Positions 1 through 64,000 of a stretch of DNA of 64,000 nucleotides are shown here, one piece after another. Numbering within the stretch: position 1 is the stretch's first letter; each line of letters begins with the position of its first letter. Origin of the DNA: Rhynchobatus australiae. Lineage: Eukaryota. The stretch is from NCBI GenBank assembly GCA_034780895.1, contig JAUZTB010000087.1, positions 29,593,259 through 29,657,258 on the forward strand, written 5' to 3'. Under the pieces are notes generated by a model that ran no database searches, had not been told where the DNA came from, and worked only from the letters and a program-made list of their open reading frames with translations. Both the position numbers and the translations under genes were made by a program.

Positions 1-136
1 CTGTTAGTACTTGGTGTTGTTACTACATTAGCTCTCTTTTTCCCATAAGCACTAGTAAAGGTGGTTGAAGTTGCAGAAATACCAATGGTTGTAGTTGTGG
101 TTGCACTGGGAGGTTCTATAGGCACAACTTCTTCAT
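1..136 (-). CDS. ANKHD1: ANKHD1 exon 26 equivalent, 5' part: DEEVVPIEPPSATTTTTIGISATSTTFTSAYGKKRANVVTTPSTN
   Basis: ctgac branch point and acag|ATGAA acceptor; PIEPPSATTTTTIGISAT motif; truncated by the window edge. Confidence 0.93.
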
Positions 137-3100
137 CTGTGGAGAAACCAGGAGCAGGTCAGTTCAATCTTCAAAACAAAAAAGAAAAATATTTACTTTC
201 CACATAATATCAAAAAAGCTTGCCTTCAAATCTATCCTTTTCAGGAGTTTGCTGCTTTTCTGAACTCTCCTTAACCCTGGCCTCTTCCTCCTCCTGCTTC
301 CGCTTCTGTTCTTCTTTCTTCTTCTTCCTTTTTTCCTTTCTTTTCTCCCTTTTTGCTGCAAGAGCTAGTTTTCTGCTTTCTTCTCTCGACTATAAATGAT
401 ATAAAAGTTTGAATCAATAAAAACATGCAGGTTTCATCATTTTCAAAAATTGTGTGGCAAAAAGGGAATTATTTGAGGAAACCCATTTAAAGCAAATTTT
501 CAAGTCAATTTTAAACCCAGTTACCATGTATATTTATTATAACAAATGGAGGTAATTACAAGAGAAAACAATGGATTGAGTTTTCCAAGCTGCAGCGTGG
601 AGAATAACCTAATAACTTTAAATGCATTAAGCCAGGACAATGTTTGTCCATTAAAATATGCTGACAATTTTAGTACATCTGAAGATCATATAAATGCTTC
701 AAAACTTAAATCCAAAAGTTCAAAATGGGCACCAATGTAACATCTATCACAATTATTCAGAACGACCTCCTACCTTCTCCAGGTCTAGCTCCTTCAGCAG
801 AATGCTTGCATTCTTGTTCGCTTCAGCAGCTTGCTGGTCCTTTGCTTTAACTATTGTTTCCATGCATTGATGGCATTTCTTAAGCAGCTCCTAGAACAAT
901 TTATTATAATCAGTTTAAGAGCTTATGAAGTTTAAGATTAAAGTAGCAGAATGTGTAGATATATACAATAATTGGAAAATGAAGGAAGAGGAATAACTTG
1001 GGGTTTAAAATGGGCGGCATGGACTTGTTGAGCTGGAAGGGCTTCTTACCACACTGTAAATAAAATTNNNNNNNNNNNNNNNNNNNNNNNNNNNNNNNNN
1101 NNNNNNNNNNNNNNNNNNNNNNNNNNNNNNNNNNNNNNNNNNNNNNNNNNNNNNNNNNNNNNNNNNNAAATTTTTAAAAAAATTTTAATTTCTTATGTTC
1201 ATTTATCTACAAAGCACAAAAATCTTGCACTGGGAAAAGTGTTCAAATATAGATTCCATGCAGGAAAAGCACAATTGTTAACTAAGCTTCATTAAATCTT
1301 CATACAACACAAGTCTAGATCTGTTCCAATGTTATGTCATACATTACACACTAACATCTTACCTTAACTTGTATTTCTTAATAATCAACAACGGAAGGGT
1401 GATGAAAAGCTTTTCAAATCAATTCTTAAAAGGGCAAAGTCAAAAGCCATCAGGATATTTAAGAGAATAATTTCGGCACAAAGCAAATGTAGGTCAGCAG
1501 GTTTACGAAATTAGGCAAGCAGGTCTTGGATACATTCATGGGTACATAAAATTCTGACTCGAGCATATCATCTCTGCAGTCTTTAGCAAGGATAATCATA
1601 ACACTGTAAATAAAATTTAAGAAAACGTTCTCCAATGCATTTCCATTGCCAAGCTCAATAGGACTGTTTGTGTTTGGTTCCATTTTTGTTATGATGACAT
1701 CAACGATCTCTATGATTTGCAACATCTTTCAAGATACCCAAAAATCTATCCACTGCTCTTACTCAGACATGCATTCTATTTTCCCGAGATATTATCTACT
1801 ATCCTGGGTTCAGATATTGCATATACTATCTACTGACGTCTGCACACACCTCAGACTTGTCCGGTTTTTGTTTTTTTTATTTGTATGTTGTGATGAAGAG
1901 CCTCTAGCCAACAATTTTGAAGATGGGAGATATCAGCATTTTCCTATCCTCTTTGCAGAGACACCACATGAACCAAAGTCAAGTCCACATGAACCAAAAA
2001 GTCCACAGCATACTCGCCTGCTCTGACAGTTTCAGTTCCAGATAACCCAGGTGGGGAATGAAAGAACCAACAGTTTTTCTGATGGAGAGCACGAGTCTAA
2101 GAGCTCAGTTTAGGGTCAAATTGCACAGCGGTTGCAAAACAGTACACCGAGGTGAAAGTATTGGATTTTGCAATAGATCACATGGTGATAGCTTCTGCGT
2201 TCCCAACTCTTGGATGGAAGCTCTCTATCATAAGATGAAAACTAAAAACAAAGCACTGTGTGGTCCAGAGAAATTGTGCACATATCAGCATACATGATAT
2301 TTGGGCATCTTGAGAGATTACGCAAATGCTATAAATTATTGTTGATACTAGAACAAAAATGAAACCAAACAAAGACAATACCATCCAGCTTGGGTATAAA
2401 GTATTGGAGAATGGTGTCATTGTCCATGNNNNNNNNNNNNNNNNNNNNNNNNNNNNNNNNNNNNNNNNNNNNNNNNNNNNNNNNNNNNNNNNNNNNNNNN
2501 NNNNNNNNNNNNNNNNNNNNNNNNNNNNNNNNNNNNNNNNNNNNNNNNNNNNNNNNNNNNNNNNNNNNNNNNNNNNNNNNNNNNNNNNNNNNNNNNNNNN
2601 NNNNNNNNNNNNNNNNNNNNNNNNNNNNNNNNNNNNNNNNNNNNNNNNNNNNNNNNNNNNNNNNNNNNNNNNNNNNNNNNNNNNNNNNNNNNNNNNNNNN
2701 NNNNNNNNNNNNNNNNNNNNNNNNNNNNNNNNNNNNNNNNNNNNNNNNNNNNNNNNNNNNNNNNNNNNNNNNNNNNNNNNNNNNNNNNNNNNNNNNNNNN
2801 NNNNNNNNNNNNNNNNNNNNNNNNNNNNNNNNNNNNNNNNNNNNNNNNNNNNNNNNNNNNNNNNNNNNNNNNNNNNNNNNNNNNNNNNNNNNNNNNNNNN
2901 NNNNNNNNNNNNNNNNNNNNNNNNNNNNNNNNNNNNNNNNNNNNNNNNNNNNNNNNNNNNNNNNNNNNNNNNNNNNNNNNNNNNNNNNNNNNNNNNNNNN
3001 NNNNNNNNNNNNNNNNNNNNNNNNNNNNNNNNNNNNNNNNNNNNNNNNACAGCCAACTTGCTCTACAAATATCGCCACACAGGAAGAAACACTATCATGG

Positions 3101-6100
3101 CAACTCTCATTCTTAAGATAGAATTTGATCCTAGTAGAAAACATGCTAGTATCCTATCCCTCCAAAAGCAATTCAGGCAAATTCAATGCCTGCACACTGT
3201 TCCTTCCCTAGTACTATTTACTAGGCAACTATCAGCTGAAACACCTTAAGCCATTCATACTAAAACTGAGTTGCTAATGGTGCAACCCAAGAGCACATCC
3301 AAAAATATTTCCAGGGCACCAATTCAGAATAAGCTACTATGCAGATCATATGAAAATAAAATGAAAAACTAGTCAGATAATTTAAAAAGGTAGCTCACAC
3401 ACCACTGAATCAGGCCAAGGAAATGTAAAAAGTATTAAAATTCACAGGTCAGTAAATTCTCCTATATTCAGACACTGTATGCAAAATAGCCTCAGAAATT
3501 TAATCCCTTGATTATTTCTAATATTCATGGTGGTGAGAAACCTTTACTGCATCTATGAAACTTTTGTTACAGTAGCTAGAAAGATCCAGATATACAATTT
3601 TTAAGTCTTGCCTTTTGGCAAGAGAAAGTAGTTTATACATTAATGAAGTGAAGGAAAAAAGCTGTACATGCAAAAGGCAATGAATAGGAATTAAAAACAC
3701 ATCAAAAATATAACTTCTCCATTTTCTATAAACCATACAAAACATTTACATACTTCCGGTGCACCTCAACACTTAGAGGCAGTCAAAGTAAATAGTCAAA
3801 TCTTTTTCTAGAGTTAAGATCAGTTTCTAAGTGAGAATGAAGTCCTGGCTTGACCACAATGATGTAATAGGAGTGATGACATCCTCCATATCAATGGCAT
3901 CAGAACTTAGATCCCTCCTTTTTGTTGAAAGAACCAATCCTGTTATTCATTGAAATCAAATTTAAACTTTTAAAAAAATAATGCCAACTAGTTATTCTGA
4001 ACAAGGGCTTAATCCTACCTAAATCCATGCATTTCCCAATTATACAAAATACTGGAGAATAGTTGAGAAGAAGTCAAGAGTTACCTTGCGGAAAGCTGCC
4101 ATAAGAGGTGTGATTTTCCGGTTGTCTGCTGCATCCACATCAGCACCAGCCTGGACCAGTAACTGGACCACATCAAAATGCCCACCATTTGCTGCCAGCC
4201 ATAACGGTGTGTTACCTTTCTTGTTGCGAACATCAATGTGAGCCCCTCTGTTGTGTTCAAACAAAGATGGACAAAATNNNNNNNNNNNNNNNNNNNNNNN
4301 NNNNNNNNNNNNNNNNNNNNNNNNNNNNNNNNNNNNNNNNNNNNNNNNNNNNNNNNNNNNNNNNNNNNNNNNNNNNNGTTGTGTTCAAACAAAGATGGAC
4401 AAAATTGTTTGGCAAAACTTTTATAGGGTCTTAACAAAATTATGCAAAAAGTTCCTTTATGTTAAAATTAGTGAATACCTGTTTATTAGCAGTTCACAAA
4501 ATTTGTAGTGACCCTTATCTGCGGCAATGGTTAAAGCTGTATCACGTGATGAAGGCACAGGTGGCGCATTAACATCAGCACCTTTATCAAGGAGAACCCT
4601 CCCCACTTCTGCATATCCGCCGGAGGCAGCTTCCATTAAGGGTGTAAGGCCAGTCTAAATAGAAATGGTTCCAGTTATTTTAAACTGCAGTCATGCTTTT
4701 CAATTTTATCTGCTATGCATTATTCTAGAAATGTAACACAATTACATTCATAGAATGTAACAATGTAGAAATACCAAAGTAATTTACACGTTACATATTT
4801 CACGTTTTGTGACCTTGCAGCAGACAAGAGCATCTTACCAAAACTCAGCAGACACCTTTCAAAACGCATCAATTTATTTTAGGGTGGTATTGAGGGGAGA
4901 ATTTCACCAAATGATCAGAATTTCTTGATCATTTTGTGGTATGCTTCAGTATTGCCTGAAGGAACTTATTGTTACAACAGTATGGTAAATGTTCCCAATG
5001 TAACATTTGCCGAAGTATTTTACTTCTCACATTTAAGTCACTTAATGAAAACAGCCGAAGCCCAAGCTACGATCCTCTCAGTAACTCACTGACTACTGTC
5101 AAACTGAAAAATGACACATTTACTGTTTTGTGTAACTGACCACTCCGATCAACACTCAATTTATTTTACTCCAAAAACCATGCACCCTAATTGTTGTCAG
5201 AACCTCTTGCATGTTACTCTCCAGTAGCTTTTAAATTCCAAATACACTACGTCCATTGTTTCCCCTCACCATTCCTGCTAGTTATGCAAGACTCTTAAAT
5301 TTGTCAAACAATTTTCTTTTCATCAATTTAACAATGTAATAAAATACAAAATACTATGAACATGTTAATTTTAAAATGGTACCTACCTATTCCTGTCATA
5401 CCAACTGATGTACAGTTCCCTGTATTTTTCCATCCAGCCTCTCTGTACAAGAGGGATACATTTTCAACTGTGGGGACTATTCTAGTATCTATGGAATCTT
5501 GGAAGACTAAAACTAACACTTCCACAAACTCTGTAGACACTTTCCAAAACCCATCACGTCCAAGGAAGTTGTCAGCTTGAAATTTCTTCAGTATAATTTT
5601 TAAGAAAATACTCGTTTCTTATGACAAAGATCAAATCCATGTCCCCTCCCAGCCAAGCAATGCTATTAGTTCCATTCCTACTTGTTTTCCTGTAGCCCTG
5701 CAACCATTTACCTACAGTGAGTGGTTTACAGTAGCCGATTAACCCAAGAGCACACCTTTGGGACACAAGAGGAAACAGGAGCACCTGGCAGTAACCCAAG
5801 GAGAACATGCAGACTCCACACAGGATCAAAGCTAGATTTCTTAAGCTGTGAAGTAACATTGCTAATCGCTACCCACCATGCCATCCTATTAGACTTCTCA
5901 TTCTTACTAGACCATTGTTCTAGATAGACCAATATGCTTTTGATTTTTCATGAGAGGTGGAGTTAAAAATAATTCCACCTGAACAGAAATGAGAACAAAT
6001 GCAAACGCTTCTTGGGGGATCCTTTGGAGACTGACCACTGGCCTTGTCTCCTAATCCTTCAATGAATCTCTCATTATTGATACAATAATTCTGGCAATCC

Positions 6101-9100
6101 ATTCCCAACTCCTGTTTATTATGGTGATTACTGTCTGCTCTCATTCTATATTTTAAAGCTTTATTTCTGGCTTTCATTAAGTACAATATAAGCAACATTT
6201 CTCTCCTTTTGCAATATTTCTGCTTGCTTAATTTTAGTTTTCTTGCTCGAGTTTAATTTAGTCTTGCTGTCTCTTGATTGCTTTCCTAAATTTATATTTA
6301 GGATTAAATTCACATAGTTCCTAAATTTAATGCCCATTTCCAAGCACAGAGTTGGAAAACAGGATTTAAATTGCTCTCGCTGCCACTCTAGTTGACAAAC
6401 CCACATACAGCTGAGAAACAGCAGCAGTAATGGGGAGAGAGCACCAATTAAATGGCAGGAAAACATAGGAATTAGAACTTGATGATCAGGCAAAATGATC
6501 TGCTCTAGCCAGAGGCAAGAAAATGCATTGTTCGAACATAGTTTGGAGAATAAGGACACTTTAATCATTGCTGCAGTAAAAATTCAACAGGATATAGGAA
6601 ACAAATCCAATGTTGTGACAATAGTTACAAAAAAAAAAGTGTCATTAGCAGAATCACATTGACAAGAAAATACACGTATTCTTTTGAAATAAGGCACTCA
6701 AACAACTGAATACATTCAAACTGTTCACAGGTAGTTCAAATAAAGCGAGAGCACCAAAAACAAACACACTTGCTAAAAGATTGATCATTAGAATACATTT
6801 TTAACTCAAGGGGGATTGCTTGTAATGCATTTATATATTTTTAAATAATAAAGTAGGATCACCTTTGCTCTGTGTTCAACATTTGCCTTCCTATCCAGCA
6901 ATAGGCTGACAACTTCCGCTCGACCTTGGAAGCAGGCCAGAGTGAGGGCAGTGTTTCTATTAGTCTCTATCTGGGCATTGATGTCAGAGCCCATATCAAG
7001 CAACAGCTTTACTGATGCCACATGGCCATTCATTGCANNNNNNNNNNNNNNNNNNNNNNNNNNNNNNNNNNNNNNNNNNNNNNNNNNNNNNNNNNNNNNN
7101 NNNNNNNNNNNNNNNNNNNNNNNNNNNNNNNNNNNNNCTAACATCAGAGGAGAAATCCCCAATTTGCTGCCAGTCCTGCAACAGAATAAACAGCTTAAAT
7201 CATCATCTTTGCAAATCTCTACACACTGTTTAATTTTCATTTGGTATATTAAATTGTTACATGCAAAATTGATGCATCTAATCCACAAAAATCAAGTCTT
7301 TAAGTGATTTCTAACTGATGAGAAAACCCTCAACTGTTGAATGATAGGAAAGGGGGAAAGCAGCAGCCAGTGAAAAGAAACTGAAGACTTCTCAAAATTC
7401 TTTTTCTCTTAACCATTTGACAGCTCCTTTCAAATTGGACAAGACCTTTCACACTTAAAATTGTTCAAAGCATGCAAAGTAGCCAGACACATTTGAGACT
7501 GCGTTTTTAAACATTTAACTTCAAATACATGCCAATGACTCGATGTCACATTAGCAGCATATCATAAACCACATAACAAAGCATCAATTTCACTGTTTTC
7601 ATAACTCTGAACAATCTTAATTACTTATTTTCCCTTTAAATCAGAGGGAAGGCGTAAAGTAATCTCCGATCTGCAGAGCAAGTAATTTCTTCTTCAAGTA
7701 TTTAGTATGACTTTGAATTCACTGATTATAATTCACCTGGCTTTTCACTTCTATCTTTATTTCTCAATCTATGAATCACATTGTGAAAGAGATAATACTG
7801 CTAGTCCTGAGTTCATCAGGTTCCCAGATACACTTGTCAATTTATGATTCCTATGTTGGAATCAACTCATCTCTAGTACCTGGAATTAATTTCTGCTCCA
7901 GCATTCAGAAGGATCTTAATTATGTTAACATAGCCACCAGAGGCAGCAAGACTTAGAGGTGTGTAGTCTGAAACATTCCGATGTTCTTTGTTTGCTCCAC
8001 GGGCCAACAGCAGCTCTACTACCTTAAGACATTCAAGAAAAAGGTTTAGAAATGAATTTAAGATCAACAAAATTTGATTCACTTTATCAAACATTACGTG
8101 GCATGACATAATTATGATATTAAATGGGATACCATACAGACAGAATGTATACGAGATGCTGGTTTTGAATCATTTTCTTTCATCTCCTTGGAATTTAGTA
8201 ACCACATTTGTGACCAATGCTATGACAAAAAGATGACCATCAACTATTATTACTGCTATTGACCATTGCTACTAATTATAATCAATAGAACCATCTTGGC
8301 TTTATGAATTTACCAACTGTTTACCATCCAAGTTGTTATTTCATTAAATTGAGATTATACTTTGATATAATGCACAAGCTATTTCCAATATACTCTTAAG
8401 TTACACTTATTGCATTTAACTTCTATTATGGATGTAGAGACGTCTTACCTCTTGCCTTCCTCCAGAACAAGCCAATGACAATGGTGTATCCTTGGTGCGT
8501 TCAGATTGTGCTTCAATATCTGCACCTTTGTCCAGCAGAATTTCTACAACACCAACATGACCAGCCGTAGCAGCCAAAATTAGTGGTGTAAAACCTAATC
8601 AGAGTAAAAATGTAATAGATTTCAGATTAGATGTGCTGAAGATCTATGAGTATAAACATCAGTATGTGTCATCATAAAATTGGAGCCCCATCCTGATCTG
8701 ATTTTGTTATGCTTAAATGAGATATATCCAAATAAATATGAAATCATTCCAAAAGTCACAAATGAGAGGGAAAATTTAAAAGGAGATTTATGAGGCAAAG
8801 GTTTTTTTTTTGTTTGTTTTTAAAAAAAGATTGGTAGGTGCCTGGAATGTTCTGCCAGGGGAAGTGGTGAAAGCAGATACAATAGCAAAGTTTGAGAGGC
8901 ATTTAGACAGACATGAACAGGCAGGGAATAGAAGGATATAGACCTCATGTGCAGGCAGATGGGATTAATTTGGATTGGCATAATGGATGGCACAGACATC
9001 ATGGGCTGACAGCCTTGTTTCTGAGCTTTACTGCTCAATGTTCCAGAGATAAAAAATGCATAATGCTTGAAATTGTCAAGTCTGTTGCTCATTGGTCAGT

Positions 9101-12100
9101 GAATTGTTTACCCATTGCAGGCCAATCAAGCAGCTATTTTCATTTGGATATTGGAAAAGAATAAAATGAGATGTTGTAAGGTTAAAGGAATCCAGTATGG
9201 AGCATAAACATTGTTTATACTTGTTGGGCCAAATGGTTTGATCCTTTGCTACATATTAGGCCAACATACTCTCTACCTGCCTACAAAGAGCAGTTTGTAG
9301 CTTCAAATTACAATTCAAACTCCAATAAAAACTCTACACAATAACTAGGAAGCCTCACAAGGAAAGATTTTTCAGAAAAATCTTCTTGATAAATAGACTC
9401 AAATTCACTAATCCTTTGACAGCTGCCCCAGCATGCTTTGAATGCTGACAAAAGCCACTAGGCTTATCCTGGTGTAGCCTACAATCAAGCAATTGAAGTA
9501 TCCTTTGCTCACAAATAAGAATACCAATTAAGCGGGATTGCATCCTTCATACTAATAAAAGGATAGCCACCACTGAACTTGACTGCTTCACAAATGTTTT
9601 TTGTTTCAATTAAATGAAACCATATCCAATTACAAATTAATGTGTACCTTTTTTATCCCGGTGTTCAATGTTAGCACCACGAGCTATTAATACTGATACA
9701 AGTTCTTCATGTCCCCCAGCACATGCCAACGTTAATGCTGTATCATGATTACTCTCCGTCTAAGTGAAAAGACAGTACATTGTTAAGTGAAGTTCCAAGC
9801 AACTTTACAACACAGATGCAACAAACTCATATTCAAGAGCATAGCACTGTCGATGGAAATCACTAGCCCATAATAATGGAACAAGCATTTTGTAGATCAG
9901 CCAAATCTTAGTATCATAACCACCACCTAGAAGAGCACTACATAATTCAAAATATGTTCATTTCCTATTTTAAGGACTTCCCAACGTTTATGATCTTATA
10001 GAAAACTTACTTGGGCGTCAATTTCAACTGAAGGATAAAGGGGCAACATTGAAGAAGGAGAAACAACTGGACTTGGAGTTTGAGTACGAGGCTGAGGAGT
10101 AGGGGGTGTTGTAGTGTGGGAAGAAGCATTCGGTCCAGAAGGCATTCTATTACTCACTGCTGCAAGACAAAATCAATTGTCATTTCTTCAACATTAAAGT
10201 ACAAACTGAGAAAGAACTGTAGGATTTTGGTAGCAGACAAATTTCTATACAAAACAAGCACTTCTTGGAAATGGAGAGCTTGTGTTCAATTTCTGTTATT
10301 TTAAAATATTGTACAGATATTAACTTGCATTTAACTAACAAAAACTAAATAGTTTACTTTGCAATACTGAAAGCTACTTGAAATAATTTTAAACTTTGCA
10401 TCAAAAAGCTGTTCAATTATTATGGCAATAATAAGTCAGTGTTACATACTTAAATAAGTAGCAACATAGTGCTATATAAAACTGAGGGTGGTCAATTTAA
10501 TACTGAACAACAAGCCAACAAGTCCACAAGAATTTTAATCTTACCCAAAGGCCCACCAATTCCTAAAATGAAAATCTCTGGAGACTTGTAAACCAAATAT
10601 ATAAATCTACATCAACCAATACTTTCTCTAGCAATAGTTTTTGAAAACCTTGTAAAAAAAAAATTACATTAATAAACTGCTTGTTTTCCATCTGGAGATC
10701 AATTGCAGCCTCTCCCCTTAATGTTGGCCTCATTTGTTGATTATTAGGCAAAAGCTGGACTCCAACTGTGAATAGCATCCATCAATGGAGTAATAGATAG
10801 TAATTTTAGGCAGATATCATCTCCACAGAAACAGAGATAGGGACTATTTTTTTTTAAATGACCAACGTGGCACAATGGGGATGCCATACTTCCCCCACCA
10901 AGTGCCAGTATCTGATGCTTCGAACTTGGAGATAAAAATTACATGAATGGCCGCTTCCACTTCATATCAATATGCTTTACGATGCAACATGGTTTTAGCA
11001 TGCAGGAACCACAAGGGAGTTCTTGTTCTCAGCTTTCACCTCAGCAACTGCCACATTCATACTTCCAAAACTTCCAGAGTGAGACTACTAAATACGTTCC
11101 CCTCCCCCTTAGCAAAGTCATTCTCCAATCTACACATCACTCCAACACCATTTCTTCTTCCCACAGAATTATCCCAAATGCAGGGATTACAACACCAGAC
11201 CTTTTAATTACACCAATACCACCAACCATTGTCCCACAAGTTCCTCCAGAATTCAATGTACTAGACTTGCAATGAAGTTTCCTCCACGCTGCATAGAGGA
11301 AACAATTTGGTGATCACTTGCAGACACTTTCAGTCCACAAGCACCATATTTATCTTCTGGTCACCTGTCACCAATTCACCACTCATTCTAATTCCCTGCT
11401 CACTCCTCCTGCTTTGATGAAACTGACCGCAAAGCTTGTGGAAAAGTAGCTCATCTTTCATCCAGATGCTTGAGCCTTCTAGACTTAATGACTTCAATAA
11501 TTTCTGATCACTACTGTGCCCATTTTCCCTCCCTGATCACAGTTTTCAGTAACAATGTTGTTTGTTTCCACCTCCTCCAAACCCATTTTATTCTCTATTT
11601 AGCTTATTAACATCCTTTTACACTTGTATTGTCATCCATTTTATCATTTAATCTGTCTTCTACTATATCAGAGCCTTTCTCCATCTTTCCTTTCATGTCA
11701 TGTTGCTCCTCTTCCTTAAAATTGTCTTTTCTCAGTTCTGAGAAATCACTGATCTATTTCCAGCATTGTTATATTTCAGATTTCTACCGTCCATTTTGCG
11801 CTTAGAGGATTACTATTTGTTTTCACACTGCAGTAGCTGACTGAGCCTCACATTAATATTCTCCAATTCCTTGCATATTTCAATAAATTAATTTTATTTG
11901 CTTGAATAATTTGATGAAATGTGTTACAACTATTGTCTTTTTTGACTTTCATTTTCAAAAGTGGTTAGCGTGACACTATTACAGCACCAGCGATCGGTGT
12001 TCAATTCCTGCTGTCTGTAAGGAGTTTGTACATTCTCCCATGTCTGCGTGGATTTCCTCTGGGTGCTCTGGTTTCCTCCCACATTCCAAAGACGTACGGG

Positions 12101-15100
12101 TAGGTTAATTTGGGTTTAAAATGGTCAGCGCGGACTCATTGGGCCGGAAGGGCCTGTTACCACGCTGGAAATAAAATTTTAAAAATATTGGGCAATTTAT
12201 ATAAACAATGTTTTACTTGGGCCGCAGCAAAATTTTGTTCATTGAAAGCAATTTTCCATGTAATTTTTATGATCCAGCTGTTTTCAGAATAGATGTACCT
12301 GCTGGGCATCATGTACATCAAAAGATTTTAAAATCATGAACCTTAGACATGTTTTATTGCTGAACTGATGGAAAGCTCAGAAAAAATCTTGTTTATTTTC
12401 AAAAGGGAAATATTGTTCAAATGTAAATATTTCTCATTAACCTCACATTACCTGAAAAAAAAAGTACAGCTCAAGAAGTTTGATTTGTACAATGCTTAGG
12501 TGCTCAATATTTCAAATTTTCCAGTTGCTTTCCCCACTGCCATACAATCTTCAAGGGAGTGTGGCAAAACACCAATTCCTGATATATAAACACTAGGTGC
12601 AAAACCAGCAAGGTTCAGAGTCTGGACAATGGCTACTGACACATTACTTAATAATGTGGCACTTCACAACTAAATCCTAACTTGTCTTTATCTATATCCT
12701 GACACAAATGAAATGTAGATTAGAAATTACTATTGTAATAAATTATATTTTCTCTTGCACACAATGACTTGCTTTTTGACTTCACCTCTACAGACCAAGA
12801 GACAAGCTTGTGATATCCTTTAGCTATGTTCTGCATCAGAATATGCATTTGCTCACGCACCCAGGGAAGAGATGAGAGAGAAAGTACATGGCGCAGAACA
12901 TCTCAACTTCAAAAGGCTAGTAAGTTACTGTGCAAGAGACTTGTACAAATTATCTATGAAATGACATTAAGTTGTGGATTAGTAGCAGCCAAAGGGCAGT
13001 CAAGGAGAGTTGTTTGACTAAAACAAGGAGAGTAAGTACAACATTGAAAGTGAAGATGGGCATAGGCACATCAATGGTTGTGCAGGTTTTTTTGTTATTT
13101 ATTCGTGCACAAGATGTGGACTTTGCTGAGAATGTCAACATTTATTTTCAATGCATTATTACCCCAGAGGTGGATTTGGAGTCACACTTCAGCCAGACTA
13201 TATTAAAATTGTAGAATTTCCTCTCTGACAGATGTTAGTAAACTGGAAGGGGTTATTACATCAATCCAGTAGTTTTTCTGTAAATTTTGTATTTTTATTC
13301 AATTACTTTAATTTAAATTCTCCCAACTGCCATAGTGGAACATGAAATGTCTCGATCAATTGTCCAGCATTCCAGCTGCTGGTCCAGTGACTGAACCACT
13401 GGCAAATGAAAAATGGTGGATGTACTAGCACAAAGGAAAATTTAAAAAAGACAGTTTGTCAATTTGACATCCATCATATGAAAGAAGTGTGAATACTGAC
13501 TTTAAAAAAACAAGGTGCTGAGATCTATTATTGCGTTAGTTGAATTCAATGGCGGGGGGGGGGGGGGGGGTCATGAAGAAGCTGGGAAATTTGACCATTA
13601 TGCCAAACTTGGAATACTGCAAACACTGAGCATGGTAACTGAACCATTTATAACTTGGAGCTGTTGATGAACTCAATATGACCAATCTCCAAGGACAGAA
13701 GAAACTAAGCAATACAATTTGAACTAGGGTTCAAATCTCAAAAAATCTTCACTTGGAGGGGTACACAAAATAGTTAACTTAATAAAGTAAGTGGAATAAA
13801 AGGCATTTTTGCTGCATCACTTTGCATGACAAAAGGGGACATAAATACTTCTTTATGCTCAGGGTAATCATCAATTGGACTGAATGCTAAGGATAACAGT
13901 TCGAGCCAGTACACAGGATTTATGATCAAAATAATGTAACTGGTTTTCTGGATTAAATAAAATTATACAAAAAGATGTCCAACATACATTGTTCACCAGT
14001 AATCAAAAGCTTTAATCTTGTATGATTCCTGCATCTTTTGCAATTGGGTTCTCTATGTAAAGAGAACCATTAATATTTCAGGAAAAGGATAGCAAACAAA
14101 CAGCAATTTACAAAAAATTGCCAACAAGGTAACATGGGATTACAAGATCTATAGTCTCCAAGATCCCAACTCAAAGTATGTTAGATTAAATAAACAGGTA
14201 ACTTTAAAATGGTACAAGTTCCCACACTGGTAGAAGATGAATGATTATTTGTTTTAGTGGAGCTAGTTAATACATAAATGTTGGTCAGTAAAATAAAAGT
14301 TTATAATACTCTAACCCAGCAGCAGGAGTTAACACATCTTGTCCAAAGCATAGAGCCCTCTAGAATCCTGGTAAGTGGTGTGTTCATTGTATTTTGTCTG
14401 CTGCAGTTAGAACTTGCTTCTTGGATTACTGGCATTGTCTTTAACAATTTAAGACGGGATATACCTAGTAGAAATAGAACATTAGCAGGGAAACAGCTCT
14501 GCATACAAGGAATTGCTGAGCATTTTTTAAAAAAATGTTGAATTTCTACTTTGACTCATAATTGTGGCTTTTGTAGAATTTTATTTTCAATTAAGAGCAG
14601 CTAAATTTTGAATGGTTCTCATGGAGAGCGATCTACAATACCCTGCCCATTGTGGACGATCAAACAAAAGTTTTGATTTTTCTGTTTAAATGACTATCTT
14701 TCATGCTGACCTGCCAAGGGACAACAGTGGATTGGTCTGGGATGGTCAGATTTTATGAGTACAAGCCAGGATTGTGCTTGAGCAGATTTGGGCAAGTAGT
14801 TTTGTCATGTCTCCAATATTACACGTGTGTTAGTTACAGCTACATACCTGGTCCATGAGTGATAGATACATATGCATTTTTCAGCCAAAATTACAATGAC
14901 AAGCCAAAATAGCCAATGTGTTTCCAGGCAAAGTCATGGCCCCAAAAATAATAGATTTCATTAAGTGCAACGACTATGGAATTCTTCAACGTTTAGAAAC
15001 CAAATTCAAGTCCAGCCACAGTCCAATGAAGTGAAACTGCACCCGTTACTTTTTTTTTTGAAAAATGAAATTAGCTTGTGCAGAACCAATCCAGATCCCA

Positions 15101-18100
15101 GTGGGTGTGGACCCACAGCACAAAGTTATTTGTAATTTGGCAAACACACTCAAAAACTAATGGACCATTGGAATGGGTAAGGCAAGTACCATGTACACAA
15201 AGAATGCTATTCCAGGGTCAAGGATGAAGAATGCAGTAATGTGGAATAGGAGCAACCCAACCCCAATTTCAGTGTACCCTGATCTGGGAATGCTTTGCTC
15301 CTAACTAGCAATTCCTAAAATGGAAATGCATCAATTTTCAGTACCAATATCTCAACTTGAGGGCAATTAAAAAGAAATCCACACCATTATTGAGAATTGT
15401 TGGTTGCTGGTTTCATCCCCAGTTGCATGTAATAGCATGGGGTAGACCAATAAGGTGTTTCGGAGTGAGAGTCTCACCTCATATGAGGAAAAAAAGTTTT
15501 TAAAAAAATGCAACTGCTATTCCTACCAAGTTGTTGCAATAGCTTAAATCTCATGCTCTTATATCAAGGTCAAAAATAACTTTCAATTCCTTTGAATGAA
15601 CCTATATTTTAAAATTCATAATCCACTTCATCAGCATCTTCAAACTAAACTATGTGGAATCACAATACATTTATCACATCCAGATATACAAAAAATGACA
15701 ACTACAAATTATATTTACCAAAAAAAGTGTTCTGCTAATAGCCAAGTGCCTAGCTGTTTTGAGAATTCTCATGAAGAGTTACACTTTCAACAAATTTTAT
15801 GCAGCCAGACGGTCATTATACTACCACTAGGTGCCACTATAGCAATTTACAATTGCGACAAGAGTTCCAAAACACTTATTACAAACATCCAGCAAGAGCC
15901 AACTAAAAGTGCACTAAAAATGTCCAATAAAGCCAAGCTCCAGGTACAAGCCCTCAATGTAACAAAACTGAAATCAATCTTAAAAAAATATTTTTGGGTT
16001 GACAAAGTATTCCAATGCAATTTTCCAAAATGATCCATTTGCAATAATTAATATTTGGAGCTTGGGATCCAAATATACACCACCTTCTCAATATTACGAT
16101 GGAACAAAATATAATTCAACACAAGACAACCACATCTCATTGTGAAATTTGGAAGAGTATCACCTTGATAACTTGCTTCCAACACTATTTTTCACAACTA
16201 TGTTATTTGCTAGGCAGGACCTGGACCAGCAACCAGCATTACATTTTTAATGTTACCTGATTTTAGTCTAAATGCTGCTGGAAATTTTATACATATTAGA
16301 ATAGTTATTTTTATAACAAATATCAAGACAACTGACTAGCCTCCAACATTGTCACTAGAAAAAAATTAACAATACCTTAATGATACAAGTAATTACCATG
16401 GAAGGCAAAAAAAATCAGCTGAATTATGTTTACTCCAAAGAAATTCTCCTACTAGATAACAAATCAACTCGAGCATTTCAAAACAAAAGATCAGGTTTAT
16501 AAAAGGTTTAAATAACAAATATTTTAAATTTTGGCCATTTCAGAGAATCAAACAGTTCCCTATTTGTGCTATTTGTGCAGGATGTGGGGAGTTGGTATCA
16601 TTTCATTCGAGTTCATATTCTGCAAAAATAAAGCATTTTGATTCGGATAAAATACATAGCATAAGCTTTTTGAAGCACATCTGTAATGCGAAATAGGAGG
16701 TTCAGTTCCATTTCTAATATTCGCTCTTGATACCAAAATACAATTTGATTTCAATTTACTGAAGTATTTTGATAAGGGTATGCTGCAGTTATACAAATCT
16801 TCATTCAGTAATTAAATTTGTGGGCTGCAACAAGGGGAAAGCACAATCTTTATATTAAAAATACAGACATTTCAGTGGTTGACTGGAAATTCTCTTTTCC
16901 TGAGCAGCTAGTTTGAGCCAAAATGGCCCCCTGGAAGTAGTTTCTTATTACTTCAAATTCCAATTTAACTGCAGCGATACAATATCCATGTCAAAGTGGC
17001 ATTGGCTTTTAACAAAATATGAAATAAAACTGTCCTCCAATTTAGGCAATATTCTTTATTTCAGCTTTTTGTGGCTTAAACTACTATGATGACAAAGGTC
17101 AATGAATATAAGATCATATTGAATCAAAGTTTAAGGGAACAAACTAGTCAAAATTGAGATAATGCCCATGCATTGAGACAGCTCAAGGGCAAAACAGATA
17201 TCAATGTTTGGTAACAAACTTGCTGAATATATTTTCCAGTTAGTGTGTGTGATTTTTAATTTTCAAATGAGTTTACCTTCTAATTTCAAGCCCATTTTAC
17301 TTTTTTTTCTTAAAAAGGAGAGTGGCAATGAGAGTTTGCAAACTTCAGAAATCTGAAATTAAAGGAAAAGGCTGGAAATGCAAAGCAAGTATCTGATAGA
17401 CAAAGAAAGTTCACATGCTGATGTATGACCCTTGATTAGGGCTGCTCAGTTGTGATAGTATATTATAATCAAAATACAGGCTTTAGTTTATCTTTCAGAT
17501 ACTGACTGAGCTCTACATATCCAACTTTCAAATGTCAAGAGCTACTTAAAAGGAATGGCAATTTTTGGCTGGCTAGAAACAGCATTGCCACTTACAGTAG
17601 TCCAAATAAAGCATTGCATCTACAGTTCTGTCTCTCAATAAATCTAACAAATATCCATTTGCACCTAAAAGCTAGTAGATGTGAGCAAAGGCAAAGTATA
17701 AAAGAGGACCAATTCTCAACCCACCTGCCATGATGTCATCAAGAGTGTCAGTTAGCGTCTGTGCTGGAGTTGCAACCATGAATCCATCAGGTGCTTGAGC
17801 TAAGAGTCCCTGTCCAAGTCCAGCAAGTTGTGCCTGTCCTAACAAAGGCTGATTCACAATTACTCGCTGTAGATCGGGTACGTTAGTGATAGGATAAACA
17901 GAACTAGTAAAGTTTGGAGATACTTGTGTTGCTAAAGGTTGAATAGGAACAAACCCCATTTGGGTGGCAGGTGGCTGCTGCTGGCCATCTCTGTGCAAGA
18001 TGGTGTCCACCTGAGGCAACTTTGAAAAGTCTTCCTCTGGCAGACATTCACCAGTCCCCACCTGAGAGAACAGTCCTCCATGTGGGCATTGCTGCTGTTG

Positions 18101-21100
18101 TTGCTGGAGCTGAAGCGTCTGTTGTTGACCCTTGGCTTCCAAGTACTCTTTGGTAAACTGCTGCTGAGTTTTCAGCTGCAATTCCCTTTCAACCTTTTGC
18201 AGCTCTTTCAAAATCTTTTTCTTCTTCTGTACTTGCTCTTCTCTGCTCTTTTTTAGTTCTTCTATCTTGTCTTTGGTTAAAGTGTCTCCCTGAATCAATT
18301 CTAGTGACTTCAACTGTGCCTTCTCAATAGCGTTAATTCTTTGTCCCAGCTCTGTCAGCTTGCCTTCCGTCTCTTCCACAATGCATTCTAAAGGCTGGTA
18401 CTGGTGGAAGGGCTGGACATCCTGTTCCGCTACCTGCAGGGGACTGGACTTCTGCTTGGATGTACCTAAGCACACGAAAAATGTTTGAAAAAATGCCATG
18501 CAAAAATTACTTACCCATGTGTAACCACTGTAAACTTTTCACCACATTGTGGCTTTTATTCAGTCTAGCACTGAACATAAACTTTTCTACATTTGCTTTG
18601 TTCAATCTAATGAAGAATTTGCATTCCAGATATCAGTTTTGCAAGTTTTCGGAAATTATTTGCCATCATTTTTTTGTCAAAGAAGAAATGGGAAAGGAAA
18701 AAAAATTAAATAGTTTCCACAATAGAATTTCTAGAAAATGGTAATTTTGGATAATAGGGTTAAAGTACAATTATAGTAAAAATGCTGGGTAGCATTAGAC
18801 CACTTTTTTTTTGAATACTGCAATATTATCGTCTCAGGATCGACAATTCCTTCCCCGATTTCAAGTCAACATGCCTCTTCTCCAACTACTACAAATATAA
18901 TCTAAATTGGTCTTCAAATAATTGTCTCACAGGACAACCATAAAAGTAATTAGCTTCTCTGAATTACATTTAAGCTGTTTATCATTGGACCATTCCTTTG
19001 TCAAGCACCAGATGTCTGAACTAAACATAAGGTGCAATTAAGAGCTTAAAGAAACCATCTTAAAATTTTGAATTATGCTACTTTAGAATTCCCAATCTGT
19101 ATTTAATTTTGAACTGTAGAAAGTTGATAATCAAAATAATTGCAGATCAAAGTATTGTGAATACATTCTGACAGATTCTCTAGATTTCTTTTAAAGATGT
19201 GCCTGATTGAAATTATACATTCACTTTGAATAATGCAAATTTTGTCTTCTATAAAGCTAGAGCCACATGGAAGAAGATTATGAACCTGAAACATGCAAAT
19301 ATTTGAGATTTCCAAATTACTTTTATTTTTCAAGTCAACTTCAAGATTGCAGGATAATTTCCTTTGATGGTTCTATTGGTTCATGCAACATTGCTCGAGG
19401 CAGTACTAAGCCAGTGAAGTTGCAGATTTAATTTCTGGTGTTTATGACGCACCAAGGCCAAGGGGATGGAGTCTAGTTACATGTTGCCTCAGAACCACTG
19501 CTCGATAAAGGCAGAAACAGTTAGGTACACAGTTATCATTCCTCACAAGTATCACGTGATCCTTGCTGGGAGTGAAAACCTCGTACACAAAATTAAAGTA
19601 ACCTTTAATGGCCTTCTGCACGTATCCTATATGCACTGTCGCTTTCACCCATTAATGCATTCCTTGTCCAACAAACAACAATTTGAAAAATTCTTAACCT
19701 TTCAAATCACCCCCTTCCTTCTCCATCTCCTCTAGCACACTGCAAACTCCCAAAATCCCTGCATTTTCCAATTCTGATCTCCTGAACATCCCTGATTTTA
19801 ATCTCTCCACTAATGGCAACCATACCATGCACTACCTTATCACTATACTTCAGAATTCCTTCCCTAAATCTCTCCCGTTTTCTCCTCACAGTAAAAGCTC
19901 TTTGACCAAATCTTGGGTATCTTTCAGACAAGGTTCCAGAGAAGTACCTTGGGAAATTTTGCTGCACAAAAAGCTGCTATTTAATGCTACATAGGCTCAC
20001 ACTGAACAAATAATTGGGCAAAAAGCAGAGGGAATTTTATCATAAAGCTATAATACAGAATGTTAGAGACAGAACAGTGATTAAATAAACAATCCATATC
20101 CATTTCCAGGAGATAGGTATTAAAGTGGCTGTATTTGCTTGAAAATACACTTTATATGCCAAAGGTAGATGCACTATGTCACTGCTTTTAATTTCATTTT
20201 GATTGGAGACATGGGAAGGAGAAGAAATGCATTAGCAATAAGGACAATAATGATAGCTCAAAACACATGTAATTTTTACAAGAGGAAATACGAATACTGA
20301 AGCTCCAGTGCTGCCTCATTAACTGCATAGGTCATACAAATAGTTAAAAATAATTAACTCACTAATCTTAATTGTTCATTTAGTAAGGAAGTCAGAAATT
20401 ATTCCACAAAAATTTATTACTCAAGAAAGCATGAAGAAACCTCACAGAAAAATTTTTTCTCCCTTTTAATTTTTTATTTGAAATATCAGTTTACTAACAA
20501 AGATCCAAGGCCTGTTTTCGGTGCTGTCAATGATTGGCTAATTGGTATCACTGACTCAGAGCAAATTTTCAGTATAGGTAATTTTTGTTTTACATTGTGC
20601 ATTAAAATACTGCCATGATTTGCTTATGGAAAAAATACAGCATTTTTATGCAAAACTATTGGGCAATATTGTCATTTACCATAATGCATCAAAATCACCG
20701 GATATTTTTAACCAATATTTACAATATGCACATTTGCACAAATGGCAAAAGAGATGGGCACAATTTATCAAAGCCTCCTTTAACAATAAACAGAATAGAC
20801 TTTTTGGAATTTGTTTCTATATATCCTTCCATTTTTTTTAGAAAAGTTGATTTTAACACATGTCTGAAACAAAAACAAGGAAGGATACAAATAAGATGAG
20901 CTAGTTTACATCTAATTATTATATGCCTTAACCTTGCAAAGTAAGCTTTCAAAGTAATAAAAAAACTGGCAAGGGGACACAGAAATAGTTATTCATATAA
21001 CTATTCATTTTGAATACTTAAAACATTCCTTGTATCAAAAAAAATTAATGTCATCAATAACCTAAAATTTAGTGAAGACATCAGAATCACAGATTGAAAC

Positions 21101-24100
21101 AGCCCACTTAGTCTCTTAGCACTGCTGATATTATTTTTAAAAATTAAACTGAAGTGATTTAACAACTTCTTAAAAATAAGACAGCTCGTTCCTACTATAT
21201 TGCAATCTTTTGGAGAAAATGTTTTAAATTTTAAATTCTTTACTGATACTTTTGAAGATCCATAATTAGATCTTAAGGAAATCTATGCATTAACAGATTA
21301 TAAATTAACAGCATCATATTCATTTTCAAAATTGATTTGTTGTATAATAATAGATGCTATTTACAAGTATAGATTTTTGCTAGCTATATTTTAAGAACAA
21401 GTCAAAATATTCAATGCTTCTGATAAAAAAAAATGAAGCCTTGACTAAGAACAGCAAGGTGGTAATCATGTAGAACACTTAAAACGGATATTTTCATTAA
21501 GGCAATTTATTGATTCCTGCATTTTTGTGCTGAACATCTTAAAATGGAACTGCTTTTATATTGTTGTACCAATGTGATAAGGGTCATCACCTACTGTGTG
21601 AAATCTTACGTCCAGGGACACAAGATTTTCACACAGCATGCAGGAACCCATATGCGAACCTGTTGCAGTTGCTAAGAATTGTTCTCCTTTTAAAACAATG
21701 TTCTCTTAGACTGGTTTGTTTTAAGAATGTGGCACAGAGTAATTGACTTTTAAAGACATCTTTTGTTTATTTGGGAAACCTCAATATAAAAAGGAGGCAA
21801 TCTTTTGTTATCAATATAGTTAACTGCATACCAACAACATTGAGCATTTTACAGTGAAGCCTGTTAAGGTGAAACAGAATTGCATACTGGGCCTCAGCTA
21901 CAATACCACTGTTGGTTTCTCCTTCTACATAAAAAAAAATTCCAACTTAAAGAGTTTATGTGGTAAATGGGATTAGTATAGTTGGGTGCAATGGTCAGCA
22001 CAGATGTGAACTGTTCCTGTGCTGTATGCCTTTGACACAGAGCTTGGCAAGAATAGGCCTTCTATTTTTAAAGTTAGCAAACCCTTCAGCAGTAAATCTC
22101 CTACAATTCAAGCTGCAGCACCTGCCAAAGATACTGAAGTTGATCTGAAATATTTTTTTACACAACCAACTGTAATCTTTGGCTGGACAAACATTTACAC
22201 AGGGTGTGACTTGGGACAAATAGGACAGGGTTGCAATAACAATGTTAGGTAACAGGATGAGCGGCCAGAGGTCTGGACCATTGATCCAGAGACACTAGTT
22301 TGAGTCACATTGCAACAAGTAAGGAATTTAAATTCAAGTTAGTCAAAATAACTGGAATCAAGAGTTTAAAGCTAGCCTCAATAAGAGTGGCCATTGAACT
22401 GCTCAACTGTCATAAAAAACCATCTGGTTGACTCATGTCCTTCAAGAAAGAAAATTTTATATCATACAAAAGACTCTAGACACACCAAGTTACTAGATCT
22501 TTGAGGCCTACCACCCCACCAGCCTGTGCATCCAACATGGCTCTGCCATCTACAACAGGATCCCACTACCAGTTACATTGTCCCCTCTCCTTTCCCTAGG
22601 GATCACTTTCTCCATGACTCCCTGGTCCAGTCATCCTTCTCCACCCACCCCCCTCCCTCCCCAGGCACTCTCTCGTAACGACAGAAGTGTAACACCTGCC
22701 CCTACACCTCCCACTATCCAGGGCCCTTCCAAGTGAGGCAGTCTTTCACATGCAAATCCCTGCATTATTCATTGCATCCAGTACTCTCATTGCAGCCTCC
22801 TCTACATCAGAGAGACCTGACACAGATTATATGACCACTTCGCTGAGCGCCTTTGCTCCATCCGCCGTGGCCACCTGGATCTCCCAGTTGCCAGCCATTT
22901 TAGATCTCCTTCTCATTCCACACTGACNNNNNNNNNNNNNNNNNNNNNNNNNNNNNNNNNNNNNNNNNNNNNNNNNNNNNNNNNNNNNNNNNNNNNNNNN
23001 NNNNNNNNNNNNNNNNNNNNNNNNNNNNNNNNNNNNNNNNNNNNNNNNNNNNNNNNNNNNNNNNNNNNNNNNNNNNNNNNNNNNNNNNNNNNNNNNNNNN
23101 NNNNNNNNNNNNNNNNNNNNNNNCCCCCTCCTGTCCCCATCACCCCCTCTCCCCATTGCCCATATACTCTTCCTACAGGTTCCCACCTCCCTCTCTTTAT
23201 TCCATCTGCCACCTTCCTCTCCTTTCAGATTCTATGATTTTCAGTCCTTTGTCAAATTAGAGGAATTGCACCTCATATTCCACCTTAGTCTGCAACCTGG
23301 CAGCATGAACATTTATTTCTCTAACTTATCCACCTATCACCCCCCAGCTCTGATGTCATTCCCACTCTTCCCCTCCCCTATCTCCCTATCACCTCACCTG
23401 GATCCACCTATTGCCTGCCAGCTCTTACTCTACTTCTTCTCTCCATCTTTTTATATCGACTGTATCTCCTCCATTTTTAAGTCCAGGTGAAGGGTCTCCA
23501 CCCAAAATGTCAACTGTCCATTTCCCTCCATAGATGCTGCCTGACTTGCTGAATTCCTCCAGCATTTCTGTTGCATTAATTGTAAAACCTTGGCCAATCT
23601 GTTCAATGTTAAAGGCCCTATTAGTCTCTCAAGGATTGGTTTCTATTCTTGGAATGTAATAAAGCCTAGCAGATACTCACCTTGACCTCCAAATACAGGC
23701 ATCCATAGGACTTCAAATTTGCATCTTTTGGAGGGGGCAAGTGAATGCATTGTTCCTGTTATCAGCAACCATTGTGTACCTCTATCAATATTCTTATCAG
23801 AGAATTTAAGGTTCTGCTCTTCCCCCTACCCTACCCCACCCCTGCCTCACCATTTGCATTTCTAAAACACCTGTTGTAAAATAATCCGGGCCCAAATTAC
23901 ATCCTTAGACACACCTTTCCCCGTTTATTCAAACTCCACAAAATTTCTAAGACTAAACTGGGTGCCTCTATACATTCTGAAACCTGTCCTGGATTGCACA
24001 TCTTAGTAGTGCTAAGAAATCCACTTTTGTATAATATGGCTCCATTAACATATATCACATTTACCTAAAGTAGTAGATGACATAATGACCCTTCTTATTT

Positions 24101-27100
24101 TCTCCTAGTCTAAATATTTCACAAGAGCCAAAAGATCTTACCAGTACAGAGTGCAGCAAGTTTCCCAGTGTAGTTTAGGGGCAGTGACCAATTCAGCATT
24201 CAGTTAAATTAACCTTAATCCCTGACATCAGGTCCCTCTTTCGAGTACAGAGGTCTGCTCAAATACGAGATTAAAATCCAACCTATCCATGACCAATCTG
24301 AACCCAATCCAACCAGCCGGAGTACTTGCCATTCTGCCGTACTCTACCTGGCCCAACCCAATGATTACCCTAAATACAACAAACTAAAACATGTTCTTGA
24401 TTTTTTTGATGATTAAACACCAAATAAGTGTACCTAAAATTCTCAACTTTCTTAGTTAGCTTGTAACTGAGCAAATCATCTTGAGCTTTAAGGTACTGAG
24501 CCAGCCTAATCCAACCCAAACTTAAACGTTTTAATTGGAATAGGCACCTGAGCAGATTTGAACCTGACATATGACTAGATCTGTCGGCTGTGTCACTCAG
24601 TTCCTTCTCCCGCCAGCTCTACTCCAGTATTCCTTGTAACCAGGGTTGCTGGTCACGTACAAGCACTGCCAACTACAAATCTATCCGACTCAGGTTTTGG
24701 ATCAAGTCAGTCGTGGAAGGTTGACTCCTTCCTATCTGTCCAAATCAAGATCATCCAGGTCCCAAAGGCACCCTATTTATTATCTTTCCTTTTTGTCCTT
24801 CCAAGTAGTTTCATCTTCAATTGATAACAACGTGATAAGCAAAGTTCAAGCCCTCAAAAGAAATAATTAGAAATACTCAGGAGTAGCAAGCTGAGCAACA
24901 GAACTGTCCAGCTCATAACACTGTTCTGATGATTACAGCAGGACCACCACATTTCAGTTTGAGATGTGGCATTTCAATGAAAACAGTTTGCCTCTGCAAT
25001 ATCAATGATCTATACACAAGGTATTTCATGGCCTTCTTTAATTTAACGCTTTAACAAAGTTAAATTTATATTAGCAGCTGTTAAGTGTGTTCAAAGTAAT
25101 GAGATATTTCAGAGGGCTTTACAAATGACCATTNNNNNNNNNNNNNNNNNNNNNNNNNNNNNNNNNNNNNNNNNNNNNNNNNNNNNNNNNNNNNNNNNNN
25201 NNNNNNNNNNNNNNNNNNNNNNNNNNNNNNNNNNNNNNNNNNNNNNNNNNNNNNNNNNNNNNNNNNNNNNNNNNNNNNNNNNTTAATTGTAGGCCATAGC
25301 TTTCAGCATAATGAAATGACTTATATAACTTGAAATACAAACGCCAGCTTGATCTTGCAGACATTCAAATACAGTATGCACCACACTCCCTCATCAATTG
25401 CTTTATCTAGGTCTTCATTTGACAGTCAGGATGACTCTACCTTCAAGTATAAGCCGGAGTTATCTCCATATAACTGGATGCCCTTTTGTCAAAAATTCAC
25501 CCCACAGCTTGGTCCTGCATCTCTCATGTGAACTGATGGAAGCCTTGCCTATACATATTCAAGGACTGAAAAACATGCCAGAAAACCTTTGGACATTCAT
25601 AAAACACTCACCAGCTTTTACTGCACTGGGATTTTGATGCAATTTAAGGATTAAACTTCTTGGCCCCTTTTCACAGTTCAAACTAAACTGGGTCCCAGTA
25701 GGGATAGTAAGGAGCAAATGGGACAGTCACCTGTCTCTAAACAAACGTCCTCCAATTAGAGTGCACTGGTTAACCCAATATTTAACATGGTGAGTAAAGC
25801 ATGCCATCTTCAGGTAAATCTACCAACATCATATGCAATCTTGACCAAAAAAAACTAATTCTTGCAGAAACATTTCAAAGATACAGACATCCCATCAATT
25901 GTTAAAGGCCTGTAGATACATTTCTTGAGATGGGCGACAGTTGGTATATGCTTCGCATCTCACGTGAGAAAGCAGTAATTCTTCCAACTATACTTAAAAT
26001 ATTGGACTCAGTACACTGTCTTGAATAAAATTTTAAATGCAGTTATGCGTTCCTGAAGTTCCCAGCTTCTTCTCAGGGTTTGTACAAGGTACTGGGTCAA
26101 AATGTTTTCCCTCAGTCTTAGAATATAACATCCCCATAAAAAGCCACAAACTCCACTGCACATTGCTCCCTACTCAGTTCTACTTTGATTCTATCTAGGC
26201 CTCTTATATAGACCATATATATACTGTTCTGACCTAAAAAGCCATTTTTCAGATTCGCAAGAACCAGCAAAATAGCCTGTATATATAACAGCTGGCAAAA
26301 GATACCATCTTAATCTTGCATCTAGAATTAAGTACCGGGCTTCCTCATTAATTGCTTTATCCAGGTCTTCATTTGACTACAAGGATGACTCTACTTCTGA
26401 GTATAAGCCAGAGTCATCTCCAAACAACTATATTCACTTTTGTCAAAAATCCATCCTATTGCTCAGTCCTGCATTTCTTGTGCACAGTGTTTCATTTTCA
26501 CTCAAAACTACTTTCAATGAAATCACCATTTTGATATTATTAGCACATCTTGCTCAAACTAATAGTATAATTCCCTATTCTTGAGTCTCAATGACAAGTT
26601 AGCAGTTTCTAACAAAGATTTATCGTCCCATTTAAAATTAAGACGTGAAATCTATCTAAACCTGTCAATTGAATTAACNNNNNNNNNNNNNNNNNNNNNN
26701 NNNNNNNNNNNNNNNNNNNNNNNNNNNNNNNNNNNNNNNNNNNNNNNNNNNNNNNNNNNNNNNNNNNNNNNNNNNNNNCTGTCAATTGACTTAACTATTG
26801 GACAGTGTACCAAAAGTCCATAAAACCATTTTAGACAGAAAAATCTTACTTCAAAAAGGAACACAAGAGCATTCGAACTTCAGTTACCTAGAAAATGAAA
26901 TTTAAATCATGCAAAAACTACTCAAGAGCTAAACTTGCTTCATTGAATTCTGTGTTTGTCATAAAATACAAGTTTATTTCTCATATTTTCTTTCATTGCA
27001 AGTTCTTTAAGACTCACGCCCTTAATGATTAAAAATAGGGAAGGGAACCATAAATTTACAAGTACATTGAAATTCTCCCTCAACCAATGAAAACAATCAA

Positions 27101-30100
27101 AAACTCACCTTTATTAATTACAGAAAGAGTAGTTCCAACATTTGCTGGAGATTGGTCAGGCTCCTGGGGTGGAACTACCATGGCAAGTGCTTGTACTGGT
27201 ACCCTGGGAGCCTGGAAAAAATGTTAATTACAGAATAACCCAATTATAATTATATAAACTTATACAGCCATCCACAAATAATAATAAATTTTCAAATAGA
27301 AATTGAACTATTCAAAAGTTTTCAATCTTTATTAAAGTTTAATTTTGCAAGAATCGAAGTGCAAGCCCATTATGTCTGTGCCAGTTCTCTGAATGAGTTA
27401 TCAATGAGTCTTATTTCCTTGCACCTTTTTCTACTACCTTGCAAATATTTCCCTCTTTTAAAGCATCTCACCATTGTTTTTGCATTCCAGGTAGGAACAA
27501 GCAGCTGCTCTTGGTTAACTGTCTTAAAGGGACGATTGCTATTTACTGACCTTTTTGTAACTGGAAACAGTATCTTATTGCCAAAACCTATCATGATTTT
27601 AAATATACAGATTACATTTTCCTTTAACCTTCCGAGCTTAAACAGAGAATGACCTCAGTTTCCTTCATCTATTCACATAACTGAATTCCTGCATCCCTGG
27701 TACATTCTGGTAAATCTTACCTCAACCCTGAGATCTAACACAATCCCCAGTAAGACTGGGCTCTGTCACCGTGGAATTTGGCAATGGAATGGACAGAATG
27801 AAGGTGCAGTTATCACCCAGTAGTTTCTGGAATTATGGCAGTCTTGGCATGGAAGAAAAAATATTGTCAAATGAGAGAAAATGCTTGACAATTTGGGAGA
27901 TTATTCCAAGGCTAAAAGTGGCAAATTGCAACAATAAGAGGTCATGTTATTTTCTTCTCTAAGCAAATCTTCTGCATCTAAATCATTTCAAACATATACA
28001 GGGATACCCTGTGATGTAGATTTTGGCACAGTGAACAAAGCTGTATAAATGAGCCACAGATATTTTCAGCAGGAAAACTGTGGGAAATGGTGCCAACAAT
28101 GCAGAAATGTGCTTGTAAAATTCACATCAAACAATGAGGGAAAATATACTTAGTGGTTAAGATGGTACTAATTCACTCTTAAAACCCCAAGTTTAAACTA
28201 ACTTCAGTTCTAAACCAGTGTTACCTTCAAGGTGAAAACTACTTTTATATCTAACTACTCCTGAGGTAGATTAATCCACAATGTGTCACTCCAAAATCTG
28301 AATGAATCACAGCTGCTATTTTGAATAACTCCTGAAGGAATCAGACCAAAGAAACAGTCTTTGGGAACATATGCACTGGCCAGAAGGCTAGAATAAACAA
28401 TTGTTTTCCTCTTAAATGCTCAAATTAAAACCAAAGATCTCTGCAATGTTCAAATTTTAGTATTGTACATATCTAATCCTAGTTCAAACTTTATTGATAC
28501 CATATCTATTACTCTGGAGACCTTGTATCAAAAATCCCAAATACATGTTGCAACTTTGCAATTTCAAAGCANNNNNNNNNNNNNNNNNNNNNNNNNNNNN
28601 NNNNNNNNNNNNNNNNNNNNNNNNNNNNNNNNNNNNNNNNNNNNNNNNNNNNNNNNNNNNNNNNNNNNNNNGCTGCTAATCACAAAAATAGAACTCAAAA
28701 AGAAAGAACAAGATACAAATTATCAGGATGTAATTAGTGGGACACTACAAACAAAGAACCATTAGTTCTTGAGCCAGCCATTTCTAACTGTATCAACAAT
28801 AAAGACCGAGGAAATTAATCCAAGTTTCATCACAATACAAAGCTAGTGGAAAAATGAGCTTTAAGGAAACAACCAAAGAATACAGAAACATATGGACAAG
28901 TAGGCAAAAATATGACAGATGGAAAGTTAGCATTTTGATTGACATGTTGGCTTTTGTTACAAAGGAATTGGAATATAGAGCAGAGAGGTCTGGCATCATT
29001 AACAAAAGTACTTGGAGAGATTAAGCCCACTGTAGTAGTGTTTTGGTCTCCTTAGCCAAGGAGGAATATGCTTGCCTTAGAGAGTACAGAAGTTCGTTGG
29101 ACTGAATTCTTAGATGAGTGAGTTATCACACAAAGAAACCATGTACACAAGTCCTATATTCTTGAGCTTATATGAGTGAAAGTTGATCTTATTTATGTTA
29201 AGAATTTGTAAGGGGCATGGCAAGGTAGATGTTAGGAGAAACCTTCCCTTGGTTGGCCAGTCTGAAGCTACGGGAATCAATCTCAATAAGGGAGTACCCG
29301 TTTAGGAACCTCTCCATGCACCTTTTGCATTTACAGCATTGTGATTCCTTGGTGTTTGTGCATATTCAAGGCAACATCTAACAGGTTTTTGCATTAGAAA
29401 GGGAGTCAAGGGATATGAGGATACTGGGGAAAGGTGGTGCCATAGTGGGAAATTAATCTTGATTTAACTGAATGGCAGGACAGGCACTTGAGTCAAATCT
29501 CCTACTATTTCTTTATATGATTTAATAAAAGTACTACTCTTGTTCATTGCATACCTATTGCAATTTTGATTCCAGTTGATCAAAACTTTGTAAGTAGAAC
29601 AGTTTAAAGTTAAGTCTAAAAATATGGCAAGTTAAAATGACCTGTATGCAAGCTTATGCAATAATAATTATAATTAGCCAAAAATTCAAACTTTGACAAG
29701 AATGTCTTGAGTGCACATCAAGGTTACAATGCTCAGCTTATATTTTACTCACTTTTGTTAGTGTGCTCACAATTAGTTTCAAAAATAAATTGCCATCGGA
29801 AAAATCACCTTAAATGAAGATGGTAATTTAAATCCCCTTTTGCAGTGGAAGCAGTAAATTGAAAATAATTTGGAGCCTCACCTGAGACTGATCATGAGAA
29901 GGCGGTGTGAGCTGAGCCACATCTGGTCCTGGAACAGGCAAGATGTTGTTTGGGTAGTCTAACAAGTATGATACTACGTTTGTATGCCCTCCTTTAGCAG
30001 CTTCAATGAGCATTGTGGAGCCATCCTGAGGAATACAAAGTTAGGCCAAATGTTTTCATTAAAGGAATTTTAAGGACTTTTGACATCAGAATTACAAAGT

Positions 30101-33100
30101 GCAGTCTACAAAACTTGCCTTCTAAAGCACATTTTCAATACCTTTAATCGGTGTGTAGGATCTGCTCCATGTGCCAAAAGGAGTTCAACAACAGCAAGAT
30201 GTCCTCCAGCACATGCCAAAGACACCACAGTATGATCATTGTTAGCTGTAGCTCTGTTCACATTTGCTCCTGAAAAGATAAAATCAAAGTTATCATGAAG
30301 CAGTTGTGCCTTGATCACACATGCAACCTGCACAATACATTCACTGCAATTCCAGTGTGAGAAAAATCCCATGTTTCACTAATATCTTTTCAGGGAAGAG
30401 AACCCATCATCCATGCCATTCTAACCCAATTACAACTCTAGATCTATGGTAATGTGATCAATTACTAATTGCCCCCTGAAATAACCCAATGTGCAACTCC
30501 ACTTAAAAGGTAATTCTTGTGACACTCGGATGTCATAAAAGAATGAAATAGTGGCTGTGCAATTACTTGTTTNNNNNNNNNNNNNNNNNNNNNNNNNNNN
30601 NNNNNNNNNNNNNNNNNNNNNNNNNNNNNNNNNNNNNNNNNNNNNNNNNNNNNNNNNNNNNNNNNNNNNNNNNNAACCTCTAATGCTTAATTATGACCCA
30701 AGTCTAGAGTGACTTTAGGTAAATAAAGTAAATGCTTATCAACTTCTCTAATTTATTTTGCCATCAACTTACATCATGGCAAATAAATCTACCAGTATGC
30801 CTTTGGGATATGGAAGGAAATTTGCATGGAGACAGAAGAAACAAACTCTGCACGGAGAGCACAAGGTCAAGATCAAACCCGAATGCCTGGAGCCAATGGG
30901 CAGCAACACTAACCGTTGCCCAGCTGCGGCGCAGTTAAATCAACTCCAAGAGGATATCCTAAGAAAATGTACAGACCAAAAAAAAGTAACCCATGTGTGA
31001 AACTGAAGGTGACGTGGGCAAATTTCTGAATGAATTTTTTTTGAGAGAGACTTCGCAGAAGAGAATTAATGTCAATGGTGTAGTTAAGGTATTGGATGAG
31101 ATAAATGTAGGTAAAAGTATGACAAGGTTATCACCTTTGAAGATGGATAAATTGGCCGGCCCAGATTAAATGAATCCCAGGCTGTTAAAAGCAGCAAGGG
31201 AGGAAATTGCAGAAGCTCCAACTGTACTTTTTCCAATCCCCTATGGCTACAGGAGTGGAACTTAAGGGACTGAAGAACTGTAAATGCTTCACCATTGCTT
31301 TAAAATAAATAATTACAGCCCAGTTTAACTTCAAGGATGCCAATTATTGGAACTCAGGTCACGTTTAACTAGCTTGATTGCATTCTTTGAGGAGCGATAA
31401 GGAGGGTTGTTGAAGGCAGTGCATTTAGCAAGAATTTTGACAAACTCCAATATGGCAAACTGGATAAAGGAGGAAATGCCCATTGGATTCAAGAGAGATT
31501 GTCAAATTGAATCAAAAACTTGCTATACAGTGGGAAGTAAAGATAATAGTTAATGCACGTTTTTGTCAAAGGTTGTTACAAATAATGTTCAATAGGTATC
31601 AATGCTTGGTGCCTTGCAATTTGTTAAAATATTACAGTTTAGACCCAAATGTAGGGGGCATGAAGAATAGTTTCGTAAATGATGCTAAAAATGGCTATGT
31701 GGTTGACAGAGAGGAACAAAAATTTAGACTGCACAAAGACACAGATGGCCTGATCAATTGGGCAGAAATGTGGCAAATAGAATTTAATCCACAGAAGTCT
31801 GAAGTAATTTATTTGGGAAGATGCAACAAGGCAAGGGGAGATGCATTACATACAAGGGACAGGGGTAGGGGTAGGGGAGAGGATGTTGCATGATAATGCA
31901 GAAACAAAAAGACCTTCAAGTTCAAGCAGTCAGATCCTTAAAGGCAGCAGGTAGATTGATAAAATAGTTAAAAAGCCACAAGGAATACTCCCCTTTGTTA
32001 GCCAAGGCACAGAATAGGAGATAGGGTGAATATGCACGACGATACAACACTAGTTGGACAGTTCAAGTATGGAGTGCAGTCTAGTCATCACAATAAAATT
32101 TTTAAAAATGTGATTGTAATAAAAGAAATGGAGATGATGCCAGTAGTGGAAAATTGTCACCATGAAGGAAACAAAAATAATACAAGGTCATTTTCTATGG
32201 AATGGGAGGTTGAGGGGAGACTTAACTGTGGTATGCAAAATTAAGGAGCAAGGCAGTAAATTGGAAGGACCTTTTCCCCCCCCTTAGGGTCAACAACTTG
32301 GAATGACACATTAAGACTGGAAGAGCATTAAGTGTGGAATATACTTCGGTGATTTGGAACTGGAGGCAGAAAATGTTGCAATAAAGTTTGATAGCTCTTC
32401 TAACAAGTTTATTTCAATGGATAGATGTAATTGATAGAAGGATTAGAGCAGAAAAGGAAACATTTCATCACCTAGAGAGTGATAAGGGTCTAGAATATTT
32501 CCTGGAAGGGTGGCATTGCCACAAATCATCATAATGCTTCAACAGTATTTAGATGTGCACAGGCTATGTGCTGGAAGGTGGGCTTGGCTGGGTGGCTTTT
32601 TTAAAAAAAAAGAATGATAAATGACTGCTTCCATGTCATAATTTTTTTCTATGGAGTTAAAGAAAATGCCTGCAACCCATGAAAACCTGAACAAGCTTCA
32701 GCAAGAATTCAAAAGGATCTGAGCATTGAATATGCACTCATGTAATAAGGAGAAAAACGTGCTTCAAAGAAAGCAACATTGTTTACCTAATGTCAGGATT
32801 GTCTCTTAAATCTTCACTTCTTGTATTTCATTCCAAGATCCCCATTTAAGTGAATTTAGAACAGTTATCAAAACTTTCTTGCAGCACTTTTCTGCTTCCA
32901 CTGAAGAAATATTCCACACTTGCATATTCTTCCAAAATCACTAATAGAACCCAGATTGCCAGCTCTGGCTCTGCATGGTGCACTGAAATCAATGATCTAT
33001 GTATGGTTTGCTGCTAAGTAAACAGGTTTCAAATTGTGCTACTGGGATTGGTGAGATAAAAGCATATTTCTGATATCTGAGCGATATTATTCCTTAAGTT

Positions 33101-36100
33101 AATTTGTGCCTCAGTTTTGATCTCAGAGCTAAACCAGTCTTTCAGAGAAAACTGACACACACAGTCTTAAGTTAACTAACATGGGTTACAAACCTCATTC
33201 AATGCATTAATTCCTTTTAAAATTGTATTTAAAAAATGGATTTTTCAGGTTTGTATACATNNNNNNNNNNNNNNNNNNNNNNNNNNNNNGGGTATTTAGT
33301 CAGGACATTCCGGGAGGACAAATGATGGCTCACCTTTACTGATGAGGAATTGTACTGTACACAAATGACCCGCTCTTGCGGCTTTCATCAGCGGTGTCCT
33401 CCCACCTTCAGATTCATGCTCCTGTTAAAACAAAACCTCATGAAGGGGCTTAAGAACTAGAATCTAATCCTATTAAACTACATACAATTTTTAATAAAGT
33501 TGTCAAAGAAATACCCTGAAGTGCCAAATTCAGAATTCATTACAAAGTTAAATTAAATTTTATATTAATTATACTTCAAACTAATAATTGAATGTTTGCT
33601 AAAAATGGATTCATCTTATATATTCAATTATGGTCAAATTACCATGTTAATTGCCTGCCTATTGCTACAATCTAAAATGTTACAGGCAATAGTAATTATT
33701 ACCAAATCAGCTCCTGCTTGCAGAAGAACATCAGCAACATCAGTATGCCCATTTTCACAGGCATAAGTTAAGGCTGTATCTCCTGTAGCTGTTGTGGCAT
33801 GCACATTTGCTCCTAGTTAAAAAAAAAAGCAGAAATTATGCATACATAATACAGACAAAAATTTAGTCATAGTTTAAGCATTTACTGCTTAGATTAGAAA
33901 TGTAATATTTTAAATCAAATTTGCATGATACAAAAATGTCATTTCTTGGATAAATCACTTTTAAATTCAGGATTCTGTTTCTACCTCAGATGCAAGGCTT
34001 GAAGAACTTAGTTCTAAGAGTGAGGTAGTCTATCAGCAGACCCTCAGGTCTGGCAGTTAAGTCTTACCACTTGAAAGCAATACTACTTCAATAACAAACC
34101 ATCCTTTCCCTTCATTCCCATCGTAATTACAACCAAAATAATTTTAGTCATTAGTATCAATAAAATGCACTCTTAATATATTAAAACAGTTTTGTTTTAA
34201 ACAACTGATTACTTTGGAAGAAGCTCAAATGTGATGGAAGACAATTTACTAGAAGTAATTTTTTTGATCTCAAAAAGTTTGAACATCAAAATTAATGCTC
34301 ATACCAAAATGTGACTGAGCTTCACATTTATCTCACTAGAATTTCAAAGCTAAAATACTTGTTTCATCTCATCAATTTTCCAAAAAGAAAATGATGCCAA
34401 GACTAGTAACAACTGCCAGAATTTTCACCATCACGAAAAAATGTAGCTAGAAGTGGCAAGACCTGTTCATATTTTACTTGCATCGTTATAATCAGGTGTA
34501 GAAAGAAAGTTTAATCATAGATTGCATTTCCCTGCGGAATGCCTCCAATGATGCTGAGGGACTAAGTACTAATTAATCAATTTTTAGTTGTTTATCTTGT
34601 GTTATGAGACTGATCACATTTCAAAGACAAATTGAATGTTTAAACTTAAAATTTGACTTAACAAATGACAACTCTACTCCCTAATGTCAGTTTGCATTGT
34701 GGTTTGTAGAACTCTCAGATTTGATTGTCAGCTTTGATCCCAGTTCTAGTTATTTCTTCAGAACTAAATTGAAGGACAGACAAGGAAGCGCACACGATGT
34801 TCAGGACATCAAAGTAGCAAAATGCAGTGAATTATAAATGTAGGACTGCAATGCAAAAATCTTAAATTTTCGATCTGGGAAATAGAAAATTAGAAAACCA
34901 TTAGCAAATCAGAACATACCTGCTGCAAGTAAATACTTGACCAATTCAAGATGACCTTCTTGAGCAGCCTCCATCAATGGTGTAGAGCAACCCAATTCAA
35001 TGTCAGCACCTGCCTTTATTAAAAAGTCTGCAACTTCCAAGAATCCCCCACAGCAAGCTAGTGTCAGTGCCGTCTCCTGGGTTTCTTCTGTCTGTGCATT
35101 AATATTGGCTCCTAAAAGAATCCCAGCAGAATTGTGTTATTTATGAAGCCCCTGATTAATGAGAAATCATGGCTGGTCATCTACCTCGACACTACCTTCC
35201 AAAACATACAATTTCTTCATGATCAAAAAATCTAATAAATCTCTCATCTCAAATTACTGAACAACTAAGTACTGACAGCATCTGGGATGTTAAGTTCCAC
35301 AGATTCATAATAGTTAGTAGGAAAGTTCTTATCTCAGTCCTGAAAAAGCCTAGCCTTCAGCTAGAAAATCCTCCCAGCATCAACCATGGAAAGGCCATTA
35401 CGTACATTTTCAATGAGGTCATCTCTCACCCCCATCTAATATCAGTTGCAAGAACATTTACTCAGTTCCTTTAAGTATATCTTTGCTGGAGTAGGGAGAA
35501 AACTATGAAGCACTTCAATGATAGTCTACTCATGATCCTATATAATTACAACTTTGGTAACAGTTTATTAACACATCATAAAATGAGTGCAATTTCATTA
35601 AAGGCAATTAATTGACAGATCTATTTTTTTTAAATAAGTTACACTCCAGTCCTTACAAAATAAAACATTAATAAGTCCTTGTTCACTGCATGTAATACCA
35701 ACGTTCCTCTGAATACAACCATCCCCATAGCTCGCCATTGAAAAAAATTTCATACCAGGGTAGATAACTTCACAATTCTTCACCTTGTATTCCATCTGCC
35801 ATGTTTTTGCTCACTTAGCCCATCTACTTTCTATTGCAGCCTTTCAGCATCCCCCGGTAATTTACCATTCACAATTGGTAAATTTGAATACATTACACTC
35901 AGTCCCCTCATATGAATCATTAGATATAAAATGTAAATCATAATCCTGCAACATCATACCAGTTACAGGCTGCCAGCCAAAAAGTCCATTTCCTTTTGTC
36001 TATTATCCAACCCTTAATCCATTCTGATTATATTATCACCAAAATTATGAACCCACATTTGTTGTAACAACCTAGTGACTTTTCACTGAAAATCCAAATA

Positions 36101-39100
36101 TGCTGCATTTTCTGGCTCCCCCTTATCTAAATGATTAATTAGATTTGTCAAACATCAGCATCCATCAACCCAACCAGTACCAATCATCCCCCTAAAACAT
36201 GCTTTCTGCCTGTAAACACATCCCAATAAAAAGGTTCAATCAACTTCCCAAAACTATTTATTCTGTTTACTACCTTGTGTATACTAATCTTCCTTGTCTA
36301 TTCTGATAGAGACCATTCTATAAACTGGGTTTGCTGGAAGACTGAAATCTTCATCTTTCTGTTGCATTTCAGTACAGGTGAAATTAACAGACTATTTCCT
36401 ACCAGGACTAATTTCACAAGCTTCTCATTCTCACTACGGCCCTGGTTCTCCACAATTCCCAAATGTAGCGAGGGCAAATACAACTGCAAAGCCTTGATTT
36501 AATGACAACTTTGGAACTTTACAATTTTAGGTCCCAGATACAAATCAGCTTAGCTACAAGCAAAGTTATGATGCAGTCCAAGAGATACCATTACAATGCT
36601 TTAAATACTGACATTAACCCATCAGAACTTGGACATTAAGGACACAATCTTAAAACATACTCCAGAGAACAAGAGAATAAAGACAAACAGTGCTTTTGTT
36701 TATTGGGTAAACTCCCCACCAATCATAATGCCCACAGAAATCAAAGGCAGGTTGTTTCACTTCCCTACTGCAGTACCTATATTAGGTTAATAAACAGGTT
36801 CACTCACAAAATTATTCGGACAGAAAGGTCACATGCACTTTGATGCCAGTCTAAAGACGGGTTTGATTTGATTGACAGCTCAAGTTGAATGGACCCATGG
36901 TGAAATTCCCAATTAGAGTTGTTGAAACAAAGTAGCCAATGCAAAACTTCTTCCAAATTGAGCCCAATCTGACACCATCAACAGTAATCAGGTCACAGGA
37001 AAATTCACAGAAGCTAAAGAATTAGGTGCAGTGTAGGATCTTGTATTAAGTTTATACTGCAGTTATCACTGCTTGGGGAAGGGAACACTAAAAAGGCAGA
37101 AATTATTCTAAATCAGTTTGAACTGCCTTTATACACATGAATATACTATTAAACAGATTTGGTAGATTTTAGTCAGTCTTTACAAGTATGTAATCTATCA
37201 ACTTTTTCCAAACAAAGAGCTGACTGTGTGGGATGTAAATTAATATTTACTCTTGATCTTAGGGAGCAAAAACAGAGCATTAAAAGAATGAAATCTGTAA
37301 ACAGGAAATATCTATTATAAAGGTCACAAAAGAATGTTATGTTGTCAATCAGAAATAACCAATTAAGTTTGCAGTTTATGATGGTATTGTTGAACCCAAG
37401 TACAACAAGATATGCTTAGNNNNNNNNNNNNNNNNNNNNNNNNNNNNNNNNNNNNNNNNNNNNNNNNNNNNNNNNNNNNNNNNNNNNNNNNNNNNNNNNN
37501 NNNNNNNNNNNNNNNNNNNNNNNNNNNNNNNNNNNNNNNNNNNNNNNNNNNNNNNNNNNNNNNNNNNNNNNNNNNNNNNNNNNNNNNNNNNNNNNNNNNN
37601 NNNNNNNNNNNNNNNNNNNNNNNNNNNNNNNNNNNNNNNNNNNNNNNNNNNNNNNNNNNNNNNNNNNCAACCACCTCACACTCAACATCAGCAAGGCCAA
37701 GGAAATGATTGTGGACTTCAGGATGGGAAAGTTGGGAGAATACACACAGTCTTCATTGAGGGGTCAGCAGTGAAAAGGGTGAGCAGCTTCAAGTTCCTAG
37801 GTTTCAACACCTCGGAGGACCTATCCTGGGCCCAACATATTTATGCAATAAGAAAGGTGGCACACCAGTGGCTCTACTCCGTTGCGAGTTTGAGGAGATT
37901 TGATACGTCATCATAGATTCTTGCAAATTTCTATAAGGTGCAGATCATCCTGACTGGTTGCATCACAGCCTAGTATGGAGCCTCCAATGTACAAGATCAC
38001 AAGAGGCTGCTGAAGGTTGCAGACTTAGCCAACTCCTTCAAAGGAATAACCCTCCCCACCATTGAGGACCTCTCCAAGAGGTGGTGCCCATCATTAAGGG
38101 TCCTCACCATCCAGGACGTGTCCTCTTCTCGTTACTACCATCAGGGTGGAGGACCCAAAGTCAACAATTCAGGAGCAGCTTCCTCCCTCCAACAGATTTC
38201 TGAACAACCCATGCATATTACCTCATTATTCCTTTTTTTTGCACTATATTTTCATAATTTATAGATTTTTGTCTTTGCACCGTACTGCTGCTGCAAAACA
38301 ACAAATCTCACGTCATATGTCAGTGATAATAAATTTAATTCCCTACAGCTTTCACATTGAATATGACCTGCAAGTGGAACGACTGCTACCACAGCTAGGT
38401 TAAGCAAATGATCTATTCTTAAATGATAAACTAATTAAAAGATTATGATTTTAAATATATGAAATAAAGTGATATCAGATTGGTCAAGCAAGCACAGTTA
38501 GAGAATTGCCCATAATGAAAGGCTCAAGGAGCAATAATGGTCCATTTATGCTTTTTTTTTTCCTTAGTCTTACCAAAAAATAATGAAATGGTGCATTTGA
38601 ATCTAAACTAAATTCATAAGGAATATTCAGTTATTAGTCAATTGTTTCATTATATATCGATGAATGTCATTTCTAAATGCAAGAGACATTTCGTACCCTG
38701 AGCAAGCAGCAAAGCTACCATTTCCTCATGGCCTTCTCGTGATGCTTCCATTAATGGTGTATATCCTTCATCATTTACTTCTTCAAGGTTGGCTCCTCTT
38801 TCTATGAGCAAAGCTGCCAGCTCCACGTGACCACCACAAGCAGCAAGAGTCAATGGTGACTCAAAAGAATCAGCTGGCATGTTTACTTGTGCACCACTGT
38901 CCAAAAGGAGCCGAGCTACTTCAACATGGCCATCCTATTTTGGTAAAGTTAATTGTCAGTCTCTTCATACATTAAATATCCAGCACATTCCATTGCAATA
39001 ATCATAAATCAAATGCAAACCAGTTTTGAACCTCAACAATACAAATTCAAACGGAAAATACTCAGCAATTAATGTTACATCAAGAGAGAAACTTAACAGT

Positions 39101-42100
39101 TCATACCAATGCTGTACAAATAGGTAAATTAGAAGCAGAAATGAACCACTTGGTCCCTCAAGCCAGTGTTCCAGATTTGGTCTTATCTATGGTCTTATGT
39201 AACCGACACAAAATTTCCCTGTGTATTATCAATTCCTCTAGCAATAAACAATAACAATATTTGACATTCTAATTAATGTACCTACATGAGCCATTAGCAG
39301 ATCACATATATTCCTCTTTTTCAGAGCTGATATCTTTCACAATTTTCTATAATGAGCTTTACTTAAAAAAGTCCTGTCAAAATTAATTTCACATTCACCT
39401 AGATTATACTCCATTTGCTCAATCTTTGCTAATTTAATTTACCCATATTCCTTCTTCATCTTTTGTTATTTTCTGAAATCATCCTCATAACATACTTCAC
39501 GACCCATCTTTGCATCATTAGCAAATTTAGCACTCAGTGCCCTCTTCCAAAATATTTATACAGATTGTAAAAGGTTGAGGGCATGGCACCAATCCTTGTA
39601 GTATACCACTTGTTACATCTTGTCCACCAGATGACCTATTTATGCCTACTGTTAGCAAGTCAATCTATCCACACAGATACGGTACCCCTTCCACAAAGAG
39701 CTTCTATTTTTTTTTGCAGTAATCTTTGATGCAAAACCTTATCAAATGCTTCTAAAAATCTTAGTGTATCCATCTGTTCTCCTTTATCCACAGCACGTTA
39801 CTCTTCAAAGAATTTTTCCCATTGATGCTGCCCAAATTCTTTCAGCATTTCATGTTACTTCAGATTTCAAGCAGACAGCAATTTACTTGCATCAAAAGGT
39901 TATAAAAAAAAGAGTGAATGTTAATTAGCATGCACTATGAACACTGTTCATTTTGTAGAATTCAAGCAATCGACTAAATGCATGAAAATTGATGCTCAAG
40001 TTAAAAATCAAGTTTCTGAAAATGTAATCATAAACATGCAAAAGGAAAGCAAATTGCTATGCAAAGGAGTTAAGCTTGAATGTACATAAATTCCTCATTC
40101 CAGTGTTTTGATCTATTTTTAAAAACAGGCTCACTGGCATTATTTTCTGTCAGATTGTGTTAGTCTGTATTTTACAATTAGACTAGATTTAGTCTTATTT
40201 TGTTCAGTAAAATTAACATTTCATTTAAAGCTGTAAACAAAGAGTAATATATTGAGACCCAAAAACATCTAAGGAGATGGGGAATAGCACAAATACTTAC
40301 CATACATGCCTCCATTAAAGCTGTATGCATCTCATCAGTTTTGTGTTCCTGATCAGCACCAGCATCAAGAAGAAACCGCACCATTTCCAAATGACCTGTA
40401 TGATACATCGCGTAGTTAGAATTAAAAATGTACTCTAACCTTGTAAAACTATTAAAATTGCTTTCATTTAAAATGGTAGAAACAACATGTTTAATTTTCT
40501 ATTTTTCAGACTGAAGTCCTCAACTTTTTGTCACAGAAGATAGTGCAGTCATGTACTGCCCTCGCAATATTCTACAATAAGCCCTGTGTATAAAAGTTTC
40601 TTTTTGAAGGTTCTCTTAGTTTTTCCTTGCTTCAGTTTTGAGGATGAAGGGGGTTAGGGAAAAATTGATGCATGGGTTAGTGAAAAGTTTATACTGTGGT
40701 ATTATAAGACGAAGCGATAGTGTATAATAACACAAGACTTTAACTTGGATCCTTAAATTAATTACAAGTGCAGCTTTTCACTTATTATAATAAAAATTCT
40801 GCACCAATGCTAAATTCACTGAAAATGCACCGACTATTTTATCACATTACAATTGCTTGCTAACAAAGAGGTCTTGTCTGATTCCTTATATGGCTGTAAA
40901 TCATTTATTATTCTAGAAACTGATTCAATGTTTTTATTTGGAAATGAAGATCTGAACAAAAGCCAAAACGATTTTCCGGTTTTAAAATGCATATTTTCTG
41001 TTACATCATGGTCATCGTTAAAGATTAGTTATCATACCTTTGTAACATGCCAGTGTAAGTGCACTTTCCTTGAACTCATTTGAATGAGTATTGATTCCAG
41101 CGCCATATTCTAAAAGCACCCGAGCAACTTCAACATGGCCAGCACTTGCTGCTTCCATCAGAGGTGTATGACCATTTTCATTGTGATCCTCAATATTGGC
41201 TCCCGCTTTCAGAAGTACTTTTACAACATCAACAAACCCTCCTGCACAGGCATATGTGAGTGCTGTGTTTCCTGAGGAATTTTAAAAAGCAGTAAAAATA
41301 TAAACTAAGATAAGAAATCTTTACAAACAAAGCAAAGCTAGATAGCCAGGTATCACTTCTACTTACCTGTGGAAGATTGAGCATTCACATCAGCGTCATG
41401 GGCCAACAGTAATTTTACTATGTCTACATAGCCTCCACTGGCAGCTGCCATCAATGGGGTTATATCTCCCTTGATGCCCCGATCTTCAACATTTGCATGC
41501 ACAGCTAGCAGAACCTAAATAATTAAGTTGTTAAATTAATAGAAATCAAAAAGGTAGACCCAAGTATTCAATTGCAAAATTCCAAGTTTCAGTTTGGAAC
41601 TGAAATTTAAAGGGCATACTGTTACAGGCTCCTGATCCCTAATATATAAAATTGGAGAAGGAACAGGCAAAGGCAATGAAGGTAAATTGGAAGCAGGAGT
41701 AGATCACTGTGCGCTACGTAACCATTTAATGAGATCACAGCCGACATGTGACCTACTCACTTTCAACTACAATGCCTTGACATTTTTGATTAACAAAAAC
41801 ATCTCTTGGATAAAAAATTAATAATCAGCCTAAGTCAATTACCATCTGTAGAAGAGTTTCCAACTTGACATCTTTCCTGAAAGTCTTAAAATGACGAATC
41901 AGGCCTTTGTCCCCAAGTCCTAGATTCCAACTATCAGAAATGGTCAAGTCCCTTGCTAACTTCCCAAATTAAAGTGAACATGATTATAGTTCACAAGTTT
42001 ATTTCAAATTATAATTTGTCATATTATATCCCAAACCAATAAATTTAAGTACAAATTGAGATGTAGATGTACTATGGTACAGATACAATTTTCAACTTTT

Positions 42101-45100
42101 TGGAAGCAATGCAATTCTCTCTCTATACAAAAACAATCTTCCGTGGTTTTATATAACAAATACAGGAGTTAAATCTTGCTAATGTGTGTAGAAGAAAGGT
42201 TTTCCATGGTTCGTACTTAATTTTTTCACAAGTCTTCTGATTGCAATGAGCCCAAGCCCATTACTTTCATTGGCATAGAAAATATTTGTTCCCAAAACCA
42301 ATCATATCTTAGTTCCTAAGAATCAGTCAGGAGATATACAAAAAGGAAACAGGCCCTTTGGCCCACCAAGTCCATGCCAACCATCAACCACACATTTACA
42401 CTAATCCTACATCAATCCTAGTTTTTATTTTCCATGTATTCTCATCAAATACCCCAAAATTCTGCCAGTTACTCAGTTAGGAAATTTACAGTGGTCAATT
42501 AGCCTACCAACCTGCATGTCTTTGAGGTATAGAAGGAAACCAGAGTACCCAGATGAAACCTACATCGTCACAGGAAGAACATGCAAACTCCACACAGTGG
42601 GCACCCAAGGTCAGATTGGACCCAGGTCTCTGGCATTATGGGGCAGGAGTTCTATTAGCTGTGCCACTTGTGCCACCCTGTTAAGTACAGGGTCATCCAG
42701 CACTTGAACTGCTCACCAAAATGCTTTTACCTTCTGTTCAGTGCAACCATTTTATCTCCACCAACATAGTCTCCATCTCCCACTTGAATTGCATTGGTCC
42801 TGCAGCAGTCATAGTCAGGTTTTGGCTTGACTTTTCGGGTGATCATCCCATACTCAAACAAATCATCTCTTCTTCCAAAATGCACCTACTGACTTCATGA
42901 CAATATATCTGTCCCTTAGCCTTTATTTAACCTCCAACTTAAATAATTTCATCCTTAGCAATTTTATCTCACATTTTAACCACCTTACAAAGACTGATTT
43001 CTCTAAATGTTTTCTACCTGAGTCCAACTTTCCACATTAATTATCTGACCCACCTTTCATCAAATATAATGCAATATTTGGCAAAATTATAGGAAGTGTT
43101 TGAAAGAAAACTTCATTTGTCATCAAGCTATCTCTCAAAAGTATAAGTGATCAGAAAGCTATTAACAAAAAAAAAGAATGATTTGCATTATCTGGATTTA
43201 TCAAAATTAACTGACTACTAACCCAAATGCAAATTTAAGTGGAAGCAATAGTGCAAGATGTTCACAAAGCATAACTTTTGCTTTCGGAGCAGCTTCTCAT
43301 TTAGCAACACCCATCCCACCCAAGTTACATTTTTAGATTTTTTTCAAGTTTCAATCTGGAGGCTTTATAGTTGAAACACAATTAGAGGGATAGGCAAACA
43401 GATCAGGTCACAAATCAGGTTTCTATCTCCATAAACCTAAATCAACAACAACATAATCAAGAACTGCTTTAGGTGAAAAAAAATCTTTATACGTTCCATA
43501 TATAGGGAAAAAACTGCATTAATCTGGCACATTTGGGACACTGGTGGTGCCAGACGAGCAGCTTTGCACTGTTAGATATTATTCCTAATAATATTCCAAC
43601 TCAATTTTGATTCTTTTTCTAAAAAAAATAGAAAAATAATCAATTTTCCAGTGAACCAGGTGAATTTCCAAAGGAGCAGAGAAACTAGCACGAATGGGAT
43701 CATGGGAACCAGCACCCAGTGAGCCAGATGCCAAACCATCAAGACTGCTAAATAGATAGGCAGCAGATAATTAGAGTTTCACTATACAAGGGAAAGGACA
43801 AATTTTAAGGCATGATAATTCTTGTTTAATTTTCATAAAAATTATTTAATATTATTAATTAATCCACTGATTGCAATTCAGGCTCAGCTCCATTTCTCCC
43901 CCTCTTACTCACCAAGGTAATAAACAGAACAACAATATCAACATTTTTATATTTTAGTTGCTTACACTTCAGATTCAACAGGATAATTGATAAATGAAAA
44001 TGCTAGAACATTTAAAACATAAGTAACAAACTCAAATAAGCCAAAGAAAGCTATGTTGTGTGAATCCTAAATCACTGGTGTCATTTAGCAAAACTTAAAT
44101 GCGTACAACCCCCATGTTATGGGGGGGGGGGGGGGTTGCATTCCAAGAGAATGGGCCACATTGCAATTTTCGGTAACGCAAAGCTGCATCACATATGCGT
44201 GCGACAGAAAACACAAGTTGAAAAAAATTATGTTGATTTATTTACTTTTTTGTCCACAAATTCCACAAGAACAAATTTTATTTCGCATCTCAAAATTTCT
44301 GGGTAGCGACTTGTGAATTCTGTAAGGGCAAATTTCCATATCCTGAAGGGTCGTGATGTGGCGGTTGCCTATATATTCTTTCTATCAGGTTGGCTTTTCC
44401 ACAAGCAAAATTCATCAACTACATATTAAACATGCTCTCCAATAATACGATATCTGTGACTGTATCATTTTAGGTTTAGATGTCAACTGATAATAATTAC
44501 CATGGAAGTAGAAAAACAAAAACTATGTAAAGCTAATTGCAATCTCATTAGGTTCCCAAATTACTTCTGCATAAATGTGGCCAAACAATTCATTTTTGTT
44601 ACTTAACAACTCAACATCACAGAAATAAAAAAAAAGTAGAAATCCTAAAAATGTGAACTGCAATGTAATACAAAATACAGGATGTTGAAGTACATTTATT
44701 TTCACTCATGTATATTATTATTACTTACTTGTGCAAGTTCATAGTAACCAGCTGAGCATGCCAAACACAGCAAACTCTCACCCTCTTCTGTATGCTCATT
44801 TACACTTCGACCTTCATCCAGCAGTTTTCGGACAGCATTTACATCTCCATCTGAGCATGCTTCTGCCAAGCTTCGGCTAACAACAAAAATAAATTAATTC
44901 TTTTACAGAAAAACAGATTTTATTGAAACTTTATATACTGCTGTATGAATTTATTCCTGAATTCCAATCAAGGCTGAGCCAAAACCCTACTATTGATCTT
45001 TCAATACTTTCATATGAAATTTCACTTTTGATCACAGATGCCAGGAGGTTTTCTGTATGCTCGAGTTGGCATACTATAAACTGATGAAAATATATCAATT

Positions 45101-47091
45101 AGAAAATTTATCAGATTAAAAGTTTTGAATGCAAATATTTTCCACACAGAAAGGCAACAAAGTCTGTCAGAGAATAGGGATGAATTGGTGTTTATCTATA
45201 ACATCTTCAACAATGATCTTTGGCAGGTTATGGCCTTGACTCTACAGCAGCCTCATTTGCAAAAGCACATCAACAGTAACCCCAAAAAACAAGGGTCAAG
45301 ATCTAGACCAGGGAATTGGCACAATGACACTAAGTTGGTCCTACAAGTTACAACTTACAAGATGAAAACTGATGAAGGGCAATAACTTGATATTAATTTC
45401 ATTCATGCATGAAAAGCATTTCTTATAACAGAAACATCTCAGTTATCTTTGTTTCCTGGTTTGTACTTCATGACAGTTCGCTGAGAAAAGTAGCAGGTAG
45501 TTAGTGCTGGAACAGGGCAAAAGATTTAGGGAAGCTCTGCAAAGTTCTCTTATCACATGGGGTATCAGAACTTAACCTGCACTTCAGAAACAATTCCTGA
45601 ATTCCTTAACTGTTACAACTTTTAGTTAATGGTGAATTAATTATATTCTGCTTTATTATTTGCTCTAAAGATTATACAGACAGATTGAGCCATTTTTTCT
45701 TGAATCTTTGCTCTCACCTGCATATCATGAGATGTCAGGAAAGTCATATATCATGCACACTTAATATCTAAAGTCCAATTTTTTTCTGCACCTCCATTAG
45801 AGGTGGAATTATTTGTATTGTAAATTGGTATTTCAAAAATGTCATTTATCCTTTAACAGCCAGGCATAGGGTCAAATCCACATCTTGCCCGACAATGTCC
45901 TTCTAAAGCATGCACCCATTTTCAAAATGAGTTGATGTTCATACTGTTGCCAACCCACTCAATATCCCATGTACTCAAAAAATGTGGATTAAAAAGCAAG
46001 CCTTTCCATTTTTAACCCAAATATGTCGTCGATAACTGGCTGAAATATTAGGTATTGATAAAGTTATTTGAAAGCTAGTTTTTAAAAAACTGGAAAGTAA
46101 ATTGTAGAAAAAAAAATCAAGCAGGAATAAAGTAACATTTTGACTTTAAAATAAGCAGAACACAGATAAAGGAATAAGGCAAAGAAAAAGTTGGAATGGC
46201 CAAGGAAACTTCATAAATTTAAATTTATCAAATTTATTGATCCCTCAAAAGTTGGTTTAAAATAAGACTAATCATGACATTAGAACAATAACAATATTTT
46301 AATGTAGTATGATTCAGCATTAATGTTCAAGTTGACTAGACAGCCAAATGTTTTCTAAAATAATCAATTTTTGCTGATTATGTGGGTAGCACAAGGCTTC
46401 ATACTCATGCAAGTTTATTTATATTGTATATACACAGACCCCTACTGAAATGTACATTTATCAAAAATACTCCCAGGTTCTTCAAGCCACGCAATGACTA
46501 CTTTACAAAATTAGAGTCGAACAGAAAGCTACACATGAAGACCACACCAAAAAAGAAACAGGTGTAATTATTTCTATGTCACAGAAAATAATGCTAATGT
46601 GCAGTAAAATTGAAAGTTAATTTATTCTATTAACACAAACTAATGGAAGGAATCAGTCAATACATGCCCCAAGAAAAAGGTACAGGCATCCAAACTNNNN
46701 NNNNNNNNNNNNNNNNNNNNNNNNNNNNNNNNNNNNNNNNNNNNNNNNNNNNNNNNNNNNNNNNNNNNNNNNNNNNNNNNNNNNNNNNNNNNNNNNAGGG
46801 ACAGGCATCCAAACTCCCAAGCAGTAAAATCAGTTTTATGACATTGCAGCTCCTTACTTTAATCATTTCTATTCTGTTAAACAAAGTTTCCTTCTACCTC
46901 TACCCATTCCCCACAAAATTAAGAAGGCACATACTTGTCTGCTTGTCCTGCATTTAGAGTGTTCTCTGCTCTCATCCGGGTCAAGGCAGCAGCAGCTTCA
47001 TCCAACGCACAGCTAACAGAAGAAGTCAGTCTTCGAAGTACTTCAGGATCTGCGAAGGCTTTACCATCAGCAGTGGATAATTTACCAATTC
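1..47091 (-). CDS. ANKHD1: ANKHD1 (MASK1), multi-exon, partial (exons 3-26 equivalent; continues beyond position 1)
   Basis: The spliced translation runs GIGKLSTADGKAFADPEVLRR... to ...VPIEPPSATTTTTIGIS, with all exon phases consistent. Motifs RKLLDEGRS, NRATANNDHTVVS, GTSKQKSS, LECIVEETEGKL, GRAEVVS, GHFDVVQ and KDQQAAEANKNASILLKELDLEK match ANKHD1 better than the paralog ANKRD17 (comparison from memory). Confidence 0.93.
224..389 (-). CDS. ANKHD1: ANKHD1 exon 25 equivalent (166 nt): SREESRKLALAAKREKRKEKRKKKKEEQKRKQ...PEKDRFE; ends at a GC donor
   Basis: atag|TCG acceptor; AAG|gcaagc donor gives the required phase 1; read-through meets TGA at 210-212. Confidence 0.88.
774..890 (-). CDS. ANKHD1: ANKHD1 exon 24 equivalent (117 nt): ELLKKCHQCMETIVKAKDQQAAEANKNASILLKELDLEK
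   Basis: ctag|GAG acceptor, AAG|gtagga donor. Confidence 0.95.
998..1067 (+). mobile_element. 3' tail fragment of a SINE (same family as 11960-12185)
   Basis: gggtttaaaatgg...ggact..ttg..ggaagggc...ttaccac.ctg.aaataaaatt is shared with 12110-12180. Confidence 0.7.
1627..2414. repeat. Degenerate long inverted repeat / fold-back element
   Basis: 1627-1747 aligns to the reverse complement of 2294-2414, and 1830-1960 to that of 2165-2290 (about 60-70% by eye). Confidence 0.75.
2429..3048. other. 620-N assembly gap, probably containing ANKHD1 exon 23
   Basis: The expected GHVKVV...YIATITDK exon is not found in called bases between 891 and 4084. Confidence 0.65.
4085..4247 (-). CDS. ANKHD1: ANKHD1 exon 22 equivalent (163 nt): GAHIDVRNKKGNTPLWLAANGGHFDVVQLLVQAGADVDAADNRKITPLMAAFRK
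   Basis: acag|AGGG acceptor, AAG|gtaact donor. Confidence 0.95.
4479..4654 (-). CDS. ANKHD1: ANKHD1 exon 21 equivalent (176 nt): TGLTPLMEAASGGYAEVGRVLLDKGADVNAPPVPSSRDTALTIAADKGHYKFCELLIN
   Basis: ttag|ACT acceptor, CAG|gtattc donor. Confidence 0.95.
5700..5885 (-). mobile_element. V-SINE/HE1-type tRNA-derived SINE, degraded
   Basis: Reverse complement of the V-domain: ggaaacaggagcacctg...ggagaacatgcagactccacac. Confidence 0.7.
6863..7175 (-). CDS. ANKHD1: ANKHD1 exon 20 equivalent (interrupted by 100-N gap): TGSKLGISPLML[A]AMNGHVASVKLLLDMGSDINAQIETNRNTALTLACFQGRAEVVSLLLDRKANVEHRAK
   Basis: gcag|GACT acceptor, AAG|gtgatc donor; gap 7038-7137 lies inside the exon. Confidence 0.93.
7880..8022 (-). 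CDS. ANKHD1: ANKHD1 exon 19 equivalent (143 nt): VVELLLARGANKEHRNVSDYTPLSLAASGGYVNIIKILLNAGAEINS
   Basis: taag|GTA acceptor, CAG|gtacta donor. Confidence 0.95.
8449..8594 (-). CDS. ANKHD1: ANKHD1 exon 18 equivalent (146 nt): GFTPLILAATAGHVGVVEILLDKGADIEAQSERTKDTPLSLACSGGRQE
   Basis: ttag|GTTTT acceptor, GAG|gtaaga donor. Confidence 0.95.
8775..9040 (+). mobile_element. CR1/HER1-type LINE 3' end fragment
   Basis: aaatttaaaaggagattt...ggtgcctggaat...gaggcatttagacagacatgaacaggcagggaatag. Confidence 0.7.
9648..9759 (-). CDS. ANKHD1: ANKHD1 exon 17 equivalent (112 nt): TESNHDTALTLACAGGHEELVSVLIARGANIEHRDKK
   Basis: ttag|ACG acceptor, AAG|gtacac donor. Confidence 0.95.
10011..10159 (-). CDS. ANKHD1: ANKHD1 exon 16 equivalent (149 nt; 146 nt with distal AG): AVSNRMPSGPNASSH...MLPLYPSVEIDAQ
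   Basis: gcag|CAG|TG tandem acceptor, CAA|gtaagt donor; YPSVEIDAQ motif. Confidence 0.92.
11000..11780 (+). mobile_element. Degraded Penelope-like element fragment
   Basis: Resembles 22506-23572; GIY-YIG-like remnant near 11290-11330; boundaries approximate. Confidence 0.5.
11960..12185 (+). mobile_element. V-SINE/HE1-type tRNA-derived SINE
   Basis: gtggttagc (A-box-like), gttcaattcc (B-box), V-domain ggagtttgtacattctccc...gggtgctctggtttcctcccacattccaaagac. Confidence 0.85.
13100..13400 (-). mobile_element. Old elasmobranch SINE, degraded (family shared with 22255-22495 and 30355-30500)
   Basis: Reverse complement resembles the gaatttaaat...tttactaacatct...ggaaattc...gtgactccaaatcca core. 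Confidence 0.5.
17725..18465 (-). CDS. ANKHD1: ANKHD1 exon 15 equivalent (741 nt, symmetric phase 1-1): GTSKQKSS...LECIVEETEGKL...TLTDTLDDIMA; coiled-coil/Q-rich linker between ankyrin clusters
   Basis: ttag|GTACA acceptor, CAG|gtgggt donor; within ORF 17672..18499. Confidence 0.95.
19453..19497 (-). CDS. Candidate alternative cassette exon of ANKHD1 (45 nt, phase 1-1): VVLRQHVTRLHPLGL
   Basis: Branch point CCTAAC (A at -24), pyrimidine tract, gagcag| acceptor and TTG|gtgcgt donor. Open in the host frame, with CpG-rich flanks. No transcript evidence available. Confidence 0.5.
22255..22495 (+). mobile_element. Old elasmobranch SINE, degraded
   Basis: ggaatttaaattcaag...aaagctagcctcaata...aaaaaccatctggttgactcatgtccttcaagaaag core. 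Confidence 0.6.
22506..23572 (+). mobile_element. Penelope-like retroelement fragment (GIY-YIG endonuclease remnant plus terminal repeat), gap inside
   Basis: Remnant translations RQKCNTCPYTS, FQVRQSFTCK and HCIQYSHCSLLYIRET (Cys/GIY-YIG pattern); terminal gaagggtctc...gatgctgcctgacttgctgaattcctccagca. Confidence 0.8.
25340..25524 (-). mobile_element. Ancient LINE reverse-transcriptase relic, copy 1
   Basis: Minus frame QLYGDNSGLYLKVESS*LSNEDLDKAID...LYLNVCKIK resembles the YADD-xx-LY...DL...LN.K region of L2/CR1 RT. Confidence 0.5.
26300..26478 (-). mobile_element. Ancient LINE reverse-transcriptase relic, copy 2
   Basis: Minus frame LFGDDSGLYSEVESSL*SNEDLDKAIN; 110/136 nt identical to copy 1 with no indels. 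Confidence 0.5.
27109..27211 (-). CDS. ANKHD1: ANKHD1 exon 14 equivalent (103 nt): APRVPVQALAMVVPPQEPDQSPANVGTTLSVINK
   Basis: ccag|GCT acceptor, AAG|gtgagt donor; LAMVVPPQEPD motif. Confidence 0.93.
27335..27760 (-). mobile_element. Degraded CR1-type LINE 3' fragment
   Basis: Reverse complement resembles a CR1 ORF2 end/3'UTR; boundaries approximate. Confidence 0.5.
28900..29510 (+). mobile_element. Degraded CR1-type LINE 3' fragment
   Basis: gacatgttggcttttgttacaaaggaattggaatatag...gttttggtctcctta...gggagtcaagggatatg. Confidence 0.65.
29882..30025 (-). CDS. ANKHD1: ANKHD1 exon 13 equivalent (144 nt): DGSTMLIEAAKGGHTNVVSYLLDYPNNILPVPGPDVAQLTPPSHDQSQ
   Basis: tcag|GAT acceptor, CAG|gtgagg donor. 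Confidence 0.95.
30142..30269 (-). CDS. ANKHD1: ANKHD1 exon 12 equivalent (128 nt): GANVNRATANNDHTVVSLACAGGHLAVVELLLAHGADPTHRLK
   Basis: tcag|GAGCA acceptor, AAG|gtattg donor. Confidence 0.95.
30355..30500 (+). mobile_element. Old SINE fragment (family of 22255-22495)
   Basis: aaaaatcccatgtttcactaatatctttcagggaag core. Confidence 0.5.
30740..30935 (-). mobile_element. V-SINE/HE1-type SINE, degraded
   Basis: tctaccagtatgcctttgggatatggaaggaaa...caaactctgcacggagagcac...aggtcaagatcaaaccc. Confidence 0.65.
31005..32640 (+). mobile_element. Degraded CR1-type LINE ORF2 fragment(s)
   Basis: ORF 31483..31893 contains FVNDAK...LHKDTDGLINWAEMWQIEFNPQKSEVIYLG (CR1 RT C-terminal pattern). Confidence 0.8.
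33334..33421 (-). CDS. ANKHD1: ANKHD1 exon 11 equivalent (88 nt): EHESEGGRTPLMKAARAGHLCTVQFLISK
   Basis: acag|GAG acceptor, AAG|gtgagc donor. Confidence 0.95.
33703..33812 (-). CDS. ANKHD1: ANKHD1 exon 10 equivalent (110 nt): GANVHATTATGDTALTYACENGHTDVADVLLQAGADL
   Basis: ctag|GAGCA acceptor, TTG|gtaata donor. Confidence 0.95.
34920..35111 (-). CDS. ANKHD1: ANKHD1 exon 9 equivalent (192 nt): GANINAQTEETQETALTLACCGGFLEVADFL...LVKYLLAA
   Basis: ttag|GAGCC acceptor, CAG|gtatgt donor. Confidence 0.95.
35150..36160 (-). mobile_element. Degraded CR1-type LINE fragments
   Basis: ORF 35598..35795 MEYKVKNCEVI resembles WQMEYNVxKCEVIH; boundaries approximate. Confidence 0.6.
37668..38340 (+). mobile_element. 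Rex1/Babar-type LINE 3' fragment
   Basis: Translates as NHLTLNISKAKEMIVDFR...VKRVSSFKFLG; follows a gap. Confidence 0.8.
38697..38934 (-). CDS. ANKHD1: ANKHD1 exon 8 equivalent (238 nt): DGHVEVARLLLDSGAQVNMPADSFESPL...EMVALLLAQ
   Basis: atag|GAT acceptor, CAGG|gtacga donor; overlaps ORF 38650..38904. Confidence 0.95.
39370..39810 (-). mobile_element. Degraded CR1-type RT fragment
   Basis: Reverse complement of tttgcatcattagcaaattt gives KFANDAK; 39725-39755 gives DF*KHLIR (DFxKAFD-like). Confidence 0.65.
40301..40395 (-). CDS. ANKHD1: ANKHD1 exon 7 equivalent (95 nt): GHLEMVRFLLDAGADQEHKTDEMHTALMEACM
   Basis: acag|GTCAT acceptor, ATG|gtaagt donor; lies within ORF 40178..40408. Confidence 0.95.
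41038..41271 (-). CDS. ANKHD1: ANKHD1 exon 6 equivalent (234 nt): GNTALTYACAGGFVDVVK...KESALTLACYK
   Basis: tcag|GAAAC acceptor, AAG|gtatga donor; ankyrin repeats. Confidence 0.95.
41367..41514 (-). CDS. ANKHD1: ANKHD1 exon 5 equivalent (148 nt): VLLAVHANVEDRGIKGDITPLMAAASGGYVDIVKLLLAHDADVNAQSST
   Basis: ttag|GTT acceptor, CAG|gtaagt donor; ankyrin repeat. Confidence 0.95.
42325..42680 (-). mobile_element. HE1/V-SINE, near full length
   Basis: ggaaacaggccctttggcccacc tail, ggaaaccagagtacccag...gaacatgcaaactccacac V-domain, tRNA head at the right end. Confidence 0.85.
43501..43786. mobile_element. Tc1/mariner-Tigger-like MITE, degraded
   Basis: Imperfect TIRs tatagggaaaaaactgcattaatctg and cagataattagagtttcactata, with TA ends. 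Confidence 0.55.
44100..44373. mobile_element. Tigger-like MITE, degraded
   Basis: Imperfect TIRs caacccccatgttatg and cgtgatgtggcggttgcctata. Confidence 0.5.
44729..44876 (-). CDS. ANKHD1: ANKHD1 exon 4 equivalent (148 nt): RSLAEACSDGDVNAVRKLLDEGRSVNEHTEEGESLLCLACSAGYYELAQ
   Basis: ttag|CCGA acceptor, CAA|gtaagt donor, phase 2->0. Confidence 0.95.
46935..47091 (-). CDS. ANKHD1: ANKHD1 exon 3 equivalent (157 nt): GIGKLSTADGKAFADPEVLRRLTSSVSCALDEAAAALTRMRAENTLNAGQAD
   Basis: aag|GAATT acceptor, GACAA|gtatgt donor, phase 1->2. Confidence 0.93.
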
Positions 47092-47116
47092 CTTTTGTTT
47101 TCGTTCACAGTTAGTA
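47092..47116 (-). promoter_or_regulatory. Atypical 3' splice site: perfect TACTAAC branch point followed by a purine-rich spacer
   Basis: Minus strand reads cctactaactgtgaacgaaaacaaaag|G; branch A at 47111 (-20). Confidence 0.8.
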
Positions 47117-47629
47117 GGAGTGTTGCAGGCGAAAAAACAAAGACACAAACACAACAGCCATACATTAAATGCAGTCCATGCACACAAGGTTAGTCTTCAA
47201 AATAATTAAGACATTCATAGCAAGTTTCATACTAAACATGCAACTTAAGGAAAAAGCTACAACACAAAATAACTTTACATTTTCAATTAAAGGATTATTT
47301 TTTCTGAATGCTTTGAAGAGATTTTCCCTTCAGGAGAAGCTATATCCAATTTTTTTTTAGACTAAAATTAACATTAAATCTTCCCTCACTTCCCTATTCA
47401 TTGATATTATCACAATGAGATATTAGACATTTCTAACTACAGATGATGACCAATATATACCATAATCCTCAACCATCAATTTCAAACAAGTGTACATGTT
47501 GCAAGTTTGATGAAAATAGAGCAAAACTGAAAAATTTGCAACAGTATTTTAATTTCAAGTAACACAAATATTCAAGACACACTTATCAGGAAGATTTACT
47601 GAATGGGGTCCGGGGATTAAATTTAACAG

Positions 47630-48085
47630 AATCCGAGAATGGTTACAGCAAGGAATGAGAAAATCTGGCTCATCAAGTCTCATGTTTTTTTTAAAAACAC
47701 AAGAGGAATTCAACTCATTCCACCCCCCAGCCTCATCCCACAGCCCTGAAAATTACATACTTATCCAGCATCCTCTCAAACATGATTGAATTGGCCTCAA
47801 CTATTATCCCAAGCACATTCTAGATCCTTACCATTCATTTTGTAAAAAACTCTTCACATCACTTTCAGCTTTTCTTGCTAATCACCTTCATGTTATAGCC
47901 CCCAAAGTCTCAACTGTTCAACCTACAGGAATGTTTCTCCAAAATTCTCTATCTACACGTCACAAGATTTTAAATACACTACCAGATACTCTCATAACCC
48001 CAGTTTCTTCAGTCTAACCACATTACTAAAATGACTCCAGGAATAAAGCACTGTAGTTAGTCTCTTCTGCACATCTCTAAAACCT
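47630..48085 (-). mobile_element. Degraded CR1-type LINE 3' fragment
   Basis: Reverse-complement similarity to a CR1 3' end; boundaries approximate. Confidence 0.5.
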
Positions 48086-48279
48086 TTACACCAAGAGCAA
48101 CATCAGAGTGATCTTTACTTCACTGTAATATTTAAGCTTTGCTGCAACCTTAACTCCAGATTTCTGACCTGACTTCCAAATTAAAATCTTGAGACCAGTT
48201 GAGATATTACAGATTGTTTAGTACACCACCTCATGGAGAATATCTGCTGAGGAAAGTGTGATTTCAAGAGTTCGGGGCC

Positions 48280-50250
48280 TGCACATTCCTGTAAGGCCAA
48301 GGCTAGCAGGTTTCAGGAACCCTGACTGACAAGAGATATTGAAGCTCTGGTTAAGAAAAAGAGGGAGGCATACACTGCACAAAAGCAATTAGGAACTAGT
48401 GAATCTCTTGATGATGACGACAAATGTAGGAGTCCATTTAGAAGCTGGGAGGGCAAAACAAGGATATGAGAGGAATCTGGTAAGCAAGGCAAGGCAAAAA
48501 ATCTCAAGAGATCCTATAGTTACTGTAAAGAGTGGCTAGGGAGAGAATAGGTCCCTTTAAAGATCAGCATGGCCATCTGTGTGTGGAACCAAAGGAAATG
48601 AGATTTTAATAAATATTTCTCTTCAATTTATACTGTGGAGAAAACAATGGAAGCTAAGAAAACGGGGAAAACGAGTGATGTCTTGGACCACATAAGAATT
48701 ACCAGGGAGGTAGTATTGGAGGCTTAAAGTGCATTAAGGTGGATAAATCCCCAGGGCCTGACCTGGTGCATTCTTGGACCTTGTGGGAAGCTAGAGAAGA
48801 AATTGTGGAGGACCTTGCAAAGATTTTTGCTTCATCTCTGGCTATAGATGAGGTTTCGGAGGACTGGAAAGTGGCTAATGTGGTACCATCGTCTAAAAAG
48901 GATAGCAAAACCAAGCCAGGATACTACTGGCAGGTGAGTCTGATATTGATGGTGGATAAATAGCTGGAGGGGATTCTGAGGAACAGAATCTACCAACATT
49001 TGGAGAGACAGGATCTGATTTGGGACAATCAGCACAGATTTGTGCATGGGAAGTCATGTCTGACTAATCTGAGTTCTTTGAGGAAGTAACCAAGAGAGTA
49101 GATGAGGGTAGGGCAGTGGACATTGTCTTTATGGACTTTAGCAAGGCCTTTGACAAGGTCCCTCATGGCAGGCTAGTCTGGAACGTTAGATCGCCAATTG
49201 GATTCATAATTGGCTCAGTAGTAGGAAGCAGAGGGTGATGGTCAAAGGTTTTTTCTCGGACTGGAGGCCTGTGTCTAGTGGTGTGCCACAAGGGTCAGTG
49301 CTGGGACCCTTGTTGTTTGTAATTTATATAAATGATTTTGATGTGAATGTACAAGGCCTGGTTAGTAAGTTTGCAGATGATACTAAATTAGGTGGTGTTG
49401 TAAACAGTGTAGAAGGTTATGAAAGATGATTACAGGGGGATCTTGATCAGTTGGTATGTGGCCGACGGGTGGCAAATGACTTTCAATCCAGATAATTGAG
49501 AGGTATTGCATTCTGGGAGGTCAAACCAGGTAGGACTTGTGCAGTGAATGGTGGGGCCCTGGGGAGTGTTGTGGTACAGAGGGACCTAGGAGTACGTGCA
49601 TAGTTTGCTGAAAGCAGTGTCACAGGTAGATAGGGTGGTGAAGGCTTTTGGCACACTGGCCTTCATCAGTCATGGCATTAAGTGGAGGAATTGGGATGTT
49701 ATGTTGCAGTTATACAAGATGTTGGGGAAGCAGCACTTAGAGGATTGTATACAGTTTTGGTCACCCTGTTATAGGAAAGATGTTATTAAGCAGGAAAGAG
49801 TGCAGAAAAGATTTACTAGGATGCTGCCTGGGCTCAGGGGCCTGAGTTACAAGAAGTTGCATAGACTAGGACTTCATGCCTTGGAATGTAGATTGAGGGG
49901 TGACCTGATAGAGGTATACAAGATCAAGAGGGACACAGACAGGGTGCAAGTCTTTTTCCCAGGGAGAGGGTGCTAAAAACAAGAGGGCATAGGTTTAAGA
50001 TCAGAAGTGAGAGATTTAAAAGGCGCATCAGGGGCAGCTTCTTCAGGCAAAGGTGATGCAATTTGGAATGAGCAGTCGAGTCAGGCACACTAGTAACATT
50101 TAAAAGCCATCTAGGAAAATACATGGATAGGAGGGGTTTAGGGAGCTATGGGCCAAACTTGGGCAGATGGGATTAGCTCACTGGGCAACACAGTCAACAT
50201 GGATGAGTTGGGGCCATTGGGCCGTTTCCATGCTATAAGGCTCTATGACA
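48280..50250 (+). mobile_element. CR1/HER1-type LINE, 5'-truncated ~2 kb, with frameshifts and stops
   Basis: DKSPGPD, EDWKVANVVP, DFSKAFDKVPH, GVPQGSVLGPLLFVIYIND, KFADDTKLGG, QFWSPCYRKD, LRGDLIEVYKI; ctctatgac 3' end. Confidence 0.95.
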
Positions 50251-51549
50251 TTAAACCTCTTGAAATATGTTTGGGGTATGTCCCAGAGTAAACCAGATAG
50301 ATTTCCAACATGCACACGCAGTTAGAGGTGGAAGTTAGGAAATGGCTGCCCAATTTATCTTGCACCTCCACACTCTCCTCTTTCACTACTTTGCCAAGGA
50401 AACTTGGCATTCAAACACAAGGATGCAAAACTGTCGTAATTACCCCCGAGACATACCAGAAAGTGTTAGGGTTAGTGCATTTAGATATATCAAATTATAA
50501 AATGCTGTTGTCAGTTTAATTATTGCTGAACAACCTCTGTAGGATTGAAAACTTAATTTTATAGCTGTATTGTCTCCAAAACCAAAATCATTCTTTCCAC
50601 ACCTATTATCACATGGCATACTTGACATTACATGGGAGATTTTAATTTATATTTCCTGGTTGAGACTGGATATGTCTCAATCAGAATTGTTCAGCTTGAC
50701 TGTTTCAAGGGATGTGCTATGCATTCTGTTCACACCCCATAGATTCGTCTCTGTAGGGTTGTGCGCTACAAAGGACCTCTATCCCAAGCTACTTCTGAAA
50801 AAGTCCACAAAACATCTGTAGAGAGATGCTAGTACACTAAACAGCAGAATTCCTTCAGTTTTGACTGCAAATATCAACCCATGACTTCTCCACTTTGATA
50901 ATGATGCTCTGCTACATTCCTCAAAAAGCATTTCTTTTCAACACCTACTTCAGTTATTTTGCAGTTATTGATCAAAATTGACTATCTTCTGCCAGTTTTG
51001 TAGGCAGCACATAGCTAGTAGATTGAAACAATCCAGCTTCAATAAAGACCCTTATTCTTCACTCAGATTCAGGCTGAACCCAATTCCTAAAATTGTGCTC
51101 ACTGATTCACAATCAACAAGTACAAACAAAATCAAATCAAAACTGACCACTTAATTCAAAGGTGTCTCTAGTATTTTAAATATCATTTTCAGTGAGGTAA
51201 ACCATAACAACATGAATACTTACATCAATATAAAATCAGAGGAATGAAACAAAAAATGATGAGTGTATCTGAGTAGCTATCTAATCTGGCCACAAAGTTA
51301 CTGAATCAGCATTCTGTATTGGGTTTGGTTCATTCAGCCTCCTCAGTTTTATAATCTTAAATTTGATTTAATGTCATGCTGATGTTTGATACAGTAAATA
51401 AGTAGTTTCTACTGGTAAAAACAGACTTGAAATTTAAAAACTAAGTTTTGATTTGGAATGCATTGCCCAAAAAACGGAATAGCAAATTTGATCCCAATGT
51501 ACACAGCTACCTCCAATAGTCAAAAATACATTTTACTTCACTCAGAAAA

Positions 51550-52060
51550 AACGTTGCTGACAAGTCCAACATTTATTGACCAGCTGTCTGGAAGGTAGAA
51601 AGTTGCCTTCTTGAATAGCTTTGGTCACTGTGTTGGAGTTAGATAGGAAGATTCGAGATTTTGTCACAGCAACATACTTAGAATCTGGGATAATATGGGA
51701 CTTGGAAGGGAATTTGCATGCACTGGCATCACCATGTATCTGCTTCCTTCTCCTTATGGTTGGAGAATGAAGAAACTAAGCTGCAGCAAAATAGCTTCAT
51801 CATATGGGTAGTGGAGAAAGTTAATTGTTCATGGGATAGAATTGGATTGCTCTGTCCAAGATGATGTTTAACTTCAAGTTGTTGGAGCCACATTCATCCA
51901 AGTACAATGTACAACATATTACAGGTAAGCTCCAATAATCAGCTGTCCAACAATTCAGAAATCCCAATGGTTCAGTATCTGACTCACTGGGTGATTTCAA
52001 TTGGTCTTCCTTGAAACTCACTTGGGCCTTGGTTCCCATGCTCCCCATCAACTTACCTGG
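51550..52060 (-). mobile_element. Degraded LINE 3' fragment (family of 54130-55510)
   Basis: Reverse-complement similarity to 55080-55500. Confidence 0.5.
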
Positions 52061-54129
52061 TTCACTAGAAAGTTATGATATTTGTAACATCAGAAAAAAT
52101 TGAATTAAAACTGTGTTGGGGCATTAATAGGAATATCTGATATTCCAGATCTTCTAATCTGGCTTCCAAGTCCCAAAGATTCCAGACTNNNNNNNNNNNN
52201 NNNNNNNNNNNGCCTTGTAGATGACAAGAGGTTTTGGAGACAAAAGTCACTTTCTATAAAATACACTGGTTCTGACCTGCTTTTGTGTGTAATGTATAAG
52301 GCAACACTTAAAAGACCCAACAGATTTCAAAGCATTTTCTAATCTCTCTCCACCCCCCCCCCCCCATTCTTCACCAATACCTGCAATATTTTGGCAATTA
52401 AAAAGATACTCATCCAAATCATGTAGCTAGGCCAGAAATCACATTAATAGCAGATGAATAGCACTAGCCTTCAAACAAGACTTTCCATTGCTCTTTTCTT
52501 TCCATACAAGTCATTGGAAGTGTGAAATGAAAATAACACAGCACCCTCTGGAAACCATAAGGTATCTAAAAGAAGGGGTCAAGCAACTGCATATCTCCCT
52601 GTCCAATCAGATTGAAGATTTGGCAAATGAACAATTCAAGGAAGCAACACGTTAGGGCACTTAACTAAATTAACAGAGGTTAACTTCTGATAGTTGACTT
52701 TGCATCTACTATGCATGAAGCTCATGCTATGCAATGAATTTGAATGGGGAGTTAGATAACCACATTGGCCACCTTGAAGCCAATCTAACTTCACTATTAG
52801 CTTCTCTGTAGAATAGTAGCAGCACTACCTATTTGTGGCACTTGATGTTTCGAACACGTGCAAATTAAACAACATGATAGCACTAAACCTTGCCAATCAG
52901 GTACCGGGATCAACCTTGAGCAACAAACAATCTGCTGGAGGAACCCAGTGGGCATCTCTTTGGTGGTTGTGGGGGGGGGGGGAAACAAGGGGTGCAGGAG
53001 GGAGCGGAGGAATTGCTGGCATTTTGGGTCAAAACCCTACATCAGGGATGAACCTTGTTTGATTGATTCAATGGCTCTGCCTGAAACTTCCAGCTTTCAG
53101 CATTTAAATTTCATTAAATCTCAGGGTAATGGAGTATGTGTTACTACACTTCATCACCAAACATGAAGTGGAGTTCAGTGGACACTTTGCTGGGTATTAT
53201 GCTGTGAATACACCCCCTCAACTGATCAAACCTGCCTTAAGATCACACAGTTTTTTTAAAGACAAACATGTTTATCCTTTAGACAATTATTAAGTGGAGA
53301 GCAAGACTTCTTCGGACAGAAGTGGTACAATAGGATCAAAAGCATTACTGGGACACATTACTCAAAGTAGACTTTCTGTTACTAAATCTTGCCAAGAAAT
53401 ATTTTCAGCCAAATGAACATGCAAGGAAGTACATCTGGTAGATGGCAGATATCACAGCTTTCACCTGGATACTGTGACGAATTAGAGGTTCAGATTTTGC
53501 AATAAAACTCGCTACTGGCCTTAAAGAGATTACCACTGGTCTGGTCTCAGGGATTTCTGACCAAACAATACTTCTTAACTCTGATTCAGCAAATCCAGAA
53601 GAAACAAGGTTTTTTTTTCATATTTTATGATACTACACGAAGTTAAAGGGAATGAAAGCAAATCAAGTAACAGATCATAAATATCACAACCAAGTCTCAA
53701 AACCTACAGAATTATCATAGATTTAATAACATTGGCATTAGTAATTATAGATTTTAAAAAAACAGGCCCACAAGAAGCTGTAACAGTAACACAAGACACT
53801 TAAAACACCTCAAAGTTCCTTAACACACCACACAACCCCAATCCCTTCAGCTCCAGAAAATGTCAAGAGTCACAAACGACTGTGAATACCTTGGCTTTTG
53901 TCGTCTTTACAAACAGGATATATGGCCCAAAAAAAGTAATAAACCCAACATCCTTGATGATGGTGCAAATTTCATGATACTCATGTATATCCAAGTACTG
54001 CAATTTTTGGACAGTCCTTTCGCTCAGATAGAATTAAAATAGTAAAACTGTAATATCAGAAATAATTACTTTCATTACCTAACTATCCCAAAGCACTTCA
54101 GTTTATCTTCTCGAAGTCATTAAAGGTGC

Positions 54130-55510
54130 CAATTTAAAAAACTAGAGGGGAGGCTGCTGCATTAACATCCTCCCAGTCAATGGAGGACAGCAAATGAATT
54201 CAAAATAGCCATCCACAGCAAGTCCCCCAGTCCCTCAGAAGACAATTCAAATCAGCTTACAAGGTACCAAGACAGAACCAAGCTGACTGCCCAGAAAAGG
54301 CTGTGGATCTCAATTTGTCATACCATCAAAGAGATGCTTCAAAACTAGCTATGTAACTGGCCATGCTACTTCAGTACCACAACACAGGCATCTACCCAAC
54401 AATATAGAAAACTACTCAACTACATCTTGTTCACAATAAGGTGGAAGCCTATATAGCCAATAATTGCTTCATTGATCTATTATCTTCTTAGATCAACAGC
54501 TAAAAAAAGGGTATCTAAAACGGTGCTGTCAATTAACACTCACCGATATGACCCACAGCTGCAGACCTCATTACAGATACAGTTCATATATTAGCCCTAT
54601 TCCAGATACAAGGCAAGTGTAACTGCCCACAACTATTCGTGACACCAAAGTGGTTCTAGGAAAATTGAAGTCAAGGAGAAAAATAGGGAAAACTTTTTCA
54701 CCTAGCACAATAAAAAATTGTTGCAGTTGTTAGTGGCCCATCATCTCAATCCTGGGGCTTTACATTTTCAAAGGAGGCCAAAATAACTTCAGCTGCTTTA
54801 ATCTGTTTTCTTTATCACAAGATCAGAAATGTGTTTAGTTCCATTTTGTGCCTCAAATAATATAGTCCATGCCTATTTGTTGCACGGCCTAGACAACTTT
54901 GAATTTAAGGATATAACCATAATCATTTCCTCCCCACCAATATCCTAGGGTCACCAAAGACTAAAAGCTTAACACTTATGCTGCATAAAAACTGGATNNN
55001 NNNNNNNNNNNNNNNNNNNNNNNNNNNNNNNNNNNNNNNNNNNNNNNNNNNNNNNNNNNNNNNNNNNNNNNNNNNNGCAGTAGTATGATGGACATACTTC
55101 AGCTGTCCAAATAACCATAGCTCTATCAATATTCAAGGAGCTCCACATCATCAAACAAAACAATCTGCTTAATTGGTATCCTTTCCACGGATCCAAACAT
55201 TCATCACCTTAACTAGTGGCATACTGCTTCAAAACACAGCAATGTTATCAATGCAACCTCGAGAACACCTTCAAAACACAAACTAACCATCTAGTAGGCA
55301 ACAAGCCCATCTACAACTGTACTATTGCCTACAAGTTCTCTTCCATGTTACACACCATTCTTACCTCCAAACACATTGGACCAAAATCCTGAAATCCAAC
55401 CTTGCCCTAGAGCATTGCAAGTGTACCTTCATATTGTCTAGAAAGTTACTAATTACAAGGGTATCTCACTATTCAGTTGCTATAAAAGCTGGTCTTACTA
55501 ACAATACTCA
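54130..55510 (+). mobile_element. Degraded CR1/L2-group LINE ORF2 fragment
   Basis: Remnant resembling LA.LFQYSYNTGIYPT.WK at 54335-54420; many lesions. Confidence 0.55.
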
Positions 55511-57329
55511 TATCTGTAAATTATGAACAAGACAGGTCCAATCAACTTTAAATCTCATCCACCCCCAGCTCCCTGGAGGAGTTATCGTATGGGGTGGTGG
55601 AGCAGCAGGATAGAACAATGTGGACTGAGGGAGACAACTGCTGACCAACATAATAGTATACACTTAAACAGGTTACAGCTTTACAGTGACTGGTAGCACC
55701 TGTGTGCACTCTTATTCAGCAAGAGCACAAATGAAGTTAGTTACTCACAACAAATACTAACTATAGTTTACAACAAACCATGTCCATCTGGAGGTTGAAA
55801 TTAACTTCATAGCGCAACCAAAATGCACTATGCAGCACCTCGATGAACCAGGAAATGCCAACAACTGCACACCAAATTACCAGAATTTTTCAATGAAAAT
55901 GTCACCAAGTTCCAGAGTCCTGAACTGAAGTAGATATCCTGAACTTGCTGACTGATTTTTGCTGGTGATTCCCCAGTGCTCCAACACTGGATTCCATGTG
56001 GAGGCCAACGCTCCCCTGTGGACCTTGCACCATTAGGATCTAGCATAGAAACAGCAAGCACATCCATTTCAATGGAAAGGTATGCCAGCAAGGGACCTAA
56101 ATAAATAAGCATTAGGTAATCTGTACCTTTGAAATAACTGAGTTTGCGCTAGTGCTTTCAGCTACATTGATGCACTTTATTTACTAAATCATGTTTAAGT
56201 GCTTGATTATAATGAGAATGTTTACTTCAGAAGCAGAGAAAACTTGAGAAACGAGAAGTAAGTGATACAAATGCTGGAGTGGACATCTGAAACAAAAACA
56301 GAAAATGCAGGAGATATTCAGCTGGTCTGGTAGCATTTGTGACAAGAGAAACATTTGTGGTCAACAACCTTTCAGATTTGAGATATAGCCAAGGCAGGGG
56401 GCACACTATCAAAAGGTGTCTTCAGCAAATTCAGGAGGAGGGTTTTTTCTGGTCAGACCACATAACTGCTGTGCATTGCATTTCAAGACCAAACCTGATA
56501 CTTACCATCACATTTACTATAATGGTCAGCAGCAAACACAAAGGGCTCACCACTGGTAATGAATTCCAGCCCAATGACAAAACAAAGAAAATAATGCCTT
56601 GCAGAATGCAGATCTCAAAATCAGTTTGATCACAAAACAGCAAATTTGAAGCTATAACATGATAGTTTACTAATAATGATGGCTTGGTTTGCATACTAAA
56701 TACACTAATTTTGGTTCCCAGATCCATGCCAATCCTAAACAAAAATTTTCACTAAGCAATCATTCATGTGAAATCTGCCGAGAAATGATCATAAAAACTA
56801 GTATGGTTACATATGCACCATTCATGAAATAATGGCACTAGGACTGGAAACCTAAATTCAATTTGGATTGGCATTCAAATTCAGCATAATTCCAATGTCA
56901 AAGACAATAATGACCTACAAATCAATTCATTTTCTTTCACAGAGAACTCAAAGGGTGGAAAAAAAGCAAATGAATAAAGCTATTAGTCATTAAGTTTTCA
57001 GTGCTCAAACTGAAAGAAAAGCTTCAATTTACCTGTATTACTCTTTTTGAAAGACAGTGTAACTTATTAGCACTGTAAAGATTGCAAAGATGAAGTTTGC
57101 AATGTTACTACACTATTACACTGCCCACTTCATGCCTTATCCACAAAGTTAGAGGATCAGAAATAGCAAGAGACTATATGCCTGCTTACCCCAAAGTGAC
57201 ATCATTCTACCAAAGCAGATCTCCAGTCCTGCAAAATTTGCAGATTATTTTCAATAAACTTATCACACTTGACAATTCAAAATAATGTTTATACGTGGTG
57301 AGTAGACCCCACATTTAAACAATTATTAA

Positions 57330-59715
57330 AATCAACTGGAAGGACATTGAATGCTCATCTGTGGAAGAGCATCCAGAATGCCCAGAATTGTCAAGATTGA
57401 CATAAACAAGCACTCTGTACAAGGCCTCACTGCAATATGCTGAATTAAACACTGGCACCTATTAGACCAAGTGACTGCAAGAGCATCCACGTAAGTTGCA
57501 CTATGTTAGGTGCTAAAACAGTTAATTGAAAAATCACCTGGTCCATTCTGTTCTCTAACAACATGGCCCCTAGAATTGTAACAGCAACAGAAACACTTTT
57601 GCAAGGCAACAATGTCAAGGTGTCAAAAAGCCCACAAAGAAAGCTCTACTCAATGCCTCACACAACCTTGACTCCAACAGGAGCCACAGGGTGTACACAG
57701 TGCACAGCCTGTCTGAAAGCCTTTATAATTAGCATCTGTGGAAAGATTCTTGGCTTCTCTACCAGAAAACACTGGTTTGATCACAATGATCATGAGATGC
57801 AATTAAATCACAAAATACTAGGTATTCTTGAACTGGAAACACCATCATATTCCAAAGAAAAAGTTCTACAACCACATGAAGGTCAGAGTTTGGCAAAAAA
57901 AAGTGACTCAAAAGATGTAAAAGCCTCAGAGATCCACCAAACTGGCAGTAACTTGCCATGCATGGATTCTTCAGTACTAGCAAGATCACCTACAGTGCAA
58001 ACACCCAAGGTCTGATCCTTCTGAGAATCCACAACATGGGAGAGCCAAAAAGGCAGACACCTGCAGAAAACAGAACTTCAAAGACATTCTCAACTTCAAC
58101 TCTATCCTTGATGTGAGCATNNNNNNNNNNNNNNNNNNNNNNNNNNNNNNNNNNNNNNNNNNNNNNNNNNNNNNNNNNNNNNNNNNNNNNNNNNNNNNNN
58201 NNNNNNNNNNNNNNNNNNNNAAAGACATTCTCAACTGAGACCATCTTTGATGCACAGGTCCTTGCATTCCTCACATAACATACTATCCAGTGCAACCAAT
58301 CAGCAAGAAAATAAAAAAAACCATTCAAGAGGCAATTATAAAAGCCTCTGAGGTTGATAGAATCCTTGAAATTCCACAGCATGGGACATCTGCATTTTTG
58401 GCACAAAATGACAACCACATCCTATTCACTTGGAGATAACAGAATAATGCCAGAGAATCTCTCATTATAATCACTACCACCTTCAAGAAAGGAGACAAAA
58501 CCAATCCTAGTAATTACTCTCAGATGCTGCCACAGAGAAAGTCATCACAATGGTCCTCCTCTAAAACTTCCTCCCAATGGCCAAAAAGCTCTTACCAGAG
58601 ACGCAATAAGGATTCTCCCCCATCATGAATTACAATGGACAAGATTTTCCCTGCAGGTCAAATCCAGGAAAAACTTGCAGAGCAGCACCAACCACTACAC
58701 ATAGCCCTTTTCTCAACCCCATAAAATCTTGAGGGAATTTTGGGAAATCTTCTGAAATTCCTTACTATTAAACATCTGCTACACGATAACATATGAATTA
58801 GTGATTCTAACCAAAAGGCCCATCACAGACCTAATCTAAATGCAGACTGGGGTCATGCAAGACTGTGCCATTGCACCAACCTTTTCATTAAAGTGAAGTT
58901 AATCTATGGGGCCAATGGGGAAGACATCAAACATTATCAGCTCCACCCTAGATCCAAGAGCATTCTAATCTCAACTACTGAATTACAATAAACGGACAAC
59001 ACTTGTGCACACTCAGGTCTAACACCAAATAATACAGACCCCATCAGTGAAGCTCAGAAGTGAATGGATTTTATAAAACATTTATATCCAGTTGACAAAA
59101 GCTCCTCTGCCAACATGCTCATGCCATTTAACCCCAATTTGATAATCAACATCTTCAATGAGATCCTGGAAAGCATGAATGACTTTATATCTGGAAAGCA
59201 TGAATGACTTTTTATATCTCAACAGCCCCTCTTAGTGAAGGTAAACATCAATTAAAAAAAAATTACCTTCTCCAATGTGCTACCAAGCCATCTGCTAACT
59301 AAGAGTCCAAGCTGCAATGATCCCTACCCTCCTATGCATTTCTGAAGCAGCAGTCTGCTGTCAGTACCTCAAAACACTAGTAGAGTTAACATTCATCTTC
59401 CCAAAATCTTCAGGAATTGATTGACAAGATTGGTAAGCCAGAGTCACAGTGCTCCCCCAGGCCAACATTCCCAGAATTCTGGTAATCATGTTCAACCAGC
59501 TCCAGCTGACAAGGCACATTATTAACACCCAACACCAGACTCCCAAAATAAGCACTCCAAACTACACAGCAAAAAAATATCCAGGAGGAAAGGAAATACT
59601 GAAGGTCACCTTCTGACAAATTGCAACATTATTCTCAATCCATGGACTGCATTACCCAAAATGGAAGAACACCAGCCTGGACGACAGCCTAAAGACCTTG
59701 ATTCACATAGAAAAA
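57330..59715 (+). mobile_element. Degraded RTE-clade LINE
   Basis: ILGFSTRKHWFDHNDHE (RKHQDWFDEN-like), TFKKGDKTNPSNY and TGVMQDCAIAPT (GVKQGCVLAPT-like). Confidence 0.75.
59166..59217 (+). repeat. Tandem duplication of a 25-nt unit
   Basis: ctggaaagcatgaatgactttatat occurs twice; the second copy has 2 extra T. Confidence 0.85.
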
Positions 59716-60735
59716 AGAATTGGAATAAATGGGTCGTTTTCAAGCTGGAGGGAATTAAATAGTGCAATACCCAAAGGATGAGCTCTGGGCCCTCAATTTA
59801 CTATTTTCATTAATGATACGGAGAAGGAAACACAATGTATGGCTTCCAAGGTTGCCAATGATACGAAAATAAGTGGAAGGGCACATTGTACTGAGGACAT
59901 TGTGATTCTGCAACAGGAAAGAATGTGACTGGGAGGAAACCTGGCCATCTGAGTTCAATGTGGGAAAGTGCGAAATCATGCACTTCAGTAAGAGAAAACA
60001 GAGCAAATTATCATCAAAATGAAGAAAGACTGCAAATTAGAGTAGTTAAAAGGATTTAGGTGTTCCAATGCATGAATCACAAAATCTTAGCAGGTTCAAG
60101 TAGTTAAAGGCAGCAAATGGCTTGCTAGCCTAATTGCAATGTGGTTGGAGTATAAGAATAGGGAGGTTTTGTTAGTTGTATGGGATGCTGGCAAGCCCAC
60201 ACTCGAAATGCTGTGCACAGTTTTGGTCCCATTACCCAAAACAAGAATATAGTAGTATTGGATGTAGTCAGAAAAATTCACAAGGCTAATTCCTGGCATG
60301 AGAGGGTTGTCTTATCAAGTGAGGCTACACAGTTTGGGTCTGCATTCCTTGGAGCTTAAATGAAGGGTGACCTTGCTTAAACATGCAAGATCCTAAGGGG
60401 GCTTGACAGGGCAGGTGTTGAGATGTTTTCTATAGCAGGAGAGTCACAAGCACAGAGACATGGGTACAAAATAATGAGCCAGTCATTTAAAACTGAGGTG
60501 CATAGAAATTTCCTCTCTGAGCACAGTGAATCTGAAATCTTCTGCACCCAAGACTGGTGGAAGCCAGATCATTAAGATAAATACATATTTGAAAGGTCAA
60601 GGAATTAAGGGCTATGGGAAACTGGGTGAGAAGAAAATCTGTAGCCAACATAGATCAATCACAATCATATTAAACAGCAGGGCAGGTTCGAGGCCTGGTG
60701 GCTTATCCTTGCCATTTTTTGTGTTCTTAATTCTC
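59716..60735 (+). mobile_element. CR1-type LINE 3' fragment nested in the RTE element
   Basis: SKVANDTKISG, EFNVGKCEIMHF, cagttttggtccc and gaagggtgacctt CR1 motifs plus 3'UTR. Confidence 0.8.
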
Positions 60736-60739
60736 TAGG

Positions 60740-60930
60740 ATAGGGGCAGGGACAGCCAACTGCAAATACGGCAGGAATCTACAATATTCCAAACAACCAA
60801 TCCACCCAATTCATCAAGCAACGTCTTCCCCACTAAGTTGGAGTCTGAGGATCACACACAGAATGCTTCAGCCACCCTAAAAAAACAGAACTGTGTGGAC
60901 CACCAAGGACGGACAGAGAAAACTTGCCAA
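60740..60930 (+). mobile_element. Probable 3' end of the interrupted RTE element
   Basis: Degenerate C-terminal zinc-finger-like region (...ttcagccaccctaaaa ~ ISHLRTH). Confidence 0.4.
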
Positions 60931-63900
60931 ATTTTGGTATTCATCACAAAAGAACCATATGAAAGGAGTAGCAGCAATCAAGTGAAGAATGCTGGAGTTG
61001 GCAAGCTAAGTCAAATTAAATCACCATAATGCTGTTTGGGATCAAAAATAGTAGTTTGCAAAATCTCAGCTACATCTTAAGTAGGTCATCTTATAACCAC
61101 AGCAAATTGGAATTTCATTTTTCACTCTAAATGAAGAACTTACAAGTTTTGACACACAGACTGAAAGAAATAACATGCCAGATTTTATTTTAATTGTAAA
61201 ATTTGCAATTCTTATCCTTAGCAAGCAACTGATTACAGTTATGGCCAATTAATTAACTCTCTATTCTATTCAATTTATCATTAGGTTCTAATACAACAGG
61301 GGAATGGGGCAAAAGAACATTCCTACTTCCTGCACTGCATTACACAAGTAGATTGTTTTACCTGAATCTACTCTTCATTGCATTCTGGTTACAAGACAAA
61401 ATGAAGACCAATTAAAATTGCAATTTTGGGACAACTGAGTATATACTTACTACAAAAATGTGCATTGCCAGAAAATTAAGTGGATCATAAAAATGTTCTT
61501 TTGTCAAGGAAATAAATTCTACATTTCTAAATTGATCACTGGGGAAGTTCTCATGAAATAAATACTTATATTTACACTGTTTTACCAAAACCATACAGCA
61601 GGCCAAAGGCAATAAGAAGTGTTCCAATGTTAAAATGTCCCTCAAAGTTGTAAAGTCCTGCACAAAACTAAAATGATTTGTCAATGATCAAATTACTAAA
61701 CAAATCTTGGAATACCGTTCCCTAGGGTGGCATTGTGACTAGTGAAATCATATAGCGACAACCTTCCACATCAGAGCTGACCGGTTTCATTCCATCTCAG
61801 CTGAAGTGAAATTATTCCCAAGTTTAAGACAGATGTCAATGCAGAAATTGAAAAGCAAAAAAAGCAGATACTGAGAATTAAAATAAAAACAGAAAATACT
61901 GCAAATACTCAGAAGACGAGGCAGAATCTTTGGAAAGAGAAGCAGAGTTGATGTTTCAAGTCAATGACCATTCTTCCTCTTTGTTTCTCTCCCCTATGAT
62001 GCTGAGTATTTCCAGCAATTTCTCGTTTTATGGCAAGTCATCAGCACTTGTGGACAGTAGAGATTTCCCTGGATTATCCACATTTAAATAGCAATGGGTT
62101 TCAGTGTTTGAAGTGCCTATACTTACTACACAAAAAGAAACTAAATAAAATAAAGTCGGAAATATTAAACTGCATTTGTTCAGTGATGAAAAAAATTTTC
62201 TCAATATCAATAACCAATTCCAAAAGGCACCAACTTGTTTTAACCATATTACACAAGTGTTAAGAGAATATAATCTACAGTAAGGAAAACATAAGAATGC
62301 CAAACATTTAATTCAAAACAAAAAAGCAAACCAATGTGAAAGGCGTAGATGGGGAGAAAACAGTTCATAAATTATGAAATTAGAGAAAGTCATAGGCATT
62401 TGCACTCATTTTTTGTTTTACAAAGACATGTTTCAGCCATCATGAAAACAATTTAAATAATTTTAGCATAAAGGTACATTTAAGAAACATTTTGTCCCCA
62501 ACCTACCATGCCTCAAAAAAGTTGAACAGTTACACCTCAAGGGACAATTACATCCTAAAATGTTTTGTATTACAATGCCACCTAACAAGTTAGAGCTTAG
62601 ACCAAAATATCTGCAACACAAAAAGTGTTGAAAAGTTAATCTCATTTAAAAATCAGAGTCAAAACATGCGACATAATAAAACCTTAGGCTCCAATATCAG
62701 GCGTTTATTTTCCACTAAAAGCATGGTCTTAAGATAATTGCATCAAGCAGACAGATCATGTTGCTTGCTGTTCAACTAAAATGCTTCTAAACATTATGGT
62801 ACACCAAAACAGTGTGTATTATGCAGTGTCATGAAACCTCCTCCAATATTATTTCAAATTATTTATCCATGAAGTCAAAAGATTCTGTCACTAACCAGAT
62901 ACATACAATTAAAGTTGAAAACAATGAAAAATATGAAAAAGGAATTACCATATTAAAAAGATGACAAAAAAGATGTTGCCTCAAACTTGAACACAGCTTG
63001 GCTATAAAAGCACATGCTACCAGTTACTCATTGCTTGAATTTAGAATTATATTGTATTTCGCATACTGTTTTGAATGCCATAAAACATGCAATAATAAAG
63101 AACAAATGCACTGGGGCAAAAAAAAACTAAAATCACCATCTTCACACAAACAGCAAACACAAAAATCAAGGCAATGGGCAAACAGACCATAAATGTACAC
63201 ATACCATATATCTCTTCCCATTCTGAATCTTCAGGAGGAGAGGAAAAAGAAAAAAAAATAAGTAGAATGACTTCATATATGTAAGCTGAATTCCTTCCTT
63301 CAGAAATTGTGTTGTGCAAAAGGAAAAACAAGGCAAGAATCTGGTTCTCGCCTTTCAGAAACACAAATATTACACTTGTACTAATGGGATATTCATCTAA
63401 AGACCAACGTTCACCCTCCCCTCCCCCCACTTTTGAGATGTAGTTTGCAGGCAATGCAGCTGCGTAATATCTACTAATTTTGAAGATTTTACCCTTACAG
63501 GCCTATAATAATAACAACATTATTCTGATATCATGGTTGAATAAATGTTACAAATGAACTATGTAATTGCAGAATTAAAACATCCACCTGGCAATTAAAT
63601 TTCTCCAAGATCACAGTTCACATTTCTAGCCAAATCATAAGAGGCATTTTTTCCTCAAGACCTACATTTTGACATCTTTTGACCATTCAGTTCAAAGATT
63701 TTAAAAATTCAAGATCTGACTGATTTGAAGAGAGAAAGTTGCAGTGCTTTAGACTAATTAGCAGTAATAAAAAGGGAAATCCTTCATTTCTAAATTTAAA
63801 TCAATTTGTGACCAACTTAAGTACATTAATCACATCAGTCTACAAAATAAATCTTAATAAGTCGTGATTATATACAATGATACTTCTCAGGCAGAGCTGT

Positions 63901-64000
63901 GGATATGAGGAACTTTGAATGAAGTTAAAAACTAGGCTTTTTTTTTAAAATCCAATGAAGTAAAACCTCAAGTCTCATATTTTTCAATATTATACAAAGA

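What the first reader, a model, noticed from the sequence alone, without database searches (positions are those of the whole stretch)
19280..19645. Candidate unannotated 45-nt in-frame cassette exon in ANKHD1 intron 14, in a CpG-retaining patch
Seen in sequence: the minus strand reads tacCTAAC-tgtttctgcctttatc-gagcag|TGGTTCTGAGGCAACATGTAACTAGACTCCATCCCCTTGGCCTTG|gtgcgt. The exon (19497-19453) is 45 nt, phase 1-1 like the flanking junction, and stop-free, adding VVLRQHVTRLHPLGL just before the coiled-coil exon. I count 7 CpGs in 19391-19645 and none in 18901-19380. TGCATG occurs downstream at 19382-19387 and 19292-19297, and a TGC sits in the pyrimidine tract. Established: RBFOX sites downstream and UGC upstream (SRRM4) favour neural/muscle inclusion of small exons. 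Inference: a selected, tissue-regulated exon that changes the inter-ankyrin linker. Caveat: TGCATG is fairly common in this window, so it is weak support alone.
Basis: partly seen in the sequence, partly recalled or inferred. Interest (0 to 1): 0.7.

Follow-up and report, generated by a model that had tools for sequence, protein, structure and literature searches.

The report
Exon look-alike in ray ANKHD1 intron
A 45-base stretch inside an intron of a ray's ANKHD1 gene carries the signals of a small optional exon, but none of 78 shark, ray and chimaera ANKHD1 protein records examined contains it, so it is likely a skipped look-alike, though a real exon confined to this ray's lineage remains possible.

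Summary
Its use as an exon is unproven: no RNA reads could be laid on it. Against: 0 of 78 chondrichthyan ANKHD1 proteins (20 species, 78 of about 283 records) carry the 15 residues, although the same records hold two smaller optional exons of this gene and skipping of the next exon. No counterpart was found in a fish intron or 4.9 kb of a bird intron. The CpG patch is chance-level. A gene-trained matrix finds 102 equal-or-better decoys. For: with thresholds set at its own values it is the only one of 2,509 intronic segments with good core signals plus branch motif plus TGCATG (67), and it is single-copy. SRRM4 class: length not met. Verdict: likely decoy (0.58); real lineage-restricted exon 0.28. 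The scan has not reported this segment on other DNA (57, 59).

The parts
19453..19497 (-). Candidate 45-nt exon (phase 1-1, stop-free; would add VVLRQHVTRLHPLGL); use unproven
   Evidence: absent from 78 of 78 chondrichthyan proteins
19520..19524 (-). CTAAC branch-point-like motif, predicted branch A at 19521 (-24)
19498..19519 (-). Pyrimidine tract with TGC at -16 (19513-19511) and tandem GAG/CAG acceptor; the upstream AG would give an in-frame 48-nt form
19447..19452 (-). Donor GTGCGT (6 of 9 positions match the U1 consensus); an internal donor after 19481 (7 of 9) would give a 17-nt frameshifting form
19382..19387 (-). TGCATG (RBFOX-type motif), 66 nt after the donor
19292..19297 (-). TGCATG (RBFOX-type motif), 156 nt after the donor
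19396..19640 (.). Patch of 7 CpG; one of 4 such patches in the window, chance-level
27109..27211 (-). ANKHD1 exon 14 (upstream exon, phase-1 donor)
17725..18465 (-). ANKHD1 exon 15, 741-nt coiled-coil exon, phase 1-1; skipped in 24 of 78 chondrichthyan protein records
10011..10159 (-). ANKHD1 exon 16 (acceptor used when exon 15 is skipped)
63205..63228 (-). Positive control: annotated 24-nt microexon (DSEWEEIY) of the same gene

Best explanation
The 45-nt segment lies in ANKHD1 intron 14 with an acceptor, a donor and an open frame, and it is likely a decoy (pseudo-exon) that the spliceosome would normally skip, joining exon 14 to the coiled-coil exon or to exon 16. Shown: the signals, the frame, and that every examined chondrichthyan protein joins exon 14 directly to exon 15 or exon 16. 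Inferred: a 45-nt exon with a middling donor (T at -3 and -2, C at +4) and a competing GAG just before the CAG is too weakly defined to be included above noise; the CpG patch and the branch motif are chance products of 93 kb of intron; the two TGCATG are background or serve the regulated exon 15, about 0.8-0.9 kb downstream.
For: 0 of 78 chondrichthyan ANKHD1 proteins (19 named species plus one unnamed close relative, 542/549 identical over the long exon) have any insertion at this junction: 53 read INKG|TSKQK, 24 skip exon 15, 1 is an aberrant model. They include the X1 isoforms of 7 species and 15 ray or skate proteins. The same records do hold an 8-aa optional exon (29-30 of 78) and a 7-aa one (11 of 78), so small exons of this gene get annotated when used. 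None of 328 other vertebrate records with the exon-14 anchor has a like insert; the 5 longer junctions are teleost linker variants or mispredictions. A fish intron 14 is only 144 nt with no such segment; 4.9 kb of a bird intron gave no significant match (17 of 100 shuffles scored as high). A matrix trained on 28 introns of this gene puts the donor above only 2 of 28 and the acceptor above 1 of 28 real sites, with 102 equal-or-better in-frame decoys of 12-51 nt in 93 kb, 29 with a YTRAY motif. Core signals plus CTRAY are expected 1.25 times per 93 kb. The CpG patch is chance-level. Decoy exons outnumber real ones about tenfold in human introns (PMC3098058, passages).
Against: No RNA was examined, so skipping is not shown. 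Only 78 of about 283 chondrichthyan records in the clusters could be listed, and only one from the closest relative. By plain counts the sites are ordinary, not weak: 12 of 28 real donors have 6 or fewer U1 matches and 21 of 28 real acceptors have 12 or fewer pyrimidines; the matrix rests on 28 sites, one probably misassigned. With thresholds set at the candidate's own values, 11 of 2,509 segments pass the core test and the candidate is the only one with CTRAY and the only one with TGCATG within 170 nt; the antisense control gave 5, 0, 0. None of about 15 simulated core-plus-CTRAY segments had a TGCATG. TGCATG is biased to the sense strand in this window (40 vs 18, P = 0.005). The segment is single-copy, not a repeat. 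Bird and fish are too distant to test a ray-specific exon.
Confidence: 0.58

Rival explanations
1. It is a real optional exon, restricted to this ray's lineage or included at low level, recognised through its branch point at -24 and enhanced by RBFOX proteins at the two downstream TGCATG sites in brain, muscle or heart. It would insert 15 residues into the linker between the first ankyrin block and the coiled coil (after residue 650 of the closest relative's protein).
For: Only segment of 2,509 with core signals, CTRAY and TGCATG together; two TGCATG within 165 nt at 0.4% of positions; phase-symmetric, open in both the 45- and 48-nt forms; single-copy. TGCATG is the one motif enriched downstream of alternative micro-exons of up to 51 nt, and RBFOX-regulated ones have weaker splice sites (PMC4317164, passages). 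The gene has other lineage-limited small exons.
Against: 0 of 15 ray and skate proteins and 0 of 78 chondrichthyan proteins carry it. The thresholds were chosen after the fact. Alternative micro-exons and their flanks are usually conserved across vertebrates, and none was seen in bird or fish.
Confidence: 0.28
2. The functional part is not the exon but an intronic RBFOX-type element that helps control skipping of the 741-nt coiled-coil exon 15; the exon-like shape is incidental.
For: Exon 15 is skipped in 24 of 78 chondrichthyan records. A GCATG sits at the same distance (36 nt) before its acceptor in this ray and in a bird contig. The bird intron also has TGCATG about 0.3, 1.0 and 2.5 kb upstream. 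Upstream RBFOX sites repress inclusion (recalled, from no call).
Against: The two sites are 0.8-0.9 kb from the acceptor, and no alignable sequence surrounds them in bird. TGCATG occurs 40 times on this strand of the window.
Confidence: 0.09
3. It is used with the internal donor after 19481 as a 17-nt frameshifting (poison) exon that sends the mRNA to nonsense-mediated decay, which protein records would not show.
For: The internal donor has 7 of 9 U1 matches; the 17-nt form meets a stop early in exon 15.
Against: That donor lacks both the G at -1 and the G at +5; no conservation was found; no RNA evidence.
Confidence: 0.03
4. The patch is a transposon remnant or an intronic non-coding RNA (it has loose box C/D-like words) rather than a splicing feature.
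For: An 86-96-nt, 74-76% match elsewhere in the genome lies about 220 nt upstream of the candidate. The genome search skips very common words.
Against: 19380-19660 matches only itself at E <= 10. No Rfam family reaches threshold and none overlaps the segment. Folding z = -1.1.
Confidence: 0.02

Closest known systems
Decoy (pseudo-) exons of vertebrate introns (PMC3098058, passages read)
   Same: AG...GT segment with plausible splice signals and no evidence of use
   Different: Carries a branch motif and two downstream TGCATG, a combination no other decoy in this gene has
RBFOX-associated alternative micro-exons of up to 51 nt (Li et al. 2015, PMC4317164, passages read)
   Same: 45 nt, multiple of three, long flanking introns, modest splice sites, TGCATG downstream
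   Different: No transcript support; conservation of exon and flanks not found in bird or fish and untested in sharks and rays
SRRM3/4-dependent neural microexons (bioRxiv 10.1101/2024.09.17.613571, sections 3 and 10 and passages read)
   Same: A UGC lies between the branch motif and the AG
   Different: 45 nt against 3-27 nt; donor not strong; branch point at the ordinary -24; the TGC is inside the pyrimidine run
Annotated 24-nt DSEWEEIY microexon of elasmobranch ANKHD1 (window 63228-63205)
   Same: Same gene, phase 1-1, small, one TGCATG downstream
   Different: That one is in 29-30 of 78 protein records and has 16 of 17 pyrimidines in its tract; the candidate is in 0 of 78

Membership tests
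Alternative (cassette) coding exon | Canonical AG and GT, frame-preserving, stop-free | tested here: met
Alternative (cassette) coding exon | Junction reads showing inclusion | not tested
Alternative (cassette) coding exon | Present in annotated isoforms of related species | tested here: not met
   0 of 78 chondrichthyan proteins, 78 of about 283 records listed
RBFOX-associated micro-exons (Li et al. 2015) | Length of 51 nt or less, multiple of three | tested here: met
   45 nt; definition
RBFOX-associated micro-exons (Li et al. 2015) | TGCATG in the downstream flank | tested here: met
   66 and 156 nt after the donor
RBFOX-associated micro-exons (Li et al. 2015) | Exon and flanks conserved across vertebrates | tested here: inconclusive
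   Absent from a 144-nt fish intron and not found in 4.9 kb of a bird intron; no shark or ray intron DNA available
RBFOX-associated micro-exons (Li et al. 2015) | Inclusion depends on RBFOX | not testable with these tools
   needs knockdown or minigene
SRRM3/4-dependent microexons | 3-27 nt | tested here: not met
   45 nt; range
SRRM3/4-dependent microexons | UGC between branch point and AG | tested here: met
   TGC at -16; 2 of 11 core-passing segments have one, so weak
SRRM3/4-dependent microexons | Strong donor, with branch point and pyrimidine tract set back from the AG | tested here: not met
   6 of 9 U1 matches, branch A at -24, tract runs to -7
Transposon-derived exon | Matches a repeated family in the genome | tested here: not met
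   single match at E <= 10; no repeat library on hand and very common words are skipped
Known non-coding RNA family | Rfam match | tested here: not met

The most novel reading that the evidence does not exclude
A young, ray-lineage, RBFOX-enhanced 45-nt exon born from unique (non-transposon) intron sequence, inserting 15 residues at the entrance to ANKHD1's optional coiled-coil module and possibly coupled to its skipping in brain or muscle.
Probability: 0.25. Interest if true: 0.35.

Novelty: not a real feature. Interest (0 to 1): 0.17.

Why it matters
If it is a decoy, it matters only as a caution: textbook splice signals and a CpG patch arise by chance in long introns. If it is real, it would be one more unannotated small exon in a gene that already has several, of a well-known RBFOX-type kind. 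Its value would be as a dated case of exon birth from unique intron sequence in cartilaginous fishes, next to a conserved optional exon of a Hippo and JAK/STAT scaffold protein (roles from PMC10454556). It would not change a field.

Tried and rejected
No reads or contigs could be laid on the stretch, so inclusion and conservation in close relatives stay open. Protein searches and the representative search returned no chondrichthyan protein; the profile search did. Cluster listings show 15 members at most, and asking again (46) gave no new shark or ray member. Exact look-up of two plus-strand ORFs over the patch: not in the collection. The paralogue ANKRD17 could not be compared: only a 564-base contig matched an ankyrin exon and its coiled-coil exon was not found. 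The bird record could not be searched beyond the 4.9 kb held. Rfam, folding and Pfam on the 68-codon open frame through the segment: nothing. CpG retention as a sign of selection: rejected. SRRM4 class: rejected on length and donor. Literature: 'ANKHD1 + microexon' 0 papers; 'ANKHD1, exon, splicing' 97 papers, 30 seen as a listing only; 'ANKRD17, ANKHD1, alternatively spliced, isoform' 1 paper. Passages of PMC10454556 and PMC6721216 describe truncated and read-through isoforms, not this exon. No supplements were read; micro-exon tables there could bear on human ANKHD1. Earlier scan notes by place, sequence and words: nothing on this segment.

Full report
Observation. On the minus strand, CTAAC (19524-19520) precedes a pyrimidine run and GAGCAG, then 45 nt (19497-19453), then GTGCGT. 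There are 7 CpG in 19391-19645 and none in 18901-19380, and TGCATG lies at 19382-87 and 19292-97. Spliced mapping to a skate ANKHD1 protein fixed 28 introns (two corrected by hand). It shows phase-1 junctions at 27109, 18465/17725 and 10159. Intron 14 is 8,643 nt, with 7,611 nt before and 987 nt after the candidate. In silico inclusion of the 45-nt form, or of a 48-nt form from the tandem AG, keeps the frame open; a 17-nt form from an internal donor meets an early stop.

The gene and organism. The exons match ANKHD1. The host is a ray-like cartilaginous fish: over the long 549-residue exon the best named matches are stingrays and devil rays (528-529) and skates (518-519), and an unnamed record matches 542. 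In that record the junction lies at residues 648-651, before the coiled coil and in the linker between the two ankyrin blocks.

Is it used? RNA could not be examined, so the direct test is missing. The indirect test is annotation. A profile search reached chondrichthyan ANKHD1 and cluster listings added members, giving 78 proteins from 19 named species and one unnamed, out of about 283 records in those clusters. None has an insertion at this junction: 53 join exon 14 to exon 15, 24 join exon 14 to exon 16, and 1 is an aberrant model. The set includes the X1 isoforms of 7 species and 15 ray or skate proteins. The same records carry an 8-residue optional exon (29 by alignment, 30 by motif), which I located at window 63228-63205, and a 7-residue one (11 of 78). 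So small exons of this gene are annotated when they are used. Of 474 proteins stored, 68 lacked the exon-14 anchor and were dropped; none of the 328 non-chondrichthyan records with the anchor has a similar insert (best local score 21 against a self score of 73). This argues against an exon conserved across sharks and rays. It says little about one confined to this ray's order, for which only one protein was seen.

Conservation in DNA. Two metagenome contigs held vertebrate ANKHD1 (2 of 144 candidate stretches). A fish contig has the whole intron 14 in 144 nt with no such segment. A bird-type contig holds the last 4.9 kb of the intron: the best alignment to the candidate was reached by 17 of 100 shuffles, and no 120-nt tile passed the 99th shuffle percentile. 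In contrast, the bird aligns to the intronic flank of exon 15 and has GCATG at the same distance of 36 nt. ANKRD17 could not be compared.

Chance. Two scorings disagree and both are reported. A matrix trained on this gene's 28 introns ranks the donor above 2 of 28 and the acceptor above 1 of 28 real sites, and finds 102 in-frame, stop-free decoys of 12-51 nt that equal or beat both in 93 kb; 29 have YTRAY, and of the 12-99-nt decoys 3 have CTRAC and 2 CTAAC, counting the candidate. The matrix is small, and one training donor looks misassigned. Plain counts are kinder: 12 of 28 real donors have no more U1 matches and 21 of 28 real acceptors no more pyrimidines. With thresholds set at the candidate's values, 11 of 2,509 segments pass, and the candidate alone has CTRAY at -18 to -40 and alone has TGCATG within 170 nt; the antisense control gave 5, 0 and 0. 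Simulation expects 16 core-passing and 1.25 core-plus-CTRAY segments per 93 kb, none of about 15 with TGCATG. So the branch motif is expected once per gene, and the unusual element is the pair of TGCATG (0.4% of positions), chosen after the fact in a window with 40 such motifs on this strand. The CpG patch is not unusual: 4 in the window, 1.09 expected, P(at least one) 0.68. The segment is single-copy, matches no Rfam family and has no notable fold.

Mechanism. Most likely (0.58) the segment is a decoy: exon 14 is joined to exon 15 or 16, as in all records, and this short segment with a middling donor is not defined above noise (inferred). The main rival (0.28) is a real but lineage-restricted or low-level exon enhanced by RBFOX. 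Its layout fits alternative micro-exons of up to 51 nt, which have downstream TGCATG and, when RBFOX-regulated, weaker splice sites, but which are usually conserved with their flanks (PMC4317164, passages). Smaller rivals are an RBFOX element for exon 15 skipping (0.09), a 17-nt poison form (0.03) and a repeat or RNA remnant (0.02). The SRRM4 reading fails on length (3-27 nt) and on donor strength and branch-point spacing (bioRxiv 10.1101/2024.09.17.613571, sections 3 and 10). Decoys outnumber real exons about tenfold in human introns (PMC3098058, passages).

Novelty. Nothing on an ANKHD1 microexon was found in the paper library, and the review passages read list other isoforms (PMC10454556; PMC6721216). 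Earlier scan notes hold nothing on this segment, but report the 24-nt intron-2 microexon in another genome, which I had found independently. If real, the candidate would be a new member of a known kind; on present evidence it is more likely not a functional exon. Interest 0.17.

Noticed in passing
window 63228-63205 (-): Annotated 24-nt microexon (DSEWEEIY) in ANKHD1 intron 2, with a long pyrimidine tract; in 29-30 of 78 chondrichthyan proteins.
   Followed up: partly
window 18465-17725 (-): The 741-nt coiled-coil exon is skipped in 24 of 78 chondrichthyan records from sharks, rays and chimaera; its upstream intronic flank aligns with a bird contig and keeps a GCATG 36 nt before the acceptor. 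It is the better-supported regulated exon here.
   Followed up: partly
window 33333-30270 (-), intron 11: A 7-residue optional insert (GFNFVFS) seen in 11 of 78 records, the five shown all carpet sharks; the peptide was not found in this region's sense frames.
   Followed up: partly
window 1-64000: TGCATG is biased to the gene's sense strand, 40 against 18 (P = 0.005).
   Followed up: no
window 11969-12223, 30853-31054, 44102-44362: Three other intronic patches with 7 or more CpG in 246 nt; not examined.
   Followed up: no
window 62554-62507 (-): 48-nt in-frame, stop-free AG...GT segment with CTAAC and higher matrix scores than the candidate (5.5 and 7.6); no matching insert seen.
   Followed up: no
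window 10162-10159 (-): Tandem acceptor of exon 16: some shark and chimaera records differ by one alanine at the exon 14-16 junction.
   Followed up: no
G000 C72759; L009 7250-10000: The paralogue ANKRD17 seems fragmentary in this assembly (one 564-base contig matched), and several ANKHD1 exons fall in N runs.
   Followed up: no
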